Part shown: piece by piece, positions 1-64,000 of the stretch | Numbering within the stretch: the stretch's first letter is position 1 | Layout: the number at the start of each line of letters is the position of its first letter | DNA from: an uncultured virus (IMG/VR IMGVR_UViG_3300035208_004867) | Lineage: Duplodnaviria > Heunggongvirae > Uroviricota > Caudoviricetes | DNA: 64,000 nucleotides | Strand: one strand, 5' to 3' | Virus record (IMG/VR): IMGVR_UViG_3300035208_004867 | Position numbers and translations under genes: made by a program | The notes under the pieces: model-generated | Databases searched by the model: none | Told to the model about the DNA's origin: nothing | The model's input: only the letters and a program-made list of their open reading frames with translations

Positions 1-120
1 TCCCTTACGTCCATACCTGACGGGTTCAACCCGACGGTCGGCGGCTCTCTTTACCTGCGTTCCCTTACGTCCATACCTGACGGGTTCAACCCGACGGTCG
101 GCGGCTATCTTGACCTGAGT
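1..120 (+). repeat. Two 60-bp tandem coding repeats (20-aa units)
   Basis: Bases 1-60 and 61-120 differ at only 3 positions. Confidence 0.95.
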
Positions 121-594
121 TCCTATCAAGGAAGGATGCCGAATACAAAAACGCCTGCAGAAGTACTGGTGTGGGAAACAGGATATGCATTGATTGATGG
201 TATTCTGTCGAAGATAATATCAAAGCACGGTATGATTATGAAAACCGTTGTCGTAGGTCAGAAAACGTCTTCTTTTATATTAACAGACAATGAGGGACGG
301 TATTCTCATGGAGATACAATCAAAGAGGCAAAAGAAAGCCTTTTGTATAAAATAAAAGGCCGGGATACAACAAAATATAAAAATTTATCATTGGATACTG
401 TCTTTACATTTACCGAGGCAGTCCAATGTTACCGTGTAATCACAGGCGCATGTGAAGCAGGGACAAGACATTTTGTATTACAGGTAGGTAAAAAACAGTC
501 TTATACAATAAAAGATATGTTGGAAATAACCAAGGGGCAGTACGGTTATGATACTTTTTCTGCCTTTTTTAATATTGACAGAAATAGTAAATAA
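1..594 (+). CDS. LRR-like repeat phage protein, 5'-truncated by the window edge
   Basis: Frame is open from base 1: SLTSIPDGFNPTVGGSLYLR-SLTSIPDGFNPTVGGYLDLS-SYQGR runs in frame into the listed 136..594 ORF. Confidence 0.75.
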   Translation, partial: SLTSIPDGFNPTVGGSLYLRSLTSIPDGFNPTVGGYLDLSSYQGRMPNTKTPAEVLVWETGYALIDGILSKIISKHGMIMKTVVVGQKTSSFILTDNEGRYSHGDTIKEAKESLLYKIKGRDTTKYKNLSLDTVFTFTEAVQCYRVITGACEAGTRHFVLQVGKKQSYTIKDMLEITKGQYGYDTFSAFFNIDRNSK

Positions 595-617
595 CTGTTA
601 GAATAAAGGAGCTTGTT

Positions 618-821
618 ATGGGATACAAAAGACAGATGAAGGGGAGGTCTACATCAATTTATTTGTCAGATAAAAATTATGACCTGACAAATAAGGTTTC
701 CGAAAGCTCAGGTATGAGCAGGTCGGAACTGGTTAATGCTGTCATTGACAGTGTTAACCTTGAAAAACTTTTGAAGCAGAAGGACGGTGAAAAAGATGAA
801 CGAACTGAAGCTGGAAAATGA
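618..821 (+). CDS. Ribbon-helix-helix (CopG-like) DNA-binding protein
   Basis: TSIYLS strand followed by SGMSRSELVNAVI helix; AAGGAG RBS; TTGACA..TAGAAT promoter at ~575-604. Confidence 0.6.
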   Translation: MGYKRQMKGRSTSIYLSDKNYDLTNKVSESSGMSRSELVNAVIDSVNLEKLLKQKDGEKDERTEAGK

Positions 822-1791
822 TTCCTGCATTGTTGGGAAGTATCTGAAAGACGTCCCTGAAGAATATTTCAGGGAAGCCCGTTTAACCGGATTTGGCGGC
901 TCTGATGCCGGTGCTATAATGGGATTAAACCAGTATAGTTCAGCATTTACGGTAGTGAATGATAAACTTAACCCTGAAAAAGAGGGTATATCAAATAAAT
1001 CTACCAAACGCGGTAAGCGAATGGAACCCGTTATCCGGGAGTCACTTGCAACGTGGATAAAAGAAGAACAGGGGATTGATATTCAGGTGTTTGAATCTCC
1101 GTGGCAGTATCGGTCTGTCGTGAATGAATTCATGATCGCCGATATCGACGGACTCGTGATTCATCCGAAATCTGGTCTTAGTCTTCTTGAAATAAAAACG
1201 GCAACGGAAATGGTCGGAGATAAATGGGAAGATGGTTCTATCCCTGATTCATATTATGCACAGGTACAGCATTATATGTTTGTAACCGGACTGCGCATGT
1301 GCCTTGTTGCCGTAATGATCGGACTGGACTTTGAGTATCGGTACATCCCGTATAATGAGTCCTTTGTAAAAGAAATGATTGCAAAGGAAGAAAACCTGTG
1401 GAACAATTTTGTCATGAAAAAGTTACTTCCAATACCATCCGGCATTGACGCAGAAAATGAAATACTTAATAATAAGTACGGTAATCCTGTGCAGGAAACC
1501 ATTGATATCCCTGAATTATCAGATGACGCGGCAGAGTATCTGTATTTAAACGAACAGAAAAAAGAAATCGAAACACAAAAGGATGCAATCGCAGGAAAGT
1601 TTAAAGATGCCCTGAAAGATGCAAAGCGCGGAGATATGAAAGGTTATTACGCATTATGGAGCAGGTTTGATACAACAGGATTTGATAAAGAAAAATTCCA
1701 GTCTGAAAATCCTGAATTGTATCAGAAATATGTAACAAAAAGCCGTGGCAGTCGGCTTATGATAAAAGCTGCCAAGGACGGTAAAAAATGA
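796..1791 (+). CDS. YqaJ-like viral exonuclease/recombinase
   Basis: R.TGFGGSDAGAIMGLNQY, ADIDG, LEIKT and YYAQVQHYM motifs. Confidence 0.92.
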   Translation: MNELKLENDSCIVGKYLKDVPEEYFREARLTGFGGSDAGAIMGLNQYSSAFTVVNDKLNPEKEGISNKSTKRGKRMEPVIRESLATWIKEEQGIDIQVFESPWQYRSVVNEFMIADIDGLVIHPKSGLSLLEIKTATEMVGDKWEDGSIPDSYYAQVQHYMFVTGLRMCLVAVMIGLDFEYRYIPYNESFVKEMIAKEENLWNNFVMKKLLPIPSGIDAENEILNNKYGNPVQETIDIPELSDDAAEYLYLNEQKKEIETQKDAIAGKFKDALKDAKRGDMKGYYALWSRFDTTGFDKEKFQSENPELYQKYVTKSRGSRLMIKAAKDGKK

Positions 1792-3029
1792 AATTGATTG
1801 GTTTGAAAGTTGAAGGCGTTCGTAAAATCAGATGTGCGGAACTTGATTTTGATGGAAGTAATCTGATTGAAGTCCGCGGTAAGAACGGTGCCGGTAAATC
1901 ATCAGTCATTGATTCTATTCTCATGATGTTTAACGGTGCGTCTTCTATTCCGAAAGATGTTGTAACGCACGGCATGGAAAAAGCGACAATTATAGGAAGG
2001 GTCGGAGACTACGAAATAAAGCGGACAATCAAACCGGACGGAAGTTCTACCGTGACGGTATCATCGCCGGACGGTAAAGTCGCGCAGCCGCAGAAGTTTC
2101 TTGACGAACTTGCCGGGCAGTTTATTGACCCGAAATGGTTTTCCGATTTAGCTTCTATGGATAAAAGAAAGACCGTTATGCAGAAATCGGGACTTGACTT
2201 TACGGAAATTGACCGGAAAATTACTGATGCTGAACAGGAACGGTTGATTATCGGACGTGAACAACGGAATCTCGGCGGTGTACCTGCAAAGCCTGAAAAG
2301 GTTGATCCGGTATCGGTATCTGAACTCCTTTCTGAACTGGATAAAATAAACAAATTTAATACAGAGCAGGATTCTATTGCATATTCTAATCAGAAAGCAG
2401 TTGACGATATGAAAAGGCTTATTGTTGAATCGTTTACCAATGCAAGGACTGTATCAGAAATTCAGGATGCAGTTTTAACAGCAGGAAACGCAGTAAAAAC
2501 TTTTGAATCGTCTTCTATCCTGCAAAAAATCCTTACAAAGAAAGATACTGCCGATATCCAGAAAAAAATCAGTAATGCCGAAGAAATCAACCGGAAAGCC
2601 TCTTTGTATACAAGCTATCTTACTAAGAAAAAGCAGGTTGAAGACAAACAGAAAGAATATGATGATGCAGATGAAAAACTGAAATCACTGCGGAAAGAAA
2701 AAGACGATATGGTATTGAACGCAAAGTTGCCGCTTAAAGGGCTTGCAATTACGGATACCGGATTGTCTTTCAATGGTGTAACAGACAATAACTGGTCTGA
2801 CAGTGAACAACTGAAAATATCAATATGCCTTGCGGCTGCGTGGTGCGGTGAAGTAAAAGCCGTGTACATTAAGGGCGGCGAAGCGTTTGATTCCGCGTCA
2901 TTGCAGAAAATAAAGAAAATGGCAGATGAACAGAATTTACAGATCATCATGGAAATCGTTGACGATTCATATTCAAAGAACGGCGACGGTGTAATTCAGA
3001 TTGAAGAAGGGGAAGTGATAAACAAATGA
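1788..3029 (+). CDS. SMC/Rad50-like AAA ATPase
   Basis: Walker A GKNGAGKSS, long coiled coil, degenerate C-terminal ABC signature region. Confidence 0.85.
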   Translation: MKLIGLKVEGVRKIRCAELDFDGSNLIEVRGKNGAGKSSVIDSILMMFNGASSIPKDVVTHGMEKATIIGRVGDYEIKRTIKPDGSSTVTVSSPDGKVAQPQKFLDELAGQFIDPKWFSDLASMDKRKTVMQKSGLDFTEIDRKITDAEQERLIIGREQRNLGGVPAKPEKVDPVSVSELLSELDKINKFNTEQDSIAYSNQKAVDDMKRLIVESFTNARTVSEIQDAVLTAGNAVKTFESSSILQKILTKKDTADIQKKISNAEEINRKASLYTSYLTKKKQVEDKQKEYDDADEKLKSLRKEKDDMVLNAKLPLKGLAITDTGLSFNGVTDNNWSDSEQLKISICLAAAWCGEVKAVYIKGGEAFDSASLQKIKKMADEQNLQIIMEIVDDSYSKNGDGVIQIEEGEVINK

Positions 3030-4072
3030 AAGCAAACGGTGAAGATTACAATAATAAAAGCAGCAATCAGCAGACCATAAATGCCGTTGCTCCTATACAG
3101 GAGCTGCTGAGCACCGACTATGTTAAGTCACGTTTTAACGACGTTATGGGTGTAAAAGCTCCTGCGTTTCTTGCATCTCTTGCAAACATCGTAAACACGA
3201 ACAAGGACCTTAAACAGTGCTCACAGTCGAGTGTTGTTTCGGCGGCACTTGTAGCAGCGGTGCTTGACCTGCCGATTGAGCCGAATTTAGGGTTTGCCGC
3301 AATTATTCCGTATTACGGAAAAACTGGACAGGTTGCTCAGTTTCAGATTATGTACAAGGGCTTCATACAGCTTGCAATGCGTACAGGGCAGTACCGGACA
3401 ATGAATGTAACTGAAGTGTATACCGACGAACTAAAAGGATATAATCTTATTACAGGAGAAGTCGACATAAAATCCGAGGAAAATGGATTCCGTGAACAAG
3501 GGAAAGAGAATAAAATTGTCGGATATGCCGCATATTTCCGGCTTGTAAATGGATTTGAAAAAACTGTTTACTGGACAATCAAAAAACTGGAGGAACACGG
3601 TAAAAAATATTCAAAAAGCTATTCCGGTAATTATCCCGAAAAATCTCTCTGGTCTACCAACAAACCTGCAATGTATTCAAAAACGGTTATCAAAGACCTT
3701 ATTTCAAAATGGGGAATTATGAGTACAACCATGCAGACCGCCGTTATTGCAGATCAGGGAGTAATGAAAAATCTCACGAAGGAAATTACCGCTGAAAATA
3801 TTGAATATGTAGACAACGACGGAGAAGTGCCTGAAAAATCTGCAAATGCTTCAGATGAAAGTAAATATCAGACAAAAACAGAACCAGTAAAAGAAGAACC
3901 GGAAAAAGAAACAAAGGTTGAAGAACAAAAGCCCGTTGTTGTTGAAGCAAAACAGGAAGTAAAAAAAGAAACGGTAAAACCTGTCGAAAGTACAGAACTT
4001 CCCGGATTCTCCAAAGATGGTGCAAGTAAAGCGTTTGACAGCGGAAGCAACGGACAGTTTGATATTTTTTAA
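3026..4072 (+). CDS. recT: RecT-family ssDNA annealing protein
   Basis: LDLPIEPNLGFAAIIPY, AQFQIMYKGFIQLAMRTGQY, M..KTVIK; acidic tail; next to YqaJ. Confidence 0.92.
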   Translation: MKANGEDYNNKSSNQQTINAVAPIQELLSTDYVKSRFNDVMGVKAPAFLASLANIVNTNKDLKQCSQSSVVSAALVAAVLDLPIEPNLGFAAIIPYYGKTGQVAQFQIMYKGFIQLAMRTGQYRTMNVTEVYTDELKGYNLITGEVDIKSEENGFREQGKENKIVGYAAYFRLVNGFEKTVYWTIKKLEEHGKKYSKSYSGNYPEKSLWSTNKPAMYSKTVIKDLISKWGIMSTTMQTAVIADQGVMKNLTKEITAENIEYVDNDGEVPEKSANASDESKYQTKTEPVKEEPEKETKVEEQKPVVVEAKQEVKKETVKPVESTELPGFSKDGASKAFDSGSNGQFDIF

Positions 4073-4084
4073 GGCGGTGTAAAA

Positions 4085-4909
4085 ATGAAAATCACGGGTA
4101 TAAGCAATGTAAAATGGGATAAAGTGAACGGAATAATTTATGTCCAGCCTTCAAAGTCGGATATTCAGCTTATCGAAAAGTTTTTCGTTAAGAAAGGAAT
4201 TCAGGAAGAGAAGACAGGTGAAAAATGCTATCCATTTTATACATTTGAAATTGCCGCTCGTGATAAAACCTTCAATCAGGTAAAAGCGATATGGGCGCTT
4301 GTCACCGTTATTTTTCGTTCTATGCATGGAAGAAAACCGGATGAAGAGGAAAAGTATGATTTGTATTCCGATATTCTTGACATGTATGCCGATAAGGTTC
4401 CGAACAGGTTTACAGGTGCATTACGTCCTGTACATTTGTCGGAATCAGACGTTTATCAGGCAGGAAGAATGTTAACTGCCTGTATAGACGTATTGACAGA
4501 ATATTGCGATTTGAATAATGTAAGAGACGAGAACGGGAAAGAAATCGGCGGTGAGCTGCAGAATGAAGTACGTACGATATTCTTAAAATGGACTAACTGG
4601 CGCGGAGGTATTGCAAAAGACCCGCTGGATTACGACGACAGTGGTAATGAACTGACACTTTATAAATGGCTTGAGAAACATAAAGTGTCTGATATAACGG
4701 GAATAAATGACGGTACTCTTGAAGTAGTTCATATTGTTTCTCGTGGTTCTGATGCGAAAGATATTGAAAGTCCATGGAACTGGATTCTCATGGAACATAA
4801 ATACTATATAGGAATACAGCATGAAAAAGGATGGGAAGCATTGGTTAATGAATTTCCATTTATAAAACCGCGCGTGTTACGTGCGAGAAGTCTGGCTGGG
4901 AAATTATAA
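4085..4909 (+). CDS. Recombination-associated protein with a degenerate C-terminal HNH-like domain
   Basis: LEVVHIVSRG...NWILMEHKYYIGIQHEKGW resembles phage HNH/DUF968-like domains lacking the Zn cysteines. Confidence 0.5.
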   Translation: MKITGISNVKWDKVNGIIYVQPSKSDIQLIEKFFVKKGIQEEKTGEKCYPFYTFEIAARDKTFNQVKAIWALVTVIFRSMHGRKPDEEEKYDLYSDILDMYADKVPNRFTGALRPVHLSESDVYQAGRMLTACIDVLTEYCDLNNVRDENGKEIGGELQNEVRTIFLKWTNWRGGIAKDPLDYDDSGNELTLYKWLEKHKVSDITGINDGTLEVVHIVSRGSDAKDIESPWNWILMEHKYYIGIQHEKGWEALVNEFPFIKPRVLRARSLAGKL

Positions 4910-5447
4910 GAGATATAGAAAATGAAAACGTTTAGACAAATTGAAAAAAGAAAGAGAATAAAAGTACCTTTTTGCTTTCTTCATTTAAATTTTGAAAACA
5001 AAGATCATACTTTCGTTGCATCTTTTGTTTTGCTTAGACATTTTTATTCTCCGAGAACAATCTTTCATTTTAAGCTGGGAAAATTGGTAGAACAATCTTT
5101 CATAATCGAATTGACTTTGTTCAATTTTAACATATTCTCAATTCTGTTTTTGTGGGGGAAAGAATGAAAATTGGATATTATAAGATAATGGACGGTATAG
5201 GTTATCTGACAATAAACAATCAGGGTACATTGAAAAAGATGGGTCGCGTAAAATGGTATTACGCGCTGGTATTGGAATTGAAACAATGTATTCACGGAAA
5301 AGTTGAATATTCTCTGGTGGAAAGTTTTGTGGAAAAAACGACAGAAAAAGAAGAAATGAAACGTAAAAAGAATGTCTTGGAATTTAAAGTAACAAAAGGA
5401 AAAATATGTGTCCCAAGTACTAAACATTGCACAATAAAGGGTAAAAA

Positions 5448-5861
5448 ATGATTAACGTAAAACTTGAAAATGCAAAATATATGCCGGAAAGAAAAAGCGA
5501 AGGTGCCATTGGATCAGATTTAATGGCATGTGGGGATTATTGTGTTCTTGCTAACTCTGTAATAAAAGTAAAAACAGGTGTAAGTATTGAACTTCCTAAA
5601 GGTTTTGAAGCACAAATAAGACCTCGTTCAGGGCTTTCATTAAAAGGAATAGAGATTATCTTAGGAACAATAGACAGTGATTATCGTGGTGAAATATCTG
5701 CTATTGTCCATAATACAACAAATATTCCGTTTCATATAAAAGACGGAGAAAGAATAGCACAAATGGTAATCAATAAAGTTGAATTACCGACTTTTAATGT
5801 TGTTTCTGAGTTATCTAAAACAGAACGGGGAAAATCAGGTTTTGGGAGCACTGGTAAATGA
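5448..5861 (+). CDS. dut: Trimeric dUTPase
   Basis: GSDL, RPRSG, GTIDSDYRGEI, RIAQMV and RGKSGFGSTG motifs. Confidence 0.96.
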   Translation: MINVKLENAKYMPERKSEGAIGSDLMACGDYCVLANSVIKVKTGVSIELPKGFEAQIRPRSGLSLKGIEIILGTIDSDYRGEISAIVHNTTNIPFHIKDGERIAQMVINKVELPTFNVVSELSKTERGKSGFGSTGK

Positions 5862-6039
5862 GACACAATTCTTTGAACATAAAATCAGGTCTTGAAGCGA
5901 ACGTCGTGTATGCCCGGCATGATTACAAAAATCTAAAAAATGTTCCTTCGCTTGTGAAATTTGCAAAACGGCAGATGAACAAACGTGAAAGAAAAACACA
6001 TAAAGAAGAAACAAAATCGATAATATCAGAGGACGGAAA

Positions 6040-6273
6040 ATGAGTATTAATCCAATTGTAAAGAAATTAATAGACAATAACTGTGATTATGAATATTATC
6101 CCACAACACAGAAAATAGTTGATGTAATCGTGGATAAAATAATCGGCAGTTATTCCGGCATACGGGATGAATGTAACCGTATCCTTGATATAGGGTGCGG
6201 TAAAGGTGATTTTTTCCAGAAACTTGAAATATCAATTAAACGGTACAACCGCGGCAAGGGCATGGAACTGTAA
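6040..6273 (+). pseudogene. Truncated DNA methyltransferase (N-terminal part only)
   Basis: EYYPT and ILDIGCGKGDF SAM-binding motif, then stop; no catalytic NPPY motif. Confidence 0.65.
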
Positions 6274-6334
6274 TGCAAAAATTCTGCCTTCAAGCTCTGC
6301 AAATTTAATTGAGTGGAAGAAATAGGAGGTTTAT

Positions 6335-6526
6335 ATGCACACACAAACGTGTCCAAAATGCAACGGCCAAGGACATACCTGTATGTTGTCATGGGTAGAC
6401 GGATCGGTGAAGACGTTCAATGCAGACGGAACAGTTTATCCGTGTCCTGTATGTCATGGGACCGGAATAATTTATATTCCTGATTCAGAACCGGAGCCAC
6501 CTGTGAAAACTGTAAAAATTTCATAA
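6335..6526 (+). CDS. Small DnaJ-type zinc-finger protein
   Basis: CPKCNGQG and CPVCHGTG; AGGAGG RBS. Confidence 0.7.
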   Translation: MHTQTCPKCNGQGHTCMLSWVDGSVKTFNADGTVYPCPVCHGTGIIYIPDSEPEPPVKTVKIS

Positions 6527-6618
6527 GTCCAGATATTAATACATGTAAAAAAGGTGGAAAAGATGAACCGGAACTTATGTGTGATGATTATGAATACACG
6601 TCTTAAGCATCTAATGTT

Positions 6619-6638
6619 TAACTGTTATATAACAGTTA
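6619..6638. promoter_or_regulatory. Perfect 20-bp palindrome, putative operator
   Basis: TAACTGTTATATAACAGTTA; core repeated at 37269-37283. Confidence 0.5.
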
Positions 6639-6660
6639 TATAATATATAAAGGAGATATA

Positions 6661-6978
6661 ATGTATAAATCACCGATAATTGAGCGATTGGTAAATGTAA
6701 CAGGAAGTGAAAAAGCTTCAAAAACTGTATTACGAAGTATTGGTTTTTCAAAAAGATATATAGAGCCTATAGAAGAATTTATTCCTAACTGCATTCAAGA
6801 ACGCTCCATTACTCTTTATCTTCATAACCGGAAATTACAAGCAAAGAATTTCTTTTTTTCTCAGCAGCTTATTAAATATGACAAACTTTGTCTTAGTCTC
6901 GGAATTGACGCAGAATTTAGAAATCAGAAATTTGAATATGACGAAAAAACAGGAGAAGAAATAACGGAAGAAAAATGA
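6661..6978 (+). CDS. Hypothetical protein
   Basis: 105-aa ORF with AAGGAG RBS. Confidence 0.6.
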   Translation: MYKSPIIERLVNVTGSEKASKTVLRSIGFSKRYIEPIEEFIPNCIQERSITLYLHNRKLQAKNFFFSQQLIKYDKLCLSLGIDAEFRNQKFEYDEKTGEEITEEK

Positions 6979-7190
6979 GATAATAATAACTGAAAAAGCG
7001 TACATTTCCGGTCCGATAACCGGTATGTCAAATTCTAATTATGAGAATATTTTGGCAACAGAGATCCGGGATTTTTATAATTATTTAAAAAGTATATTGT
7101 AATCTTTTTTGAAAAGATATAATATAATAAAAGCTGAACATTCTGGCAGATGTATTAGCAATGTCTTGCAAGAGACTAAAATTAAGATAT

Positions 7191-7257
7191 CATTGTTCGA
7201 GCAGGGATTAAACGCTTGCACGTTTTCCCGAAAGGCCTGCCAGCCGCTCGAACAATG
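7191..7257 (+). ncRNA. C4/CI-like antisense RNA 1
   Basis: 12-bp closing stem CATTGTTCGAGC/GCTCGAACAATG plus two inner hairpins; loops CTTGCA and CTGCCA are complementary to upstream TGCAAG (7167) and TGGCAG (7144). Confidence 0.65.
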
Positions 7258-7285
7258 GTATTTTTTTTGCATTAAAGAGGTAGAT

Positions 7286-7381
7286 ATGGAAAATGAATTA
7301 GGTACTGGAAAAACAATGACAGTGAAAGAACTTGCAGATAATCTGCATGTATCTATTATTGCTGTTCTGAACCTGAAATGA
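7286..7381 (+). pseudogene. Antirepressor-like N-terminal fragment
   Basis: MENELGTGKTMTVKELADNLHVS followed by early stop; GAGGT RBS. Confidence 0.4.
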
Positions 7382-7393
7382 TAAAACTACCAG

Positions 7394-7933
7394 ATGGCAG
7401 AGGCGAAAAACCAATGTGCTCACATGGACAAGAAAAAGGACAAAATGAGAAAAATGAAAAGAACTGATTATATTTCATGGGATGAATATTTCATGGGGAT
7501 TGCTTTATTGTCTGCCGGAAGGTCAAAAGATCCTAATACACAGGTAGGAGCATGTATTGTGAATGAATCAAACAGAATTGTATCAACCGGATATAATGGA
7601 TTTCCAGTGAACTGTTCTGATGATGAATATCCATGGGAAAGAGAAGGTAAAAATCTTGAAACAAAATATCCGTATGTTGTTCATGCAGAAATGAACGCTA
7701 TACTGAATACAAGAAACGAAAATCTTGACAATACCCGTATATATGTCACATTGTTCCCATGCAATGAATGCGCAAAAGCAATTATTCAGTCGGGAATAAA
7801 AGAGGTGATTTATTATCAAAACAAATATGACGGATCAGATTCTGTCGAAGCAGCAAAAAAAATGTTCACTTCGGCAGGAGTAAAATATAAAAAATATATT
7901 GAAACAGGAAGAATATATCAAATTAATATTTAA
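7394..7933 (+). CDS. dCMP deaminase (true start probably 7445 or 7454)
   Basis: WDEYFM, RSKDPNTQVGA, HAEMNA, FPCNECAK. Confidence 0.95.
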   Translation: MAEAKNQCAHMDKKKDKMRKMKRTDYISWDEYFMGIALLSAGRSKDPNTQVGACIVNESNRIVSTGYNGFPVNCSDDEYPWEREGKNLETKYPYVVHAEMNAILNTRNENLDNTRIYVTLFPCNECAKAIIQSGIKEVIYYQNKYDGSDSVEAAKKMFTSAGVKYKKYIETGRIYQINI

Positions 7934-7945
7934 AAGGAGCAAAAA

Positions 7946-8881
7946 ATGGCAGAAAGAAGGATGTTTGCATTGAAAATTATTGATAGTGATGCATTTCTAG
8001 ATATGCCTCAATCAACACAAAATCTTTATTTTCATCTCTCTATGAGAGCTGATGATGACGGCTTTATAAGCAATCCAAAAAAAATAATGCGAATGATCGT
8101 TGCATCCGATGATGATTTGCGCATACTTGCAGCAAAGCGGTTTATTCTTACTTTTGACACCGGGATAGTCGTCATAAAGCACTGGCGTATCCATAATTAC
8201 ATTGCTAAAGACCGATATACTCCGACTATATACAAAGAGGAAAAAGAGAAATTGTTTCTTAAATCCAACGGGTCTTATACTGATCATCCAGAAGGTGATA
8301 ACGAACTGTATACAAAGTGTATACAGAATGATGACACAGGTAAGGTAAGGTTAGGTAAGGTAAGGTTAGGTAAGGTAAGGTTAGGTAAGGTAAGGTTAGG
8401 TAAGGTAAGTAAAGATAGCGCATCACCAGATGGTGATGATGAATCTTTCACCGAGGATTCAGTTCCTGAAAAACCAAAAGAAGAAATTTCTGCAGCTGCA
8501 TTGTCAAATGCTCAGCTCTTAGCTGACCTTCATAAACAGAACGTGGACCAAGGATATAAAATCAATTCTGCGTATGTAAAAAAATGGGCTGAAGATATAG
8601 ACAAAATAAATCGTATTGACGGACGATCATGGGATGACATAGAAAAGGTGATGCGTTGGTGTAAATCTGACCCTTTCTGGCGCTCTAATATAATAAGCGG
8701 TAAAAAATTCAGGGAAAAATTTACACAACTTATCGGGAAAATGAATGATAATCATTCTTCACAGTCTTATTATAAACCGAAATATCGTGAAGAGCACGGC
8801 GTCCTCCGTAAGATTATACCTGAGAAAAAAAAAGGTGATGCATCTGAAAATAGTGAATTGCCTGATGGTGTTTTATTTTAG
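7946..8881 (+). CDS. Phage replication initiator (replisome organiser type)
   Basis: MAERRMF...IDSDAFLDMP.STQ.LYFHL.MRADDDGF N-terminus; C-terminal DPFWRSNIISGKKFREKF. Confidence 0.9.
   Translation: MAERRMFALKIIDSDAFLDMPQSTQNLYFHLSMRADDDGFISNPKKIMRMIVASDDDLRILAAKRFILTFDTGIVVIKHWRIHNYIAKDRYTPTIYKEEKEKLFLKSNGSYTDHPEGDNELYTKCIQNDDTGKVRLGKVRLGKVRLGKVRLGKVSKDSASPDGDDESFTEDSVPEKPKEEISAAALSNAQLLADLHKQNVDQGYKINSAYVKKWAEDIDKINRIDGRSWDDIEKVMRWCKSDPFWRSNIISGKKFREKFTQLIGKMNDNHSSQSYYKPKYREEHGVLRKIIPEKKKGDASENSELPDGVLF
8338..8408 (+). repeat. 15-bp tandem repeat (AGGTAAGGTAAGGTT x ~4.7), candidate origin iterons
   Basis: Directly visible; encodes GKVRL repeats inside the initiator gene. Confidence 0.9.
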
Positions 8882-8892
8882 GAGAGATAATT

Positions 8893-9759
8893 ATGAATGA
8901 ACCAAAAATATTAAATTTAGGGAATTTCTGCGATCTTCCTGCCGATTACTATGACGGAATTAAAAAAATGTCTGTTGAAATGGGACTCGAATTAACTGAT
9001 GATGAAATAAAAACAAAAAGTATCGGAATTCAGAACATGTATGAGAGTTTTGAAAATTGCCGTATTTGTACAGGACTTGAAACGTGTAAGAACGAGTTTC
9101 CGGGATTTGTTTATAATTATGACAAAGAAAATTCTGTTTTTTGCATTGGAAAGTGTGGAAGAAAAATTACGTATGACACAATGATGAAAAATGAGCAGTT
9201 GCTTGAATCATGCCATATTCCTTCAGTGTTACGACAGAAAAGTATTAAATCATTTACAGTAAATGAAAATAATACGGCTGCTTTTAATGCCGCATGTATG
9301 CAGATACGGTCTGAATGTCAGAAAGGATTAATACTCTATGGACCGACCGGTACAGGGAAAACCCATTTGGTGTCCGCTGTAATGAATAACAATATAATCA
9401 AGGGAAAAGTAGGCATATACGCGACGGTCCCGGAACTCATGGATAATTTAAGAAAAAGCGTAAAAGAAGGAAGGCTTGATGAAATTCAGGATGCCGTTGA
9501 AAAATGTGAAATATTATTTCTTGACGACATAGGAACTGAAACACCGTCTGATTTTGTCATAGAGGAACTTTTTAAAATAATCAATACACGGTATCTGAAT
9601 GACAAAAAAATAATAGGAACGACAAACCTTGATAAAAATGGATTGATAGAGCATTATCACGGAATAACCGGAGACCGGATAGTTTCACGGCTTTCAGAAA
9701 TGTGTGACTTTGTCGAGATTAACGGAAAAGATTTCAGATCAGAATATGTTGACAAATAA
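8893..9759 (+). CDS. DnaC/IstB-like helicase loader
   Basis: GPTGTGKTHL, LFLDDIG, R..SRL.EM; follows the initiator. Confidence 0.92.
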   Translation: MNEPKILNLGNFCDLPADYYDGIKKMSVEMGLELTDDEIKTKSIGIQNMYESFENCRICTGLETCKNEFPGFVYNYDKENSVFCIGKCGRKITYDTMMKNEQLLESCHIPSVLRQKSIKSFTVNENNTAAFNAACMQIRSECQKGLILYGPTGTGKTHLVSAVMNNNIIKGKVGIYATVPELMDNLRKSVKEGRLDEIQDAVEKCEILFLDDIGTETPSDFVIEELFKIINTRYLNDKKIIGTTNLDKNGLIEHYHGITGDRIVSRLSEMCDFVEINGKDFRSEYVDK

Positions 9760-9812
9760 AATAATAATGATAGAATTGTTGTGCATGTATGTGAAAACAA
9801 AGGAAAATGTAA

Positions 9813-10664
9813 ATGAAAACTAAAAAATATTCTGACATACGGAAAATAAAAATTACACAGACAAGAGTCATACATGAAATGACGTTTTATGCGACGCTTG
9901 CAATGACGGTACTGTTTTTCTGGGCACTTGGTGGTAAAAGTCTACCATGGTGTATAACCTTTACGGCATTCGGATGTACTCTTGATTTCAATAAAAAAAA
10001 TCAGCTTGAACTTGCTGCCGTGACAAGAGATAAAAAAGAACGCATTATCCGTAAATCTGTAGCACTTATGCTTTCTGTTTTTGTTCTTCTTTCCGGTTTA
10101 GGTGCTGCACTTAACCGCACTCTGACGGTAACTTCAGCCGAAGAAGCGGCAAAAGACACAAGCGGTACCGACGGGATGATTAAAATGTGGACAGATCAGT
10201 ACAATATCCAGATTAATCAGGTCAATACTGCAACAAAAAAAGAATGGCGTGATACGGCACAGATAAAAGCAGATGCCGCGATGAAAAATATTCAGGATTT
10301 GCAATCACAAAAAACAACAAAAACAGAAAATGCGGCTAAAACGGAAAGTGTAAATACCATGTTTGTGCTTCTCTCTGATTTTTTTCACATGGGTAAAAAT
10401 CCGGCACGGTTTATCGTAATTCTGCTCATGATGATGCAGCTGGGATTAGAAATATGTGTATGGGTTACAACTCCGCAATATTGGAAGGATAACAGGGGTA
10501 TAAAAATGACCGGAAACGGCAAAAATAACGCCATAGACAAACGAAAATATGCTAGAACGATAAAACAAAATACGTCAGGTGTAAAAAATGCCGTTAAAAA
10601 GTCCGGTTTTGAGCTTTCAGAAAAAGAATTAAAATCAGACGCAAAAAAAGTTTTAACTTTTTAG
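9813..10664 (+). CDS. Membrane protein with coiled coil
   Basis: Several hydrophobic segments; TTGACA promoter at ~9749. Confidence 0.6.
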   Translation: MKTKKYSDIRKIKITQTRVIHEMTFYATLAMTVLFFWALGGKSLPWCITFTAFGCTLDFNKKNQLELAAVTRDKKERIIRKSVALMLSVFVLLSGLGAALNRTLTVTSAEEAAKDTSGTDGMIKMWTDQYNIQINQVNTATKKEWRDTAQIKADAAMKNIQDLQSQKTTKTENAAKTESVNTMFVLLSDFFHMGKNPARFIVILLMMMQLGLEICVWVTTPQYWKDNRGIKMTGNGKNNAIDKRKYARTIKQNTSGVKNAVKKSGFELSEKELKSDAKKVLTF

Positions 10665-10730
10665 GAGGCAGTAGAATTATGAAATTCTACTGTCACGTGC
10701 GCGGAAATTATTAATCAGTGAGGTTAAAAA

Positions 10731-11291
10731 ATGATCAAAGGTGATGAAAAAATTGTGATGTATGAATCTGATGAAGCAGCACATAAAGAGACACGGGAAG
10801 TTGAAGGGTGGGTGTCAAGAGACGGATATTTTTATGCCGGATACAACGCAGAATGTCAGGCTCGTTATCGTGGATCTACACACAGAATATGTCCTGTCTG
10901 CGGAGAAGTATATGAAACAAACGGATATTGCAATCACTGTGCACAGGTAAGAGAAGATGAAAAATTCGCTGCAATGCCGGCTGAAAAATGGGATGAAACG
11001 AAAGACATGGTCTGCATATATGATGACGGTGAAACTTTTTTTGGCAGCCGGTCTGAGATAGATGAGTGGTGTGAAGATCAAGAATGTAAACCGGAAGAGT
11101 TGAAACTTGAAATATGCAAACCTGACATTGCAAAGCCGGTTGATTTTGAGTCATATTATGAAGATGAATTACCGGAAGGAAGAGATTTGCCGGATGAATT
11201 TGCTGAACAATGTGAAAAGCTTAATAACTGGATAAAAGAACATAAGCCGGTACTGTCATATCGGGGTTGTGAAATACGTGCAATTTTATAG
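10731..11291 (+). CDS. Hypothetical acidic protein with zinc ribbon
   Basis: CPVC..CNHC; GAGGT RBS. Confidence 0.65.
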   Translation: MIKGDEKIVMYESDEAAHKETREVEGWVSRDGYFYAGYNAECQARYRGSTHRICPVCGEVYETNGYCNHCAQVREDEKFAAMPAEKWDETKDMVCIYDDGETFFGSRSEIDEWCEDQECKPEELKLEICKPDIAKPVDFESYYEDELPEGRDLPDEFAEQCEKLNNWIKEHKPVLSYRGCEIRAIL

Positions 11292-11577
11292 AATATTATA
11301 AAAATCACAGATATTTAGTTTTGGATAGCGTTCAAATTATTTGGACAGAGGTGTAATAAGTTGAGTGCATTTGATTTTAGAGAAAAAGACAATGTAATTG
11401 ACGCAATCGTAGAACTTGCGATGGCCGAAGAAAACAATGGTAAAACAACAAGAGAAATCATTGTATCAATACTCGAAGCTGTAAATTACGGGATTGACAC
11501 TGCTTTAAGTGAACAAGAACAGAAAAACATTCTAGTCGAGAACAGGTAGAAAAATTTATTTTTAGGAGGATGGAAAA

Positions 11578-12009
11578 ATGGAAGATGGTGAACGTATTGT
11601 AATTGACGCAATTGTAGCAGGAGAAGCAGAAGTTGACTGCTGGGTGTGGGATTCTTATAAAAGAAACGGATTCAGAGCGAAAGTATTTGCTTTTGGTAAT
11701 TCAAGTACAAGTAAAGGAAGATTATTTTATGCACGTAAGTATTCAGAAGGATATTATCACGCCGAACCATACGAAGAACAGGATAAGCGAAAATCTGTTT
11801 ATAAACCATGGACAAAGGAAACGTTTCCGCTGAAAGTGGGGAGTGTTGTAAAAGATAAAGGAGCTGATTTTCAGGTTATAATTTGTGCATTAAAATTAAG
11901 TACCGAACAAGTATGGCTTGGATATGGAGCTTGTGCAACGACTTTTGACGAGTTGTTTGACAAATGGAATCTTTTAGACGGTTCTCCGTGCGGACAGGAG
12001 ATGAAATAA
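11578..12009 (+). CDS. Hypothetical protein
   Basis: AGGAGG RBS; C-terminal DGSPCG motif common in phage proteins. Confidence 0.65.
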   Translation: MEDGERIVIDAIVAGEAEVDCWVWDSYKRNGFRAKVFAFGNSSTSKGRLFYARKYSEGYYHAEPYEEQDKRKSVYKPWTKETFPLKVGSVVKDKGADFQVIICALKLSTEQVWLGYGACATTFDELFDKWNLLDGSPCGQEMK

Positions 12010-12010
12010 A

Positions 12011-12295
12011 ATGGAAAATAACAATGAAGATGGTACGAAGCAAAAAAGTGTATATCCACTTGAATGGGTGACTTATACAATTAATCCAAGCGACTACGGA
12101 AGTAAGTATATTGAACATCGTCATGTTCAAAGTGGTCTTAATATCAGGGAATATTATGCAGGAATGGCAATGCAGGCATTAATATTTCATTATGGCAATG
12201 AATCAGGTAATGCAAATGACTGCGCAAAAGTGGCTATAGAATACGCAGACGCACTTATTGCAGAATTAAATAAATCAGAGGAAGGAAATGAATAA
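12011..12295 (+). CDS. Conserved phage hypothetical protein
   Basis: GLNIREYYAGMAMQAL...YADALIAEL motif. Confidence 0.75.
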   Translation: MENNNEDGTKQKSVYPLEWVTYTINPSDYGSKYIEHRHVQSGLNIREYYAGMAMQALIFHYGNESGNANDCAKVAIEYADALIAELNKSEEGNE

Positions 12296-12746
12296 ATCAT
12301 TAAGAAAATGGCTCGTGGCACATGATGCGTGCAAATCCGGAGTTGACAGTCTGCTTGCGCTGCATATTACGGATGCACGTGACGCATACAATCGTGCGGC
12401 ACCTGAATACCTGATATGGACTGTAACACAAGATGGTGTTATGACGCAACGGAAGTGTGTGCAGTTTGCACTGTTCTGCGTGCGACAGGTTGCCCCGCTG
12501 CTCACTGATGATCGGAGCCGTGCTGTTATTCCGGCGCTAGAAGGATGGCTCGATGGCAGTATTACGCAGGGACAGATAGTCCGTGCCGCGGCCTATGCCG
12601 CCTATGCCGCTGATGCCGCCAATGCCGCCGCCCGTGCCGTCGCCTATGCCGCATATGCGGCCGATGCCGCCCGTAAGCAGCAGGCGGAATGGATACGGGC
12701 TAATATTCCGTTTGAATCGCTTAATCTGGAGGATAAAAAATCATGA
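12288..12746 (+). CDS. Ala-repeat phage protein (Imm5-like helical domain)
   Basis: FALFCVRQV..LLTDDRS followed by GC-rich AAYAAYAADAA repeats. Confidence 0.6.
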   Translation: MNKSLRKWLVAHDACKSGVDSLLALHITDARDAYNRAAPEYLIWTVTQDGVMTQRKCVQFALFCVRQVAPLLTDDRSRAVIPALEGWLDGSITQGQIVRAAAYAAYAADAANAAARAVAYAAYAADAARKQQAEWIRANIPFESLNLEDKKS

Positions 12747-12805
12747 AATCAATCGTTACTCTGCAGTGGAAAAATTGACATTGAAAATACAAGGATAAGC
12801 TGGTA

Positions 12806-13327
12806 ATGATGAACACAGAGTTCAATGAATATTGGAATGATAATCTCTCGGCTTTAATGAGTAATCTAGAAAAGATAGTAGGACATATATTAACAGATAA
12901 GAATCTTGTAGTTGCGCGTGATGCGTTCGGAAAAATTGCAAAAGATATTTTTTACGCTGGTAAAAAATGCAATCAGGATGATGTATATAATATTCAGCAC
13001 TGCATTATGGAGCAGGAAAAAGAAAGAAAAGGACTCATGGATAAGCTGAAATCAGCTAATAAGGAAATTGCAGAACTGAAAGAAAAAAATGCATTTTTAG
13101 AACTGAAAATACCGCACTGGATTCCGGTAACGGAAAGATATCCAACTGAAGAAGATGGTAAACCTGAATATGAAGGTGACGAAAAATACACCCGTGTCAT
13201 TGTCCATGTTACGGAATATTACGGTAAAAAATGGGATAGAGTAATGGAAATACGATTCTTTGAAGGTACTGATTTTTCTGAATTCTGTTATAAATTTGAT
13301 AAATGGCAACCATTACCGGAGGCATAA
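12806..13327 (+). CDS. Coiled-coil plus DUF551-like protein
   Basis: WIPVTERYP...WQPLPE. Confidence 0.7.
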   Translation: MMNTEFNEYWNDNLSALMSNLEKIVGHILTDKNLVVARDAFGKIAKDIFYAGKKCNQDDVYNIQHCIMEQEKERKGLMDKLKSANKEIAELKEKNAFLELKIPHWIPVTERYPTEEDGKPEYEGDEKYTRVIVHVTEYYGKKWDRVMEIRFFEGTDFSEFCYKFDKWQPLPEA

Positions 13328-13532
13328 ATAAATGACAAGCAGAGAAAAAAATGATTTGCGGCTAATCAGTATTGATATTGGATTCACACTTTTAGCACTG
13401 GATAAAAAAGAACCTGACGAAGAAATAAAAGAATGTGCAAAAATCATAAAACAGGGCGTCGACAAATTTCTTTATCCAGAGGAGGAAATATGACTGAGGG
13501 AGAAATGATTAATAATAATCAGGAAAAATATT

Positions 13533-13856
13533 ATGAGCAGAGACGAAAACATTGTTGTAAAAGAGTGTATTGAAGTTCTTGAGCTGTTTGGATTTTATGC
13601 TTTCCGCAACAACAACATTCATGCTCCGGGAAGGACATTCAACGGTAAAAAAGGATCAAGTGATATTCTTGCCATATCTCCCGAAGGTTTGTTCTGCGCT
13701 GTAGAGTGTAAGAAAAATGACGGCAAGCCGTCAAAAGGACAGATTGATTTTGTTGTGGAAATTGAACGGCGCGGCGGATATGGAGTTATAGTAAAGACTT
13801 CTGAAGAACTTATCCGTTATCTTAAAGAGCGTAAATCTGTATTGAATAAAAGTTGA
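13533..13856 (+). CDS. VRR-NUC / resolvase-like nuclease
   Basis: KGSSDI, AVECK, GKPSKGQ.DF. Confidence 0.85.
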   Translation: MSRDENIVVKECIEVLELFGFYAFRNNNIHAPGRTFNGKKGSSDILAISPEGLFCAVECKKNDGKPSKGQIDFVVEIERRGGYGVIVKTSEELIRYLKERKSVLNKS

Positions 13857-14611
13857 CAGAAATATATAATATATAGTTATGAAAGGTTTTTGTCCGCGCT
13901 GCGGAAAGGCAATAGAAATGTTTCCTGATACACATGGGAACACGATTGTTGCTGATAAAGAGGACATGGATTTTATTATAGTTTTTTCAAACGGAACGTG
14001 CCAGAAAAAGCACGGAAGAGCCGTGCATGTGTGTGAAGCTACGGGAAAGGATGGAAAAATTGCCGGATAAAAATATTGAAGACCTGCAGAGTTATCTTAA
14101 TCATTTATCTGACAGCAGTTACAACGGTACTATTCTGGTAACATTCCAGAAAGGGAAGCCGACAAATCTGTCACAGAAGGAAGAACTAATTGTAGGAGAA
14201 CTTCAAAAAAAAATTCCGAAACGGATTTGTGTAATCCGAAAAACTGACTCTAAGGACGGTAAAGAGGATGAAAGTAAATGATATCATTGTGATGATTCCA
14301 GAAAATGTAAAAGACAGAGAGCGTAAAAACATTATCAGGCACATATCGCACAGCAGGAATTAATTCCGGTGCAGGAAATACAACAACTGGCTTTTGGAAA
14401 AAATTAAACAATTATTTAATACGCTTCTCTAATAAGAGACGTTTTTTTATCAAAAATCATAAGTAATTAATTAAAAAATATCTAAAAAACATCATTTTTA
14501 ACAATTTTTGTGCATTTTAACCACTTTTTATGACAATTTAATCAAAAAGTTACAATTTTAAGCAAAAAATGGCAATTGCTAAAAGAGGATATATTTGATA
14601 ATATTGTGAAT

Positions 14612-15340
14612 ATGGATAAGAAACTTAACGGTACTTCGCTCGCTACAACAACAGACGTTCAGACATCCCTTAAGAGACACGGAAGACCGAGAAAAATGAC
14701 TCCGAAAATTCTTAAAGTTGTTTTTCAGATGACTCTTTCCGGCTATACTGATGAAGAGATAATAGAAGAAGTTAAAAATAAATGGGGAATTACCGTTGCC
14801 AAAAACACAATATATTATCACCGGCTTAAAAACAAGGATCTGTTTTATATTTGTGAAAAGGAACAGATACAGATAGCAGCAGTAAGAAGTCCTTACATGC
14901 AGCTGGCTACCAGAGTAGCGTCAATGCAGAGGGCAATCGAAAAAGAACTTGCTAAAAAGCGGCCGTCTGCTCAGGGATTGTCTATGTTGTATACGGCAAT
15001 GGAAACCGCAATTAAAAACGCAAAAGCATTTGAAATGAAACATGAAGAGATAGAACTAAGGAAAGAAGAACTAAAAAACGGGGAAGACAAGGATATTGAT
15101 AAAAATGAATATCTTGCATACATAGAAAAACGGTCAAAAAACATATCCAATGTAATAGATACGGAATATAAGATAATAGACGCCGGGGCGACAGAGGAAC
15201 TGGAAAAGAAAAACGGAAGCAAAGAAATATTATCTGAAGAAGAGGATGAAAAGACGGATGGTTACGGAAAAAGTGAAGAAGTAGATAAAAAGGAAAATGA
15301 CGGAGATAGAGACATTGGAGAAGAAGCTCTCCTTAAATAA
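14612..15340 (+). CDS. Probable terminase small subunit
   Basis: N-terminal HTH (GRPRKMTP); directly upstream of and overlapping the large subunit. Confidence 0.65.
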   Translation: MDKKLNGTSLATTTDVQTSLKRHGRPRKMTPKILKVVFQMTLSGYTDEEIIEEVKNKWGITVAKNTIYYHRLKNKDLFYICEKEQIQIAAVRSPYMQLATRVASMQRAIEKELAKKRPSAQGLSMLYTAMETAIKNAKAFEMKHEEIELRKEELKNGEDKDIDKNEYLAYIEKRSKNISNVIDTEYKIIDAGATEELEKKNGSKEILSEEEDEKTDGYGKSEEVDKKENDGDRDIGEEALLK

Positions 15341-16931
15341 TGCAGAAAAACTGAATACGGATTTTTCATCATCAGGAACAGAAATTCTTAAAGGTGATGC
15401 TTTTTTAAGATGGGTAATGTACCTTTTTTCGAATTCAGATGATACGCCTTATACTCCCGACTGGTGGCAGTCTTTGTATCTGAAGAATGAAGATGACTTT
15501 TTTATTACGAATAAAAGCCGGCGTATAGGATGGTCTTATATTACGGCGGACAAAGGATTGGGAAGAGCACTTGATCGTGCGAGAACTAATTATACTAAAC
15601 AGTTTGTTTCTTATTCTCTTGAAGATGCAATTGAAAAAATAAAGGTTGCCGAAGAGCATTATGATTCTATACGAGACTGTATGAAACCAAAGAAAATTAT
15701 AAGCCGGACAAAAACCAGACTTGAATTTCTTGATGCAGGGGGGAGGTCTGTGTCGCGTTTGATAAGTCTCCCGTGTAAACAGCCGCGCGGAAAGGGTGGA
15801 GATATTTCCCTTGACGAGTTTGCATTCCATGCCAAAGATACGCAGATTTACACGGCTGCACTTGCTGTTATCGCTAGGGGAGGGAGTCTTGAAATCGGGT
15901 CTACACCATTTGGAAACAAAGGATTATTCTTCGATATCTTCAACGATGAAAATACTTACAATGAATTCAAGCGTTGGAATATTCCTTGGTACTTTTCGGG
16001 GGCTTTATGTAAGGATGTCGTGAACGCAGTAAAAGACAAGGATCTGACCACCGAAGACAAAGTTATGAAGTACGGTACTATCCAGTTACAGAGGATTTTC
16101 CGGTCATATGCTATTGACGATTTTAAGCAGGAATTCGAGTGTTATTATCGTGACGACAAAGCGGCATTTATAACATTGGAGATGATACTCACGTGTACGC
16201 CGTCCGGTGGAAATGATAACACTGACGAAGATACTGTAGAAGTACATGAATACAAAGACCTTGACGAATTCATACTGGCGTATGATCCTGCAAAACAAGG
16301 GAATTTGTATGCCGGTTATGATGTCGGTCGTACTAATGATGCTTCGGAACTTATAATAATAGGTTACAACAATGATTTTAAAACGAAGTCGATAATTTTT
16401 CGTAAAAGTATGAAAAAGACAGGATTCGACGCACAGGAAGACATACTAAACAGACTCATGACAAGACTGCCGATACAGAGAATGTGTATAGATAAGACAG
16501 GACTGGGAATGGAGCTTGCAGAACATATGGAAGAACGCTACAAAAGGCGCGTAGAAGGATGTATGTTTACGAATGAATTTAAGGAAATTCTTGCTAACGG
16601 TACATGGCTTGGTTTTGACAGAAAAGAATTCAGGCTGCCGCATGACAAAGACTTGCAGCTGCAGATACATTCTATAAAAAAAATAATTACCATTAATAAA
16701 CATCAGCGGTTTGACTGTGACTCAAACAAGGATAATCATGCAGATGCCTTTTGGGCGATGTGTCTTGCCAATTATGCAATAGATGCCGGTCCGACATCGG
16801 CAGTGCATAAATCTAAATTTTATGGGCAGGTAAAAGAACAGAATGAAAAAGACGGTAATCATATCCGGGGAGAATCGCCTGCAGTAGCTATGAGCAGATT
16901 ATATCGGCATTACAATATTGTTAAAAAATAA
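15297..16931 (+). CDS. terL: Terminase large subunit
   Basis: NKSRRIGWS Walker A, LDEFAF Walker B, STPFG, GYDVGR, IDKTGLG, HADAFWA. Confidence 0.95.
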   Translation: MTEIETLEKKLSLNNAEKLNTDFSSSGTEILKGDAFLRWVMYLFSNSDDTPYTPDWWQSLYLKNEDDFFITNKSRRIGWSYITADKGLGRALDRARTNYTKQFVSYSLEDAIEKIKVAEEHYDSIRDCMKPKKIISRTKTRLEFLDAGGRSVSRLISLPCKQPRGKGGDISLDEFAFHAKDTQIYTAALAVIARGGSLEIGSTPFGNKGLFFDIFNDENTYNEFKRWNIPWYFSGALCKDVVNAVKDKDLTTEDKVMKYGTIQLQRIFRSYAIDDFKQEFECYYRDDKAAFITLEMILTCTPSGGNDNTDEDTVEVHEYKDLDEFILAYDPAKQGNLYAGYDVGRTNDASELIIIGYNNDFKTKSIIFRKSMKKTGFDAQEDILNRLMTRLPIQRMCIDKTGLGMELAEHMEERYKRRVEGCMFTNEFKEILANGTWLGFDRKEFRLPHDKDLQLQIHSIKKIITINKHQRFDCDSNKDNHADAFWAMCLANYAIDAGPTSAVHKSKFYGQVKEQNEKDGNHIRGESPAVAMSRLYRHYNIVKK

Positions 16932-17011
16932 TACTGTATTTATAAAACAAAACATCAGGTATTGATAATAATATAAAACCATAGTAAGATTTATTTATAA
17001 GGACGGTAAAA

Positions 17012-17287
17012 ATGAATGAAAATGTAGTTGTAACAGGTAATCTAAATTTATCATTACCTACCGGAGATAAATATATTGCTTTTATCTCCGGTCCTATTTC
17101 AGGTGATAAAAATTATAAACAAAGATTTTCTGCTGTACAAAAGAAGCTGGAAGATAAAGGCTATGTAGTAATTAATCAATGCGGAACAGTAGTGTTTCTT
17201 GACAGATGGAGACATTCAGAAGGTGCAAAACTTGAAATGGTCCACTCGATAAAAAAAGACAAGATAATTATTTTGAAAAGGAGATAA
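17012..17287 (+). CDS. DUF4406-like protein, apparently internally deleted
   Basis: FISGPISG..F....L...GY.VIN joined directly to C.TVVFL..W..SEGAKLE. Confidence 0.55.
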   Translation: MNENVVVTGNLNLSLPTGDKYIAFISGPISGDKNYKQRFSAVQKKLEDKGYVVINQCGTVVFLDRWRHSEGAKLEMVHSIKKDKIIILKRR

Positions 17288-18217
17288 AGTATGAAAAATA
17301 AAAGCTTAATGAATAATATCAAAAAAAAGAATATAACTAAAAAAGTCCGCGATCTTATGAAACTTACCGGAGCAACATCTGACTCCATTATAAACATTGC
17401 AAAAGGTATGATAAAAACATACCATTATGCGCCGGAAGTGGCATTGAATGTAATGGAAAAACAGCTTACAAAACGGGCGGCTGAGTTGCATACAACGGTA
17501 AGGGATATGCTAGCAGGAATGGAAAAAGCAGATAAAATGACTATGAGAGATTATCTGCCCATGATCAAATCAGACTCTACTCTTGATGTTATTGCAAAGC
17601 AGCCGCCGAAGGTTATTCGGTGAATAAAGAAAATATTATAACTCTTGCCCGTAAAAAGGCAGGGGATACATTATGTTTTCAGTGCCCTGATAAGATAAAA
17701 ACAGAGTGTACAAAACTGAATAACGGCGGTATGTCGTGCGAAGCACTGTTTGAGAAATATTTAGAGGACGGAAATGAAAGACATAAAAATAAAATCAATA
17801 GATGATGATATAAGCGCAGACATGCGTGAAATTTGGTTGTACATTGATTGTATCAATAATGAGTACAGAAATAAAAATCCTATGAGTACACCATGGTTTG
17901 AAAATTTATCTAAATGTTGTGAATCTTTGTCGAAATCGGCATTAAAGATGTTGGAATTATGTAAACATAAAATAGATATTCAATCTTATTTTATTGTCTA
18001 TTTTGGCTATGAAGGTAATTATACAATTACAAAGGGTAATTATCTCACAAAACAAACAGCAGTATATTGTCCGCGTTCTGATGGATTGCAAGAACCCTTG
18101 GGGATTGTAAATACAACAGAAATAATAAGTGATGAAATTGCATACGCTAAAATGACGCATTTAGATGATCATTTTTATTCAGCAGAAAGATTAAATTTTT
18201 TTTTATTGGACCAAAAT

Positions 18218-18285
18218 ATATTTTTAATTACCTATTGACAAATATATAAATAGTTGTATACTGATACTTGTGATCGGGAGTTACC
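18218..18285 (+). promoter_or_regulatory. Strong sigma70 promoter plus leader, copy 1 of a 68-bp inverted duplication
   Basis: TTGACA-17-TATACT; identical to the reverse complement of 45774-45841. Confidence 0.9.
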
Positions 18286-18626
18286 CGACAAGGAACACGG
18301 CCCACCCAACAGAGCGCCGGATCAAAGGAAGCAGAAAAATGAAAAGACATTTATATGATTTTTTCCTAATTAAAAACGACAGGCCGGAATATGTATTCTC
18401 CGGTTATATGTCAATTCTGGATCATGGTGCAGAAAATATAGAGTTCTACAACCATTCTAAAAGTTTGTTTAAAAAAATAAAGAGGTATAGTAATTTGTTT
18501 GTAAAAATGAATTATGGATACGTCGAGTATAAATAAGGAGTTACAAAGAGGATTGTTTTTTCAATCTTCCCGATTTCTGGAGGTAACTGTAATGCCTCCG
18601 GAAAAGGAGAAGACTGTTATTTTATA

Positions 18627-18690
18627 GTCGAAATGGCGCGATGAACGCCGTCACGCGGATACGTCCTACCGCGTCTGATGATGACAGGAC
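18627..18690 (+). ncRNA. Type II hammerhead ribozyme with loop I / 3' tail pseudoknot
   Basis: GTC-GAAA, stem III ATGGCG/CGCCGT, GTC cleavage triplet, stem I ACGCGG/CCGCGT, CTGATGA, T-GAC, pseudoknot GTCCT/AGGAC. Confidence 0.85.
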
Positions 18691-18705
18691 ATGAGGAGGA
18701 AAATT

Positions 18706-19116
18706 ATGTTTAATCACATACTCGTTATCGGATGGATGTTTATGGCCGGATGGGTGCCATTCGACGATAATGGATTTACAAAATATAATAATCAGTTTTA
18801 TTCTGATTATAAAAACTCCACGCACATTGATATGGAGTTTAACGCGCTATTTATAGATCATATTAATGTACGCGGTGGAATAGAATCTTGGCAGTATCCG
18901 GTTGCCATTGATGACTGGACTCCATATAAAATTAAATTCAATATAGGGATGGACTTATCATTATTTGAATTCAATAAAAAAGAATTTAATGTATATTTGT
19001 CTGTTGACAGATATTGTTCGCATCCGGTAAATTTATGGAATAATACCGCCGGATGTGTAAACAACGCGTATTGTGAGGTTTCAATAAAATTCAAGGGGAC
19101 AGCAGATATATTCTGA
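18706..19116 (+). CDS. Putative exported or outer-membrane beta-rich protein
   Basis: Hydrophobic N-terminus, alternating beta patterns, C-terminal Phe; GAGGAGG RBS. Confidence 0.45.
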   Translation: MFNHILVIGWMFMAGWVPFDDNGFTKYNNQFYSDYKNSTHIDMEFNALFIDHINVRGGIESWQYPVAIDDWTPYKIKFNIGMDLSLFEFNKKEFNVYLSVDRYCSHPVNLWNNTAGCVNNAYCEVSIKFKGTADIF

Positions 19117-19582
19117 TTTTATAAGGAGGAGATGTTATGATTTATGATGAAATCCGGCTTGCGCTTATGAAGGCGCAGATATCGGAAAAAATCGTTTCCA
19201 TGGTAAATAAAATCACCATGGAGCATCTGGAAGAGATCAGCCATGAATGACTGGTATATTTTCGACAAGACCGGAATCATAGAGGTTTCCGGTCTGTCAC
19301 AGAAAGATGCGTTTGAGCTGGTGGATGATCTCCGCGCATGTGAACCGGAATCCGGCTGGCAGTGCGCGGAAGACAAACCTGAAAATGGTGATGTGGAGGA
19401 AGCATGAAAATATCAACACGTGATTATGGCATCTACTGGGTATATTATAACTCCCGGTGGATGCTGGCTGATTTTCAGTTCGGTGACTGGTACATGTTCG
19501 GTACCGGAATTGAAATGAAAGACACCGATTTTTCAGAGATCGGCCCGATGGCGGAATTCAGCAACAAGCCGGAGGATAAAAA

Positions 19583-19840
19583 ATGAGTATTACTCATAAC
19601 CATCATGTATATTATGCCGGACGGATGTTTTATAGTCTGTCTGAAGCATCAATCGAGTTGAATGTATCGCTTAAGACGATATATTTAGCGCTCGACTCCG
19701 GTTTTTTAAGGGGAAAACCGATAACAGATCAGGAACCGGATATTGTAGAACCGGTTGTCATAAAAAAACAGCATCATGCCGGAGAACCGTTGATCCCGCA
19801 TCCTGTTGTCGACATGATATCCAGTAACTGGAGGGGATAA
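19583..19840 (+). CDS. Small NUMOD1-like HTH protein
   Basis: FYSLSEASIELNVSLKTIY. Confidence 0.55.
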   Translation: MSITHNHHVYYAGRMFYSLSEASIELNVSLKTIYLALDSGFLRGKPITDQEPDIVEPVVIKKQHHAGEPLIPHPVVDMISSNWRG

Positions 19841-20500
19841 ATGATTGATAAATTATTTGCCGTAAGTGCAATAGCAGAGTTTGCTGCATTGATGTCCGGC
19901 AACCGAGCCGCGATTGTGATATGCGGAATAATTTTCTGCATATTTTTATTTTTGGAATGCAGAGGGATGAAATAAATGATTGAACCTGATATTGGTTATA
20001 CATGTCCTCATTGTGGTAAAAAAACCGAACCTATTGTATTTAAAAGGTGTGACGGAACAATGGAATCGGAGCCGAGTTGCAAATTCTGCGGTTCAAAAAC
20101 ACCGCAGAATATAATAGAAAAAATAATATTTGGAAACAATGTTTTGGAAGAAGGTCATAATGTAGGGAAAGACTATATTTCAAGTAATAACACAGAAAAA
20201 ATTACTGAAAAAAAAATTGTAGAAATCATTATTGCAGCAAAAAGTGATGATTCTTTTGAGCGGGTATATCAATTACTTAATGTTTATATTCAGAATTATT
20301 CTGAAAAAATTCGTAGATTGGAAGAAAAGTTTAATTCCGTGTACAAAGAAGCACAAAATATCTTAGATATTATAGGAGAAATTAAAATATAAATATCGCT
20401 CAAAACCTGACATGCTCGAATGTTCTGATGAAAAAACGCACGGCCACTATGAATTAGTGGAGGAATAAGATGAAAAAAAGATGTTTAACAAGGGGGAAAT

Positions 20501-20827
20501 ATGAATGTGGGCTATTTTGAGAAATCGATCTGTGAGCTAAGTCGAGAACCGAACATAACGTTGGTTATGCTCAAGGCAATCGAACAACAGAGATTTACTG
20601 ACGGCAGAGAAGCGGAAGCGGAAAAGCACCGTTGGATACCGACTACGGAAAGACTGCCAACTGAAAAAGATGGTAAAAGCTATCCAGAACATGGTGATAA
20701 AATGATTGATGTGCTTGTGTATGATACAGATAAAGATATGTATGTTTGCCCTTATAATTTGAGAAAAAACAACTGGGAATGTGAATATAACGATCATATT
20801 TTATGGCAGCCGTTGCCGGAGGCATGA
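20501..20827 (+). CDS. DUF551-like protein, paralogue of 12806..13327
   Basis: WIPTTERLPTEKDGK...WQPLPEA. Confidence 0.7.
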   Translation: MNVGYFEKSICELSREPNITLVMLKAIEQQRFTDGREAEAEKHRWIPTTERLPTEKDGKSYPEHGDKMIDVLVYDTDKDMYVCPYNLRKNNWECEYNDHILWQPLPEA

Positions 20828-20896
20828 GATGAAAACAAAACAATTTTTTATCGGATGTGCTATAATGATAGCAATCCTTACTTTGGCGGTGTTCTG

Positions 20897-21337
20897 GTGA
20901 AAAAATTTGTATGTGTATTATTGATTTCCTGTTCCCTGCTTTACGCCTATGACATGTCACGTATCTATGCCATAGGTGATAAAGCCGGAGTTCCGCGTTC
21001 TGTTGTCCGCGCGCTCATGCACGAGGAGTCAAAAGGAAAAGAAGATGCCATAAGTAAAGATAAAGTCGACGGATATCACAGCAAAGGTTTATTCCAGATT
21101 TATGAGAAACCTAAAAATCTAAACTGGTTGTTATGGAAATTCTGGGATAAACCGGTTTCTAAATTTGATATTTACGATGCATATGACAACGCAACCGTCG
21201 CGCTCAGTTATTTGTCATGGCTGCACGACTGGCAGGGAACATGGTATAAAGCGTTGTTGTTTTATAATCACGGGGATACCGAAACTGCAAGTGAAAGAAC
21301 AAAAGCGTATGCTAAAAAAATAATAAACGCAAAATAA
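20897..21337 (+). CDS. Lytic transglycosylase (SLT) with signal peptide
   Basis: ALMHEES catalytic Glu, GLFQI, ALLFYNHG; N-terminal KKFVCVLLISCSLLYA. Confidence 0.85.
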   Translation: MKKFVCVLLISCSLLYAYDMSRIYAIGDKAGVPRSVVRALMHEESKGKEDAISKDKVDGYHSKGLFQIYEKPKNLNWLLWKFWDKPVSKFDIYDAYDNATVALSYLSWLHDWQGTWYKALLFYNHGDTETASERTKAYAKKIINAK

Positions 21338-21350
21338 AGAGGATGCTACA

Positions 21351-22265
21351 ATGCTGAATAAATCAACTGGAAATATGTATACGTTCATAACGCATACTTG
21401 GAACACTGTTAAAGGTGAATGTTATCATAACTGCTCATATTGCTATATGCATCGATGGGGAAAACAGTCACCAATTCACTTTGACGAAAAAGAATTGAGA
21501 ACCAATCTTGGTAAAGGAAATACTATTTTTGTTGGTTCTTCATGTGATATGTTTGCTGAATCAATACCAGAAAAATGGATACTTGACACATTAGGAAAAT
21601 GCGCGAATTATCCAGATAATAAATATTTCTTTCAAAGCAAAAATCCTAAAAGAATGATACGGATGCTGAAAAATGCTCCCTTTGATTACTGTGTATGTAC
21701 AACTATAGAAACAAATAGAAATTATCATGAAATAATGAATAATTCACCTTCAATATCAGAAAGAATGCTTGCTTTTTCGGCAAACGATAATATTGAAAAA
21801 TATGTAACTATTGAGCCTATTATGGATTTTGATTTGCAGGAAATGGTTGAAATAATAAAACGGTGTAATCCTATACAGGTTAATATCGGCGCTGATTCTG
21901 GACATAATAACCTGCCTGAACCATTTAAAGAAAAAACACTGGCTCTTATAGAAGAGCTTGGCAAATTCACTTTTATAGCAAATAAGAAAAATCTAAACAG
22001 AATAATTAAAACTACTATAATGAAAAATAAAATAATGCGTTATAGACCTACTTTTTGTGAAGGTTTTGAAGAAGAAGTTGTCAAATTTTCTACGACTGAA
22101 GAATTGTTAAAAATTCCTTTTGTAAAAAATTTTGAAACTAATAAGTTTCTGCATTTTGCCATTGATGAATGCACTTTAATTGCTGTTTATGAAAATGGAG
22201 AATGTTGGGTAGTGGGAACTATTGATGATGCATTAAAAGTTAATTTGCCAAAATGGGAAGGTTAA
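21351..22265 (+). CDS. Gp37/Gp68-like (DUF5131) radical-SAM-type protein fused to an extra C-terminal domain
   Basis: TWN.VKGECYHNCSYCY CxxxCxxC motif, IFVGSSCDMF, QSKNP, TIEP. Confidence 0.8.
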   Translation: MLNKSTGNMYTFITHTWNTVKGECYHNCSYCYMHRWGKQSPIHFDEKELRTNLGKGNTIFVGSSCDMFAESIPEKWILDTLGKCANYPDNKYFFQSKNPKRMIRMLKNAPFDYCVCTTIETNRNYHEIMNNSPSISERMLAFSANDNIEKYVTIEPIMDFDLQEMVEIIKRCNPIQVNIGADSGHNNLPEPFKEKTLALIEELGKFTFIANKKNLNRIIKTTIMKNKIMRYRPTFCEGFEEEVVKFSTTEELLKIPFVKNFETNKFLHFAIDECTLIAVYENGECWVVGTIDDALKVNLPKWEG

Positions 22266-22267
22266 AA

Positions 22268-22480
22268 ATGAAACGCAGTGAACTTGAGAAATATCTTGGA
22301 CAGCAGGTAACTGTTACGCTGTTTGACGGAGATAAAATAATAGGAGTGTTATACAAATATCCGGACGATCCGAGATATGACAGAAATTATTATACATGCT
22401 GTTCAGCAGCGAATACCGGAAATCTTTTACATTTCCGTTGCTCACATGTGACGAAAATTGATAATATTTCAGCTACATAA
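22268..22480 (+). CDS. Small Sm/LSm-like protein
   Basis: LEKYLGQQVTVTLFDGDKIIGVL (Sm1-like) and FRCSHVTKI (Sm2-like). Confidence 0.45.
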   Translation: MKRSELEKYLGQQVTVTLFDGDKIIGVLYKYPDDPRYDRNYYTCCSAANTGNLLHFRCSHVTKIDNISAT

Positions 22481-22553
22481 GTGGGTATTTATTGACCCGT
22501 TGACAATTAAATAAAACATGGATAAAATGATTTATGGACGGAAGGTAAGTAAA

Positions 22554-22754
22554 ATGAAATTAAAAGAAATTAAAAAAGAAATTAATGAAAAAAGGGAGAT
22601 TATTTGTGCCGAGATTAAAAAAACAGGCACAAACGAAGCAGCACGGAAAGTTGGATGTCGTGCGTCGTATATAAGCCGGGTATCGAATGGCTATGTAACA
22701 TTCCGGCTTGACAGCATGATAAATATTGCCGATAAACTTGGGATGGATATCTGA
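22554..22754 (+). CDS. XRE/Cro-type HTH regulator
   Basis: EAARKVGCRASYISRVSNG...IADKLG. Confidence 0.75.
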   Translation: MKLKEIKKEINEKREIICAEIKKTGTNEAARKVGCRASYISRVSNGYVTFRLDSMINIADKLGMDI

Positions 22755-22897
22755 TTTTATTTTTAAGGACGGTTAAAATGGACGGATTTATTGATGGTCC
22801 CTACGTTGTAGGGGAAAAGATTGCATACGGATACGATATTTATACAGTAACATTAAGCAGGATAGATGCCACGCCTTCAGGCTGGCATGTGAACTGC

Positions 22898-23302
22898 TTA
22901 TCCCTGATTTTCTATATAATGTTTCAACGTCTTATCAGAAACAACTCCTATTGAAGAACAGAAATAACCCCTAGTCCACAGGTGATGTTTACCGCTCCAG
23001 TAGAAAGACTTCATATAATCATTATGTTTCATCCATACGTCACTGGTTGAAACCTGTTTAAGGCTTCTTATAATATCACAGACACGGCATGAAGGCGTTG
23101 CGGATATCATAAAATGTATGTGGTCATAATCTGTTTCCATAACTTCTATTTTCCACTTATCCTGCATCGATTCAGCCCTTCTCATTGAAGAAACAACATC
23201 ATCCTTTATCATATAAAGACATCTTTTTCGGTATTTTGTAGAAAATATGATATGATATCTTATTATGAATTTTTCATGATTAAGCGTATGATATCTGTCC
23301 AT
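22898..23302 (-). CDS. tnpA: IS200-type Y1 HUH transposase
   Basis: YHIIFSTKYR, DHIH, LWTRGYF, YIENQ. Confidence 0.96.
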   Translation of the reverse strand: MDRYHTLNHEKFIIRYHIIFSTKYRKRCLYMIKDDVVSSMRRAESMQDKWKIEVMETDYDHIHFMISATPSCRVCDIIRSLKQVSTSDVWMKHNDYMKSFYWSGKHHLWTRGYFCSSIGVVSDKTLKHYIENQG

Positions 23303-23390
23303 ATATCAAATATAACGTATGTAGTATAATTTGTCAATATATATATGAATGTACTTGACATTTTCTACTAACTTATAGTATATTATTTAT

Positions 23391-24677
23391 ATGGATGCAC
23401 GGGAAGACAAAAACAGACATATAGCAGAAACTATAAAGCATACGTATGAGAAACGTGCAGAGCAGATATGCCGTGTCTTCACTGTCAAGGTTCAGGATAA
23501 CAAACTGTCCAAAAGACAGCGAGAACAGCTTAAGATGATGTTCGTTGAAGCAAAGTGGCTTAAAAACTCAATACTTGCATGGTCAAATAATAACCCTGAT
23601 AACAAGATATGGGACTATGATACAAAACAGAACGTAATAACACATAAAGATAAAGATATGCATGATGTAGAAGTAGAACTTAAATATATTCCTGCATCAG
23701 TTAAGCAGTGTGTTCAGTCTGAAATGATAGCAAATATAAGGACTATAAGTTCATTGAATAAGAAAGGATTGCAGAAAGGAGGAAAACTTAAATTCGTAAG
23801 CGAAGTTAAGTCACTTAACTTTAAACAGTACGGCAAGACGCATAGGATAGTATCATCAAAGAGGATAAAGTTGCAGGGTGTCTCTGGTACGGTTACGGTT
23901 AACGGTATGAACCAGTTTTATGGTACTGACGTTGAATATGCCAATGCAAAACTGCTGAATACACCTCTTGGGTATTATGTGCAGTTTACTACATATCAGG
24001 CAAAAAGCAGTATTGTAAAGAAAGAAGACAATGGTAAAGTTATAGGTATAGACTTCGGGTGTTCTACTGCCTTTACGACAAGTGAAGGGGAAAAAATACC
24101 TGCGTCAATTCAAGAAAGTGAACGTATAAAGCGTCTTTCAGCAAAGATGAACAGACGTCAGATAAAAGGTTCAAAGAACTGGTACAGGACAGTAGGACAG
24201 ATAAGGAAAGAATATCAGAAGATGACAAACCGGAAGAACGATCTTGCCAATAAGATAACTGCTTATTTCAATGAATACAAAACCATTGTTATTCAGGACG
24301 AACAGCTTTCAAACTGGATGAAGGGCAACCACGGAAAAGCGGTACAGCATTCAGTTATGGGAAGAGTAAAGGCTAAACTTATGCTCAACCCTAAGACTAT
24401 AGTACTTTCAAAAACTGTGCCGACTACAAAGTTGTGTACTTCATGCGGTCAGTATCATGATGATATGAAGGTATGGGACAGGACGTTCACATGCGGATGC
24501 GGAGTAAACATGGACAGGGATGTTCATGCCGCACTTGATATGGTATGGTTTTATGAGCATAATGTAGGTGTGGGACACACCAATTTCAAGCGTGCGGAGA
24601 TGGAAGCTCTGGTTTTAAGTGCTTTAAGTACCGGGAACCAACTTGCGTCTGTGAAACACGAAGCTGACTGTCTTTAG
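23391..24677 (+). CDS. tnpB: RNA-guided endonuclease TnpB
   Basis: GIDFG (RuvC I), IVIQDE (RuvC II variant), CTSCG..CGCG zinc finger, DRDVHAA (RuvC III). Confidence 0.93.
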   Translation: MDAREDKNRHIAETIKHTYEKRAEQICRVFTVKVQDNKLSKRQREQLKMMFVEAKWLKNSILAWSNNNPDNKIWDYDTKQNVITHKDKDMHDVEVELKYIPASVKQCVQSEMIANIRTISSLNKKGLQKGGKLKFVSEVKSLNFKQYGKTHRIVSSKRIKLQGVSGTVTVNGMNQFYGTDVEYANAKLLNTPLGYYVQFTTYQAKSSIVKKEDNGKVIGIDFGCSTAFTTSEGEKIPASIQESERIKRLSAKMNRRQIKGSKNWYRTVGQIRKEYQKMTNRKNDLANKITAYFNEYKTIVIQDEQLSNWMKGNHGKAVQHSVMGRVKAKLMLNPKTIVLSKTVPTTKLCTSCGQYHDDMKVWDRTFTCGCGVNMDRDVHAALDMVWFYEHNVGVGHTNFKRAEMEALVLSALSTGNQLASVKHEADCL

Positions 24678-24713
24678 GCTGTCAGTAGTTCACTGTCTTA
24701 TTACGACAGCAAA
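24565..24713 (+). ncRNA. Cis omega/reRNA of the IS with flanking guide TGTCTTATTACGACAGC...
   Basis: Overlaps the tnpB 3' end and the right end, as established for IS605 elements. Confidence 0.75.
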
Positions 24714-24790
24714 AAACGTCTTACTGGAGAAGAAACACTTTTCCAGCACAGAATAAAAAGAGTGATTTTTTTCTGAATAATATTAGGATG

Positions 24791-24820
24791 TTATACGGAA
24801 CCGTATAAAATATGTTGGAT
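24791..24820 (+). repeat. Degenerate attC-like palindrome plus GTTRRRY core
   Basis: TTATACGGAACCGTATAA-AATAT-GTTGGAT; 26 bp identical to 33491-33516. Confidence 0.55.
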
Positions 24821-24879
24821 GGACGCTTTAGCCGCACAAGCAGCGGGCGCTTATGCGGACAGACCGCAAGGAGAAAAGC

Positions 24880-25431
24880 ATGGAAGTAATAAAAATGATT
24901 CCCTACGAAGAAGCTGACAAGCTCGTTGATAAATACGGCGAAACCATCGGTGGCCTCGGCGGATATTTTGCGGATGGAATGCGATGGAAAGACTATGCTG
25001 AAATGTTTACAGAATCCGGTAAAGAATATGCTGAGGCATTCAGGAAATACATCTTAGAAAAAAAACTCAAACATGGCGGCGATTGGCACCAAAACAGCCC
25101 GGAGGGTGCTCCGCTTTTCAGCGACGGGAAAGCCGCTACTTTTTCATATCGTGCATGGGGCGATATTATGGCCGCTATCTGGTCAGAAAAAGAAAACGTA
25201 GATTACAACTATATGAGCTTTTATATGGATTGCACAATGCAAACCAAAGGCAGCATAATGAGGAAATGGAGCACGAAAGCCGTTTTCGCGCCGCACAGAT
25301 TACCGAAGAGCTTTCCATGTTTTCGGCTCTTAAGCCATCCATACAGAAAGAAGGCAATATGTGGTGCGTGCTTCTTGGTAAATCACCTCTTGAGGCGATT
25401 TGCAATTTTAACAAGGCATATGTATTTTTAA
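24880..25431 (+). CDS. Hypothetical protein, probably cassette-derived with a chimeric 3' end
   Basis: AAGGAG RBS; 3' part overlaps a different gene remnant in another frame. Confidence 0.55.
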   Translation: MEVIKMIPYEEADKLVDKYGETIGGLGGYFADGMRWKDYAEMFTESGKEYAEAFRKYILEKKLKHGGDWHQNSPEGAPLFSDGKAATFSYRAWGDIMAAIWSEKENVDYNYMSFYMDCTMQTKGSIMRKWSTKAVFAPHRLPKSFPCFRLLSHPYRKKAICGACFLVNHLLRRFAILTRHMYF

Positions 25432-25476
25432 AATACATAGACAATTTAACAACTGCTACAAAATAGGTGGTAAAAA

Positions 25477-26181
25477 ATGATTAAACTTAGCAGATTGCTG
25501 CCGGATACAAAAGTAATCAGTGATGAAGATCCATCAGGATTGTACGACGCCGAGGATTTGGAAAGACCTGATTTTGATAAATCCGGTCTTAGGTTTTTTG
25601 TTGCAAATAAAGTGAATCAGCAAAGCTTATCAAGATGCGATGTCAAGTATTTATTTGATATCGGCGAGGAACGTGACGGATATGACGGACAGGCGCAAGA
25701 CTGCATTGATTCAATATCCGATAAAGAAATGAATATAATTCTTGGTATTCTTAACCATGCGATTGTGCAGTGCCCGGCATATACCGGAGGTGAGGAAATC
25801 GATGGGCTTGCATTTACTAAAAACCAGACTTTGCATGGAGAAGGCGCCACAAGCAAAACTGCAATTAATGATTTAACGGATAAAATAAGTGATAAGGCAG
25901 TGTTTTATAAAAATAATACCTTATGTGTACCAAAACTTTCCCATGTTACCAATGATATTGATTTTATCTGCAAGCAGACTGTACAGCCTCACAAAGGTAA
26001 AACAAAAGTACTGGATTATGTGATACAAGATCTGCAGTCACGCGCTGAAATGGGAAAGGAAAAGTACGGACATTATCTTGAAACAAATAACGGAAGGAAT
26101 GCACTGCAGGATGCTTATGAAGAGGCTCTGGATATGTGCATGTATCTGAAACAAAAACTTCTTGAGGAAAAGGGTAAATAA
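25477..26181 (+). CDS. Mosaic protein with C-terminal all-alpha NTP-pyrophosphatase-like domain
   Basis: DLQSRAEMGKEKYG..L....GRNALQDAYEEALDMCMYL. Confidence 0.6.
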   Translation: MIKLSRLLPDTKVISDEDPSGLYDAEDLERPDFDKSGLRFFVANKVNQQSLSRCDVKYLFDIGEERDGYDGQAQDCIDSISDKEMNIILGILNHAIVQCPAYTGGEEIDGLAFTKNQTLHGEGATSKTAINDLTDKISDKAVFYKNNTLCVPKLSHVTNDIDFICKQTVQPHKGKTKVLDYVIQDLQSRAEMGKEKYGHYLETNNGRNALQDAYEEALDMCMYLKQKLLEEKGK

Positions 26182-26550
26182 TGAAAATAAATAAAATACT
26201 TTTTGAGGTTGAAGAAGATGACGGGCATTTGGTAGCACTTGAACGTATAAAAACAGAAAACGTATCCGTGAATAATCATTGCGACGGCTGTCATTTCAAG
26301 AATGCCAGGGATGCCGATAAATACGGCCGGTGTCCGATGATTGAAACTGGTATGAAAATATGTCAGATAGGATATATTTTTAAAGATACAAAATGACATT
26401 TTTAACAATAATTTTTATAATTGCTGCTGTTGTTATTCAACAGATTAATTTTTCGATTATAAATGACGAGTTAAATGGAATATTAGAAAAACTTAATGAA
26501 AAAGATACAGATGAACAAGAAAAACATATTGACGTTCAAGGGTGAATAAA

Positions 26551-27132
26551 ATGAAAGAAGTCGGAAGGCTGTTTAGTACTGATATGGTACATGCAATTAT
26601 GGACGGAAGGAAGTTTTATACCCGCAGACTGATAAAAAAATTTCCGTGCACCGGTTATAAATGGGCCGGATGGATCACTGATTCTACCGATGGTAAAGAA
26701 ATCGGAGATGCGGTTATTGTTCCGGAGAATAAGGAGGTATATGATCATACGAATGCAATTTATGCAAAACCACCTGTTGCAATCGGAGATAGAATCTATG
26801 TACGGGAAACGTGGTCAAAAGACAGCAACGGTACCATTGTATATCGTGCTGACAAAATGTTTGATGAAATGAAAACATTTGACTGGGACTGGTGTCCATC
26901 TTTATTTATGCCGAAAGCATATGCCAGAATATGGCTAGAAGTTACAAACGTGAGCGTTGAACTGATTAGAAATATAACCGACATGGAAGCAAAGCTTGAA
27001 GGTTTTTATGATTGTGATCAGTTTTTAAATTATATGTTTACAAAATACTTGAAGGAGCAGACAGATAATGCTGTAAACAGCATCTTAAACAGCTGGGTGT
27101 GGGTAATTGATTTTAAAAGAATTGAACATTAA
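26551..27132 (+). CDS. ASCH/PUA-like phage protein
   Basis: MVHAIMDGRK..TRR, GDRIYVRETW, PSLFMPK..ARIWLEVT, WVWVIDF. Confidence 0.8.
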   Translation: MKEVGRLFSTDMVHAIMDGRKFYTRRLIKKFPCTGYKWAGWITDSTDGKEIGDAVIVPENKEVYDHTNAIYAKPPVAIGDRIYVRETWSKDSNGTIVYRADKMFDEMKTFDWDWCPSLFMPKAYARIWLEVTNVSVELIRNITDMEAKLEGFYDCDQFLNYMFTKYLKEQTDNAVNSILNSWVWVIDFKRIEH

Positions 27133-28371
27133 TATAAATGGATGAAAAAAGAAAATACTGTACAAATTATATGGGATGAAAGAGAGAAGCAGCCAATAAA
27201 AGATTTGAGCAGGCAGTATTATAAGTTGGCATGTGCATTGTTGAATTTTGCAGTATCCGAATCCCATATAAAAGACAGAAAATATATAAGCGAATATATA
27301 AAACATGATGCAGATTATTTTCTGACAACAAAAGGAGAAGGAGGAATGTATGATCTTTGTATGGATATAATTTCAATGTATGAAGGAAAATATAAAAAAG
27401 AAGACATAAAATTAAGCACGGTTGTTAACAATATTATAAACAATGAATAGAATTAATTACCTGTTGTAAACAGGAAGGACGGAAAAATGATACCTGATAA
27501 GACAGTAAGAAAACTGCTTAAAAAGCAGACAAGAATTGAGGTCGCAGAATACCTTACAAGAAAACATGGTTACACTCTTGAAAAGGCTGTGAAGCAACTT
27601 AAAGAGGTAGCGGTTAATGAAGCTGAAACCAGTAAAATTTCGTAAAAATCGCCGGATACCGTATGAATATATTTACGGAAGATTTATAGAAAAAGCGAAA
27701 TCTTTCTCTATAAAAGAATTATCTGAATTAATTGACCGTAAAGAAAAATGGATTGAATGGTATGTATACGACGGTAAAGAACGTATTACGCGGCGTCTGC
27801 TTGAATCGTTGTGCAGAAAGCTTGATATACCTGTAAGCGATCACAGCGGACACAGATCCACAGAAAATAAAATTTTTTTGTACTGTGACTGTGGAAATGA
27901 ACTTATGGCATCCAACTCTTTTGTATCGGATAGTTATGACAAAGACTGGAATAATCATGTCCTTTTCAAGTGTTCAAAATGTGGAAAAGAACTTGATTTT
28001 GATTTTGATGTTCCTGTTCCATTAAGATGGGCGGAAGACGGAGGATATGAAGATGATAATTCCAGAACCAGTAATATATAAAGATGTAAAATTATGTGAT
28101 GGTGACTGCAATAACTGTCAGATAATTAGACATAAAAATTCAAGAATGCTGACTAAAATATTCAATCAGCTTTATAACGAATTAGGAGATAAGGTTTATG
28201 AAATTGTGCAAGGTAACTGTCCTAATATGACATGCTGTTACGATTGCCATATTGACGATTTTTGCCATACAGCAGGTTGTAAACTTTGCAAATAATATAG
28301 ACAAAAGTTTTGCAAAATGATAATGTAAGTGCGAATAAGAAGCAGGACGGTGCCGAATGTTCACAACCAAG

Positions 28372-28452
28372 AGGTATTATATCAGGCGTCAAACAGGAAG
28401 TCTTCACCTTCCTCCGGCTACCGTCCAGCCATTGACGCCTGTTATGATACCT
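28372..28452 (+). ncRNA. C4/CI-like antisense RNA 2
   Basis: Long closing stem plus hairpins GGAAG-TCTTCAC-CTTCC and GGCT-ACCGTCC-AGCC, then a T-tract; upstream TAGACA-17-GATAAT promoter. Confidence 0.65.
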
Positions 28453-28665
28453 TTTTTATTTTAGGGAGGACGGTATGAGTGAATTTTGTGAATGGAAGCA
28501 GGTCGGTTTTATGTTTTACCCGGACTGCTGCCAGAAGAAAAACAAAGACATCCAAATGGGACAGACTGATACCGAAGTTTTCAAGTTCTGCCCTTTCTGC
28601 GGTAAACAGATAAAGCCGATAAATTTTGAAGGTAAAGAGATAAAGTTTGTCTCAAGAGGTAAGAA

Positions 28666-29259
28666 ATGAAACTGATTTATATTGATACAGAAACAACGGG
28701 GACGGACACCGAACATTGCGCGATAACGCAACTTGCCGGATGCATTGTTGCTGATGGTAAAAGTGAAGACTTTAACTTTTTTATGAAACCTTTTGAAGGT
28801 GCTCTAATTACAGATGAAGCGCTTAAAATCCAGAACAAAACATGTGAAGAAATAATGAGTTATTCTTCAGACAAGAAAACGTTTGTTGATTTTACTTCAT
28901 TACTCGGCAAGTATATAGACAGGTATGAAAAGTCTGATAAATTCTTTTTCATAGGATATAATTCGCGGTTCGATTCTGATATGATCCGTAACTGGTTCAA
29001 ACGTAACGGAGACAATTATTACGGTTCATGGTTCTGGATGCCGGATATTGATGTTATGGCACTTGCAGCACGTGCGCTTATAAACATCCGTAATACTCTG
29101 CCTAATTTCAGACTTGAGACGGTTTCAAAATATCTGTTTCCGAATGATGCGGATGTTCAAAATCCACAATTTCATGATGCGCGGTATGATATTCTTATGA
29201 CACGTAAAATAATGCAGATTATAGGTGTAGGAATAATCAAAAAGGACGGTGAAAAATGA
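28666..29259 (+). CDS. DEDDh 3'-5' exonuclease
   Basis: IDTETTG, GYNSRFD, FHDARYD. Confidence 0.92.
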   Translation: MKLIYIDTETTGTDTEHCAITQLAGCIVADGKSEDFNFFMKPFEGALITDEALKIQNKTCEEIMSYSSDKKTFVDFTSLLGKYIDRYEKSDKFFFIGYNSRFDSDMIRNWFKRNGDNYYGSWFWMPDIDVMALAARALINIRNTLPNFRLETVSKYLFPNDADVQNPQFHDARYDILMTRKIMQIIGVGIIKKDGEK

Positions 29260-29529
29260 CAAGTCACGAATTAGCTAAAAAACTATTAGAGTTACCAGAT
29301 TTACCAATAGCAACCCATGCTGACAATAATACGTATATGTCTTTGGAAGACAAACGTTTTGGTATTGAAAATTGTAATATAGGTTTATTAGAATCATATC
29401 TTGGGCAGCATATTGTTATTGGTAATTTTTACCATGCTGATATAAACAAGCCTAATTGGTATGTTTCAAAAATGTTTTACGGTCATTTAGATAAACTAAA
29501 ATAAATGGTATCAAAAAATTAAAAAAGGG

Positions 29530-29700
29530 TTGTCAAAAGTCGAAGATACAGAAGATTTATGCCATGAGATAGGGCATGTTATAGACTGGTATTTAAGCTC
29601 TGGTAAACAGCCAACGGAATTAGATATTAGAGAAAGAAATGCAGATACGATAGGTAATTATTTATCAGAATTATGTTTAGAAGAGGGAAGTGTAAAATAA
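29530..29700 (+). pseudogene. Zincin (ImmA/IrrE-like) fragment
   Basis: CHEIGH...ERNAD in a short frame without a good start. Confidence 0.45.
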
Positions 29701-29955
29701 TTTATATTTTTGCAAAAGATGAACAGTCAGCAAAGAAATATGATTGCGGAGGGGTTGAATTCAGGTATGCTGATTGTATGAATGTGAGAGGTAGAGCAAT
29801 TACCGATTATGATAGGCTGGTATTCTTAAATGGATGGGAAGAGAATTTAGAATATGATGAATATTTCTTCAATTCTTTTATGCCATGTTTAATAAGAAGT
29901 GAGATAAACAGAAATGCTTTTATGAACGCATGGGAAATTGATAAGGGTATAAATA

Positions 29956-30306
29956 ATGGACGAACCACAACTTGAGCTGTTTGAAAATCTTCCGGTAAAA
30001 ACAAAAGGAAGAACCATTGATGAATCTTTTGCAGAATTTGACGAAAAGAATCCGCATGTGTACCGCAATCTTGTAAAGCTCGCGTGTCAGTGTAAAAGTT
30101 CAGGACGTAACGTTGTAGGTATTGCGCTGCTGTATGAAAAGCTCCGGTGGGATTACATGATACAAACTGATGGTGAAGATTATAAACTACCTAACAACTA
30201 TGCTTCCCGGTATGCAAGAAAAATAATGGCAGAGAACGAAGAACTTGACGGGATATTCAGGACGGCGGCTTTAAGACCGAAAAAAGGACGTAAGTATGGA
30301 AAATGA
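29956..30306 (+). CDS. Conserved phage hypothetical protein
   Basis: FDEKNPHVY...YEKLRW...YKLPNNY.SRYARKIM. Confidence 0.7.
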   Translation: MDEPQLELFENLPVKTKGRTIDESFAEFDEKNPHVYRNLVKLACQCKSSGRNVVGIALLYEKLRWDYMIQTDGEDYKLPNNYASRYARKIMAENEELDGIFRTAALRPKKGRKYGK

Positions 30307-30952
30307 AATAAAAGGTAAATGTTTCTCAAAATGTGACAGAGGGCAGCGGAATAAACATGATTTTTATCAGACTCCGTACAGTATGACAAGACAGTTCCTT
30401 GACAGAGTAGTAATCCCTGACGGATCACTTATTCTTGAACCATGCTGCGGGAACGGAGCAATAGTTAACATTCTTAAAGAGAGAAATTTAAATATAATAA
30501 ATCATGATCTTTTTGTTGATGGTATAGATTTTTTAATTTATGAAAAAAAGTCTGATTATATTATCACTAATCCGCCGTTATCACTTTCAACGGAATTTAT
30601 TCTTCATTGCAAGAAGGTCGCAGAAAAACAATTCTGCCTTTTTATGCCGATAGAATATCTTCACGGGGAAGAAAGGTATAAGAAAATATACAGTATAGAC
30701 GACGGTTATCCACTTACTGATATATATGTTTTTACCAGACGTGCAATGCTCACCGATGAAGTAAGACCTGACGGAATGTATGATACCGGAATGGTAACGT
30801 GGGCTTGGTTTGTGTGGACAAAGATTGGCATTCAAAGAATACAAGGTTCCATTGATGATAAAAGAACATTTATCCCAAACCCGTCAATCCACTGGATAGA
30901 TAATAACGATTTTGTCATAAGAAACGGAAGAAGACGCTTGACAAAAGAGTAA
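30296..30952 (+). CDS. DNA amino-methyltransferase (NPPL variant)
   Basis: DFYQTP, ILEPCCGNG, IITNPPL, AWFVW. Confidence 0.85.
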   Translation: MENEIKGKCFSKCDRGQRNKHDFYQTPYSMTRQFLDRVVIPDGSLILEPCCGNGAIVNILKERNLNIINHDLFVDGIDFLIYEKKSDYIITNPPLSLSTEFILHCKKVAEKQFCLFMPIEYLHGEERYKKIYSIDDGYPLTDIYVFTRRAMLTDEVRPDGMYDTGMVTWAWFVWTKIGIQRIQGSIDDKRTFIPNPSIHWIDNNDFVIRNGRRRLTKE

Positions 30953-30966
30953 ATCAGATTTATTAT
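30938..30966 (+). promoter_or_regulatory. Sigma70 promoter for the ncRNA locus
   Basis: TTGACA-17-TATTAT. Confidence 0.8.
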
Positions 30967-31119
30967 AAATAATCCTTGCCCGTACGGGCTGGAAATATGC
31001 GGATAACCGGCAATACGGGTTATAGTAATTATAGTGGTTTATTAACATTTTACCTTACACCCTGTGAGGGGACAAGCACCGGAGTTTCCGGAGGCAGCAA
31101 GTCAAGACGGGGAATTTAT

Positions 31120-31255
31120 GGTTCTGTAGTTCAGTGGTAGAACGGGCGCATATTCTACGCCAGCGAGCCTCAATCGTAAATGATTTTTACGGTATTAGTA
31201 AAGGCCAATGTAGATTAATCATCTACAAGCGCAGGTTCAAATCCTGCCGGAACCT
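31120..31255 (+). ncRNA. tRNA-like RNA with a ~70-nt structured insert
   Basis: Acceptor GGTTCTG/CGGAACC, D-arm GTTC-AGTGGTA-GAAC, T-arm GCAGG-TTCAAAT-CCTGC; non-canonical anticodon arm. Confidence 0.8.
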
Positions 31256-31342
31256 TAACTCGAAGTAGCAACGAGTATAAAAAAACTTACGTCTCGTGCT
31301 GATATATGGCGTTGTCGGACGTTGGAAGTCCCGAAATAACTA

Positions 31343-31519
31343 AACATGTTTGGCTCGACAAAGAGAGCTGAGTGTCTGGAACAGACCTCCGTGGACAGAC
31401 TCGTAAATACTGCGTTATTGGTGAAAACCGGTAATGTAGCAAACAGTCTGGGTGAAGCGAAAATTAAAGTTGCCTGCCTTTAGGCTGGCGGTAGTTCACA
31501 CAGTCATTTTTAGTAGGCT
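31343..31519 (+). ncRNA. Orphan TnpB omega/reRNA scaffold plus putative guide
   Basis: 31466-31499 is 28/34 identical to the IS right end with structure-preserving changes and ends in GTAGTTCAC; no tnpB ORF in front. Confidence 0.8.
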
Positions 31520-31875
31520 ATTCAGCCTATAGCTACCATGTTCCGGCTGGGGCAAACGCCGCCGTCAGGGTGATAACTAAGCCTGAAAAAAAGGATAGGA
31601 CGGTAAAATATGAAGAAATCATACTTAGAAGAAATCAATTTTGTTTGTGCTGATTTTTCATGGAATAACGGAGAAGCGAAAAAAATTTTAATTCAGGAAC
31701 TGTTTCACCGGTTAAACATCGATATCACCAATTATGAATATGTATTCGGGATGGACTGGATATCAATATCTAAAGACAGAAAAATAATATCAGGATACAA
31801 TGAAAAATGTATCAATGCCAAAGAAATTACCGTAAATGACATGCTTACCGGAAATTATTGAAAGAGGAATATATA

Positions 31876-32763
31876 ATGGATAACGAAACGATTAAACAGA
31901 AACTTTTATCTCTTGAAATTCCTGCAAGTGATTTTACAGTTGTTCTTACCGGAAAATCAAATAAACGTGTGAACGGACTGTATAAACCGGATACAAAAGA
32001 AATTCTGATCCATAACAAGAATTTCACAACTGACAACGCAATGATGTATACGGCAATACATGAATTCACACATCATGTATGTACTGACCGTAAACTTGTA
32101 AAATCTGTAACCGGACATAGTACTGTCTTCTGGGCAATGTTTCACTCAATTGTAGATATTGCCGTACAAAAAGGCGTATACGTTGATCCGTTTACAACAG
32201 ATAACGAATTGCAGACAGAAGGGAACAAGGTTCTTGAAATAATCAAAGAACAGAATGAAACCATGCACAGACTGGGACTTGAATTTTATACTATGCAGTC
32301 TGTATGCACGGAAAAAGGTGCACGCATTGAAGATTTTATAGATCGCCATGCAAGAACGACAAAAAGAGCTGTAGTAACAGCAATAAAATCTCAGCTTGAA
32401 TTGTTCGACTTAAAAGATTTATCTCCACAGATGATAGATGCTATTGCCGGATGTTCTGAAGGGGAAAAAAGGGACGAAGCTGTTGCACGAGCAGAAGACG
32501 GACAGACTATAGATCAGATACGTGCTACTGTAAAACAAGGTAAAGATATAAATCCTTTTAAGGCTCCTGTAAGCGAACCAATGCAGAAAGAAGATCTGCT
32601 TGATAGTCTTGTAACCGAAAGGGCAAGAATACAAAAGACGATTGAACAGCTTACTATCCACATGCAGGAAGTTGATATTAATATAGCACAACTTAGAAAA
32701 GAGTTGCCGCATCTTGAGTTTGATCCTGATAGTGAAATAAATGAAGAACAAGAGGAGAAGTAA
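31876..32763 (+). CDS. SprT-like zinc metalloprotease domain protein
   Basis: TAIHEFTHH...GHSTVFW. Confidence 0.75.
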   Translation: MDNETIKQKLLSLEIPASDFTVVLTGKSNKRVNGLYKPDTKEILIHNKNFTTDNAMMYTAIHEFTHHVCTDRKLVKSVTGHSTVFWAMFHSIVDIAVQKGVYVDPFTTDNELQTEGNKVLEIIKEQNETMHRLGLEFYTMQSVCTEKGARIEDFIDRHARTTKRAVVTAIKSQLELFDLKDLSPQMIDAIAGCSEGEKRDEAVARAEDGQTIDQIRATVKQGKDINPFKAPVSEPMQKEDLLDSLVTERARIQKTIEQLTIHMQEVDINIAQLRKELPHLEFDPDSEINEEQEEK

Positions 32764-33077
32764 TGACTCCTAAGAAAATTACCAGATATGATATTGTGGA
32801 AAATGTATATTACAAGACAAAAATAAGTAAAAAAGTTGTGAAACGGATTTTTGAATATTTAATAAAAGAGTTGATAGAAGCTCTTGAAAACGGATCAACA
32901 ATTGAAATCCGTGGATTCGGAACTTTTGAACAGTGTTTAAGAGATAGGAAGATGTCACACAATCCTCAGACAGGGGAAAAAATTGTCATGAGTCCGTATT
33001 ATAAAGTTAAATTTAAGCCAGGTATAGAACTGGACAGAGAAATGCGCAAGATAAAAACAGGAGAAAAAAATGACTGA
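32763..33077 (+). CDS. HU/IHF-family DNA-binding protein
   Basis: IEIRGFGTFE, NPQTGEKI, VKFKPG. Confidence 0.92.
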   Translation: MTPKKITRYDIVENVYYKTKISKKVVKRIFEYLIKELIEALENGSTIEIRGFGTFEQCLRDRKMSHNPQTGEKIVMSPYYKVKFKPGIELDREMRKIKTGEKND

Positions 33078-33486
33078 TGTTAACAGGTGGGTTGGAATAG
33101 GAAGACTTACAAGGGATGCAGACTTGACGTTTACGAAAGAAAGCAATATGGCTATCGGGAAAATATCTATTGCTGTAAACAGGAGTGTAAAGCACGGAGA
33201 AGAATGGGCTGATGAAGTAAGTTACTTTGACGTGACGATATTCGGGAAAACAGCAGAGAGTCTTAAACCGTACCTTTTAAAAGGTCAGCAGGTTGCCATA
33301 GACGGACATTTGCAGCAGGACAGATGGCAGAAGGACGGACAGAATTACAGCAAAGTAGTTATTATATGTGAAACAATCCAGCTTCTGGGTGGTAAGAAAA
33401 ATGATTCAGGAGATACGAATCAGACACCTAAATTTGTACCAAAACAAACCGATAACGGGCAGTTCCCTGAAGATATACCTTTTTAG
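33070..33486 (+). CDS. ssb: Single-stranded DNA-binding protein
   Basis: GRLTRD OB fold, C-terminal EDIPF. Confidence 0.96.
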   Translation: MTDVNRWVGIGRLTRDADLTFTKESNMAIGKISIAVNRSVKHGEEWADEVSYFDVTIFGKTAESLKPYLLKGQQVAIDGHLQQDRWQKDGQNYSKVVIICETIQLLGGKKNDSGDTNQTPKFVPKQTDNGQFPEDIPF

Positions 33487-33836
33487 AAGTTTATACGGAA
33501 CCGTATAAAATATGTTATGCGGACGTTTAGCGGCATAACTGCGTTACGCCGACAACGCACCAAGTTTTTGACACAGATTATAGGATGAAGAAAATGGACG
33601 AATTATTGTTACAAGAAATTTTTTCATTGCGTGAAAAAGTTAAAATATTAGCACGTCTTCTTGCAAAATATGAGCCTGAACTCGAATTGAGTGGACTGAT
33701 ACATGACGTTGGAACAGAGGACGCGTGTTGATTCTTTGAAGGTGCCAAAAACACCGAACAAGCTAATCAACCTATCTCGGAACAATAGTTTTCCGCAGAT
33801 TAAATCATAGCCGATTACGCACCAAGGAGGTGCACG

Positions 33837-34070
33837 ATGAACACATTGGAAATGCTTAAAATATGGCAGATAAATTGCCCTGCTTGTAAAGGTGAACTTA
33901 AAATAAAAGCAGAATTGCATGATTCACAACACAAAAGGCCGGATGGATGTATCGAGGAACGCACAACGATTACACCTGTATTTGAGTGTAAAAATTGTCA
34001 TCGTGAATATGTCCCGTCAATAACGTTGAATGAACGGATAAAGAACATTAAAATAAAATGCACATTATAA
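33837..34070 (+). CDS. Small zinc-ribbon protein
   Basis: CPAC..CKNC; AAGGAGG RBS. Confidence 0.7.
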   Translation: MNTLEMLKIWQINCPACKGELKIKAELHDSQHKRPDGCIEERTTITPVFECKNCHREYVPSITLNERIKNIKIKCTL

Positions 34071-34226
34071 AGCGCTGACAGGTGCAAGTTAAAAACTGCG
34101 TTCGTGTGAATTCTTTGAAGAAGACATAAACACCGGACAACCTATTCAATCCGATAAATCTTAATATCCTATTATGGTGTTGACAAAATGATAAACATGC
34201 ATTATATTTCTAACTATGGAGGATTT

Positions 34227-34700
34227 ATGGTGAAAGACAAAATATCGCTTGATGATGGGGCTGATTCATTAAAAGAGTTGATACGAGACGACGAAACGTA
34301 TGAGTCTATTATACGAGGCAAATGCAGTAAGTGCGGAGAGCCGTATGCGCTCATAACCGGATCAACAAAAACTTGCCGTAAAGACGGCCGCCGATATGCT
34401 CAAATTAACTGTAATACAATCGGCTGGTGTGCATTCAGATGCCACAAATGCGAAGAGGTTATTGAGGATACGTGGGTTTCTGTTGAAACTACATCAATTG
34501 CTATGCTTATGAAGACAAAAGAAAACACTTCATGGGAAGAATGGTACAAGGCTTTATTGTCATATGCTGATGGACTCGGTAAAAACTGGGAAAGAAGTCT
34601 TGTGATTAATTGCGGAGAAAAATGTTGGCGCGAGGCGTACGATTGCGACAAAGATGTAAAGGCCGCGTTTGAAGATGAACTCACCGAGCAATGCAGATAA
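34227..34700 (+). CDS. Zinc-finger hypothetical protein
   Basis: CSKC, CHKC; GGAGG RBS. Confidence 0.65.
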   Translation: MVKDKISLDDGADSLKELIRDDETYESIIRGKCSKCGEPYALITGSTKTCRKDGRRYAQINCNTIGWCAFRCHKCEEVIEDTWVSVETTSIAMLMKTKENTSWEEWYKALLSYADGLGKNWERSLVINCGEKCWREAYDCDKDVKAAFEDELTEQCR

Positions 34701-34792
34701 ACCAATCGTGCAGGTTAAGCAAATGTTAGGACGACGCGCAGCCGCATATCGGCTGCGCCAATACGCGGACAATCCGCGAAGGGAGAAAGTGA

Positions 34793-35023
34793 ATGAATAA
34801 AACAAATTGCTCTGGATGCTACAACAATATTTACAATGGGAACAATTCGCACGGTGTCAAGGAATGCTGGAGTCTCAAAATCGCTAAGATGGTTTGGCGC
34901 GTTCGCGTCGGGAACTTTGAGGAGCCAAAATACTACAAAGGCCGTAAGGCCATACGCGTTCCAGACTGCTATCGGACAGGATCATGCGGGGATAAGTTTC
35001 TTGATCCGTCATGTGCAAAATAA
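34793..35023 (+). CDS. Cys-rich cassette-borne protein
   Basis: Single ORF between GTTAGGA (34725) and TCCTAAC (35028). Confidence 0.7.
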   Translation: MNKTNCSGCYNNIYNGNNSHGVKECWSLKIAKMVWRVRVGNFEEPKYYKGRKAIRVPDCYRTGSCGDKFLDPSCAK

Positions 35024-35027
35024 AAGT

Positions 35028-35077
35028 TCCTAACAACGGTTTCGACTGGACTAAAGCCAGTCAAACCAATGTTATGC
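35028..35077 (+). other. Integron attC site
   Basis: R'' TCCTAAC-5-L'' TTTCGACT ... L' AGTCAAA-5-R' GTTATGC, with one extrahelical base. Confidence 0.85.
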
Positions 35078-35149
35078 GGACGTTTTAGCGGCATACCGCG
35101 CAAACGCACTATGCCGACACCAATTAGAGCTGTTTTAGGAGACAATACG

Positions 35150-35404
35150 ATGGAAAATGATCTAAAATTCGCAAATTTATTAAAGATAAAATGCCCTGTA
35201 TGTGGTAACGAAATGCGTTATGTTGAATTCAAAGAGGATATCATAAAAGATATTGACATGACGGGGCACGGAATAGATTTTCGTGATATACGACAGTTTA
35301 TACCAACTACAGAAGCAACACTCATATGCCCGGCAGACGGATGCGAAATAAGACTTAAATGTAAAGATGGAGAATTGACAGCATTAACAAATATAAACCA
35401 ATGA
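35150..35404 (+). CDS. Small zinc-ribbon protein
   Basis: CPVC..CPADGC; AGGAG RBS. Confidence 0.65.
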   Translation: MENDLKFANLLKIKCPVCGNEMRYVEFKEDIIKDIDMTGHGIDFRDIRQFIPTTEATLICPADGCEIRLKCKDGELTALTNINQ

Positions 35405-35414
35405 AGAGGTAAAT

Positions 35415-35789
35415 ATGAATCTGGAAGAAAAACAGGACGAAGCGTATAAAAAGGCAATCATTGTCTATCTTAATAACCGCGTAAAAACTGACGAGTATCT
35501 GCTTGCAGCTTGCGAAAAGGAAAACAAGACGCTTAACGGAGTAATCGCCTACATAAAATCAGAAGCACGTAAACAGGCAAAGGACGGCGTAGCGTGTATT
35601 CCCGACGATACCGTGTATGATTGGGCAGTGCATTACATTCTTGAAGACGGTATCGATTTTGAAAAAAAGTCTGCAAAGGAAGCAGAAGATAAGCAGGAAG
35701 AAATCGAAGCGCCCGCAATAGAACGCAAAGAATATAAAAAACAGAAAAAGCCCGCTGAAACCATTTGCAGCCAGCTCGATTTGTTTTGA
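35415..35789 (+). CDS. PcfK-like protein (AcrIIA9-related family)
   Basis: KTLNGVIAYIKSEARKQ..GVACIPDDTVYDWAVHY...QLDLF; adjacent to PcfJ. Confidence 0.8.
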   Translation: MNLEEKQDEAYKKAIIVYLNNRVKTDEYLLAACEKENKTLNGVIAYIKSEARKQAKDGVACIPDDTVYDWAVHYILEDGIDFEKKSAKEAEDKQEEIEAPAIERKEYKKQKKPAETICSQLDLF

Positions 35790-35800
35790 GAGGTACAAAC

Positions 35801-37156
35801 ATGAATAGCACAGAATTTCTTGATTTTGTTAATCAGAACATGAGAAATATTAATAATATTGAAGATGAATTGTATTACCGTTATAATAAATGCAGTTTCA
35901 GAAAGCGGCAGGAATTTTCGGTTATTGACAAGGACTCTGACGGCTCATTATATGAACGCATTTTTTCTTGCATTGATTACAAACGGGATGGATTTAAATT
36001 TCAAGAAATAATGGCAATATCTGAAAAACATTTGCCGCTTTCACGTAACTGTTTCTACACTTATTACGGATTTCAAAACGGGCTTCATGTATACGGATTC
36101 CGTGGGGAAAATTACCGCGGTTCAAGTAGTGGTTACGGTTATATCGATCCTGTGGAATACTGCGACTTTATGGAAGAGTCAGACATTGAAGCAAAAAAAG
36201 TATACAGCATAGATATGTTCACTATTGATGACATTATTACGCTCGATTCGTCATTGAAATATTGTGCATATCATGAGAATTTCGACATTCGGGCCGCCGA
36301 ATATATACGGCTTTATCGTTTGTATCCGATTGCAGAAATGCTCATGAAACTCAATCTCACACAGATGATAACAGAAAAAGCGCTTGCAATTATTACGGGA
36401 AACAGGCAGTTGCAGAAATGGATTTATCATAACTCTACGGAATTAAAAAGGATAGCTTTTGCAACCGCATACAACGCATACAAGAAAAAAGCAAACCCGA
36501 AGAAATACGCAAAAGCTATTTCAGAACGCGCAAAAATCGGACGAACATTATCTTTCAGTGACAAGACGTTGTATAAAAAATTGTTACGGTATACAACGAG
36601 AGAAGCAGTGTATAAATACATTACGACAAAGAAAAATGTTAATTCCGCGTCATACTGTGATTATCTGAAAGCTGCAGACTGGCTGAAACTTGATTTCTCG
36701 AACACAAAAGTTCTGTTTCCTCGCTGTTTCAAAAAAGTTCACGATGATTATACCAAACAATATTCTGCGCATCTTAATGAAGCGTTAAACGAAAAAATGG
36801 CGGCCGTAGCTGATATGTATTCTTTTTTGGAATGGACAGACGGGACATACAGGACAATATGTGCCAGGACGAAACAGGAATTAATAGACGAAGGAAGCGC
36901 TTTAGATCACTGTGTGGGATGCATGGGCTACGATAAAAAACAGGCCGAAGGAAAAAGCGTGATTGTGTTTCTGAGGCAATGCAGCAACACAACTAATCCC
37001 TACGTTACTGTTGAAGTAAAAATCACCGGAAGGCCGGATGTACAACAGTGTTACGGCTTAAAAGATAGAAAAGTACCGGAAGTAGACGATTTTGTAAAAC
37101 GATGGATGAAACACACATGTGCTGCATATAACAAATCTAAGAAAAAGGTTGCATAA
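35801..37156 (+). CDS. PcfJ-like protein
   Basis: Y.DYL...LFP..FK..HD, ELIDEG.ALDHCVG, PYVTVEV, QCYG. Confidence 0.88.
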   Translation: MNSTEFLDFVNQNMRNINNIEDELYYRYNKCSFRKRQEFSVIDKDSDGSLYERIFSCIDYKRDGFKFQEIMAISEKHLPLSRNCFYTYYGFQNGLHVYGFRGENYRGSSSGYGYIDPVEYCDFMEESDIEAKKVYSIDMFTIDDIITLDSSLKYCAYHENFDIRAAEYIRLYRLYPIAEMLMKLNLTQMITEKALAIITGNRQLQKWIYHNSTELKRIAFATAYNAYKKKANPKKYAKAISERAKIGRTLSFSDKTLYKKLLRYTTREAVYKYITTKKNVNSASYCDYLKAADWLKLDFSNTKVLFPRCFKKVHDDYTKQYSAHLNEALNEKMAAVADMYSFLEWTDGTYRTICARTKQELIDEGSALDHCVGCMGYDKKQAEGKSVIVFLRQCSNTTNPYVTVEVKITGRPDVQQCYGLKDRKVPEVDDFVKRWMKHTCAAYNKSKKKVA

Positions 37157-37234
37157 GATAGAGAGTTGACGAACTTTCTAAAATGCATGTCTGGTCTTAT
37201 TGGAAAACTGAGTAAACATTGGATTTTTTTGTAC

Positions 37235-37289
37235 TTGAAATCATTATAAAAAACATGTATCCTGTAATTGTTATATAACAGTTGCAGGA
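37235..37289 (+). promoter_or_regulatory. Portal promoter and 30-bp inverted repeat overlapping the RBS
   Basis: TTGAAA-17-TATCCT; TCCTGTAATTGTTATATAACAGTTGCAGGA. Confidence 0.6.
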
Positions 37290-37296
37290 CATATAA

Positions 37297-38829
37297 ATGC
37301 CAAAAATAAGTCAGCAGGAAATATTATCATATCTCCAGAAAAGCAGGGTAATAAAAGAAAACACCCTTATCGGAGCAGAAACAGGTTCACCGGGATATAC
37401 AGTTCCGGGAGCTGATCCAGTAAAGTCTGTAACACTTAATCCGCTGAGCAGGTTGAACGGTTTCCGCGGCAAGACTATAATTCAGCCGAACAAAATAGTT
37501 GATTACAGAGTGTTGCGACGTCTTTCTGAAGAAGCATGGCTGGTGAATACACTTGTTATTCATCTTCAGGATCAGGTACGCCCATTTTTGAAACTTTCAA
37601 CTGACGAAAATACCAGAGGTTTTAAAATCCGTCTCAAAGATTCGGATAAGCCTGTTTCAGGTTCAACTGCCGATTATGTAAAAACGCTTACAAAATTCTT
37701 TCTGAATACAGGTTTCGGGCCGGATGCTGAAAGACAGGATGATTTAGTCCATTTCTGCATGAAAGTTGTGCGGGATTATCTTACAATAGACCAGATATCA
37801 ACAGAATTACAGAGGACAGTAGGTAAAGACGTATTTGCATTCTGGGATATAGACCCGGCTACAATATCAAGGGTAACGGAAGAGGGATACAACGGAGATG
37901 ATTCTATCCGTTTCATTCAGGAAATTAACCAGATACCAACTGCATATTATACGATAGATGATCTTATTTTCGATTATGGGAATCCCCGTTCTGACATTGA
38001 ATACTGCGGATACGGTTATTCCCGTGTAGAGAGTGCATTACGGCTTATTATTGCACAGATTAATACGTTCTCGTATCAGGCAAGCGCACTTACAGAAGAT
38101 AATCTTCCGCGCGGTATGCTTATGCTTAATGGTGACGCCGATCTTCAGGACGTTGAAGAGATAGAAGATTACATAATAGACGTTATGAGCGGCGGTCCGA
38201 TGTCCAAATGGAAAATACCGATTATACCGTCCGGGACAGATGCAGAAGGTAAATCAAATTCTGTCCAGTGGGTAAATTTCAGGAATACAAACCGTGAGAT
38301 GGAATACACGGAATGGACTCACATGCTGTGGTCAGCTGTTGCTGCGTTATTCGGGACAGACCTTGAAGAAATAGGTATAAAGACAAACAGTTCTACTCCT
38401 CTTTTAGGGGATAATACAGATCCTCGTACACAGGAAACTAAGTCAAGGCTGCTTTCTACGATTCTTGGATTTCTGGAAGGTCATTTACAGAAAATTCTTG
38501 ATAAAGTGGACGACAGGTTTGACTTTGAGTTTGTCGGTTATGAACGGAAGGATGAAAAGAAAGAAGCTGATCTGCTTTCTGCTCAGCTCAGCACTTATAC
38601 AAGCATTGACGATATCCGTAAATCTAAAGGACTCGAACCTTATAACAAACCTTGGTCACAGATGCCGTTAAGCCAGTATACGGTGCAGATGGAAACAGCC
38701 GCGCAGCAGCAGTCTGCTATGCAGTCTTTTCAGGGAGCATCGGAAACTCAGAATGGCGAATCACCGGATGAAAATAACGAAGTCGGAAAATCTATAAAGG
38801 ATGAAGATACGATAGAGATAATTGTATAA
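37297..38829 (+). CDS. Portal protein
   Basis: RDYLTIDQ, IDPATI, NPRSDI...GYGYS.VE, PRGML, REMEY.EW. Confidence 0.9.
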   Translation: MPKISQQEILSYLQKSRVIKENTLIGAETGSPGYTVPGADPVKSVTLNPLSRLNGFRGKTIIQPNKIVDYRVLRRLSEEAWLVNTLVIHLQDQVRPFLKLSTDENTRGFKIRLKDSDKPVSGSTADYVKTLTKFFLNTGFGPDAERQDDLVHFCMKVVRDYLTIDQISTELQRTVGKDVFAFWDIDPATISRVTEEGYNGDDSIRFIQEINQIPTAYYTIDDLIFDYGNPRSDIEYCGYGYSRVESALRLIIAQINTFSYQASALTEDNLPRGMLMLNGDADLQDVEEIEDYIIDVMSGGPMSKWKIPIIPSGTDAEGKSNSVQWVNFRNTNREMEYTEWTHMLWSAVAALFGTDLEEIGIKTNSSTPLLGDNTDPRTQETKSRLLSTILGFLEGHLQKILDKVDDRFDFEFVGYERKDEKKEADLLSAQLSTYTSIDDIRKSKGLEPYNKPWSQMPLSQYTVQMETAAQQQSAMQSFQGASETQNGESPDENNEVGKSIKDEDTIEIIV

Positions 38830-39998
38830 TGCAGAACATTAAACTGACAGTTAAAGATGTAACTTCTCAGAATGCGTGTGAAAAATATGAAAATGCCGTA
38901 GTTTCTCTCGCAAAGGCTATGAAACTGCCTGTTACTGTCAAACCGAAAGAAAGGGAAACAGGTGAAGCGTTTGTATACCAGTCACAAGGCGATCTTGCAA
39001 GGAAATGGAGCTTATACGTTGCCGGAATAATGGATGCCGTTTATAACTTTCTTGTATCTGCGCTTGAATTGCCGAAAACAGAGACGTTCCTGAAAAAAGC
39101 CGTAACCGGTAATGAAGACAGAAAAGACGACGTTATAAAATATCACGGGAAAGTTGTATTTAATCCTGAAAACGGTAAGCCTATAAAACAGTCTGAATTC
39201 AATGAAATAATAAAACTGATTGAAAAGTACCTCAATAAACACCTTGATCCGGCGTCAAAAAAAATTGTCCTTGATTCTGTGGCACTTGGAAGAGTACTTG
39301 CCAAAAGACTTATAAATACACCGGAAGCGGAAATAAAAAAGATACCGCTTGATAAATTAAAGCTGTCAAACAAAACGTTTGATTTTATTTCAAACAACAT
39401 GAATGTTATTGAACAGTCATACGGGAAACTGGAACCGGAAGAATCTGAAAGAATGGAAAATTACCTCAAAGGTATAAATTCTTTTGTTGATGTCGGAAAT
39501 CAGAAAATAGGTAATTACATTACACACATGGAAAGTGATACAATATACGAAGTAAAAGATACAATACTGAACGGAATAATACAGCGGAAAAGCAAACAGG
39601 AAATATCACAGGACTTGTTCGAGAAATTCGGAAACCTTAACCGTGACTGGGATATGATTGCAGAAACAGAAATTATGACAACTTCAAACGAAGCGTTTCT
39701 GAAAGAAAGTGTTGCTGAAAGTGCCGAAGACGAGCCTTCTTATTTTAAACGTATTGAAATGAGTGATTCACATGTATGTCCGTTCTGCAGAAGTATAAAA
39801 GGTGTTGTTGTTAAATGGTCAGATGTACCGCTTGAAAACGAAGACATTAACGACAAGTACGCAGAAAAAGCAATATGGGAAGGGAAAAGCAATGTCGGAC
39901 GTAGTAGAAATGACTGGTGGATACCGTCAGGACTTTCTCATCCGTTATGTAGAGGTAGTTGGATGCGCTGGTATCCGTCTAAAAAAGAGGAGGAATAA
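38829..39998 (+). CDS. Head morphogenesis protein (MuF/SPP1 gp7-like)
   Basis: RDWDMIAETE, CPFC, HPLCRGSW; follows portal. Confidence 0.8.
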   Translation: MQNIKLTVKDVTSQNACEKYENAVVSLAKAMKLPVTVKPKERETGEAFVYQSQGDLARKWSLYVAGIMDAVYNFLVSALELPKTETFLKKAVTGNEDRKDDVIKYHGKVVFNPENGKPIKQSEFNEIIKLIEKYLNKHLDPASKKIVLDSVALGRVLAKRLINTPEAEIKKIPLDKLKLSNKTFDFISNNMNVIEQSYGKLEPEESERMENYLKGINSFVDVGNQKIGNYITHMESDTIYEVKDTILNGIIQRKSKQEISQDLFEKFGNLNRDWDMIAETEIMTTSNEAFLKESVAESAEDEPSYFKRIEMSDSHVCPFCRSIKGVVVKWSDVPLENEDINDKYAEKAIWEGKSNVGRSRNDWWIPSGLSHPLCRGSWMRWYPSKKEEE

Positions 39999-40000
39999 TA

Positions 40001-40537
40001 ATGTTATTTGAATCAATGTTCGGTAAAAATATTCTTGCAAGGCTTGGAGGTCTTGTAAGTGTAAGCCGGGAAATGGCTGTAATTGATGACGGAAACTGTT
40101 TCATAGGCATGGAAAACAGTGCGTCACTTGCAAGTGCAGCTTCAATGAAAATCGTTGTCAGAATTCCTTCAGGTACCGAGATGCACATAAGGGATGTAGT
40201 CGTGAATCATGCCGGCGCATGGGTACTTGCACTTTCACAGATGAGCGGAACGTATACAATCGGTACAACTTTTACCGGGTTCTGCCTTAATCAGGCGTCG
40301 CATAAAAAGACCTCTAAAACAGTTTTCAGTTTTACTTATACAGGTACACCGACACTTACAACCTTATATGGAAGAGGTTTCGGCGGAACTGTTGCAACGG
40401 ATATAAATCTTTTCACGGGTGAAAACGAAAAACTGGTACTTCCGGCAGGAGATTATCTTATATCACTTACTAATGCAAGTGCCGGAGCAGTCGTATATCC
40501 ATATCTTAAATCTAAATTTATAGAGGAAACAGTGTAA
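40001..40537 (+). CDS. Hypothetical beta-rich virion protein
   Basis: Position in the head operon and composition. Confidence 0.5.
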   Translation: MLFESMFGKNILARLGGLVSVSREMAVIDDGNCFIGMENSASLASAASMKIVVRIPSGTEMHIRDVVVNHAGAWVLALSQMSGTYTIGTTFTGFCLNQASHKKTSKTVFSFTYTGTPTLTTLYGRGFGGTVATDINLFTGENEKLVLPAGDYLISLTNASAGAVVYPYLKSKFIEETV

Positions 40538-42639
40538 TGAATGGTTTTCATACGAATGTAGAAAAAGAAACCGGAAAAAACAAAGATTACCGCCGTGTAT
40601 TATTTACCGGTCCGAATGCTCAGCTTGTGCTTATGTCTTTAAAGCCGAAAGAAGACATAGGAAAAGAAAAACATAATGATAAAGACCAGTTTATAAGGAT
40701 TGAGGAAGGCAGCGGTGAAGCGGATATAAGCGGTAAGAAGTATAAACTTGTTCCCGGTGATGCCGTTGTTATTCCGTCCGGTGCAGAACATAATATTATT
40801 GCTTCTGATAAGGGATTGAAAATATACACGATTTACACTTCGCAGGATCACCCGGACGGAACAGTTGAAAGGACTAAAGCGGACGCAGAAAAAGAAGAAG
40901 GGAAAGAAAATAAATATGATATGGAAAAATCATTAGACCGGTCAAAGCTGGTTCCTAAGAAAATTATGGTATCGGTTGGAGGTAGAACATACCAGACTAC
41001 AAAATGGGTAAGACCTGACGCGAAAACTCCTAAAACAGGGGTTCCTATAAACTCATTGAGTTATTTACAATCAAAACACGATCAGTCACGTAAAAATGTT
41101 GATGGAACTAAAAAAGAATATGATTCTTTTTTAAGAGATATGGAAAATAAATATGGAGCAGGAAGAGATGAAAAGCATCATTTAATATATTTACAAAAAA
41201 TGTCTGAAGAAGAACATAATAAATTGCACGAAGTATATAATAAATGGATGGAATCAGGTAATGAATATTCTGAAATAGCTGCTGAATTACAAAAAGAAAA
41301 AGATAAACAAAAAGAAAAAGAACCTGAAAAATCAGAAGAAGAACAAATAGAAGAGGATATAAAAAAATATGATATAAACAAAAAGACTTTTAATGAAATG
41401 TCTGATTATTTGGAAAAACACGGAGATGATTATAACTTTATTGCAGTGCGTGGTGATGATAAAAGTGTAAAAGTAGGAGAAAAATTAAAGCCAAGTATTG
41501 ATATGAGTAGAATGGTAGAAAGAGGGACCAAACTTTCTGGAACATCAGCTTTTGCTATTACGCCGGATAGCAAACTTGCTATACAAAAACAGCTTATACA
41601 ATATTTTAAAACATACAGTCAATACGATCACTACAGTATTCTTACTGGTAGTGGATATGATTATGGGGACGATCCTCGTGAGTTTGTTGTAGAAAATCCT
41701 GTTGTTTTAGCTACTTGGGACACCTGGAAAAACTGGGGAAAAAGTTTGTTATTGAAGTCTTTGACTTATAGTGGTCATAAGTTACAGGGAAGAACCAATT
41801 TTAAGGGTCTTGATATTTCCATTGAGAATAAAAAAGGTTCTGTACGACGAGGTGTAGATAAAGATGGACATAACTGGGCTACAAAGATGCACTACGACTA
41901 TGGATATGCAAGGAAGACCGAAGGTAAAGACGGTGATTTTCTTGACATTTATTTAGGTCCTGATAAAGAATCAGAAAAAGTGTATATTGTTCACCAGAAC
42001 GATCCGGCAACAGGTAAATATGATGAAGATAAATGTATGCTTGGGTTTGGCAGCGCAGCAGAGGCTAAACAGGCATATCTAAAACAGTATGACAGACCGG
42101 GATTTTTCGGCAGTATGGAAGAGACCGATATAGACATATTCAGGAGAAAAGCCATGGAAGACAAGAACAAAGGTAAGAAACTTTCTATTGAGAAAGCAAT
42201 CGAAATGATTAAGGATATTCTTCATAAGGCATTGCCACCGAAACCGGAGAATATAGAAGACACAAATGCTCATAAAACACCGCCTGAAGGATACCCTGAG
42301 CAGAAAAAAGAATACGGCTCACCGAATGAATACAAGTATCCTCTTGATACCGAAGAGCATGTCCGTGCAGCACTTGCTTACTTCTCAAAGCCGAAGAATT
42401 ACGGCATGTATTCCGAAGATGAGCGCAAAGCGATATGGGGACGTATCGTAAAGGCTGCAAAGAAAATTGGTATTGTAGTAGACATGGAACACAAGTTCAG
42501 TGATGAAAAAGAAACAGAAAAATCTATCCGCCTTGTCGTTCCGGTGATGAAAAAATCAATTGCAGGTTACAGTTCGCATAAATATATGATGGGCTGTGAA
42601 GACGGCAACGTTCTTGAAGCCAATGTATTTGTGAAATAA
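40537..42639 (+). CDS. Polyvalent protein: cupin, unknown domain, inorganic-pyrophosphatase-like domain, DUF6582-like domain
   Basis: Cupin (H..KDQFIRIEEG..PSGAEHN); YDYGY...DGDFLDIYLG...DEDKCMLGF; KYPLDTEEHVRAALAYF. Confidence 0.75.
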   Translation: MNGFHTNVEKETGKNKDYRRVLFTGPNAQLVLMSLKPKEDIGKEKHNDKDQFIRIEEGSGEADISGKKYKLVPGDAVVIPSGAEHNIIASDKGLKIYTIYTSQDHPDGTVERTKADAEKEEGKENKYDMEKSLDRSKLVPKKIMVSVGGRTYQTTKWVRPDAKTPKTGVPINSLSYLQSKHDQSRKNVDGTKKEYDSFLRDMENKYGAGRDEKHHLIYLQKMSEEEHNKLHEVYNKWMESGNEYSEIAAELQKEKDKQKEKEPEKSEEEQIEEDIKKYDINKKTFNEMSDYLEKHGDDYNFIAVRGDDKSVKVGEKLKPSIDMSRMVERGTKLSGTSAFAITPDSKLAIQKQLIQYFKTYSQYDHYSILTGSGYDYGDDPREFVVENPVVLATWDTWKNWGKSLLLKSLTYSGHKLQGRTNFKGLDISIENKKGSVRRGVDKDGHNWATKMHYDYGYARKTEGKDGDFLDIYLGPDKESEKVYIVHQNDPATGKYDEDKCMLGFGSAAEAKQAYLKQYDRPGFFGSMEETDIDIFRRKAMEDKNKGKKLSIEKAIEMIKDILHKALPPKPENIEDTNAHKTPPEGYPEQKKEYGSPNEYKYPLDTEEHVRAALAYFSKPKNYGMYSEDERKAIWGRIVKAAKKIGIVVDMEHKFSDEKETEKSIRLVVPVMKKSIAGYSSHKYMMGCEDGNVLEANVFVK

Positions 42640-42650
42640 GAGGTAGTACC

Positions 42651-44585
42651 ATGACAAAACTTGTTGTTCCTGTAAAAAAAACGGTAACAGATAAAAAAGA
42701 CTTTTCTTATTGGAAACGGCAGATACTTTCATATCTTGATTCTCTTGAAGGATCTATGCAGAAATCCCGTGGATTTGCAGTCGGTACTATCAGGACGTGG
42801 AAAGGCACGCGGTATATAAAGATGCCGAATAACAAGTGGCGGCCGAAGTATGACAGCCAGACCCGCGGCGCGAAGATGGCTATAAGTGTCATTAAACACC
42901 GTGTGGACAGTGCGAAAGACGAACAGGAGTTGGTGAATATCATCCTTGAGAACCGTGACAGGTTCAGCGACCAGTACGGGCATTTGCTGCCGTTCGTTCA
43001 GGAGTTGCATGATTATGTTTCTCAGCATTCCGATAAAATAGAGACAAACATTGAAACCAAAAAGAGAATAAATACAGAAAGACGCCATAAGATAATAAGA
43101 GATGCAAAAGATAAGGGTGCTTTTGTTTCTGATGAACCAGACAGTGAATACAGATATAAAATGTATATGCCTGATGAATCTTTCATGAATATTACAAAAG
43201 ACGAATTTGACTATGCAACATCTTTGAAGATGAATAAACAGGGGAATGAGAATGTCCCTGATAAATATAAAAACTCAAGGGTTGCAAAGGTAAATGCAAA
43301 AATTGTTTCTGCCGGAAGAAAGTATTATACGGCGACATATCCCGGCAAGACATGGAAATTCCAGATAGAAATAAACAACGAGAACAAGAGCTGGAAAGAC
43401 GGAGATACGGTAGAATTTTATGCATTAAAGGATGAAGAAGTTTCAAAATATGGAACCAAGTTATCGTATTGGCCGGTAAAAGAGGAAAAAGGTAAAGAAG
43501 AAAAGACAAAGCAGATAGATTATGTAAATAAACAGAAAATAGAAAAGTGGCTTGGTTATATAGATAACAGGGCAGAAGAGTATGGATCTCTTTATCAGAA
43601 AGGTGCAGACGAGATAAAAGCGCTTGGAATTGAAAAATATCCGGAACTGAACGAACGGTATAAAAAAATACTGGATAAAATTAAAGTAACTGCTCCGGTA
43701 AAAAGTTTTGAAAAGTGGACAGGTTATATAAAAGAGAATTTAAACTCTTACTGGTATAACAGAGGAGAACAGGAAGCACTTTCGGCCATTAAAGATATGA
43801 AAAAATTAGGTGCAGATACTTCAAAATATGAAAAAGAACTTTCAGATTTGAAGAATATGTTCAATGACAGAAATAAAAAACAGACAGAAGAAAAAGAAAA
43901 TAAAGAGTTCAGAGGATATGACGGAACTGTTATTTCCGTATCGAAAGGCAGCGGATACGGCGGAGAACCTTATGCCCAGGGGCAGATAATAGTAAATCCT
44001 AATAAAGAAGGTCCAAAATACCTATACGTGTTATCATCTTCTCAGAAATATGTCAGGGAAGAGGGTATGTCTTTCGGTGTAGGAGATGACAGCGGATATA
44101 TTTATTCAGCAAAAACACGTCCTGCAACAGAAGAAGAATATAAGCCTATGGAAGAGCATAAAAAAGATATGGCTGAATTGTCTGATGTTAAATCTTCTGT
44201 TTCATCATTAGCTTCTAAAATACAGAAAGAAGGTGAATCACCTGCTGGTATTAATATTCCTGAAGGAAATACATATTTTGATACACAGAATATCTATGGT
44301 GGCGGTGACTGGTTTGTTGTGAATAAAGATTATATATGGTATATAAAGAACAACGGTATGGACGGTGACTCATGGGATGAAAACAACGTAAGAACAGGAG
44401 GTGCAGGAGCTATAGGATGGAGAATACCATATAATGAAAAAATATCTTCACAATTAAAGGAATATTCAGAAAAAGAAAAAGGATTGAAAGATAAAATAGA
44501 TTCTTTCAATCCTAGAAAACCTGTAAAAAAATCACTCATTGATATATTCAGGGATAATCTTTCAAAAGCACTTGGTACAACCTAA
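42651..44585 (+). CDS. Large mosaic head-associated (possibly ejected) protein
   Basis: KS.G.AVGTIRTWKG..YIK...KW N-terminal motif; visibly more GC-rich first ~380 bp. Confidence 0.6.
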   Translation: MTKLVVPVKKTVTDKKDFSYWKRQILSYLDSLEGSMQKSRGFAVGTIRTWKGTRYIKMPNNKWRPKYDSQTRGAKMAISVIKHRVDSAKDEQELVNIILENRDRFSDQYGHLLPFVQELHDYVSQHSDKIETNIETKKRINTERRHKIIRDAKDKGAFVSDEPDSEYRYKMYMPDESFMNITKDEFDYATSLKMNKQGNENVPDKYKNSRVAKVNAKIVSAGRKYYTATYPGKTWKFQIEINNENKSWKDGDTVEFYALKDEEVSKYGTKLSYWPVKEEKGKEEKTKQIDYVNKQKIEKWLGYIDNRAEEYGSLYQKGADEIKALGIEKYPELNERYKKILDKIKVTAPVKSFEKWTGYIKENLNSYWYNRGEQEALSAIKDMKKLGADTSKYEKELSDLKNMFNDRNKKQTEEKENKEFRGYDGTVISVSKGSGYGGEPYAQGQIIVNPNKEGPKYLYVLSSSQKYVREEGMSFGVGDDSGYIYSAKTRPATEEEYKPMEEHKKDMAELSDVKSSVSSLASKIQKEGESPAGINIPEGNTYFDTQNIYGGGDWFVVNKDYIWYIKNNGMDGDSWDENNVRTGGAGAIGWRIPYNEKISSQLKEYSEKEKGLKDKIDSFNPRKPVKKSLIDIFRDNLSKALGTT

Positions 44586-44586
44586 T

Positions 44587-44619
44587 AAAAAAGCCCTCTT
44601 CTGAGGGCTTTGCTTTTTT
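44587..44619. terminator. Bidirectional intrinsic terminator
   Basis: AAAAAAGCCCTC-TTCT-GAGGGCTTT between convergent genes. Confidence 0.85.
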
Positions 44620-44914
44620 ATGCTATTTTTGTTATTAAATTTTCGCCTTGTTTTTTCCATTCAATCGATTTATTAATCGGACCAACCCATACAGCTCCGT
44701 CAGTCGGGCAGTCATCTATAACCTCCGCTTTTGTAGAGGCACGTCCTGCCTGATATTGGGCATTCAGTGCAACGGCAAGAGCACATATTTCTTGTGATGT
44801 TGTACGTCCCTGATAAATCGAATCAGGGACGGATTTGAAAATACACACAGTTGAATACCAACCGATGTGTGTTTCTTGCTCAAAAAGTCTCATTGATTTT
44901 GTTTTTTTGTCCAT
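44618..44914 (-). CDS. Hypothetical protein (counter-oriented operon)
   Basis: AGGAG RBS; third gene of the minus-strand operon. Confidence 0.7.
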   Translation of the reverse strand: MDKKTKSMRLFEQETHIGWYSTVCIFKSVPDSIYQGRTTSQEICALAVALNAQYQAGRASTKAEVIDDCPTDGAVWVGPINKSIEWKKQGENLITKIA

Positions 44915-44923
44915 AATTGTCTC

Positions 44924-45268
44924 CTAAAATAAAAATTCTGTTTTCCCGTTGTTCTGATAAGAACAACTTATACAAATCCGGGGTGTTCTGTTCGTGTTTC
45001 CTGGGTTGCTGTCGTTTTTTGACGGTCGAAGTGCTTCAAAAACCTGTCCGCATGTCAGCTAATCATACTGACCAAACCAGAAACAGTTTTTACCAAATAA
45101 TTTTGTAACGGCTTTATCAATGACAGCGCCGCGCAAACCATTGAAATTATGATTGCCTCCGTCATATTCGGCGGCGGTAATCTCCATGTCATCTACCTGC
45201 ATGGATGTTTTTTCATCCATACAGACAGTAATATTTTTACTGCCAAAATTCACTGTATACCGTTTCAT
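44924..45268 (-). pseudogene. Hypothetical gene interrupted by an in-frame TAG at 45059-45061
   Basis: Frame stays open 44 more codons and stops at the next gene's RBS. Confidence 0.55.
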
Positions 45269-45279
45269 AGATGGCTCCT

Positions 45280-45756
45280 TTACGCCTTGATAACCGTTAC
45301 CGGTTTTTCTTCTTTTGCGTTTTCTTCGTTAATGTGTTTAAGACTTATTGTGATAAACAATTTTTCATCATCGGTAAGAGTTTTATATACATCTTGAAAC
45401 CATTTGAAAGCTTCATCAGTATATTTTTCCGATTGATCTGCAATAACAGCAATTCCGGCGACAATTCTGGCATTTGTTGTTTTTACAGTCTTGATAGAAT
45501 TACCGTTTTTCAGGACAACGAATGTTTCTTTAGAAACGGAATCAATGAAATTCAGGTAAAAAGGAATGCCCTGATTTTTGCTGTCAAGAGCCTGTAAAAC
45601 CTTTGCAAGCTCATAGTGATTTGCAGAAGCACTTATTGAAGTGCCGTTAAAGCTGATTGTTGTGTAGTCGTCAGACATAACAAATCTGTCCGCATATCCG
45701 CTTGTTGCAATGTACAAGCGGTAAGAAATTTTAATGTCCAAATCTTCAATATTCAT
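45280..45756 (-). CDS. Hypothetical protein
   Basis: ATG at 45756 preceded by AAGGACGGT, downstream of the duplicated promoter. Confidence 0.7.
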   Translation of the reverse strand: MNIEDLDIKISYRLYIATSGYADRFVMSDDYTTISFNGTSISASANHYELAKVLQALDSKNQGIPFYLNFIDSVSKETFVVLKNGNSIKTVKTTNARIVAGIAVIADQSEKYTDEAFKWFQDVYKTLTDDEKLFITISLKHINEENAKEEKPVTVIKA

Positions 45757-45773
45757 ATAAACCGTCCTTATCA

Positions 45774-45841
45774 GGTAACTCCCGATCACAAGTATCAGTA
45801 TACAACTATTTATATATTTGTCAATAGGTAATTAAAAATAT
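45774..45841 (-). promoter_or_regulatory. Strong sigma70 promoter plus leader, copy 2
   Basis: Exact inverted copy of 18218-18285. Confidence 0.9.
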
Positions 45842-45849
45842 TTTGTGTA

Positions 45850-45955
45850 TTTACATTATTTTTAATTTTATGTATACTATAGAAAATCGAATTATATAAT
45901 GTCCTGAAGATAGAAGGGGCGAAACAGATAAATTTCTGTTCCGCCCCTTTTTTAT
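45850..45955 (+). promoter_or_regulatory. Promoter followed by a leader terminator
   Basis: TTTACA-17-TATACT; hairpin 45912-45951 with T-tract before the protease gene. Confidence 0.7.
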
Positions 45956-45971
45956 TTGTCCAGAGGTTAAA

Positions 45972-47501
45972 ATGTCCGAAGAAGAAAGAATATATCTTGA
46001 ATTGCAGCTTTCTCAAAAAGTAGAACAGGATGCAAGCGGCAATTACATCATAAAAGCCGAAGCATCCAACGAAAACGTAGATGTTGACGGACAGATTGTT
46101 CTGCAAAATGCGCTTATTAAATCCAAAGACTATTTCATGAAAAACGGAATAATCTCATGGGATCATCTGCATAAACAGAAAGATGCAAACGGGAACGTCG
46201 TTACAAACCCTGAATTCATCATCGGCGAACCTATGGGAATTGAAACCGAAGGTGATAAAACTTTTGTAAAAGCAATGCTTTATAAGGGAAACAAAATTGT
46301 AGAAGACATTGTGGACAAACTGAGACACGGCGCAAAGATAATTAAAACGTCTGTTGGTGGCAGGAAACCTGTTGTTCAGAAATCGTATGATAAAAACAGC
46401 GGAAAGAATCTTGAAAAGGTTGTAGATGTAAACTGGGATGAACTTGCACTAACGTACAAACCATGCAACCAGACACTTTCTCCGGTACAGCTTGTTAAAT
46501 CATTGCAGGCAGGTTATCCGGTAGATTCTGCGAACATGTCAGGCGGTGAAACGCTTATACGGCAGGATTTGGAAGGTGCAGATAAAGCAGAACATAAAAA
46601 AAAAAATGCTGCAATTAAAGCACTTGTTATGGCAATGGCAGAAGGAAAGTGCAGGGGTATTGAAGCTGCTCATGAACTTCTTGTCCAGCATGGAATTAAG
46701 GACGAAAAAATAGCCGACAGTATCATCGAAGCGGTGGTAAACGGCAGAAATAAATTAGAAGGAGTGTCCAAAATGGCAAAAGAAAATGAGAATGAAGACC
46801 TTGGAAAAGCTCTCGATACTGCTATCGATGAACTTGAGAAGGCTTGTAATCTGAAAAAGGGAATGGCAAAAAATCCGCCTGTAGCAAAAGTTCCCGAAGC
46901 GCCTGAAGAAGAAAATTCAGAAGACGAAGAAATGGAACAGGAAGGCGAAGAAACTGAAGAAGAAGAGGAAAATAAAAAAGACAAAAAGAAAAAGAAACAT
47001 CCGGAGCCGGATGCTGACAACTTCGGCGGTGAATCAGATGACGACGAAGACAACGAACCTGAAACAAAAAAGTCTATAAATGACTTTGAGGATGTTGGTC
47101 AGGATTTTGTCGACGTGTCCCCTGTTCTTGATTCTCTTACAAAAAGTATCAACAGCATCGGTAAAATGGTAAGCAGACTTTCAAAACGTCTTGATGCATA
47201 TGATGACATCAGCAAGAGTATGGCAAATGCACAGATCCAGACTGCGAAGATGGTGAAATCAATTTCAGACGAACCGGTTATGAGGAAAGGAATCGTTGAC
47301 CGTATGGGCCGTCAGTTTATTGAAACAAACAAAGACGGGAAAAAGATTGAAATGTCAAGAGATGAAATTCTTCGGAAATCTCATCTTGCCGTTGAACAGG
47401 GAAAACTTGACATCCATGCCGCATCGGTAATGGAAGACCGGCTAAACAAAGGAATACCGCTTAACGACGGTACTATAGAAATGCTGAAATCTATCCAGTA
47501 A
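45972..47501 (+). CDS. Prohead protease fused to scaffold
   Basis: EASNENVDVDGQIV, WDH, TSVGG, ELALTYKPCN; acidic C-terminal half; internal RBS and ATG at 46773. Confidence 0.85.
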   Translation: MSEEERIYLELQLSQKVEQDASGNYIIKAEASNENVDVDGQIVLQNALIKSKDYFMKNGIISWDHLHKQKDANGNVVTNPEFIIGEPMGIETEGDKTFVKAMLYKGNKIVEDIVDKLRHGAKIIKTSVGGRKPVVQKSYDKNSGKNLEKVVDVNWDELALTYKPCNQTLSPVQLVKSLQAGYPVDSANMSGGETLIRQDLEGADKAEHKKKNAAIKALVMAMAEGKCRGIEAAHELLVQHGIKDEKIADSIIEAVVNGRNKLEGVSKMAKENENEDLGKALDTAIDELEKACNLKKGMAKNPPVAKVPEAPEEENSEDEEMEQEGEETEEEEENKKDKKKKKHPEPDADNFGGESDDDEDNEPETKKSINDFEDVGQDFVDVSPVLDSLTKSINSIGKMVSRLSKRLDAYDDISKSMANAQIQTAKMVKSISDEPVMRKGIVDRMGRQFIETNKDGKKIEMSRDEILRKSHLAVEQGKLDIHAASVMEDRLNKGIPLNDGTIEMLKSIQ

Positions 47502-47536
47502 CGGGATGGACTGAATATAATATAGGAGAAAAAGCA

Positions 47537-48949
47537 ATGGGACTTTTTGATGGTGGTAATCAGGTACCCGGTACACTCGAATACGGACAGGTTATCGGGG
47601 ATGAGCTTATGAAAGCTCTTCAGATTGGTTACGGTACGGACTCCGCTACGATGACTGGCGGACGTGCACTTGTTCCGCAGGATATTGATTCTACGGTTCT
47701 GAATGCTCTTGCCGTTCGTAAAAATGATTTTAAATTGATGAACAGGCTTAAAGTACGCAAAGCAGGTTCCTCTGTTGTGGAATATACACGCCGCGATGAA
47801 GTTGGTGATCATTCTCTTGTGTTCGGTGCTGAAGGTGCCGATGCAAGGGCGAGTACACAGACTCTTGAGCGTGTGACTAAGCTCATTAAGTACATGCAGA
47901 CATACCGTGAGATCACGCTCCAGATGCGTACTGCCAACACTCTTGAAGATGCTGAAGCGTCAGAAAAGGAAGCCGGAATACTTACAATCCTTAAAGGTGC
48001 CGAGTATGCCTGTTTCCATGGCAACGGAGATGTCGTTTCCGTGCAGTTTGACAACGCAATCAAACAGACTCTTTCTGCAAACGGCCCTAAAGGATATAAG
48101 AACGTCGTCGATATGCGCGGTAAAACGTTGCAGGCGTCAGGAGAGGATGCTATCAACAAAGTTGCAGGACTTACGTTCGATCAGGGCGGTGATATAACCG
48201 ATGCATTCATGCCGCCGGTTATTGCGTCTGATTTTCAGGCGATGATCCGTGACCGTTACCGAACTGGTCCGAATGATCGTACCGGCGCAATGGTTGTAGC
48301 AGAATATCCGACTGTTTTCGGCTCAGGTACTATCAAAGTCGCAGGGCAGTCAGGACCGGATAAAATGTTCTCTGTACGTGGTACGGTATCTGCAAGCGGA
48401 GACGCATCCAAACGTCCTGGAATACCTACAATTTCTGTTGCATCGGCAACGAACGCAAGTACCAAGTTTATTTCGAGTGACTTAGGAACTTACACCTATG
48501 CTGTTCATGCTATTTCTGAAGAAGGTATTTCAGCTGCATCTTCAACGGCAACGGCAACGGTAGCATCCGGTGAAGCGGTTACTGTCACAATTACTCCGAA
48601 TACAACTATTCCTGGAACAGGATTTATCGTAACCCGTTCAAAAAAAGGTGCAACAACCGATCTTCGGGAAGTTGAAAGAATTGCCATCGGAACAGGTACT
48701 ACAACGGCTTATGTTGATCTCAATGCGGTACTGCCGGGTACAGGAGACATATTCCTTCCGACAATAGATGCTATGTATGATGCAATCCGCTGGGATCAGT
48801 TCCTTCCGGCTATGAAATTTGATCTCTATCCTACAAAGTCGGCAATCATACCGTTCCTTATTGTCATGTTCGGAACAGTAGATGTTCGTGTTCCGTGGTA
48901 TCATGGAGTTATTCAGAATGTATCACCAAGTACACTTGGCTGGTACTAA
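47537..48949 (+). CDS. Major capsid protein (Herelleviridae-like)
   Basis: ELMKALQIGYGTD..TMTGGRAL..QDID, EYACFHGN; follows protease/scaffold. Confidence 0.9.
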   Translation: MGLFDGGNQVPGTLEYGQVIGDELMKALQIGYGTDSATMTGGRALVPQDIDSTVLNALAVRKNDFKLMNRLKVRKAGSSVVEYTRRDEVGDHSLVFGAEGADARASTQTLERVTKLIKYMQTYREITLQMRTANTLEDAEASEKEAGILTILKGAEYACFHGNGDVVSVQFDNAIKQTLSANGPKGYKNVVDMRGKTLQASGEDAINKVAGLTFDQGGDITDAFMPPVIASDFQAMIRDRYRTGPNDRTGAMVVAEYPTVFGSGTIKVAGQSGPDKMFSVRGTVSASGDASKRPGIPTISVASATNASTKFISSDLGTYTYAVHAISEEGISAASSTATATVASGEAVTVTITPNTTIPGTGFIVTRSKKGATTDLREVERIAIGTGTTTAYVDLNAVLPGTGDIFLPTIDAMYDAIRWDQFLPAMKFDLYPTKSAIIPFLIVMFGTVDVRVPWYHGVIQNVSPSTLGWY

Positions 48950-48957
48950 TTCTTATA

Positions 48958-48987
48958 AACTTTCCGGTATAAAAAGCCGGAAAGTTA
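48958..48987 (+). terminator. Hairpin after the capsid gene
   Basis: AACTTTCCGG...CCGGAAAGTT. Confidence 0.55.
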
Positions 48988-49003
48988 TTGGAGAAAAAAT
49001 ACA

Positions 49004-49585
49004 ATGAGTTTTAAAGACAGACTTATACATGCTTTCCCTGTTGTTTCAGAAATGCTCAGCAGAGATAAGCCTATTGTCAAGCAACAGCTTGTAACCGGTG
49101 CCGTTGCCGGAGATGTCACAGTAAACGGAATTCTTAAAGATGATGAACTTGTGTCGGTTATAGACCTTACAAGTATTGTTGATCTCACATCGGAATTCAG
49201 TGTTACAGGAAGCAATACTATCAATAATAGCGGAGGAACTGCTACCGGAACAGCCGCTGTAAAAGCTACGGGTCAGGTAACGTTTACCCGGTCAGTTACG
49301 ACAGCGGCGGTAACTATACCGTCAGGTACGCAGGTATCTACTACCGGAGGAGTCGTATTTGAGACTACGGCAGATGCGTCAATGGCCATAGGAACGGGTA
49401 CGGTAACAGTAGCAATACAAGCAGTTGTTGCCGGTACAGCCGGAAACGTATCTATAGGGACAATCACGACGATTGTTACTACAGGTTCCGGTGCCGACTC
49501 TGTAACAAACGCCGCCGCTACTACGGGAGGTGCCGCTGCTTCCGGCTACAAAGTGATGGTGACTTATATACCCTGGACAGAGTAA
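49004..49585 (+). CDS. Putative capsid decoration protein with an inserted baseplate-J-type beta domain
   Basis: Follows the capsid gene; central ~90 aa closely match the baseplate J gene at 63.3-63.6 kb. Confidence 0.6.
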   Translation: MSFKDRLIHAFPVVSEMLSRDKPIVKQQLVTGAVAGDVTVNGILKDDELVSVIDLTSIVDLTSEFSVTGSNTINNSGGTATGTAAVKATGQVTFTRSVTTAAVTIPSGTQVSTTGGVVFETTADASMAIGTGTVTVAIQAVVAGTAGNVSIGTITTIVTTGSGADSVTNAAATTGGAAASGYKVMVTYIPWTE

Positions 49586-49833
49586 TTAAAACTAAAGGAT
49601 AAAGGTGAAATATGGCTAAAAAAGAAGAAAACAATCCAGAAGAAGAGGAAAACACAACTTCTCAGACACAGGAAAAAAACAAATTTTATGTTACTTCGGA
49701 TACATTCAAATCTATGGAAATTTCCGGTGTCAACGGATCAAAAATAACTTTTGATGAAAACGGAAAAGCAGAGGTAACGGAAGCTGATTACAAGCGTCTT
49801 TCAACAATGAAAGAATTCAAGCCGGTAAAATAA

Positions 49834-50964
49834 ATGAATGCTACCGCTGTAAATAACTCAGATGTTGTACTTACTCTTACAAACCAGTCCTATATAACCG
49901 GATTTCTTGGTTATGAACTTGAAAGAAGGCTGACAGGAGGAAACTGGTGTGTATGGACCGGTACGGCATGGGTTGACGGCGGTACAGCGTCTTTACTTAC
50001 AACAATTAAATTCACCGACTATACGCTTGCAGCAGGTATTTATCAGTACCGTGCACGGGCAAAGTCGGGAACTGACCCCGCTTTTTCATATACATCTTAT
50101 GAAGAATCAGGATGGATCCGTATTGCAACCGCAGCAGGTACTAAAACCGGATGGACATTCGGCAATTATACACCTGCAGAAGATGAATTCGGACTTATTC
50201 TGACTCCTGATGATTTGCGTTATACATATTTGTGGGGAATTGATTTCAAGGCGTCGAACGGTCAGCTGTACGATGACAACCAGATACAGTTCATGATAGA
50301 TTCAGCGGTAAGAGAATTTGAGCTGGCACTCAATCTTACAATCAAGAAACGTGTCATTAAATGCCGTTCTGATGCAAAAGAAGGGGATGTATATGATGAA
50401 CTTGAGGATCCTTACCGTTATCGCCGTCTTGACTGGAATGTCGGCGGCAGACTGAACACAAAACGAAGACCTATATTATCGGTTGAAGATTTTGTACTAT
50501 ATACAATAACAGACCAGAAAATTCTTGATCTTAAAGACTGGATGCGTGTTAATTATGATAAAGGTGAGATATTTTTCTATCCAAGGGTAGGTCCTATGGG
50601 GACTATAAGAGTTTCCCCAACATTCCTTTCATACAACTATCTTTCTACGGTAGATTATCCTCATGGATACAGATTGTCTTATACTGCCGGATATTCAGAT
50701 TCTTCTAAAGTTCCGTCTGAATTACGGGATATTATCGGTAAGGCAGCAGCATGTAGATTGCTTAATATTATAGGAGACGGTTTGATTGCAGGTTTTGCTT
50801 CCTCAAGTTTAAGTCTTGACGGAATATCAGAATCGTTCAGTAGCACACAGAGTGCAACAAATGCCTATTTCGGGGCTAGAATTCTTGTATATCTCAAGGA
50901 TATTAAGACTTTTCTCGATAGAAACAGATATAAATATCATACATCTTTTGCAGGTGCAATATAA
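49834..50964 (+). CDS. Head completion/adaptor protein with N-terminal FN3-like domain
   Basis: LTPDDLRYTYLWG, YTAGY..VP.ELR..IGK.AA, SLSLDGISESFS. Confidence 0.75.
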   Translation: MNATAVNNSDVVLTLTNQSYITGFLGYELERRLTGGNWCVWTGTAWVDGGTASLLTTIKFTDYTLAAGIYQYRARAKSGTDPAFSYTSYEESGWIRIATAAGTKTGWTFGNYTPAEDEFGLILTPDDLRYTYLWGIDFKASNGQLYDDNQIQFMIDSAVREFELALNLTIKKRVIKCRSDAKEGDVYDELEDPYRYRRLDWNVGGRLNTKRRPILSVEDFVLYTITDQKILDLKDWMRVNYDKGEIFFYPRVGPMGTIRVSPTFLSYNYLSTVDYPHGYRLSYTAGYSDSSKVPSELRDIIGKAAACRLLNIIGDGLIAGFASSSLSLDGISESFSSTQSATNAYFGARILVYLKDIKTFLDRNRYKYHTSFAGAI

Positions 50965-50980
50965 TGTCAGAGGTTTTTTA

Positions 50981-52126
50981 ATGGCTATAACAACCGGACT
51001 TGGAAGAAATTCTCCTATAGTAATAGAATCAAATCCGCAGAACTTTGAAGGATTAATAATCCGTCATGGTCAGTGGGTAAGATGGTCTGTTGCCCATAAG
51101 TGTGGTTGTGCAGATTCCCATAATCAGCCTGATCCGGCATGTACATTATGTAAAGGTGTCGGCTGGCAGTACTCTTTTGATAATAATGAAGAAATAATAG
51201 AATCAGACTGCAAAGCAGTAGATTCGCACACAATAGACCTTATAACCGAAGTGGCAGACGGAACTACTGTAGAATCAGCATATTTACCGGACGGAACTTT
51301 TTTAACCATTGAAGGGGTGTACGGTCAGTGGCTTAAAGTAACAGAGACTCTTTCAGGGCGTGAAACGGTGTTTGTAACTTATAAGTCGCCAAGAGAGGTA
51401 GCGCTCCCTTCAGAAATTGCTTATTATGCCGGAAACGGAATTGTTATGTTCAACGAAAAAGAATTTCTCAATGCAACAATGACAGTTCCTTATGACTTAG
51501 CAGATGTTACAAGCGTGAAAGACAGTTCCGGCAACAGTTTTACAGTAATAAGTTTTTCGGTAGACAGAATTATAATTGATGTTACGAGCAGTGAACCGGC
51601 AGTAGGTGATATTCTTACTGTCAGCGCAAAATATATGCCGCCTTTCAAAGTGGCAATAATCAATCAGAATCTTTCTGTGGTTGACAGGGATGCACTTAAA
51701 GATATCGGCGGAGACAGTATCCTTGTGTTTCCGTATAAATACCGGATTGCACAGGATGACATAATAAGTTGCTGGAATTCTTCTCAGATAAGAAAACATA
51801 TAGTAAGAAGAAATTCGATAAACCTTGAAGATGAACTTCCTGATCATTTTGTAACAGAAATAAGAAGTCTTTACGCAACGAAAGACAGTGTAAATACAGT
51901 GTATACAGAAGGTACACACTTCCAGAGAACAGGACGGGATACGATACGGTGGATTTCTGACACCAGACCGACAGATGGAAGTTATTATGCCGTAGAATAC
52001 GTAGCACTCATGTCATATAGAGTTATTCCTAACCTGCCAAACGTCCGTTCGAGTGAAAACAAGCGGTTCCCGATGCGTGCAGCGCTTAAATTAATGACGG
52101 GAAAATCATCAGGAGACCCACTATGA
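50981..52126 (+). CDS. Neck/head-closure protein
   Basis: W..AHKCGC...PDPACTLCKGVGW; position. Confidence 0.65.
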   Translation: MAITTGLGRNSPIVIESNPQNFEGLIIRHGQWVRWSVAHKCGCADSHNQPDPACTLCKGVGWQYSFDNNEEIIESDCKAVDSHTIDLITEVADGTTVESAYLPDGTFLTIEGVYGQWLKVTETLSGRETVFVTYKSPREVALPSEIAYYAGNGIVMFNEKEFLNATMTVPYDLADVTSVKDSSGNSFTVISFSVDRIIIDVTSSEPAVGDILTVSAKYMPPFKVAIINQNLSVVDRDALKDIGGDSILVFPYKYRIAQDDIISCWNSSQIRKHIVRRNSINLEDELPDHFVTEIRSLYATKDSVNTVYTEGTHFQRTGRDTIRWISDTRPTDGSYYAVEYVALMSYRVIPNLPNVRSSENKRFPMRAALKLMTGKSSGDPL

Positions 52127-53010
52127 TAACAATACAGGCGTCGATAGATTCCGATATTCTCGAAGCAATAGACAGAATGAAACAGTTCAGCATGGGACTG
52201 CCTATGTCTGTAATGTTTCCTAATGCTGCTCAGGCAGTAAAAGCCGGGGCATATGCGATTGCAGAGCAGTGGAAAGCATACGCAGGCGGGGAACCGTTAC
52301 CGTCAGGTGATAAAATAAAAAATCCGTCAGGTGGATATGCTGCCGGGGTTGCCGTAAAACAGAACGGTATGTGGGATTATACAATTTACAATCATTCTGA
52401 TGTTGCAGACTGGCTTGAAAACGGTACACAGGCGGTAGACTTCAAACAGACACATCCGTACGGGCCGCGGGGAAGAGTCGCAAAGAAAAAAATACCAAAG
52501 AAGGAAGGTGGCGGATACAGGTATGTTCCATATCTTATTGTTCCTGTCAGATGGGGAACGCCTAAAAGCGGAGCACGGATAGGAATAAAAAATATTATTC
52601 CGGAACAAATTTATAACAGGTTACGAACAGAAATGAGAAAAGGGACTTTCAAGAAAACTATAGTTCTTGAAGGTGATAAATATACAAGTAATTTCTGGGG
52701 AGAATTGCAGAAACGTTCTTCCTATTCATGGGGAAGCCGGTTACAGGGAGATGCTTTTGAAGGTGTAGAAAATTCACTGAATACAGGTACACCATATATA
52801 AGCGGTATGGTAAAAATGCAGGGTGCAGGATACATGACTTTTCGTGTAATATCTGCCGACTCACCTAAGAATTCATGGATAAAACCGGCAACAAAAGGTA
52901 TGCAGATAGCAAAACAGACCGCAGATTTCATGACGGGTAAAGTGGATAAAATGGTTAACGAGGCGTTTAACGTTGATTTAAAAAATGCTTTCGGGGAGAC
53001 GTCAGAATAA
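52123..53010 (+). CDS. Neck/tail completion protein
   Basis: LENGT..DFK, YLIVP, YMTFRVIS..SP.NSWI.P. Confidence 0.65.
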   Translation: MITIQASIDSDILEAIDRMKQFSMGLPMSVMFPNAAQAVKAGAYAIAEQWKAYAGGEPLPSGDKIKNPSGGYAAGVAVKQNGMWDYTIYNHSDVADWLENGTQAVDFKQTHPYGPRGRVAKKKIPKKEGGGYRYVPYLIVPVRWGTPKSGARIGIKNIIPEQIYNRLRTEMRKGTFKKTIVLEGDKYTSNFWGELQKRSSYSWGSRLQGDAFEGVENSLNTGTPYISGMVKMQGAGYMTFRVISADSPKNSWIKPATKGMQIAKQTADFMTGKVDKMVNEAFNVDLKNAFGETSE

Positions 53011-53717
53011 TGGCAATATATATAATGACTAAAGTTCCTGTTACAGAGGAACTTCTGAAGGACAACTTCTCAACTTATCTGAACACAAACATTAAATGGG
53101 GAGAACAGTATCCGAATTTCAAGAATATAAACATATCAAATGATCATCCGTTTGAGCAGATACTTGGCGGACCGGATGGTTCTGTACGTCCAGATCTTTT
53201 TCCTTCAGTTACAATAATCTCATCAAATGACGGTGAAGTGCCCGGTATGGGAAAGAACTGGGAGATTGCAGAACTGGATAAAGGTGATATAGATGACAGT
53301 TTTGAAAAAAAAGACTGGTATCTGTCTGCAACGGCACTTACTGCGGTAAAAGCATACCTTGCAGCTAACAATATGCTGTACGGAATACAACACACGACAA
53401 CATGGCGTGACAATATTTCTTTTGAAATATGGGCGGAAAATCTACGGATTAAAAACGATTTGTACAATCTGATTTTAGGTTATTTAACCGGACCGGAAAT
53501 GATACAATTGCATAAAGACACAAATATTGTAATATTTACAAATACAATTCAGGGGCAGCGCAGCGGATATTATAATTTTGATGTTGCAGGAAGAACGTTA
53601 TATGGTGCGAGATTTACCATGAGTGTAGATTATCCGGTGCTGCAGGTATCATATGACACAACAGTAAAAAGTAAGGAAATTATAGGAAAACTTATTGGGG
53701 AGGTTAAAAATGGCTAA
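53010..53717 (+). CDS. Putative tail terminator
   Basis: Position before the sheath gene; FPSVTI motif. Confidence 0.5.
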   Translation: MAIYIMTKVPVTEELLKDNFSTYLNTNIKWGEQYPNFKNINISNDHPFEQILGGPDGSVRPDLFPSVTIISSNDGEVPGMGKNWEIAELDKGDIDDSFEKKDWYLSATALTAVKAYLAANNMLYGIQHTTTWRDNISFEIWAENLRIKNDLYNLILGYLTGPEMIQLHKDTNIVIFTNTIQGQRSGYYNFDVAGRTLYGARFTMSVDYPVLQVSYDTTVKSKEIIGKLIGEVKNG

Positions 53718-53905
53718 AGAAGAAAAAGTTACAGAAATTCCTTCTTACATAACAAAATATCTTGAGACCAGATCAGATATTTCAGAAATGATGAAGAAAG
53801 TCTTATGTAAATTGTATAAAGGTGAGCTGCATACTGTTGCAGAATGGAAAGAAATTATTGACAGACGGATTGAAAAACCGGCTGTTTAATTGGAGGTAAA
53901 TAAAA

Positions 53906-55633
53906 ATGGGTGTAAGTCCTGTAGTATTTGAGACGGCCGGCCAGAGAACGCAACATTATATTCCCGGCGTATATACAAGAAATGCTTTTATCAAGGGAAG
54001 CGGTGGAGGAGTCTCTGCAAATGTAGGTGTTATACTTGGTCCGTCCAAAGGCGGTACACCTGATACACTGCTGCAGTTTGCATCTCCATCAGAAGCGAAA
54101 GCAACACTGCTTGATGGCGATCTGTTGCGCGGCGTATATTTTGCATTCAATCCCGGTGCAAGTCTTGTCCCGCAGTATGTTTATGCAATGAGAATTAATG
54201 CCGGATCACAATCTTCAGGAACAATGAAAGACAGCGTACCAGCTATCCAGATTTCATTGACTTCTGTGGATTATGGTGTCCATACAAACAGCATATCAAG
54301 AAAGTTTGAAGCAGGAAGTACTCTGGGAACATACAAGATAACAATCAAATATGGTAATACCGATACTGAATCATGGGATGATATAACACATCCGTCTTTC
54401 TCAGTACAGTACACAGGCAGCGGTACAGCTTGTGTTATGACACTTACTACATCCGGAATAACTACAACAGTAGACAGTGTGGCTGATCAGAGTATAAGCT
54501 TTGATACTTACACAACTGTACAGGATTTAGTTGATTATATAAATACACTGACTAACTATCAGGCCACTCTTGTAACCGGTGACGGATCTGAAAAAACAGT
54601 GGAACTTGATACAGTAACTTCTTCCGATATTAAAACAGCAGCGTATACAGTACATGCCGATTTAATGGAAATTATCGACACAATCAATCAGTCTGCTTAT
54701 GTGACTGCCGCACATCCTTCTGCTACTACAACGAGAATTGTTCCTGCCGTTGATACAGCTTATGTTTATCTTTCCGGGGGAACTTCCGGTACACAGACAT
54801 CTACCGACTATGAGAATGCACTTACGGCACTTGAAACAGAAGATGCCTCAATGATAGCAACTACATCTACAGATGAAGCTGTACATCTTCTTATTCAGCA
54901 GCACTGTGAAAGTATGTCAGGTACAACCGGCAAGCATGAACGTATGTTCTGGGTTGGAGGCTCTTCGGGTGAAACGGTTGCCGCAACTATAACCAGAGCT
55001 AAAAACCTCAGCTCGGAATACGGTAATCTTTGTTTTCCCGGATTTACCGCATATGATCCTGTTGATACTGACAATGGAATATCCACTTGGTCCTGTGCAA
55101 TGTATGCCTGTAAACTTATCGGGCAGGAGATGGCAGTCTCCGTCAACGAACCTCTTACTAATAAACAGATAAGTGTACTGTCATGGGAAAAGACATTAAC
55201 AAAGACGGAAACAGAAAAACTTATTGCAGGCGGTGTTACAGCAGGTGCGAAAGATGATTCCGGAAACTTTATCACGGTCAGGGCTGTAACAACCTATCAA
55301 GGAGATCTTCTGCAGAAGAATGAACGTTCTATGATGCGTGAAGCTTTATATATGTCAAAAGATTTCCGTGCAGCGTTTGCCGGTGATATAGGCCGTCCTC
55401 AGTCAGCAGTTGATACAGGAACCATATCAAGTGTGCTTAAATCAAAGGCTGTGTCTTGGAAAAATTCAGGATATATAGTCAAGGGAACAGATCATGACTT
55501 GATATGGGGTATAACTATGACAGAAGACGGGGATGCTCTTTTTGTTGAGTATCATGTATATCTTACAGCACCCAGAAACTTTATTTTCGGCACGGCTAAC
55601 CTTCACGTATTGAGTGAAACGGTTGCTTTGTAA
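53906..55633 (+). CDS. Tail sheath protein
   Basis: IPGVY, GPSKGG.P, LSGGTSG, EPLTNK, VRAVTTY. Confidence 0.92.
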   Translation: MGVSPVVFETAGQRTQHYIPGVYTRNAFIKGSGGGVSANVGVILGPSKGGTPDTLLQFASPSEAKATLLDGDLLRGVYFAFNPGASLVPQYVYAMRINAGSQSSGTMKDSVPAIQISLTSVDYGVHTNSISRKFEAGSTLGTYKITIKYGNTDTESWDDITHPSFSVQYTGSGTACVMTLTTSGITTTVDSVADQSISFDTYTTVQDLVDYINTLTNYQATLVTGDGSEKTVELDTVTSSDIKTAAYTVHADLMEIIDTINQSAYVTAAHPSATTTRIVPAVDTAYVYLSGGTSGTQTSTDYENALTALETEDASMIATTSTDEAVHLLIQQHCESMSGTTGKHERMFWVGGSSGETVAATITRAKNLSSEYGNLCFPGFTAYDPVDTDNGISTWSCAMYACKLIGQEMAVSVNEPLTNKQISVLSWEKTLTKTETEKLIAGGVTAGAKDDSGNFITVRAVTTYQGDLLQKNERSMMREALYMSKDFRAAFAGDIGRPQSAVDTGTISSVLKSKAVSWKNSGYIVKGTDHDLIWGITMTEDGDALFVEYHVYLTAPRNFIFGTANLHVLSETVAL

Positions 55634-55655
55634 TGATGAACAGGAGGAATAAATA

Positions 55656-56135
55656 ATGGCTTTACCTACAGCTACAACTAAAATAATCGCAGGCGGCGCA
55701 TGGTGTCAGGTGCGTATCAGGGAAGCATCCGGCGGGACTCTGAAGGTCATAGGACTTGCAACTGAAGCATCTTACAGTGAAGATTTCCAGCTTCAGCCGG
55801 CGGCCGTCATAGGATATCTTGGTCCTGCATCTATAGATTCTCAGGGATATACATGCTCTATTACAATAGGGACTTTCGTTCCTGAAAACAAGGCAAGTAC
55901 AGGATATCCGGGAGCCGGTGACACGACACTGACCGATCTTCTTTCTACAAGAAGTGAGGTACAGGAAGCAGGAAAAGGGAAAACCTTTGATTATCTTGAT
56001 TTTTACAACACAGCCACAGGAGAAGTCATAAACGCTTTCTCTCAGGCAATAATATCTTCTGACGGATCAAGAATTGCGCCGAACAGTTATGTGTCACAGA
56101 ACATAACTTTACTTTCTATCGAAAGGACGGTATAA
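55656..56135 (+). CDS. Tail tube protein
   Basis: 159 aa directly after the sheath; SEDFQLQP..VIG. Confidence 0.8.
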   Translation: MALPTATTKIIAGGAWCQVRIREASGGTLKVIGLATEASYSEDFQLQPAAVIGYLGPASIDSQGYTCSITIGTFVPENKASTGYPGAGDTTLTDLLSTRSEVQEAGKGKTFDYLDFYNTATGEVINAFSQAIISSDGSRIAPNSYVSQNITLLSIERTV

Positions 56136-56159
56136 TTTCATATCTAAATTTGAACAGAG

Positions 56160-56898
56160 GTGGAATTTATGGAAGTAAAGAAAGGTTTTTCAATCGGAAA
56201 ATTATTTGAACAGAAACCTGCAGAAGAAACTCTGAAAAACAGCAGTGAGAAACCTGTTATTCAGGTCAAAGAAGATATTATAGGAAAACTGCTCAGTGGT
56301 GATCCTGTTAATAAAAAAATTGATACCTGTTATGGTGAATTTGAATTCAGGTACCCGTCAGGAAGTGATTCAATCAACATTGCCAGACGGAGATCTGAAT
56401 ATATGGGGGATCATCCTCAGAATACTTTTGACGACGGAATGCTTTATCAGTTCCAGAAATGGGCAACTCTTGATGTTCTTATTTCAAAAGTCCCGGAAAA
56501 ATTCAAGGAGGTATCTACGTGGGCTGATTTTCCTGATCAGGAGACTGCTGATGAGGTTTTCAACACAGGCATTACGTTTTGCTCAGGAATTCGGGAAAAA
56601 ATTAAAAACAATCGATCTGGAAAATCTGAGTCAGCAGACAAATCAGGAAACAATTGAGAAATTATGGATATGTGAGCATTTTAAGTTGTTGCCTACGGAT
56701 AAAAGAGTTACAGATCTTACAGAAGACCAGATTTCAATTATCATAAGCAATTATCTGAATATGGTTCCCGAAGATGAAATGAAAAAAGAATACTGGAAGC
56801 ATCGAGTTAATAAAGCTCCGGATCCAGACTTGCTTTTAAACATAGGATACAGCAAGCAGCAGATTGATAAAATAACAAAGGAAATAAACAATGCCTGA
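56160..56898 (+). CDS. Tail assembly chaperone pair (56160..56657 plus +1-frame extension to 56898)
   Basis: Two overlapping frames between the tube and tape measure genes. Confidence 0.65.
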
Positions 56899-58822
56899 TA
56901 TAAGATATCATGTAGATGTAGACACCAGCGGTATGAAAAATGCCGCAAATGATTTTGACAGTTTCAAGCAGAAAATTTCCGATGTTATGGGTGTTACAGA
57001 TCCCGGCAAAGTTGAGCAGTTCTGGGATGAATATAACTCAGGGCTTGAAAACCAGTTAAAAACCCTTGACAAGATAGAAAGTCTCAGAGCGAAGCAGACA
57101 AGAAATACCAATTTATCGTCTTCTGATGGAACTAACTGGGCGCATAATATTTTTTCTTTCGGACATACAGTGGGAGGACTTGCCGGCGGAGTAACGAGGG
57201 ATGCGGCAGGTGCCGTTGTAGGAGCCGGTGGTGATATTTTCAGTGACATATCAAAGATGTGGAAAGATTTGCCGATGCCTGCAAAAATTGCGATGGGAGG
57301 AGCAGGCGCCGTTATAGGGACTGGATTTGCCGGTAATGAGTTGTCAAAACAGTACGAAAACGTAGCGCCACAGGTTATATCTGCTACAGCAGCACTTGGG
57401 AGATTTGGAGAAACAGCAAAAGAACAGTCTGAGAATTTCCGTACGACGATGCGGAGCATTACAAATGTTTCAGCAGAATATGGATACAAGATAACTCAGG
57501 GAGCGCAGACAATAGAATCACTTATGCGCGGCGGTACTCAGTCGGGAGCTGCCACAGGATTAAGTGAAGACGTTATGCGTCAGTCACGGTCTTTAGGGTA
57601 TGCTTCTCCTCTTGCAAGTCTTACATCATTATCAGCTATTGGAAGCAGGTTTGGACTTGCAGGTAATTTATCGAATTATGCGCTTGGAAGTGCAGGAAAA
57701 ACGGTAGGATGGGCAAGAACTGATGAGCAGGCTCAGGCTTTATTGTCCATGCTTCAGGGTAATGTTTCCGGAGGTGTAAATCTTACAAACGAAAATGTAA
57801 AAACCATGGTTCAGGCTCAGAACTGGTTATACGGAGCATTCGGAGAAAGAGCTGCAGGGCAGGGCGGAGCCGCAATGTATCAGAACCTTTCAGGAGCACA
57901 GGCAGGCGCAACTTCTTTAAGTTCAAGCGGAAGTATGCTTCTTTACGAATCTGCAAGAAAACCCGGGGAAAATTATACTGACACGATGTCAAGACTGGAG
58001 TCCGGTTTCAGTCCGAAGATATTTGATCAGTACAGAAAATCAATATCAGGATCATCAAACACAGAGCAGATAGAACTTGTAAGACAGGCATACGGAGTTA
58101 ATTATACAGTTGCAAGAGATATGCTCAGTGCTAAAAGTGCCGATGATATTGCGAAAGTTTACAAGGCAACGAGCGGGCCGGGGACGGAAATTAAAAATAC
58201 AACAGAAGTGGATATATTAAAATATCAGGAGCAGATTGCAGGAGATGTACGTAATATTGCTACAGGAACTTCTGACGTTAAGTCAGGCGTACTCAGAGGA
58301 GTAAGTGCTATAACAAGTCTTGCCGGTAACAGAGACGGAACATATGAAAGTTTAATAAGCGGCAAAAATGAAACTACAGTAGAAGAAAGGGAAGTTACCG
58401 CAAGAAAAAACGCCATGAAAAGAGCCGGATATGTAGATGATAAATTTATGAGCAGCAACTTCGGTAGTCTTTCAGCTGCAAATGCTGCCCTTACCGGAAA
58501 GGGAGGAGATGTGAAATCAGCCTCTATGTGGCTATATTCTCGGTATGGATTAAATACAAATGATGCACGGGATGATATTCAGTTAATAAATAGCGCCTTG
58601 CAAAACAAATATTTTGTAAGACTGGCGACAGAAAAAGATCCAAATTTCATGAACAGAATTGCTGATATTAATAATCAGGAAAAAACAGACTGGTCTGCAA
58701 AAGAAATAAAACAAGCAGCATCAGAGATAGAAAAAGAAGCCGGAGCTGTAGGAATGTTAAATCAGATATTAAATGAACTTAAAACAGCCAACAATAGCCC
58801 TGTTGTTATAAGGAAAAGATAA
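56891..58822 (+). CDS. Tape measure protein
   Basis: Ala/Gly/Ser-rich helical protein after the chaperones. Confidence 0.75.
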   Translation: MPDIRYHVDVDTSGMKNAANDFDSFKQKISDVMGVTDPGKVEQFWDEYNSGLENQLKTLDKIESLRAKQTRNTNLSSSDGTNWAHNIFSFGHTVGGLAGGVTRDAAGAVVGAGGDIFSDISKMWKDLPMPAKIAMGGAGAVIGTGFAGNELSKQYENVAPQVISATAALGRFGETAKEQSENFRTTMRSITNVSAEYGYKITQGAQTIESLMRGGTQSGAATGLSEDVMRQSRSLGYASPLASLTSLSAIGSRFGLAGNLSNYALGSAGKTVGWARTDEQAQALLSMLQGNVSGGVNLTNENVKTMVQAQNWLYGAFGERAAGQGGAAMYQNLSGAQAGATSLSSSGSMLLYESARKPGENYTDTMSRLESGFSPKIFDQYRKSISGSSNTEQIELVRQAYGVNYTVARDMLSAKSADDIAKVYKATSGPGTEIKNTTEVDILKYQEQIAGDVRNIATGTSDVKSGVLRGVSAITSLAGNRDGTYESLISGKNETTVEEREVTARKNAMKRAGYVDDKFMSSNFGSLSAANAALTGKGGDVKSASMWLYSRYGLNTNDARDDIQLINSALQNKYFVRLATEKDPNFMNRIADINNQEKTDWSAKEIKQAASEIEKEAGAVGMLNQILNELKTANNSPVVIRKR

Positions 58823-60327
58823 TGAGAAGTTATAAAAGAACGCCTGAATTTGTTGTTTCCGTTGTCCGTCCGAATTATTTTTCTGCGGATGATTATGCTG
58901 AAACTTCTGTTGCCCAGTTCAATTCAGACGCAACTAATAATGTTCTTGTAGATTACAGATACAGAAATGAAATAGAATCGTTCTCGTCTGATTTCTCTAT
59001 GACACTTTTACCGGCTTTTGTAGGCAACAGCAAAAAGACAGCCATGGACTATTTTCTTGTCAATGATGTTGTTAAAATATATGAATTCAAGAAACTTAAA
59101 TACGTAGGAATAATAAAATCTCTTAAATACAATGCACGTATGGACGGGGATAAACCAGAAAGAACGATAGTTGTATCAGGATACGGAGTCGGAGGTATAA
59201 TAGAGAATTTTTCTCTGACTCTTGACAATATTGTACTTGCATCGGCAAAGACAAATTTAGACTCCATAAATAATTCTTTAATTACCAAACTTGCATCATA
59301 TCATGCTGCCGGATCTTCCATGCAGTCAATATTAAGCACAATAAAAGATGCTTATAAAACTGTTATTGCTGATCTCGCCGGATTTACAGAAGGAGAAGGG
59401 ATATGGAAAGTAGTAGATCAGTATCTTGTTTTCTCTTCTGTTTACTCAAACATGTATATGAAGTATCCTTTTTCCGGTTCTCTTTTTAGTTATGACGGGA
59501 ATACACTTAAAGGCATATGGGATATGCTCGTATGTAAACCTTTACAGGAATTCTTCATCAGATGGGAACCTGTACAGAAAAAATATGTGATAATTCTTCG
59601 GCCTACACCTTTCTCACCGGATGCATGGATGAATCTTAATATAACAACACTTGATCCTTTATATTATGATGATACGGAACTTGAGTTTTCTATAGATGAA
59701 ATTAAAACATGGTTTTTTGCATATATGTCAGGAAGTTCCGACCCATACGAAGTAGCAAGAGTTACTTATAAAAACGGGATCATATGGCCAAAAAGTTCAT
59801 CTTTGTCATCTTATGATAAAACGGTTTTACAAAAAAAATGGATGATGTACGGATATAAGCCGCTGGAAGTCTCTTTTAGATTTTGTGACATCGGGGTTCT
59901 TTCTGACAATAAAAATAAAATAACAATTCCAAAAAGCGGAATAAAAGGGGACGTATTCCCCGGCGGAAAAACAGTAACAGATGAGCAGCTGATGTCGGCG
60001 TATTCAAAGCAACTTTTTGACTGGTATAAAAGGATGGACGAGATGCTCAAAGGGACGATAGCGGGTATGACAATGGAAGATTCTCCTCTCGCCGGAGAAA
60101 GAATATACTGGCATGGAGCACAGTTTTATGTTGAGTCTGTAGAAGGAAGCTGGACATACGGCGGTGAAATGAGGACAACACTGCGCGTTACAAGGGGTGG
60201 TATATATAACTCTAATTTTAGTTCCGGCTCAGATGAGTCTGACAAAAACTGGTTTTTCAGAAAACTTGAAAAAACAGGGAATAAAATAGGAACAACAGCA
60301 GTTGAGATGCAGGACAACGGTGTATGA
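58822..60327 (+). CDS. Baseplate hub protein
   Basis: Position; LRPTPF, FYVESVEGSW..GG.MRTTL.VTRG. Confidence 0.75.
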   Translation: MRSYKRTPEFVVSVVRPNYFSADDYAETSVAQFNSDATNNVLVDYRYRNEIESFSSDFSMTLLPAFVGNSKKTAMDYFLVNDVVKIYEFKKLKYVGIIKSLKYNARMDGDKPERTIVVSGYGVGGIIENFSLTLDNIVLASAKTNLDSINNSLITKLASYHAAGSSMQSILSTIKDAYKTVIADLAGFTEGEGIWKVVDQYLVFSSVYSNMYMKYPFSGSLFSYDGNTLKGIWDMLVCKPLQEFFIRWEPVQKKYVIILRPTPFSPDAWMNLNITTLDPLYYDDTELEFSIDEIKTWFFAYMSGSSDPYEVARVTYKNGIIWPKSSSLSSYDKTVLQKKWMMYGYKPLEVSFRFCDIGVLSDNKNKITIPKSGIKGDVFPGGKTVTDEQLMSAYSKQLFDWYKRMDEMLKGTIAGMTMEDSPLAGERIYWHGAQFYVESVEGSWTYGGEMRTTLRVTRGGIYNSNFSSGSDESDKNWFFRKLEKTGNKIGTTAVEMQDNGV

Positions 60328-60938
60328 AAAGGATAATAATAGAAGACAATAAACCTGTTACTCAGTCAGGGTTATCCCAGGCGGATACATTCGGTAAAAA
60401 TATAAATATTGTTTATGGATATGTTACAAACATTTATATAAAACTTGCCGCGGTATCGGTAAAACTTGACAACGGAATAACGATTAAATATGTTTCTGTC
60501 CCGTCACGAGAATGGGAGTCAGGAGACGGTGCCGGTAAAACTGATATGCCGCCTGTAGGTTCAAGGGTGTCTGTTTTTTTTCCTTATGGGCAGCAGAATA
60601 TTTCCGGTGTCCGTGTGCAGGATTCTCCGATAGACATTAAAAAGGATACTGACAGGCTGGTTACAGGGGAAGAGAATAAGATAACACATCTTTTAAAAGG
60701 CGGGATACAGACCGTATATGACCGTTCCACAGGCAATTATATCATAACTGATAAAGATAACAGTTCTTTTTCCATTACAATAAATAAGAAAAACAGTATA
60801 ATATCAGTTACAGACTGGAATTCAAACAAATTTGTCATGAACAGTGACGGGATTAATATTACTGATAAGAACAATAATACGATAGCGATGGCAAGCGGTA
60901 AAGTGACAATAAACAGTCATCTTGAGGTAACGTCGTGA
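60324..60938 (+). CDS. Baseplate spike (gpV/gp5-like)
   Basis: OB fold (MPPVGSRV.V.F) plus beta-helix-like C-terminus. Confidence 0.75.
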   Translation: MKRIIIEDNKPVTQSGLSQADTFGKNINIVYGYVTNIYIKLAAVSVKLDNGITIKYVSVPSREWESGDGAGKTDMPPVGSRVSVFFPYGQQNISGVRVQDSPIDIKKDTDRLVTGEENKITHLLKGGIQTVYDRSTGNYIITDKDNSSFSITINKKNSIISVTDWNSNKFVMNSDGINITDKNNNTIAMASGKVTINSHLEVTS

Positions 60939-61309
60939 AATATATCATGGTAAACGGAGGAACAGTGGGATTCGGAACAGGTGCTGTTGTTACGGGTGGT
61001 ATATTTACTATTACATCGGTACCAAGTACTGATGTGCTTATTGATAACAACGGAGTATATTCTGGATCTTTATCTTGGACTTTTGCAGGAGGAAGCGGTA
61101 CAGGGAGCGTATCAGGTACCGTAACCGGATCAGGAACTATAACGGCAGGAAGCACAAGTACAAAAGCTGATTCAAAGACTGTTGTCCTTTCTGGAGATTC
61201 TGTAACGGCAACTTTTACCGGGGTGGATTCTGACGGGAATACAGTAACATATGCTGCCCAGCAGGTAGAAATACTTACGGCTGGTCAAAGTGCAGTAAAG
61301 GCGGATTGA
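60935..61309 (+). CDS. PAAR-like spike tip protein
   Basis: Gly/Thr/Ser-rich; ends AGQSAVKAD; follows the spike. Confidence 0.6.
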   Translation: MKYIMVNGGTVGFGTGAVVTGGIFTITSVPSTDVLIDNNGVYSGSLSWTFAGGSGTGSVSGTVTGSGTITAGSTSTKADSKTVVLSGDSVTATFTGVDSDGNTVTYAAQQVEILTAGQSAVKAD

Positions 61310-61310
61310 T

Positions 61311-62990
61311 ATGGCGACAAGTACTGATTATGCATATTACACAAATTTGTGGCAGAAAGCTTATTATCTTGAAATTCTGAACAGCAGTAAGATAGTTGTG
61401 CAGTCTTTTGCTTTTTCTATGCCGCCGCAGTCATCTAAAATAAAGATAGGCCAGAGAATAAATGAAAAAAGAACTTTCGGCGGATTGTTTACTGATGATT
61501 ATGGAACCGATACTGCCCAGATATCTCTTTCGGGTAATACGGGAAATTCCCAGCTTAAAGAAATAAAATTCAACGGAGTCGCACAGTTTGTAAACGGGGA
61601 AACCGAATCTCAGATTATATTAAATGACATTGCACAGTATAAAAATACATATCCAACGGATTTTGCAGATTATAAACTATATCTGTATGATTTGAGTCAG
61701 TCAACAGTAACGGGTGTTGCTTCAAAATATTCCGGATGGGAAGTAAATCTTAAAGATGTTACAATTTCAAGGGACGCATCAAGACCTTTGTTCTGGAATT
61801 ATTCTATAGAATTCACCGGGATACATCCTTTAGGAATTAAATCATACAAAACAAACGGTCTTTATGGTTCTACGGCAATTGAACTGCTGGAGTCTCTTGT
61901 TACAGCAGTACAGACAGGACTTGCAGCACTAAAAAAAATCCTTGCATCCTATACATCCGTAGTAAGTACAATAGTATATGCAGAAAGCCTCTGCGATGAT
62001 CTTGTATCATCGGTAACAGAATATGCGGATACTCTTGAAGGGTTTATAACAACAACGGAAACAGGAATAAATTCAACATTCCAGATAATAGAATTTCCCA
62101 TGTCTCTCGCCACAGAACTTGTTGATGCAGTACAGGACATACGCACATCATTTGAAAATTCCGTTGATACAATAGAAAATGATCTGACTGATGTAGAAAC
62201 AAAAGCAGATACAACCGTTGAAATATACACAGACCTGTTCAATGTTGAGGATGATGCATACAGTGTACGTGCAACAGCAAAAAAACTTGGAAACACACCG
62301 ACTGTTGAGACTGTCCCAAGCGATACGTCCGGAGCAGTATCAGCGACCATAATAAGCAGTAATACAACGACAAGCGGGACGACGGATACAGAGCTGTCCC
62401 TTTTAAAAACATATGGATATAAATCAGAAACAGCTACGTCAGAAACAACTCTTGACAAACTTGCGGTAAAATATTATGGAAGCGCTGACTATGCGAATAC
62501 GATTGCAATTTATAATAATATAAAGGGTGATTCTGATATTATTACGGGTATGGAACTTAAAATACCGTATCTGTCATACACTCAGTCGATAAACAACAAT
62601 GAGACTTATTCTGCATCAGGTACAGATTTTTATGGAACTGATATTTCTTTGTCCGATAACAATGACATGGAACTTGCAGAGTATGGAGATTATAAAACAG
62701 TTGACAGTGAAAACAATGTGGGACAGGCAATGAATCTGAGGCTGGCAGAAGATAAAAGTTCACGTGTAAGACTTGATAATTACGGAATAACAAGTGCTGC
62801 CGGTACAGTAGATTCGGCAAGTCTTTTAGTCTTCGTTTCATCCGTAAAAGATACGCTTGTTCAGGATCCCAGAATAAACAGCGTTGAAAATTTCAGCACA
62901 AAAGTTGACGGAAGCACTGTTTATCTGTCTTACAATGCAAATCTGGAAAACGGGGGAACATACAGCTTCACATCAAGCGTTTCCTCTTGA
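61311..62990 (+). CDS. Fused tube-initiator / LysM-like / gp25-like baseplate protein
   Basis: QISLSGNTG N-domain; TLDKLAVKYYG..IAIYNNI..GMELKIP; YG..VKDTLVQDPRINSV. Confidence 0.7.
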   Translation: MATSTDYAYYTNLWQKAYYLEILNSSKIVVQSFAFSMPPQSSKIKIGQRINEKRTFGGLFTDDYGTDTAQISLSGNTGNSQLKEIKFNGVAQFVNGETESQIILNDIAQYKNTYPTDFADYKLYLYDLSQSTVTGVASKYSGWEVNLKDVTISRDASRPLFWNYSIEFTGIHPLGIKSYKTNGLYGSTAIELLESLVTAVQTGLAALKKILASYTSVVSTIVYAESLCDDLVSSVTEYADTLEGFITTTETGINSTFQIIEFPMSLATELVDAVQDIRTSFENSVDTIENDLTDVETKADTTVEIYTDLFNVEDDAYSVRATAKKLGNTPTVETVPSDTSGAVSATIISSNTTTSGTTDTELSLLKTYGYKSETATSETTLDKLAVKYYGSADYANTIAIYNNIKGDSDIITGMELKIPYLSYTQSINNNETYSASGTDFYGTDISLSDNNDMELAEYGDYKTVDSENNVGQAMNLRLAEDKSSRVRLDNYGITSAAGTVDSASLLVFVSSVKDTLVQDPRINSVENFSTKVDGSTVYLSYNANLENGGTYSFTSSVSS

Positions 62991-63082
62991 AAAATATTAT
63001 AGAAAGTTGTATCATTAATTAAGAAATAAGTGTTTCCAAAAAAGAAGAAGGGGCACGGCGGTAATATCGTCGTGCTTTTTTT
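62987..63082 (+). promoter_or_regulatory. Promoter followed by a leader terminator
   Basis: TTGAAA-17-TATCAT; hairpin 63046-63082 with T-tract. Confidence 0.65.
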
Positions 63083-63103
63083 ATATATAACGGGGTAAAA
63101 AGA

Positions 63104-64000
63104 ATGAGCTTCAATTTACGGACATATTCCGCCATTTATGCTTCAATTAAAGCTTATATAATAGCCAATCAGGATATTATAACAGATTTTAATGACGGAG
63201 GTGTCCTTTCTTCAGAAATAGAAGCTTTCTCAAGACAACTTGCTCAGGCATACGCAGAAGACAGAGCCGGATTTACAGAAGTTCTTAAAAGACTTCCCTA
63301 CTCTATATTTGATTTTTCTGCGAAAGATGCAGTGGCGGCCACAGGATCAGTCACCTTTGCCAGAACTGATACAACGGCGGCAGTAACAATATCATCGGGA
63401 ACTCAGGTATCTACTACCGGAGGAGTCGTATTTGAGACTACAGCAGATGCGTCAATGGCCATAGGAACGGCAAATGTATCTGTAGCCGTCAAGGCCGTAA
63501 CATCAGGTACGACAGGCAACGTATCCGCCGGTACTGTAACAACTATTGTATCTTCTGTGGATGCTGATTCTGTAACAAACTCATCGGCTATGTCCGGTGG
63601 TGTAGATGCTGAAACGACATCCCAGATGCTGTCACGGTTCCGTTCTTACATTATGGGACTTTCAAAAAGTAATAAATATGGAATTATGTATGCAGCTCTG
63701 TTGAATACATCAGTAAGATCGGCTTCAGTGCTTGAACATTTTCCACCGAAAAGCAATCTTTATAATTTTACTCTTTATATAGACGACGGTAACGGGTCAG
63801 CAAGCAGCGAGATGATCGCAGTTGTAAAAAATATTATTGACGGAGACGGAACACAGACAAATCCGGGATACAGGGCTGCCGGAATAAACTGTGATATACT
63901 GGCTCCTACAATTCTTTATCAGGCGGTTACAGCTACTATTACCGTTAATTATGATGTTGATGTAGATGAAGCAAAGTCAACCCTTGGAAGCGCAATTACA
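63104..64000 (+). CDS. Baseplate J-like wedge protein (3'-truncated)
   Basis: ITDFN.GGV, ATGSVTF, GNV.AG, SGGVDAET..M..RFR, GYRAAGI; absent from the ORF track because no stop lies in the window. Confidence 0.88.
   Translation, partial: MSFNLRTYSAIYASIKAYIIANQDIITDFNDGGVLSSEIEAFSRQLAQAYAEDRAGFTEVLKRLPYSIFDFSAKDAVAATGSVTFARTDTTAAVTISSGTQVSTTGGVVFETTADASMAIGTANVSVAVKAVTSGTTGNVSAGTVTTIVSSVDADSVTNSSAMSGGVDAETTSQMLSRFRSYIMGLSKSNKYGIMYAALLNTSVRSASVLEHFPPKSNLYNFTLYIDDGNGSASSEMIAVVKNIIDGDGTQTNPGYRAAGINCDILAPTILYQAVTATITVNYDVDVDEAKSTLGSAIT

Follow-up and report, generated by a model that had tools for sequence, protein, structure and literature searches.

The closest described relatives of the element analysed here are the type II hammerhead ribozymes of the Rfam family RF02276 and of Perreault 2011 (PMC3088659). 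As described there, loop I forms a pseudoknot of at least 4 bp with the nucleotides after stem II, and stem II itself can be 2 bp. Prophage hammerheads are clustered and flank single genes, and it has been suggested that long phage transcripts are cut in this way into gene-length mRNAs (PMC3088659, PMC6765202). The processing of polycistronic transcripts is still put forward as a hypothesis for the role of the phage type II class (PMC6765202). In vivo cleavage has been reported for three predicted type II hammerheads near phage-like genes in Desulfovibrio vulgaris (PMC8782182). HHphage, from the haloviruses HF1 and HF2, lies like the present element a few nucleotides before a start codon (13 nt there), and a transcript 5' end was mapped within 3 nt of its cleavage site (PMC3088659), which sets a precedent for a ribozyme that defines the 5' end of an mRNA. 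A pseudoknot hammerhead whose crystal structure was solved in 2024 is built differently, its pseudoknot taking the place of helix II, and is not the nearest form to the element (PMC11300833).

The window, by which we mean the whole 64,000-nucleotide stretch of DNA that was analysed, comes from a tailed phage with contractile-tail genes, and contains a large terminase (15297-16931) and a tail sheath (53906-55633). The phage is myovirus-like, its long ORFs are almost all on the plus strand, and the element at 18627-18690 is located on the coding strand of an intergenic spacer. In its core, its permutation and the pairing of loop I with the 3' tail in a pseudoknot, the element agrees with RF02276 and the type II hammerheads of Perreault 2011, and it occupies the same kind of phage intergenic context between co-directional genes (PMC3088659). 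It differs from RF02276 by an inserted U after A9 together with one more stem II pair, which appear as a 2-nt insertion in cmscan, by a U15.2.G16.2 wobble in place of C-G, and by a loop I without the consensus UGG. The core of HHphage has an atypical insertion near C3 and a high-salt dependence (PMC3088659), whereas the core of the window element is the consensus one. Judging from the sequence comparisons presented below, we consider it very likely that the 18627-18690 element is a functional self-cleaving type II hammerhead, which would cut after C18652.

Architecture and surroundings of the element

The preliminary description had named a complete hammerhead core, stems I and III of 6 bp, a 3-bp stem II with one extra T, a complementarity between GTCCT in loop I and the tail AGGAC, and a GAGGAGG ribosome-binding site just 3' of the element, ahead of a start at 18706. 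All of these are present, base for base, as listed here.

18627-18629, plus strand: 5' strand of stem II, GUC, read from the sequence and paired with 18683-18685 in the alignment to the family model
18630-18633, plus strand: core G12 A13 A14 A15.1 (GAAA), from the sequence and from the alignments to Rfam and to the family model
18633-18651, plus strand: stem III hairpin of 6 bp with a 7-nt loop (strands 18633-18638 and 18646-18651)
18650-18652, plus strand: GUC triplet, closing at C18652
18652, plus strand: C17, with predicted cleavage between 18652 and 18653, from its position in the alignments to Rfam and to the family model
18653-18674, plus strand: stem I hairpin of 6 Watson-Crick bp (strands 18653-18658 and 18669-18674) with the 10-nt loop AUACGUCCUA
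18675-18681, plus strand: core C3 U4 G5 A6 U7 G8 A9 (CUGAUGA), from the sequence and from the alignments to Rfam and to the family model
18682, plus strand: extra U between A9 and G10.1, from the sequence
18683-18685, plus strand: 3' strand of stem II, GAC, paired with 18627-18629
18686-18690, plus strand: 3' tail of the pseudoknot, AGGAC, complementary to GUCCU of loop I at 18663-18667
18693-18699, plus strand: strong Shine-Dalgarno (SD) sequence GAGGAGG, from the sequence

The ATG at 18706 follows both the element and the SD sequence. Stems I and III each carry a closing loop and stem II is open, which corresponds to a type II permutation in the descriptor match. All the nucleotides that define the hammerhead core (C3 U4 G5 A6 N7 G8 A9 / G12 A13 A14 / A15.1-U16.1 / H17) are in place. 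The three pairs that adjoin the core, A18653-U18674, G18683-C18629 and A18633-U18651, are all formed, with pair 10.1-11.1 set off from A9 by the inserted U. From 18633-18638 to 18646-18651, the stem III pairs are A-U, U.G, G-C, G-C, C-G and G-C, and they include A15.1-U16.1 and the U15.2.G16.2 wobble. Loop I pairs over at least 4 bp with nucleotides immediately 3' of stem II, as type II pseudoknots do. In the register of the family described below, 18663-18666 pair with 18687-18690, that is four of the five family pairs, one of which is U-A where the consensus is G-C. The first family pair (C18662 facing A18691) is unformed in the window and is likewise unpaired in 34 of the 133 relatives, and A18686-U18667 is a possible extra pair.

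A fold of 18537-18730 gave pair probabilities of 0.66-0.89 for stem III and 0.78-0.97 for stem I; stem II is too short to be predicted by folding without the pseudoknot. The folding energy of 18620-18700 is no better than that of shuffled sequences (z = 0.17), and is therefore uninformative when taken alone. In a 491-nt context the probability of stem III falls to 0.03, the downstream coding sequence being predicted to out-compete it, a competition that would be tempered by the later transcription of this downstream sequence.

The surroundings of the element comprise the following features.

18212-18294, plus strand: promoter and leader block of 83 bp, holding a sigma-70-like site at 18235-18262
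18339-18536, plus strand: upstream small ORF of 65 aa, with AAGGAAG ahead of its ATG
18574-18604, plus strand: 12-bp hairpin without a U-run, from the minimum free energy fold of 18537-18730, between the 65-aa ORF and the ribozyme
18621-18701, plus strand: conserved block made of the ribozyme and the SD sequence, with 1 difference in 81 in a contig from run X7
18706-19116, plus strand: downstream ORF of 136 aa with a hydrophobic N-terminus

The strong promoter-like site at 18235-18262 reads TTGACA-16-TATACT (11 of 12). Using blastn, a second copy of the 83-bp block, with 95% identity, was located at 45765-45847 of the minus strand, and such a repeat of promoter and leader together is a reasonable indication that the 18235 site is a real promoter. 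The inverted repeat may function as a common regulatory module such as an operator. Its second copy is followed by a 158-aa ORF on the minus strand (45756-45280) that belongs to no Pfam family, and by a further minus-strand start at about 45267. No terminator-like site was found on the plus strand between the 18235 promoter-like site and the ribozyme. The 18574-18604 hairpin, which is not conserved in the run X7 relative, may stabilise the 3' end of the upstream mRNA or serve as a processing site. Neither the 136-aa nor the 65-aa ORF belongs to a PHROG or Pfam family, and the 136-aa protein has no relatives in viral_contigs.

Two other regions of the window deserve mention. Rfam reports a tRNA match of 44.6 bits at 31120-31255 (plus strand), with an acceptor stem, a D arm and a T arm and with a long insertion after an anticodon-arm-like hairpin, 82 nt being present where the model expects 17. 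ARAGORN found no tRNA anywhere in the window. The region could correspond to a tRNA-like element or to a tRNA interrupted by an intron or insert. A 428-aa ORF at 23391-24677 (plus strand) matches PHROG transposase families (phrog_506, E 6e-35). It is located just past 23053, where the nearest virus record, G001, reaches its contig end.

Related elements in phage contigs

The window was searched with our own descriptor of hammerhead types I-III. With strict settings, which demand a minimum of 5 bp in stems I and III and of 3 bp in stem II, the descriptor matched the 18627-18690 element only, and gave no match in 100 dinucleotide shuffles, both strands being considered. A loose form gave 2 matches in the window against 13 in 100 shuffles. 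The second of these, at 15379-15489, lies inside the terminase gene with minimal stems and loops of 24 and 53 nt, and was counted as chance.

The preliminary description had proposed a comparison with the Hammerhead_II model using Infernal. On a 96-nt stretch, for which the Rfam filters are laxer, RF02276 matched 18626-18693 over model positions 1-66 of 66, with 29.3 bits and an E-value of 1.1e-4. The model is thus matched from end to end, but the score stays under the RF02276 gathering score of 37 bits. Rfam returned no hammerhead on the whole window at the gathering threshold or at E<=1, nor on 301 nt at E<=10.

We collected relatives of the element from IMG/VR using as bait the signature GTCGAAA, 14-22 nt, GTC, 18-26 nt, CTGATGATGAC, in which the sequences of stem I, stem III and the tail are left free. 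At least 135 loci carry this signature; they are spread over 113 contigs of IMG/VR and yield 133 distinct elements. With the exact stem I pattern, viral_contigs gave no match. The bait constrained no more than the core and stem II, and yet stem III reaches at least 6 bp in 129 of the 133 elements, stem I has at least 4 contiguous bp in 119, and loop I and the tail can form a pseudoknot of at least 4 bp in 123, as compared with about 62 when the tails are permuted among members. The pseudoknot mostly starts one base after stem II (87/133). The elements were aligned with MAFFT and the structure was written from the alignment columns. Standard pairs occupy 93.7% of the cells; the corresponding value is 65.1% in shuffles and does not exceed 46% when the partners are slid. 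Double changes are seen in 746 cells, against 199 in shuffles. Compensatory changes were observed in all 5 pseudoknot pairs and in all 11 variable pairs of stems I and III.

A covariance model built from this alignment, with the window left out, matched 18625-18699 over model positions 1-74 of 74 with 58.3 bits (E 4.2e-12), a score that is due in part to the 21 bait bases, which were taken from the window pattern and are invariant in the model. The bait has no bearing on the stems, the loop lengths or the pseudoknot register. The next-best match of this model in the window has 16.2 bits and no stems, and the search leaves a single hammerhead copy in the 64 kb. The matches at 15351-15435 (minus strand), 8984-9019 and 34994-35048 (minus strand), at 11-16 bits and without stems, were rejected.

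Twenty of the loci, of at least 135, were submitted to cmscan. They hold 39 elements with the bait pattern, and 27 Hammerhead_II matches reached the gathering score, with 37.6-50.2 bits: 20 of them are among the 39 bait elements and 7 are further hammerheads without the bait pattern. As many members pass the gathering score, the collected set belongs to RF02276. In these same loci, 19 of the 39 well-formed bait elements go unreported at the gathering threshold, so that a score below threshold is common among good members. Relative to the Rfam consensus, the 2-nt insertion after CUGAUGA seen in the window element recurs in the high-scoring relatives.

The window element shares with the collected set the GUC/GAC stem II, the extra U, a conserved A after GAC, a pseudoknot that starts one base after stem II, and an SD sequence and start codon about 20 nt downstream. 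Its stem and loop lengths (class 19/22) are the third commonest among the 133 elements. An SD-like word and a start (with at least 30 codons) follow within 60 nt in 106 of the 133 elements, which is the modal arrangement, and the distance from the end of stem II to the start has a median of 22 nt in the family and is 20 nt in the window. The downstream ORFs of the family are small, with a median of 95 aa for 81 closed ORFs. On the upstream side, 128 of 133 elements have an open frame of 40 codons or more whose end lies no further than 200 nt away, the median gap being 2 nt. From these distances on both sides, the family elements are wedged between co-directional small genes, in agreement with the clustered prophage hammerheads around single genes described in PMC3088659 and with the proposed cutting of phage transcripts into gene-length mRNAs (PMC3088659, PMC6765202). 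The window element departs from the set by a U instead of a C at position 15.2, by its 90-nt gap to the upstream ORF as compared with the family median of 2 nt, and by its single copy in 64 kb.

Several copies are seen on some contigs. Among the matches listed, IMGVR_UViG_3300019889_000009 contributes six loci (about 33.8-41.8 kb; L037-L039 and L106-L108), while L098 and L102 hold 4 copies each. In all of these the type II hammerheads are spaced by 300-850 nt and each precedes a small gene. Some copies on the same contig are identical in their ribozyme part, for example those at 1501 and 2817 of L037, and Rfam finds extra copies without the bait pattern in L037, at 1219, 1703 and 2498.

Altogether, the reading of the element as a pseudoknotted type II hammerhead, already made in the preliminary description, is supported by the full-length RF02276 match, by the 58.3-bit match to the family model and by the covariation of the family pseudoknot. 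The window element shows every structural feature of the type II class, and falls short only of the Rfam cut-off and of the C found at position 15.2 in the family.

Two sequence deviations, a mosaic relative and alternative readings

The extra U after A9 was fixed by the bait, and hence occurs in all 133 collected elements. A signature without it (CTGATGAGAC) was found in at least 127 loci, and the 124 distinct elements obtained from them have the same stems and pseudoknot. IMGVR_UViG_3300045988_044240 contains both forms, with and without the U, in otherwise near-identical elements. Since the form without the U is equally abundant and one contig has both, the extra U is a common polymorphism, a frequent natural variant and no defect. 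Hammerheads can accommodate an additional nucleotide between A9 and G10.1: the CChMVd (+) hammerhead has one, and changing this extra A to U raised its trans-cleavage rate 3-4-fold (PMC3705267). An extra nucleotide at the same place of the core is also conserved in hammerheads of Penelope-like elements (PMC4209133). These forms are of type III or I, belong to viroids and eukaryotic retroelements and rely on loop-loop contacts or dimers, unlike the phage type II.

Position 15.2, which the bait did not fix, is a C in 133 of 133 family elements. In the window this position is U18634, and its pairing with G18650 is a U.G wobble (U15.2.G16.2) instead of the family C-G pair. The GAAAU form of the signature gave 0 matches in IMG/VR viral_contigs and 14 in metagenome contigs, two of which, L146 and L139, are well formed. 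L146 is the same phage as the window (99.98% over 5,059 nt). L139 is the sole independent well-formed example of U15.2 among these matches, with a stem III of 8 bp, a stem I of 6 bp and a pseudoknot of 6 bp. L140 parses badly, and the other 11 matches are essentially without stems and thus have the appearance of chance matches. The wobble is therefore rare; it may lower the cleavage rate and leaves the helix unbroken. On a bolder and rather unlikely reading, natural U15.2.G16.2 variants of this sort may be tuned for slow or conditional cleavage.

Conservation was assessed by comparing contigs of four public DNA runs over 17800-19800. The run X7 relative, a 14.3-kb contig (record 16), matches 18298-18325, after which 252 unrelated letters replace 18326-18620, the region of the 65-aa ORF. 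The block made of the ribozyme and SD sequence (18621-18701) comes next, and the contig then continues directly at 19135, the 136-aa ORF being absent with 18702-19134. From 19135 to 19403 it matches with 24 differences in 269 nt (about 9% diverged). The two mosaic joints, 18620/18621 and 18701/18702, are the two edges of the ribozyme-plus-SD block, and the right one falls between similar SD-to-ATG contexts (18693-18708 and 19126-19139). The gene downstream of the ribozyme in the X7 phage would be the 37-aa ORF whose start in the window is at 19137. The retention of 80 of 81 nucleotides next to 24 differences in 269, with the flanking ORFs replaced or absent, argues for selection on the block. 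In run X2, a low-depth contig of 180 nt matches 18648-18687 with 3 differences and is possibly another related ribozyme. A blastn search of 17000-20500 against the phages collection gave no match. G001 covers the window from 23053 only, and shares with the region just the 83-bp promoter repeat. The relatives of the terminase are two distant contigs with 28-31% identity, too far for synteny.

A mere co-occurrence of core words and hairpins, without ribozyme ancestry, has next to no probability in our view. Rare chance motifs are expected somewhere in the very large volume of sequence that was screened, and stemless pattern matches such as those of the GAAAU form do occur, but the strict descriptor found none in 100 shuffles, and all three helices and the pseudoknot stand in the family register with lengths of a common class. 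Moreover, a mosaic relative retains the element, which is intergenic, on the coding strand and at the modal SD distance. Chance does not account for the motif. A second alternative is a hammerhead that has decayed or become very slow: the element would descend from the family, its cleavage would be impaired by the U15.2.G16.2 wobble and the shortened pseudoknot, and it would act mainly as a structured spacer or be disappearing. The invariance of C15.2 in the family is in line with such a decay, as are the absence of the GAAAU form from viral_contigs, its two well-formed instances among 14 in metagenome_contigs, one being the same phage, and the Rfam score under 37. Shortening the pseudoknot from 6 to 4 bp also lowered k_obs about 20-fold in a construct of Perreault 2011 (PMC3088659). 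The 15.2-16.2 pair is nevertheless kept by U.G, the strictly conserved core bases are all intact, the block is retained in the X7 relative amid far more divergent DNA, and 19 of 39 good family members are likewise below the Rfam threshold, so that we regard decay as improbable.

The ribozyme-plus-SD block could also be chiefly a recombination linker for small gene cassettes, cleavage being secondary, which is compatible with a functional hammerhead. The X7 joints do coincide with both edges of the block, the right one between similar SD-to-ATG contexts, and many contigs (3300019889_000009, L098, L102) have several near-identical copies flanking single small genes. We give this little credence, as the window has one copy only, the comparison covers a single relative, phage mosaicism ordinarily gives joints at gene boundaries, and the covariation of stems and pseudoknot indicates selection on RNA structure, beyond mere DNA identity. 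A tentative and rather unlikely extension is that the block serves as a portable inter-cistronic linker, which would insulate cassette mRNAs by cleavage and at the same time supply homology for the swap, gain or loss of cassettes.

Proposed mechanism and significance

In the functional hammerhead that we favour, the transcript would probably start at the 18235 promoter. Stem III and then stem I would fold during transcription, and the tail AGGAC would pair with loop I and stack on the short stem II, with stems I and II parallel. The core would then cut between C18652 and A18653. The upstream product would contain the 65-aa ORF and close with the stem III hairpin, bearing a 2',3'-cyclic phosphate at its 3' end, near which the 12-bp hairpin at 18574-18604 would sit. 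On the downstream product, a 5'-OH would mark the base of the stem I hairpin, and the distance from this end to the SD sequence of the 136-aa ORF would be 40 nt. The likely benefit would be to uncouple the two cistrons, each with its own structured, exonuclease-resistant end and hence a separate stability, and a fixed 5' context for the downstream ribosome-binding site is a possible further payoff.

Phage genomes very commonly carry this family, of which the window element is an ordinary member that will not surprise a ribozyme specialist. The element adds one well-supported instance to this class. Standard Rfam scans of the whole window miss it; among the submitted loci, Rfam likewise leaves out roughly one well-formed relative in two. 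Finally, because the element is conserved across a mosaic junction, the window and the X7 phage, which have the same ribozyme with different neighbours, form a natural construct pair for the effects of cleavage on mRNA stability and translation.

Follow-up and report, generated by a model that had tools for sequence, protein, structure and literature searches.

A candidate branched antisense RNA in an uncultured Caudoviricetes phage and a ribosome-binding-site tag complementary to one of its loops

Genome context and features of the locus

The window, i.e., the whole stretch of 64,000 nucleotides analysed here (IMG/VR record IMGVR_UViG_3300035208_004867), is part of the genome of an uncultured phage that encodes RecE/RecT-type recombination proteins, a terminase and a myovirus tail. 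By its replication genes the phage is of Firmicute type. Atlas clusters were mostly viral; one Bacillota DnaB_2 cluster was assigned by structure (TM 0.45-0.51) and was not used as evidence. Antirepressor, repressor and integrase families were not found among 49, 27 and 34 scanned proteins (the window being part of the genome). The features of the locus under study, and of the sites elsewhere in the window that share its sequence tag, are summarized in Table 1. All genes neighbouring the RNA are on the + strand. Three small, Cys-rich, zinc-ribbon-like ORFs flank it (27617-28081, 28047-28295 and 28475-28669), and a family scan of these flanking small ORFs found neither RNA-binding nor nuclease families.

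Table 1. Coordinates of the candidate RNA, its local sites and the tagged starts in the window
Feature	Position	Strand	Basis
GGACGGT, 7 nt before ATG 796, RecE/YqaJ-like exonuclease	782-788	+	sequence and family
GGACGGT, 5 nt before ATG 1788, AAA/SMC-like ATPase	1776-1782	+	sequence and family
GGACGGT, 7 nt before ATG 14268, 31-codon ORF	14254-14260	+	sequence
GGACGGT, 4 nt before ATG 17012, 91-aa DUF4406 protein	17001-17007	+	sequence and family
Variant GGACGGA, 1 nt before ATG 17774, 154-aa ORF	17766-17772	+	sequence
GGACGGT, 4 nt before ATG 22778, ORF cut to 58 codons	22767-22773	+	sequence
Variant GGACGGA, 3 nt before ATG 27487, 52-aa ORF	27477-27483	+	sequence
Putative sigma-A/sigma-70-type promoter	28298-28326	+	read from sequence
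Leader block GCAGGACGGTGCCGAATGTTCACA, with upstream tag GGACGGT (28345-28351)	28340-28365	+	sister identity 26/26
Three-way-junction RNA core	28372-28452	+	predicted fold, z = -8.2
Basal helix, 10 + 10 pairs	28372-28392 / 28432-28452	+	predicted fold
Hairpin 1, loop UCUUCAC (28401-28407)	28395-28413	+	predicted fold
Hairpin 2, loop ACCGUCC (28420-28426), 4-bp stem	28416-28430	+	predicted fold
U tract UUUUUAUUUU extending U28452, immediately 3' of basal helix	28453-28462	+	sequence
Two-part site: GGACGGU (28468-28474), then AUGA, GUGAA (28479-28483)	28468-28483	+	sequence
RNase_T/DEDD exonuclease gene	28666-29259	+	protein family
Second two-part site GAUGGU-AAAA-GUGAAGAC, inside the exonuclease gene	28753-28770	+	sequence
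GGACGGT, 5 nt before ATG 29256, 82-aa ORF	29244-29250	+	sequence
GGACGGT, 5 nt before ATG 31610, 83-aa ORF	31598-31604	+	sequence
GGACGGT, 4 nt before ATG 45756, 158-aa ORF, structural region	45761-45767	-	sequence

Predicted structure and transcription signals

The fold of positions 28360-28465 had a minimum free energy of -41.9 kcal/mol, compared with -17.4 ± 3.0 kcal/mol for 200 shuffled sequences, none of which reached the native stability. The branched RNA with loops TCTTCAC and ACCGTCC that a sequence-only reading of this DNA had proposed was recovered as a three-way junction. Within the predicted transcript of 126 nt both loops are predicted to be unpaired (P >= 0.94), as are six of the seven bases of the leader tag (P ~0.96). 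Each loop carries C at four of its seven bases, and the motif UCCC is absent from both. Loop 2 is the exact complement of GGACGGT, copies of which stand upstream (28345) and downstream (28468) on the same strand, confirming the earlier observation that the complement flanks the RNA on both sides; partners for loop 1 were found only downstream (28479 and 28763). A packaging RNA of the phi29 type was considered and rejected, given that the loops are not mutually complementary and that a terminase and a myovirus tail are encoded here.

The putative promoter consists of a -35 element TAGACA (28298-28303), a 17-nt spacer and an extended -10 element TG-n-TAATGT (28318-28326), from which transcription would start near 28333. 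A scan for consensus promoters did not list this candidate, because its -10 hexamer matches at just three of six positions. The promoter that had been read before the RNA is plausible, and its elements are kept in a sister phage (see below). At the other end, TTTTTTATTTT directly follows the end of the basal helix at 28452, and stem and U tract together have the layout of an intrinsic terminator on the transcribed strand; the U tract is likely where the RNA ends or where transcription is attenuated. The terminator scan covered simple hairpins and omits branched stems, and the stem of this RNA is unlisted because it is branched.

Searches with the covariance models of Rfam (cmscan) at gathering scores yielded only a tRNA in the whole window, and a search of 28200-28600 with E <= 10 yielded three chance-level matches (SNORD97, Bacillus-plasmid and REN-SRE). 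The check for motifs of the C4 family that had been suggested for this locus accordingly returned no C4 match, either in the whole window or in 28200-28600.

Conservation in a sister phage

The RNA is known in two lineages only, which are ~82% identical: the window and a sister phage from metagenome contigs (L092 and L093, contigs of 8-9 kb with the same sequence). In the sister, the RNA is retained together with its two loops, its promoter and the leader block. Regarding the RNA core, 75 of 81 positions are identical to L093, the 14 loop bases all among them; the six changes are distributed over stems (three) and junction bases (three). In all three stem changes, an A-U or G-C pair of the + strand gives way to G-U, whereas the - strand would be left with C-A mismatches; the functional RNA is therefore read as the + strand. 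The covariance model gave 109.9 and 107.4 bits for the + strand of window and sister, respectively, and 38.7 and 25.9 bits for the - strand. Base pairs changed on both sides between window and sister were not observed among the 30 pairs. The leader block is identical in the sister at all 26 positions and lies between flanks identical at 44/60 and 2/6 positions; the promoter hexamers and the TG are likewise kept, the surrounding 60 nt being identical at 44 positions. A U-rich tract is also present in the sister at the 3' side of the RNA.

A functional transcript from the minus strand, with loops GUGAAGA and GGACGGU and a GGAGG in the junction, might mimic a ribosome-binding site and sponge up ribosomes or some factor that binds the tag. 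By symmetry, the reverse complement has an equally good fold, and it does display the tag and GGAGG, but the mismatches just described would fall on that strand, its score with the covariance model is lower in the sister (25.9 versus 38.7 bits), and the U tract, the conserved promoter and all neighbouring genes belong to the + strand, which makes this reading very improbable. Still more improbable is a small protein encoded by a 42-codon GTG frame (28350-28478) or a 35-codon ATG frame (28357-28464). In both phages one frame stays open as far as the ATGA that overlaps the next start, and the only indel is of 3 nt; yet the shared open frame has one synonymous against ~8 amino-acid-changing differences, the GTG lacks a Shine-Dalgarno (SD) sequence, the ATG frame stops after three codons in L093, and the substitution pattern fits RNA structure instead. 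These comparisons support an element that acts as + strand RNA and not as a protein-coding frame. Fold, conservation and strand are thus seen in the sequences themselves, while a non-coding transcript of ~125 nt and its two ends are predicted from them.

The GGACGGT tag in the window

GGACGGT occurs 17 times in the window when both strands are counted (one copy being loop 2 itself), whereas 100 dinucleotide shuffles gave a mean of 3.02 copies (sd 1.74, largest 8) and never reached 17. In ten of the 17 copies, the two that flank the RNA among them, an ATG follows after 0-7 nt. Among heptamers in the 10 nt preceding an ATG that opens 45 codons or more, AGGACGG shares first place, with 11 of its 19 copies in this position; for comparison, AAATAAA is start-proximal in 11 of 69 copies. 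The middle base C of the tag is specific: the numbers of GGA-N-GGT in the window (near starts in parentheses) are 17 (8) for C, 7 (2) for A, 1 (0) for G and 4 (0) for T. Five sense-strand copies are found away from gene starts (295, 2069, 5190, 44360 and 56125). GTGAAGA, the complement of loop 1, has 16 copies on both strands, two of them near starts, and loop 1 is without a start-associated regulon. Between sites, the sequence preceding the tag is unrelated, as is that following the ATG.

A canonical AGAGG lies between the 14254 tag and ATG 14268. The ORF after the 22767 tag is truncated by an IS200/IS605 insertion, and the minus-strand 158-aa ORF with the 45767 tag is preceded by one copy of a strong promoter (TTGACA-TATACT).

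The positions before start codons at which GGACGGT had been reported all hold, each tag being 0-7 nt from its ATG. The description of the tag as a non-canonical ribosome-binding site is weakened: AAGGA followed by CGGT still pairs with the standard anti-SD sequence, and judged by its letters, the tag combines an SD-compatible core, AAGGA, with CGGT as a private extension. A test for enrichment before early as opposed to structural genes had also been suggested. Tagged starts numbered 10 of 72 among early and 1 of 33 among late genes (Fisher p = 0.17), i.e., there is no significant bias; the control for tagged starts consisted of the phage's own untagged starts only.

Local and distal sites compared with the sister phage

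Immediately downstream of the RNA, the 28468 tag overlaps the SD sequence GGAGG and abuts ATG 28475 of a 64-aa zinc-ribbon-like ORF (28475-28669), and the GUGAA at 28479-28483 is complementary to loop 1. The arrangement GGACGGT-ATGA-GTGAA, reported earlier as matching loop 1, is present in the sequence as described; the sister, however, has GGACGGA at this site and lacks GTGAA. In the second two-part site, inside the exonuclease gene, 6 nt pair with loop 2 (one of them as G-U) and 8 nt with loop 1 and the base pair that closes it. The sister has GACGGT-AAAA-GTGAAGAC at this place, so that the site is kept and improved. Over the two strands (128 kb), the pattern GGT-N4-GTGAA has only two copies, at 28472 and 28756, and each stands within 300 nt downstream of the RNA.

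At the comparable distal sites the heptamer is kept in none of three cases, the equivalents of 22767, 29244 and 31598 in the sister being AGGAGA, GGACGAA and GGAAGGT, respectively. Distal loss with an unchanged loop 2 is the expectation of neutral drift, and a conserved trans regulon is therefore unsupported. The trans part of the proposal is weakened accordingly in scope: the conserved job of the RNA would be local, and the regulon, if real, specific to this phage.

These comparisons bear directly on the reading in which the structure is a leader, attenuator or 3'-UTR element that acts in cis only, forming pseudoknots with the flanking sites to control the zinc-ribbon/exonuclease operon alone. 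The partners would then be an SD-like copy upstream, the anti-SD loop and the real SD downstream, and distal starts with GGACGGT would not be regulated by the RNA. Only local sites are kept in the sister (the leader at 26/26, GGACGGA downstream and the two-part site in the exonuclease gene) and no distal tag (0/3); moreover, both two-part sites that also use loop 1 are local, and the U tract makes an attenuator possible. This reading nevertheless leaves unexplained why the heptamer mirroring loop 2 stands at nine further starts with C strongly preferred at the middle position, in a phage whose relatives have neither the RNA nor the tag; furthermore, an RNA that accumulates and pairs with GGACGGU in cis would meet the same heptamer on other messages. 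It is considered rather unlikely.

A three-gene block (29256-29975), with a tag before its first gene, is present here and absent from the sister. The left breakpoint of this indel (genes 29256-29953) lies inside the 29244 tag, where AAAAAGGACG is followed by GTGAAAAATG here versus AAGTATAATG in the sister. Such a breakpoint, in a phage that encodes RecE/RecT-type recombination proteins, would suit a spread of the heptamer by descent, through cassette exchange at short homologies around ribosome sites, with the RNA having an unrelated, local role. Against this stand the unrelated flanks, which limit the shared stretch among sites to at most 9-16 nt, and the finding that the 16-mer AAGGACGGTAAAAATG is not drawn from a common pool in IMG/VR; spread by descent is regarded as quite improbable.

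The same block, missing from a sister that also lacks the distal tags, could alternatively accompany another reader of the tag, such as a phage translational repressor or an endoribonuclease, comparable to RegA and RegB of T4 with their action on ribosome sites of early genes, or the tag may just be a favoured SD flavour whose match to the loop is local or coincidental. The tag is itself a workable SD and could function without the RNA, three Cys-rich zinc-ribbon-like ORFs flank the RNA, and a precedent exists in T4 (PMC3014915). The flanking small ORFs, however, matched neither RNA-binding nor nuclease families, the chance for one of the two 7-nt loops of the most stable local RNA to mirror one of the ~7 top start-proximal heptamers (of 16384) is estimated at ~1e-3, and the heptamer also occurs on both sides of the RNA within 130 nt. 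This explanation is held to be improbable, if less so than spread by descent.

Occurrence of the RNA and the tag elsewhere

A blastn search with 28290-28490 against 50,697 phage records gave no match. The exact 15-mer of hairpin 2 was found in 87 stretches of IMG/VR; among the 83 loci listed, one was real, namely an identical contig (L068/L001). The other matches of the 15-mer are chance occurrences in unrelated, mostly high-GC contigs. A pattern of leader, loop 1 and loop 2 had five matches in IMG/VR, of which only the identical contig was real; in genome contigs it matched at least 120 stretches, none RNA-like among the three loci with a G+C content below 50%, the remaining stretches having been set aside by G+C content alone. 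When the exonuclease protein was used as synteny anchor, no locus was found in genome contigs, three in viral contigs (one identical to the window) and eight in metagenome contigs, two of which (L092 and L093) carry the RNA. The covariance model of the RNA did not match the more distant loci L002, L003 and L094-L098, nor the capsid relatives G002-G006 (for the latter, a first look without candidates and weak evidence of absence). For L002, L003 and L094-L096, the 700 nt preceding the exonuclease homologue were also folded and contained no comparable element.

The tag pattern AGGACGG-N(1-9)-ATG occurred 0-2 times in each of four distant capsid-protein relatives, versus 0-1 times per strand for reversed-pattern controls. 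On these sequences, the tag is private to this phage, and the distant relatives examined are without RNA and without tag. The 16-mer AAGGACGGTAAAAATG is present in 85 IMG/VR contigs, and each locus fetched (with 5 kb on either side) had a single exact copy and no more than two tag-like starts; several copies sit in coding repeats. Five of the 16-mer loci also contain ACCGTCC, and folding placed ACCGTCC in a hairpin loop in none of them.

Contigs of four DNA runs were also compared. Two, which are possibly the source samples, showed no differences over 26658-31080; a third contained only fragments of a relative, none of them listed over the RNA.

Pairing energies and proposed mechanism

Pairing energies were calculated for the bare duplex, leaving out the cost of unfolding. 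With loop 2, the 11 tagged starts gave -12.1 to -15.0 kcal/mol (mean -13.9), compared with a mean of -4.5 kcal/mol for 94 other starts; with a generic anti-SD sequence the tagged starts gave -8.3 to -13.1 kcal/mol (mean -9.7). All seven pairs are hard to form in a 7-nt loop on a 4-bp stem unless the stem opens.

From these observations a mechanism can be proposed. A + strand RNA of ~125 nt would run from the promoter at 28298-28326 through the leader and the junction (28372-28452) to the U tract. Its loop 2, ACCGUCC, resembles an anti-Shine-Dalgarno sequence with one extra G and would pair with GGACGGU, which overlaps the SD (AAGGA/GGAGG) of the next gene downstream; the leader copy of GGACGGU may serve as a competing or pseudoknot partner for loop 2. 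Together, loops 1 and 2 could engage the two-part sites at the start of the zinc-ribbon ORF and within the exonuclease ORF. Such pairing would mask the ribosome-binding site and lower translation of the downstream operon. The same heptamer stands on the ribosome-binding sites of ~10 further genes (RecE-like exonuclease, AAA ATPase and several small ORFs), and the RNA is therefore predicted to dampen those genes in trans.

The sequence-only reading had gone as far as an sRNA acting as a decoy anti-Shine-Dalgarno for a regulon. The layout of C4 and CI, the conservation of the RNA and the dominance near starts of a heptamer that prefers loop 2 speak for that idea, whereas the 0/3 distal tags in the sister speak against it. 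The preferred interpretation is an antisense sRNA like c4 of P1 or CI of P4 that masks the ribosome-binding site of its own downstream operon and, in trans, governs a regulon of starts with the private tag; the case for it is evenly balanced. Support is stronger for action in cis than for action in trans. The candidate RNA would probably turn the translation of tagged genes down, repression and its timing both being predicted.

A broader formulation is advanced tentatively, with rather less than even confidence: in a virulent-type phage, about a dozen genes may share the private tag AAGGA-CGGU, which would be read by two competitors, the host ribosome and a dedicated RNA. The ribosome would take the AAGGA core, and the RNA loop would bind the tag more tightly. 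This would provide one RNA-only switch for recombination nucleases and small early proteins that also acts on its own operon in the fashion of c4 and CI.

Significance

To our knowledge, what is known of how phages time their genes after transcription comes largely from proteins (RegA and RegB of T4) and from antisense RNAs with a single target (c4, CI, sar and OOP). Full-text searches of the literature, to the extent of the passages they returned, yielded no phage sRNA aimed at a private tag in ribosome-binding sites. If the interpretation is true, it would describe an RNA-based regulon that reads a private SD extension on many of the phage's own genes, i.e., a c4-like cis regulator widened to a trans network by copying a 7-nt tag onto starts. 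The sister phage, in which the RNA is present and the tag absent at three comparable distal sites, may catch the step of widening. The system is small (an RNA of ~125 nt and a tag of 7 nt) and could serve as an orthogonal translational switch. Should the interpretation be wrong, there would still be a structured RNA that is new and conserved, together with a ribosome-binding-site motif, unusual and of high specificity, that calls for another explanation.

Comparison with known systems

The pairing sites of c4 and CI (a1b1/a2b2 and seqA/seqC) are located upstream and downstream of the RNA, and c4 is processed from a longer precursor by RNase P. In a review, c4 of P1/P7 is described as a small structured antisense RNA whose pairing blocks translation (PMC12197685). 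The candidate resembles c4 of P1/P7 and CI of P4 in its position in the leader of the operon that it would control, in loops complementary to both sides, and in a downstream site lying across the ribosome-binding site of the ORF that follows (GGAGG, ATG 28475). It differs in matching neither the C4 model nor any other Rfam family, in having a zinc-ribbon-like ORF and a DEDD exonuclease downstream in place of icd/ant, in a window that showed neither immunity nor lysogeny genes, in belonging to a Firmicute-type phage and not to an enterobacterial plasmid-prophage, and in a target heptamer that is also present on ~10 other starts. Membership in the C4 family, which had been entertained for this RNA, is not borne out, there being neither an Rfam match nor an immunity context like that of icd-ant or of the early operon of P4; the ORFs downstream matched no family or that of RNase_T exonucleases.

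A second point of comparison is provided by RsaA-K and RsaE and the hairpins of RNAIII in S. aureus and by 6C in M. tuberculosis, which act independently of Hfq and block the SD sequences of several mRNAs with unpaired C-rich loops (PMC2790875, PMC6486639). Loop 2 has C at four of seven bases and is complementary to an SD-overlapping sequence of several genes. In contrast to sRNAs of the Rsa/RoxS/RNAIII type, the loops lack UCCC and the RNA has no Rfam match; it is encoded by a phage and would be aimed at the phage's own genes, and it would recognise the SD by a private extension and not by its generic sequence.

In T4, RegA is a translational repressor, and RegB is an endoribonuclease that cuts GGAG in early SD sequences. 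RegA or RegB homologues were not found among the scanned proteins of the phage studied here. T4 is reported to shut off a set of its own genes post-transcriptionally via a signature in their ribosome sites (PMC3014915). The likeness to the present phage consists in a signature carried by the ribosome-binding sites of the phage's own gene set; the effectors in T4 are proteins, whereas the candidate effector here is an RNA.

Gene content of the phage

The uncultured tailed phage has a G+C content of 38% and carries nearly all of the window's genes on the plus strand. Replication, recombination and nucleotide genes occupy 0-34 kb (RecE/YqaJ-like exonuclease, RecT, DnaD-like and DnaC-like loaders, SSB, HU, dUTPase, dCMP deaminase and a DEDD/RNase_T exonuclease), and portal, major head protein, sheath and baseplate genes are found at 35-64 kb. 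The types of replication loader suggest a Firmicute-like host; the major head protein shows 24-31% identity to those of the closest cultured phages.

A 60-nt G+C-rich unit occurs twice in tandem (95% identical) at 1-120. The DnaD-like replication-organiser gene (7946-8881) contains the 15-nt unit AGGTAAGGTAAGGTT five times in tandem at 8338-8412, which may represent an iteron-type origin inside the initiator gene, and in the ORF at 12288-12746 a 9-nt repeat (TATGCCGCC-like) recurs periodically over 12581-12680. A baseplate-wedge-like gene and the window's final ORF share direct repeats of 200 nt (75% identical) and 49 nt (71%), located at 49277-49610 and 63350-63610, which probably reflect paralogous tail-protein domains. 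A 46-nt direct repeat (83% identical; 24783-24828 and 33483-33528), containing the palindrome TATACGGAACCGTATA, has one copy immediately after a TnpB gene and the other immediately after the SSB gene; it could represent either the end of an IS or a solo end.

The acceptor, D and T arms of a tRNA-like gene (31120-31255, plus strand) fit the Rfam tRNA model with 44.6 bits, 82 nt standing in place of the model's 17 anticodon-region positions; ARAGORN called neither this gene nor any other tRNA or tmRNA in the window. In contigs of two DNA sequencing runs (X2 and X3), 31144 is connected to 31230 by 22 other letters resembling a normal anticodon arm (CAU), so that an ordinary tRNA is present in a variant phage at the place of the window phage's insert or replacement.

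Structure and conservation of the RNA

The stretch 28360-28465 is predicted to fold into a three-way junction at -41.9 kcal/mol (shuffles -17.4 +/- 3.0 kcal/mol, z = -8.2), a stability reached by none of 200 shuffles. The predicted ensemble leaves both loops unpaired (P at least 0.94), and likewise six of the seven bases of an upstream copy of GGACGGT, the reverse complement of loop 2, here called the tag. A U tract lies directly 3' of the core. The putative promoter, a weak match, was absent from the output of the consensus promoter scan, and no Rfam family matches the RNA. Two of four DNA runs, which may be the source samples, contain the locus without any difference. Around the RNA, at 27617-28669, lie three adjacent small Cys-rich ORFs with CxxC pairs (154, 82 and 64 aa), for none of which Pfam or PHROGs gave a match.

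Features of the RNA locus, tag sites and IS200/IS605-type element (window positions)
Feature	Position	Strand	Remarks
RNA core	28372-28452	+	basal helix 10 + 10 pairs, two hairpins
Hairpin 1 loop (loop 1)	28401-28407	+	UCUUCAC
Hairpin 2 loop (loop 2)	28420-28426	+	ACCGUCC
Putative promoter	28298-28326	+	TAGACA, 17 nt, TG-n-TAATGT; weak match
Second two-part site	28753-28770		GAUGGU-AAAA-GUGAAGAC; inside exonuclease ORF
Tag GGACGGT before ATG	782, 1776, 14254, 17001, 22767, 28345, 28468, 29244, 31598	+	
Tag GGACGGT before ATG	45767	-	
Variant tag GGACGGA at further starts	17766, 27477		
Y1 transposase	22898-23302	-	PF01797
TnpB-like protein	23391-24677		phrog_506

Relatives of the locus were sought with the neighbouring exonuclease as anchor. 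Two metagenome contigs (L092 and L093), identical to each other and with about 82% nucleotide identity to the window, carry the same locus and represent a sister phage. The core is identical at 75 of 81 positions, among them all 14 loop bases. Of the six differences, three are in junction bases and three in the basal helix, where each replaces a Watson-Crick pair by G-U on the plus strand. On the minus strand these three would be C-A mismatches, and the covariance model score there therefore falls from 38.7 bits (window) to 25.9 bits (sister), with 109.9 and 107.4 bits on the plus strand; a minus-strand RNA is regarded as highly improbable. As 0 of 30 pairs changed on both sides, the helix changes represent compatibility, not covariation. 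The leader block with the upstream tag copy (28340-28365) is identical at all 26 positions, with 44/60 before it, 2/6 after it and 16/26 at the start of the next ORF, and both promoter elements are preserved. Read from the alignment, the frame that is open in both phages has one synonymous versus about eight replacement differences, and the ATG frame over the RNA meets a stop after three codons in L093; protein coding appears unlikely at this locus, and a small protein as its product scarcely credible. The sister comparison as a whole (core, loops, G-U changes, leader, promoter, improbable coding) argues for a real, conserved plus-strand RNA element.

Sequence searches revealed no further homologue beyond this pair: exact and gapped patterns in IMG/VR yielded none beyond a contig identical to the window; the gapped pattern gave at least 120 stretches in GTDB genomes, of which three with G+C under 50% were inspected and were chance matches, the others being excluded on G+C alone; and the covariance model had no match in five capsid relatives or at more distant exonuclease loci.

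The tag at gene starts

The tag occurs 17 times in the window (both strands; 3.02 +/- 1.74 in 100 shuffles, maximum 8), one copy being loop 2. Ten are followed by an ATG after 0-7 nt and are oriented as the local genes, and five sense-strand copies are not at gene starts. When all heptamers were ranked by how frequently they end no more than 10 nt from the ATG of a frame of at least 45 codons, AGGACGG (11 of 19 occurrences near starts) came joint first with the low-complexity AAATAAA (11 of 69). The middle base of GGA-N-GGT is specific: 17 copies have C (8 of them near starts), 7 have A (2), 1 has G (0) and 4 have T (0). Most other genes, and all plus-strand structural genes, have AGGAG, GGAGG or GAGG sites, and the host ribosome is thus presumably canonical. 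The sequence-only reading had called the tag a non-canonical ribosome-binding site; a shared start-proximal motif was indeed found, but the term overstates it, because the tag opens with AAGGA and pairs with the generic anti-Shine-Dalgarno (anti-SD) tail at -8.3 to -13.1 kcal/mol. It is a usable Shine-Dalgarno sequence extended by a private CGGU. The suggested bias towards early genes was not significant (10/72 early starts vs 1/33, Fisher p = 0.17).

An 83-nt inverted repeat (95% complementary; 18212-18294, plus, and 45765-45847, minus) includes a promoter close to the consensus (TTGACA, about 17 nt, TG-n-TATACT) together with the first part of a 5' leader; its minus-strand copy leads straight into a GGACGGT tag, where the plus-strand copy has GGAACACGG. 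The IS200/IS605-type element (22898-24830) sits in the tagged gene starting at 22778, which has 58 codons here vs 105 in L093.

Predicted pairing of the loops with tagged starts

Duplex energies were calculated bare, for the 22 nt before each start against loop 2 extended by 2 nt at each end. The 11 tagged starts ranged from -12.1 to -15.0 kcal/mol with loop 2 (mean -13.9; mean with the anti-SD -9.7), and the 94 other starts averaged -4.5 kcal/mol. A two-part site had been claimed at the next gene, and its start, GGACGGU-AUGA-GUGAA, does match loop 2 followed by loop 1 in the antiparallel sense. GGT-N4-GTGAA, a pattern picked after this site was seen and for which other spacings give 0-4 scattered matches each, has just two copies in the window (both strands), namely this site and the second one inside the exonuclease ORF. 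The sister phage has lost GUGAA from the first site and has GACGGU-AAAA-GUGAAGAC at the second. Loop 1 showed no gene-start association elsewhere in the window.

Proposed local and distal action

The locus would produce an RNA of about 125 nt whose loop 2 masks the ribosome-binding site of the operon lying downstream of it, the leader copy of the tag being a putative competing partner of loop 2, and which in the window phage would also dampen tagged genes in trans. We rate this the likeliest reading, at an even chance. Its main rival is a purely cis-acting leader or attenuator, with which the sister phage agrees: at the three comparable distal sites it has AGGAGA (22767), GGACGAA (29244) and GGAAGGT (31598), at the downstream cis site GGACGGA, and loop 2 unchanged. 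This comparison covers 8.5 kb of the sister phage, and the distal loss is about that expected from neutral divergence at 18-20%. Since the sister keeps loop 2 but not the distal tags, the conserved function is local and the distal tags are specific to the window phage. Nine identical heptamers at unrelated starts, however, cannot be drift, and the purely cis-acting alternative is considered doubtful. Loop 2 is the only sequence-specific partner of the tag that was found; a protein or a ribosome-specific reading of the tag is judged unlikely.

A three-gene block (29256-29953) is missing in the sister phage (vs L093 4588-4594) and in an X3 fragment. The left breakpoint of this indel falls within a GGACGGT tag, and the tag may therefore owe part of its spread to the exchange of cassettes at ribosome sites; the tag sites share nothing beyond AA-GGACGGT-(A/G)AAA-ATG, and spread by cassette recombination is a very unlikely explanation in place of the RNA acting in cis and in trans.

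Four more distant relatives have 0-2 AGGACGG-N(1-9)-ATG sites each (controls 0-1 per strand) and no RNA. The 16-mer AAGGACGGTAAAAATG is present in 85 IMG/VR contigs, each with at most two tag-like starts within +/-5 kb, and ACCGTCC was in no hairpin loop at the five of these loci that were folded. Tag and RNA therefore co-occur in one lineage only, which is a single observation.

Comparison with known systems

The loops of the P1/P7 c4 and P4 CI RNAs pair with flanking sites. By analogy, the RNA described here would work like c4 and CI while standing outside the Rfam C4 family, to which the sequence-only reading had pointed, because it gives no match to the family model and lacks the immunity context. 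In outline, as described for c4 in PMC12197685, both systems have the architecture proposed for the RNA. The proposed action in trans is like that of Firmicute sRNAs with C-rich loops, as summarized in PMC2790875. The RNA has neither the UCCC motif nor homology to the Rsa/RoxS families. In T4, the proteins RegA and RegB control early messages, and the outcome proposed for the RNA would resemble theirs as outlined in PMC3014915. Among the titles and abstracts searched, none described a phage sRNA that targets a private ribosome-binding-site tag. New here are a structured phage RNA with a c4-like layout and its candidate multi-gene target set.

What the first reader, a model, noticed from the sequence alone, without database searches (positions are those of the whole stretch)
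31343..31530. Orphan TnpB omega-RNA with its own guide in a phage ncRNA operon, a possible trans-guide for the phage TnpB
Seen: 31466-31499 (AAAGTTGCCTGCCTTTAGGCTGGCGGTAGTTCAC) matches the IS right end 24660-24693 at 28/34. The five stem changes preserve pairing, including an A-T to C-G covariation. The upstream scaffold is also mirrored (hairpin GTCTG-GAA-CAGAC vs GTGTG-GGA-CACAC; GTGAAGCG vs GTGAAACA). No tnpB gene or left-end hairpin precedes it, only a short tnpB-C-terminus-like remnant (NMFGSTKRAECLEQ). It lies downstream of a consensus promoter (30938) and a tRNA-like RNA. The putative guide ACAGTCATTTTTAG.. is followed by a TAGGCT/AGCCTA hairpin. Known: IS605 right ends encode the reRNA, the 3' flank is the guide, and the tetranucleotide 5' of the hairpin directs TnpA cleavage; here it is AAAG rather than GAAG. 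Inference: an immobilised, independently expressed guide that could direct the TnpB at 23391 to a host or competitor target.
Basis: partly seen in the sequence, partly recalled or inferred. Interest (0 to 1): 0.88.

Follow-up and report, generated by a model that had tools for sequence, protein, structure and literature searches.

The report
Solo guide-RNA end of a foreign IS
The phage carries the cut-off right end of a second IS605-type transposon, which still encodes a complete guide-RNA scaffold; that element belongs to a different branch from the phage's own TnpB nuclease and is missing from the closest related phage, so it is most likely a recent transposon remnant.

Summary
Window 31466-31499 matches the resident IS right end 24660-24693 at 28/34; 200 shuffles of the window gave at most 23. 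The five stem changes keep pairing.

The orphan is not a copy of the resident IS. It is a 5'-truncated right end (31347-31499, last 45 tnpB codons plus stop) of a different IS200/IS605 clade. TnpBs of that clade are 36% identical to the resident TnpB.

A covariance model of 19 TnpB-linked omega-RNAs of that clade scores the orphan 112.5 bits over its full length, with 28/32 pairs canonical. The resident right end scores 35 bits on it. The resident-clade model gives the orphan 23.8 bits against 122 for its own.

Contigs from the same communities carry near-identical scaffold copies preceded by intact tnpB and followed by several different flanks.

About 68 kb of the phage holds no cognate TnpB. 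No left end lies beside the orphan. The nearest relative (81% nt) has a different 1.6-kb cassette at this site and no omega-RNA. No target of the guide was found.

A near-consensus promoter at 30938 with no terminator before 31610 makes read-through transcription likely.

Verdict: an intact but immobile IS remnant. Trans-guide function is possible but unsupported, and use by the resident TnpB is doubtful.

The parts
31347..31499 (+). Solo right end of a second IS200/IS605-family element ('parent clade'): a complete omega-RNA scaffold. It overlaps the last 45 codons plus stop of a lost tnpB (ORF 31346-31483). Helices by model R2: S1 31352-31356/31365-31369; S2 31370-31389; S3 31390-31393/31456-31459; S4 31396-31402/31445-31450, enclosing a central stem of about 31410-31438; terminal hairpin 31469-31492; tail AGTTCAC ending at 31499.
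   Evidence: R2 gives 112.5 bits, E 4e-32, model positions 1-160. The remnant is 93% identical to the C-terminus of TnpB P0001. Other contigs diverge exactly before 31347 and after 31499/31500.
31500..31519 (+). Putative guide: the 3' flank of the right end, ACAGTCATTTTTAGTAGG...
   Evidence: The position follows from the IS200/IS605 omega-RNA rule that the guide is the flank after the right end (established knowledge; passages of PMC10055086 and 10.1101/2023.11.30.569447). No second match in the window within 3 mismatches, in IMG/VR, in the phage collection or in plasmids.
31513..31530 (+). Small hairpin TAGGCTATTCAGCCTA after the guide; no T-run follows it.
   Evidence: Fold; no terminator-like site.
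30938..30966 (+). Sigma-70-type promoter-like site TTGACA-17-TATTAT. It is conserved in the related phage (TTGACA-17-TATAAT in L066).
   Evidence: L066 sequence.
31120..31255 (+). tRNA-like RNA with acceptor, D and T arms. The anticodon arm is replaced by about 85 nt.
   Evidence: Rfam tRNA 44.6 bits. ARAGORN finds none. Conserved in L066 with a compensatory acceptor-stem change.
22835..24693 (+). Resident complete IS200/IS605 element. Left-end boundary 22835-22839; left-end hairpin 22865-22894; tnpA 22898-23302 on the minus strand; tnpB 23391-24677; omega-RNA scaffold 24557-24693.
   Evidence: Pfam Y1_Tnp, OrfB_IS605 and Cas12f1-like_TNB. 82.6% identical copy in another context, L009. R1 gives 122.3 bits. 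D221/E304/D377 are invariant in the TnpB alignment.

Best explanation
The feature is an immobile solo right end. A second IS200/IS605-family element, or a gene-less mini-derivative of one, from a TnpB clade other than the resident one, lost everything upstream of window position 31347. What remains is the 153-nt omega-RNA scaffold plus its original flank.

Shown:
- Its identity, its clade, the intact secondary-structure scaffold and the truncation point.
- The lack of a left end beside it and of a cognate tnpB in about 68 kb of the phage.
- Its absence from the nearest relative.
- The co-occurrence of near-identical copies preceded by tnpB coding sequence in the same communities.

Inferred:
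- It is transcribed passively, by read-through from the promoter at 30938 through the tRNA-like gene.
- The RNA could fold as a guide RNA and would be loaded only if a TnpB of its own clade is present in the cell, from the host or another element.
- In this phage it is most likely a recent, not yet decayed scar with no selected function. Its intactness reflects youth, not selection.
For: (1) Clade identity. R2 was built from 19 TnpB-linked right ends and did not include the orphan. It has 32 pairs, 21 of them with compensatory changes. It scores the orphan 112.5 bits over its full length, with 28/32 pairs canonical. Members outside the training set score 90.9 (L123), 128.5 (L156) and 143.4 (L153). 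Training members score 109-174. The resident right end scores 35 bits on R2. The orphan scores 23.8 bits on the resident-clade model R1, against 122.3 for the resident end.

(2) The 45-aa remnant retrieves full-length TnpBs: P0001 at 93%, P0003 at 82% and P0004 at 71% over the remnant. P0001 is 36% identical to the resident TnpB.

(3) Contigs of DNA runs X1, X2 and X4. Other contigs match 31347-31451 with 10-12 differences, or are identical over 31364-31436. They continue upstream into sequence that I read as ...DIHAARNVK, as in P0001. They continue downstream of 31499/31500 into at least four different flanks. Summed contig depth over 31392-31475 is 107 against about 20 (X1) and 431 against about 95 (X2).

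(4) No cognate TnpB in the window or in record G001. No left end.

(5) The related phage L066/L067 (about 81% nt identity, syntenic) has a 1.6-kb cassette here: a 218-aa ORF with a CxxxCxxC motif, a 215-aa ORF with a DPPY motif, and a P-loop gene fragment. It has no R2 hit.

(6) Promoter 11/12 and no terminator before 31610.
Against: - The truncation lies only 5 nt upstream of the first covariation-supported helix. The same 5' boundary (TGTTTGGCTC) is seen in a gene-less mini-element of another phage, L153.
- A tnpB-less contig context begins at 31346/31347 in X1 and X2. A chimeric 111-aa ORF, P0002, keeps the same C-terminal module.
- Recurrent retention of exactly the RNA module could reflect selection for the RNA.
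- The one orphan-specific stem change seen (31470, C in most other copies, T here) keeps pairing as G.U.
- Placement behind a strong promoter fits a role as an expressed RNA.
- Only one related phage lineage was available, so absence there is weak evidence. The phage genome is incomplete: G001 is estimated at 52% complete, so a cognate TnpB could lie in the unseen part.
Confidence: 0.62

Rival explanations
1. Hijack guide. The phage-borne solo omega-RNA is expressed from the promoter at 30938 and loaded by a TnpB of its own clade that is encoded by the host or by a co-resident element. It directs that nuclease to a TAM-flanked target matching ACAGTCATTTTTAGTAGG. From recall, the analogy is virus-borne mini-CRISPR arrays that use host Cas proteins.
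For: The scaffold is intact and full-length for its clade. Parent-clade copies preceded by tnpB coding sequence are abundant in the same communities. Promoter and no terminator. Gene-less omega-RNA mini-elements occur about 5 kb from same-clade TnpB ISs in 2 of 24 other phage records. The Discussion of PMC10055086 says PATEs often encode omega-RNAs that TnpB must act on in trans (passages read).
Against: No target was found in the window, IMG/VR, the phage collection or plasmids. The host is unknown. The orphan is absent from the only related phage lineage. The copy is young, so intactness proves nothing. It has no promoter of its own directly upstream, unlike L153.
Confidence: 0.15
2. One reading: the orphan RNA is a second guide for the resident TnpB (23391-24677).
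For: Both scaffolds share the 3' 34 nt at 28/34, the tail GTAGTTCAC, a GGAAC/GGGAC-loop hairpin, a GTGAAGCG/GTGAAACA motif and the same 127-nt length from that hairpin to the end. The resident TnpB keeps the invariant RuvC residues of the alignment, D221, E304 and D377. The left ends of the two clades have the same architecture, so the elements are related.
Against: Cross-model scores are low: orphan on R1 23.8 bits against 122.3 for the resident end; resident end on R2 35 bits against 112.5 for the orphan. Most of each cross score comes from the 3' hairpin. The cognate-type TnpB is only 36% identical to the resident one. Around the scaffold-encoding C-terminus it has 9 fewer and then 8 more residues in the BLASTP alignment. 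The orphan's clade has an extra 5' helix, S1. In all 26 of 31 strong R2 hits where it could be judged, the R2-type RNA sits behind a gene that TnpB queries hit, and in the 2 gene-less cases a same-clade TnpB IS lies in the same record.
Confidence: 0.08
3. DNA-level role or hazard. The orphan hairpin serves as an alternative right end for the resident TnpA. Left end (22835) to orphan right end (31499) would then behave as an 8.66-kb composite that can be excised or moved.
For: The 3' arm of the orphan hairpin (GGCTGGC) is identical, 7/7, to that of the resident left-end hairpin. The resident right end has GGCTGTC. The loops are TTTA and TTCA, and the cleavage-site tail TCAC is the same. tnpA is present (Pfam Y1_Tnp, E 3.5e-26).
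Against: No evidence of such a joint: no joints were reported on the stretch laid, and that stretch did not include the left end. Excision would delete essential-looking replication genes. This describes a liability, not a function.
Confidence: 0.05

Closest known systems
IS200/IS605 right-end-encoded omega-RNA (reRNA) of TnpB
   Same: Subterminal imperfect hairpin, conserved tail, scaffold overlapping the tnpB 3' end, and the guide taken from the 3' flank. The scaffold fits a clade model at 112.5 bits.
   Different: No tnpB upstream, no left end, so it cannot transpose or home. The only TnpB in the known genome is from another clade (36% identity).
PATEs (palindrome-associated transposable elements): gene-less IS200/IS605 derivatives with a left end and a right end that encode omega-RNAs used in trans (Discussion passage of PMC10055086)
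   Same: A tnpB-less omega-RNA module. The 5' boundary of the RNA module is the same as in the mini-element L153 found here.
   Different: PATEs keep a left end and are mobilisable. L153 also keeps the tnpB promoter directly before the RNA. The orphan has neither.
TldR guide RNAs: domesticated TnpB-like repressors, some phage-encoded (passages of 10.1101/2023.11.30.569447 and 10.64898/2026.09.22.753285)
   Same: A phage setting, and a guide no longer serving transposon homing.
   Different: TldR guides sit beside a nuclease-dead TnpB-like gene and match host promoters. Here there is no adjacent protein gene, no known target, and the resident TnpB keeps its catalytic residues.
Virus-borne mini-CRISPR arrays or solitary repeat units that use host Cas proteins (recalled; no paper read here)
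   Same: A guide without its effector on a viral genome. This is the model for the novel reading.
   Different: A different RNA class. Nothing here shows that a host effector exists or that a target is matched.

Membership tests
TnpB omega-RNA / IS200-IS605 right end, 'parent' clade (model R2) | Covariation-supported scaffold (helices S1-S5) and conserved tail | tested here: met
   112.5 bits, E 4e-32, model 1-160, 28/32 pairs canonical. Non-training members score 90.9-143.4.
TnpB omega-RNA / IS200-IS605 right end, 'parent' clade (model R2) | Scaffold overlaps the 3' end of a tnpB reading frame | tested here: met
   The 45-codon open remnant is 93% identical to the C-terminus of P0001. The stop lies in the hairpin loop, as in the resident IS.
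TnpB omega-RNA / IS200-IS605 right end, 'parent' clade (model R2) | A tnpB gene immediately upstream | tested here: not met
   tblastn with P0001, P0003 and P0004 finds only the resident tnpB and the remnant. The same holds in G001.
TnpB omega-RNA / IS200-IS605 right end, 'parent' clade (model R2) | The RNA is expressed, processed and bound by TnpB | not testable with these tools
   No RNA run was available to lay. Only the promoter and the absence of a terminator are seen.
Omega-RNA of the resident IS clade (model R1) | Fit to the scaffold model of the resident TnpB's clade | tested here: not met
   23.8 bits against 122.3 for the resident end. The upstream helices are marked non-canonical in the alignment.
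PATE (gene-less IS200/IS605 mini-element) | Left-end hairpin paired with the right end | tested here: not met
   No copy of the resident left end within 3 mismatches other than 22865-22894. No hairpin-only R2 hit near the orphan. Sequence 31256 to about 31325 is phage backbone shared with L066.
TldR-type domesticated guide | Adjacent nuclease-dead TnpB-like gene and a guide matching a promoter target | tested here: not met
   No adjacent TnpB-like gene. The resident TnpB keeps D221/E304/D377. No guide match.

The most novel reading that the evidence does not exclude
A phage keeps an effector-less omega-RNA behind a strong promoter in order to arm a TnpB nuclease that it does not encode. The effector would be a host or co-resident TnpB of the orphan's clade or, less likely, its own cross-clade TnpB. 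The target would be a host or rival-element site. This would be a TnpB counterpart of virus-borne mini-CRISPR arrays. The recurrent trimming of such elements to exactly the RNA module (orphan, L153, P0002, a contig in X1/X2) would then reflect selection for free-standing guides.
Probability: 0.15. Interest if true: 0.8.

Novelty: new member of a known kind. Interest (0 to 1): 0.35.

Why it matters
If it is only a scar, it is a clean and datable example of how IS605-family elements decay in phage genomes, and a warning: similarity of two right ends in one genome does not make them a TnpB/guide pair.

If the RNA is used, it would show that TnpB guides can be uncoupled from their transposon and traded between genomes. 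That is a step on the road from selfish homing to programmable defence or regulation.

The by-product may be more useful than the orphan itself. These are two gene-less mini-elements (left end, then omega-RNA; L153 also keeps a promoter), each lying about 5 kb from a same-clade TnpB IS in another phage. There the effector and the extra guide are cognate and can be tested directly.

Tried and rejected
- Own assembly not held. The nearest record, G001, is the same phage at 100% identity over the stretches compared, so it says nothing on conservation.
- IMG/VR searches returned only the same phage. Tried: the neighbouring methyltransferase, the exact orphan hairpin and a degenerate two-copy hairpin pattern.
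- SSB relatives L062 and L063 are too distant; only SSB is shared.
- The phage collection had no match to 30900-31650.
The same question was answered with the search for homologous proteins.
- tblastn with resident-clade TnpBs against the IS-masked window gave no hit at the orphan among the rows I could see; the output was cut.
- A tblastn extension of P0001 to 31304 I reject as spurious. That stretch is shared with the IS-free relative, and other contigs diverge at 31346/31347.
- The ungapped 'H1 = GTCTGGAACAGAC' alignment conflicts with the protein alignment anchored on KRAE. I leave the homology of that hairpin open.
- Guide searches: the 18-mer hit only itself in IMG/VR and had no second site in the window within 3 mismatches. 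Bases 31500-31535 gave two chance-level hits (E 5) in Streptococcus phages and none in plasmids.
- Sequencing runs: no RNA holder listed. All four runs laid are DNA contigs, and X1 and X2 may be the window's own source.
- Five other phage records with resident-clade TnpBs: 8 strong R1 matches, the one not already known (L059) also tnpB-linked, and 1 weak partial match not examined; no orphan seen.
- Literature: searches with 'TnpB/orphan/omegaRNA', 'TnpB/palindrome-associated transposable/in trans', 'TnpB/phage-encoded/guide RNAs/without/non-autonomous' and 'TnpB/non-cognate/orthogonal/scaffold' listed no paper on left-end-less solo omega-RNAs or on cross-clade TnpB/omega-RNA use. I read only listings and the passages named. 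The search tool cannot match the Greek letter omega.
- The search of earlier findings returned nothing.

Full report
SETTING. The window is a tailed phage. PHROGs finds tail sheath, portal, major head, terminase, and RecE/RecT- and SSB-like genes. GC is 38% and 76 of 84 long ORFs lie on the + strand. Relatives of its TnpB lie in MAG contigs labelled Clostridia, Bacilli and Erysipelotrichaceae, among other labels, and in many viral contigs. A Firmicute host is therefore likely, but this is an inference.

THE RESIDENT IS. A complete IS200/IS605 element lies at about 22835/22839-24693. It has tnpA (Y1_Tnp, E 3.5e-26) at 22898-23302 on the minus strand and tnpB at 23391-24677 (OrfB_IS605 and Cas12f1-like_TNB). 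D221, E304 and D377 are invariant among ten relatives. The left-end hairpin is at 22865-22894. The ends are set by an 82.6% identical copy in another context: L009 1950-3803 matches window 22839-24693. The right end stops exactly after GTAGTTCAC.

THE OBSERVATION. Window 31466-31499 matches 24660-24693 at 28/34. The next best site in the window scores 20, and 200 shuffles gave 19-23. Five of the six differences lie in the stem and all keep pairing, including one A-U to C-G exchange (read). An ungapped alignment at offset 6806 gives 68/137 identities, 40/103 of them outside the last 34 nt. It keeps 26 of 41 pairs of the resident fold, against a null of 15.4 +/- 3.2; 0.06% of random window segments reach 26. 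The promoter, the tRNA-like RNA, the remnant ORF and the downstream hairpin are all as described.

WHAT IT IS, STEP 1: NOT THE RESIDENT CLADE. I built model R1 from 12 TnpB-linked right ends of the resident clade. Of the candidates, I left out the truncated L010, the divergent L015 and L018, and the distant Clostridium copies L031, L034 and L039. I did not examine cut or distant genome-contig loci. R1 has 17 pairs, 9 of them with compensatory changes. It scores the resident end 122.3 bits and the orphan 23.8 bits, almost all from the 3' hairpin.

STEP 2: COPIES IN THE COMMUNITIES. Contigs of DNA runs X1, X2 and X4 were laid on 30300-32800. They show that 31347-31500 is a repeat in those communities. 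Summed contig depth in 31392-31475 is 107 against about 20 in X1 and 431 against about 95 in X2.
- Other contigs match 31347-31451 with 10-12 differences, or match 31364-31436 exactly.
- They run on before 31347 into sequence that I read as ...DIHAARNVK, a tnpB RuvC motif.
- They run on behind 31499/31500 into at least four different flanks.
- X1 and X2 may be the window's own source, so they are not independent of it. The extra contigs are still other loci.
These results fix both edges of the IS-derived piece. They also show that copies preceded by tnpB coding sequence co-occur with the phage.

STEP 3: THE PARENT TnpB. The 45-aa remnant retrieves full-length TnpBs: P0001 (429 aa, 93% over the remnant), P0003 (82%) and P0004 (71%). 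It also retrieves P0002, a 111-aa chimeric ORF that keeps only the C-terminal module. P0001 is 36% identical to the resident TnpB.

STEP 4: THE PARENT-CLADE MODEL. P0001 finds 29 viral loci. From 19 of their right ends I built model R2. I dropped exact or near duplicates (L104, L107, L109, L114, L115), L123 (variant tail), the truncated L118 and L122, and L124 and L125, which are the same records as L014 and L017. R2 has 32 pairs, 21 with compensatory changes.
- R2 scores the orphan 112.5 bits (E 4e-32) over all 160 positions, with 28 of 32 pairs canonical.
- It scores the resident end 35 bits.
- Members outside the training set score 90.9, 128.5 and 143.4. Training members score 109-174.
The orphan is therefore a complete, intact omega-RNA scaffold of another clade. 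The AAAG before its hairpin occurs in 2 of 19 clade members; 16 of 19 have GAAG. AAAG is also the majority state among the other copies in the contigs (31466 A>G in one contig each of X1 and X2). At 31470, most other copies have C where the orphan has T, which makes a G.U pair.

WHAT IS MISSING.
- No left end is near the orphan.
- No parent-clade tnpB is in the window or in G001, which extends the known genome to about 68 kb. G001 is rated 52% complete, so part of the genome is unseen.
- The only related lineage found is L066/L067 from metagenomes. Its 301-aa neighbour is 82% identical and its DNA about 81% identical.
- That relative is syntenic for methyltransferase, promoter and tRNA-like gene. 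Between the tRNA-like gene and the 301-aa gene it carries a 1.6-kb cassette: a 218-aa ORF with a CxxxCxxC motif, a 215-aa ORF with a DPPY motif, and a P-loop gene fragment. It has no R2 hit.
- Backbone similarity runs to about 31325 on the left and resumes at about 31534 on the right. The window-specific piece is therefore about 31326-31533, with the IS-derived part 31347-31499 inside it.
- The site is a variable spot that holds gene fragments, which fits a scar.

EXPRESSION. The promoter at 30938 scores 11/12 and is conserved in the relative. No terminator-like site lies between it and the ORF at 31610. Read-through transcription of the orphan on the correct strand is therefore likely; this is an inference. 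No promoter sits directly before the orphan. The mini-element L153, by contrast, has TTGCAA-17-TATAAT abutting the RNA start.

TARGET AND TAM. The guide has no other match in the window, IMG/VR, the phage collection or plasmids. Left-end flanks suggest the following:
- (A/T)TAC for the resident IS, from window and L009 sharing ..TAC|G...
- TTAC for L098 and L153.
- TGAC for the L112-type members.
These are inferences from few copies. TTAA is not supported.

HOW COMMON ARE tnpB-LESS MODULES?
- In five records with resident-clade TnpBs there were 8 strong R1 matches and 1 weak partial match that I did not examine. Seven of the strong ones were the tnpB-linked ends already known, and the eighth (L059) also lies at the end of a 428-aa ORF.
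- With R2, 24 records were searched. These cover the 29 loci; L105, L121 and L123 share records with others, and L124 and L125 were left out. There were 31 hits of 90 bits or more.
- Of those 31, 26 have a tnpB-like gene (tblastn hit) next to them. Three lie at contig ends and cannot be judged. Two (L153 in G010, L156 in G016) are gene-less left-end-plus-omega-RNA mini-elements, each about 5 kb from a same-clade TnpB IS in the same phage. The 20 weaker rows were not examined.
- In L153 the tnpB ORF is missing up to the same TGTTTGGCTC at which the orphan begins.
- Such PATE-like elements, and the idea that their RNAs need TnpB in trans, are in print (Discussion passage of PMC10055086).

JUDGEMENT.
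- Identity as a truncated foreign right end is close to certain.
- Whether the RNA is used is open. The copy is young, at most about 10% diverged from copies in the same samples, and identical to some of them over 73 nt. Its intactness therefore cannot be read as selection.
- The recurrent 5' boundary and the promoter context keep a functional reading alive.

Noticed in passing
window 31120-31255; L066 2051-2185: A tRNA-like gene with normal acceptor, D and T arms, whose anticodon arm and variable loop are replaced by about 85 nt. It is conserved in the related phage, with a compensatory change in the acceptor stem. The inserts differ between the two phages. Other contigs in X2 and X4 join 31144 to 31230 through a normal 22-nt arm, CTCGCCTCATAAGCGAGAATGA, which I read as a CAT anticodon. 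ARAGORN calls nothing.
   Followed up: partly
window 30973-31117: About 145 nt with several GC-rich hairpins lie between the promoter and the tRNA-like gene. The related phage L066 has no counterpart; there the tRNA-like gene follows the promoter directly. No Rfam match.
   Followed up: no
L153 (G010:47625-47788) and L156 (G016:29912-30075): Gene-less left-end-plus-omega-RNA mini-elements (PATE-like; 143.4 and 128.5 bits on R2). L153 also keeps a promoter-like site directly before the RNA. Each lies about 5 kb from a same-clade TnpB IS in the same phage record. They are candidate natural extra guides with a cognate effector.
   Followed up: partly
window 24783-24828 and 33483-33528: A 46-nt repeat (83% identical) around the palindrome TATACGGAACCGTATA. 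One copy lies just after the resident IS and one after the SSB gene. It may be a phage regulatory site.
   Followed up: no
window 31610-31861: An 83-aa ORF with no family match lies between the shared ribosome-binding region and the 301-aa gene. It is absent from the related phage and from the low-depth relative in run X4.
   Followed up: no
L066 2392-3692: At the orphan's site the related phage carries a 218-aa ORF with a CxxxCxxC motif (radical-SAM-like by eye) and a 215-aa ORF with a DPPY motif (methyltransferase-like by eye). A fragment with a P-loop motif follows. None was scanned against a family library.
   Followed up: no
window 24535-24563: A promoter-like site, TTGATA-17-CATAAT (10/12), lies inside the tnpB 3' end, just upstream of the resident omega-RNA scaffold.
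   Followed up: no
window 22865-22894 vs 31469-31492: The 3' arm of the resident left-end hairpin (GGCTGGC) is identical to that of the orphan hairpin. It is closer than to the resident right end (GGCTGTC). The resident TnpA might therefore recognise the orphan end.
   Followed up: no
L009 2465-3781 (+) and 4319-5716 (-): Two different TnpB genes, each with its own omega-RNA, face each other with about 500 bp between their right ends in a 15-kb viral contig.
   Followed up: partly
protein P0002 (111 aa, from a 651-nt contig): A chimeric ORF. About 60 unrelated residues are fused to the same TnpB C-terminal, omega-RNA-encoding module. It is another truncated copy, with a breakpoint a few codons upstream of the orphan's.
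   Followed up: no
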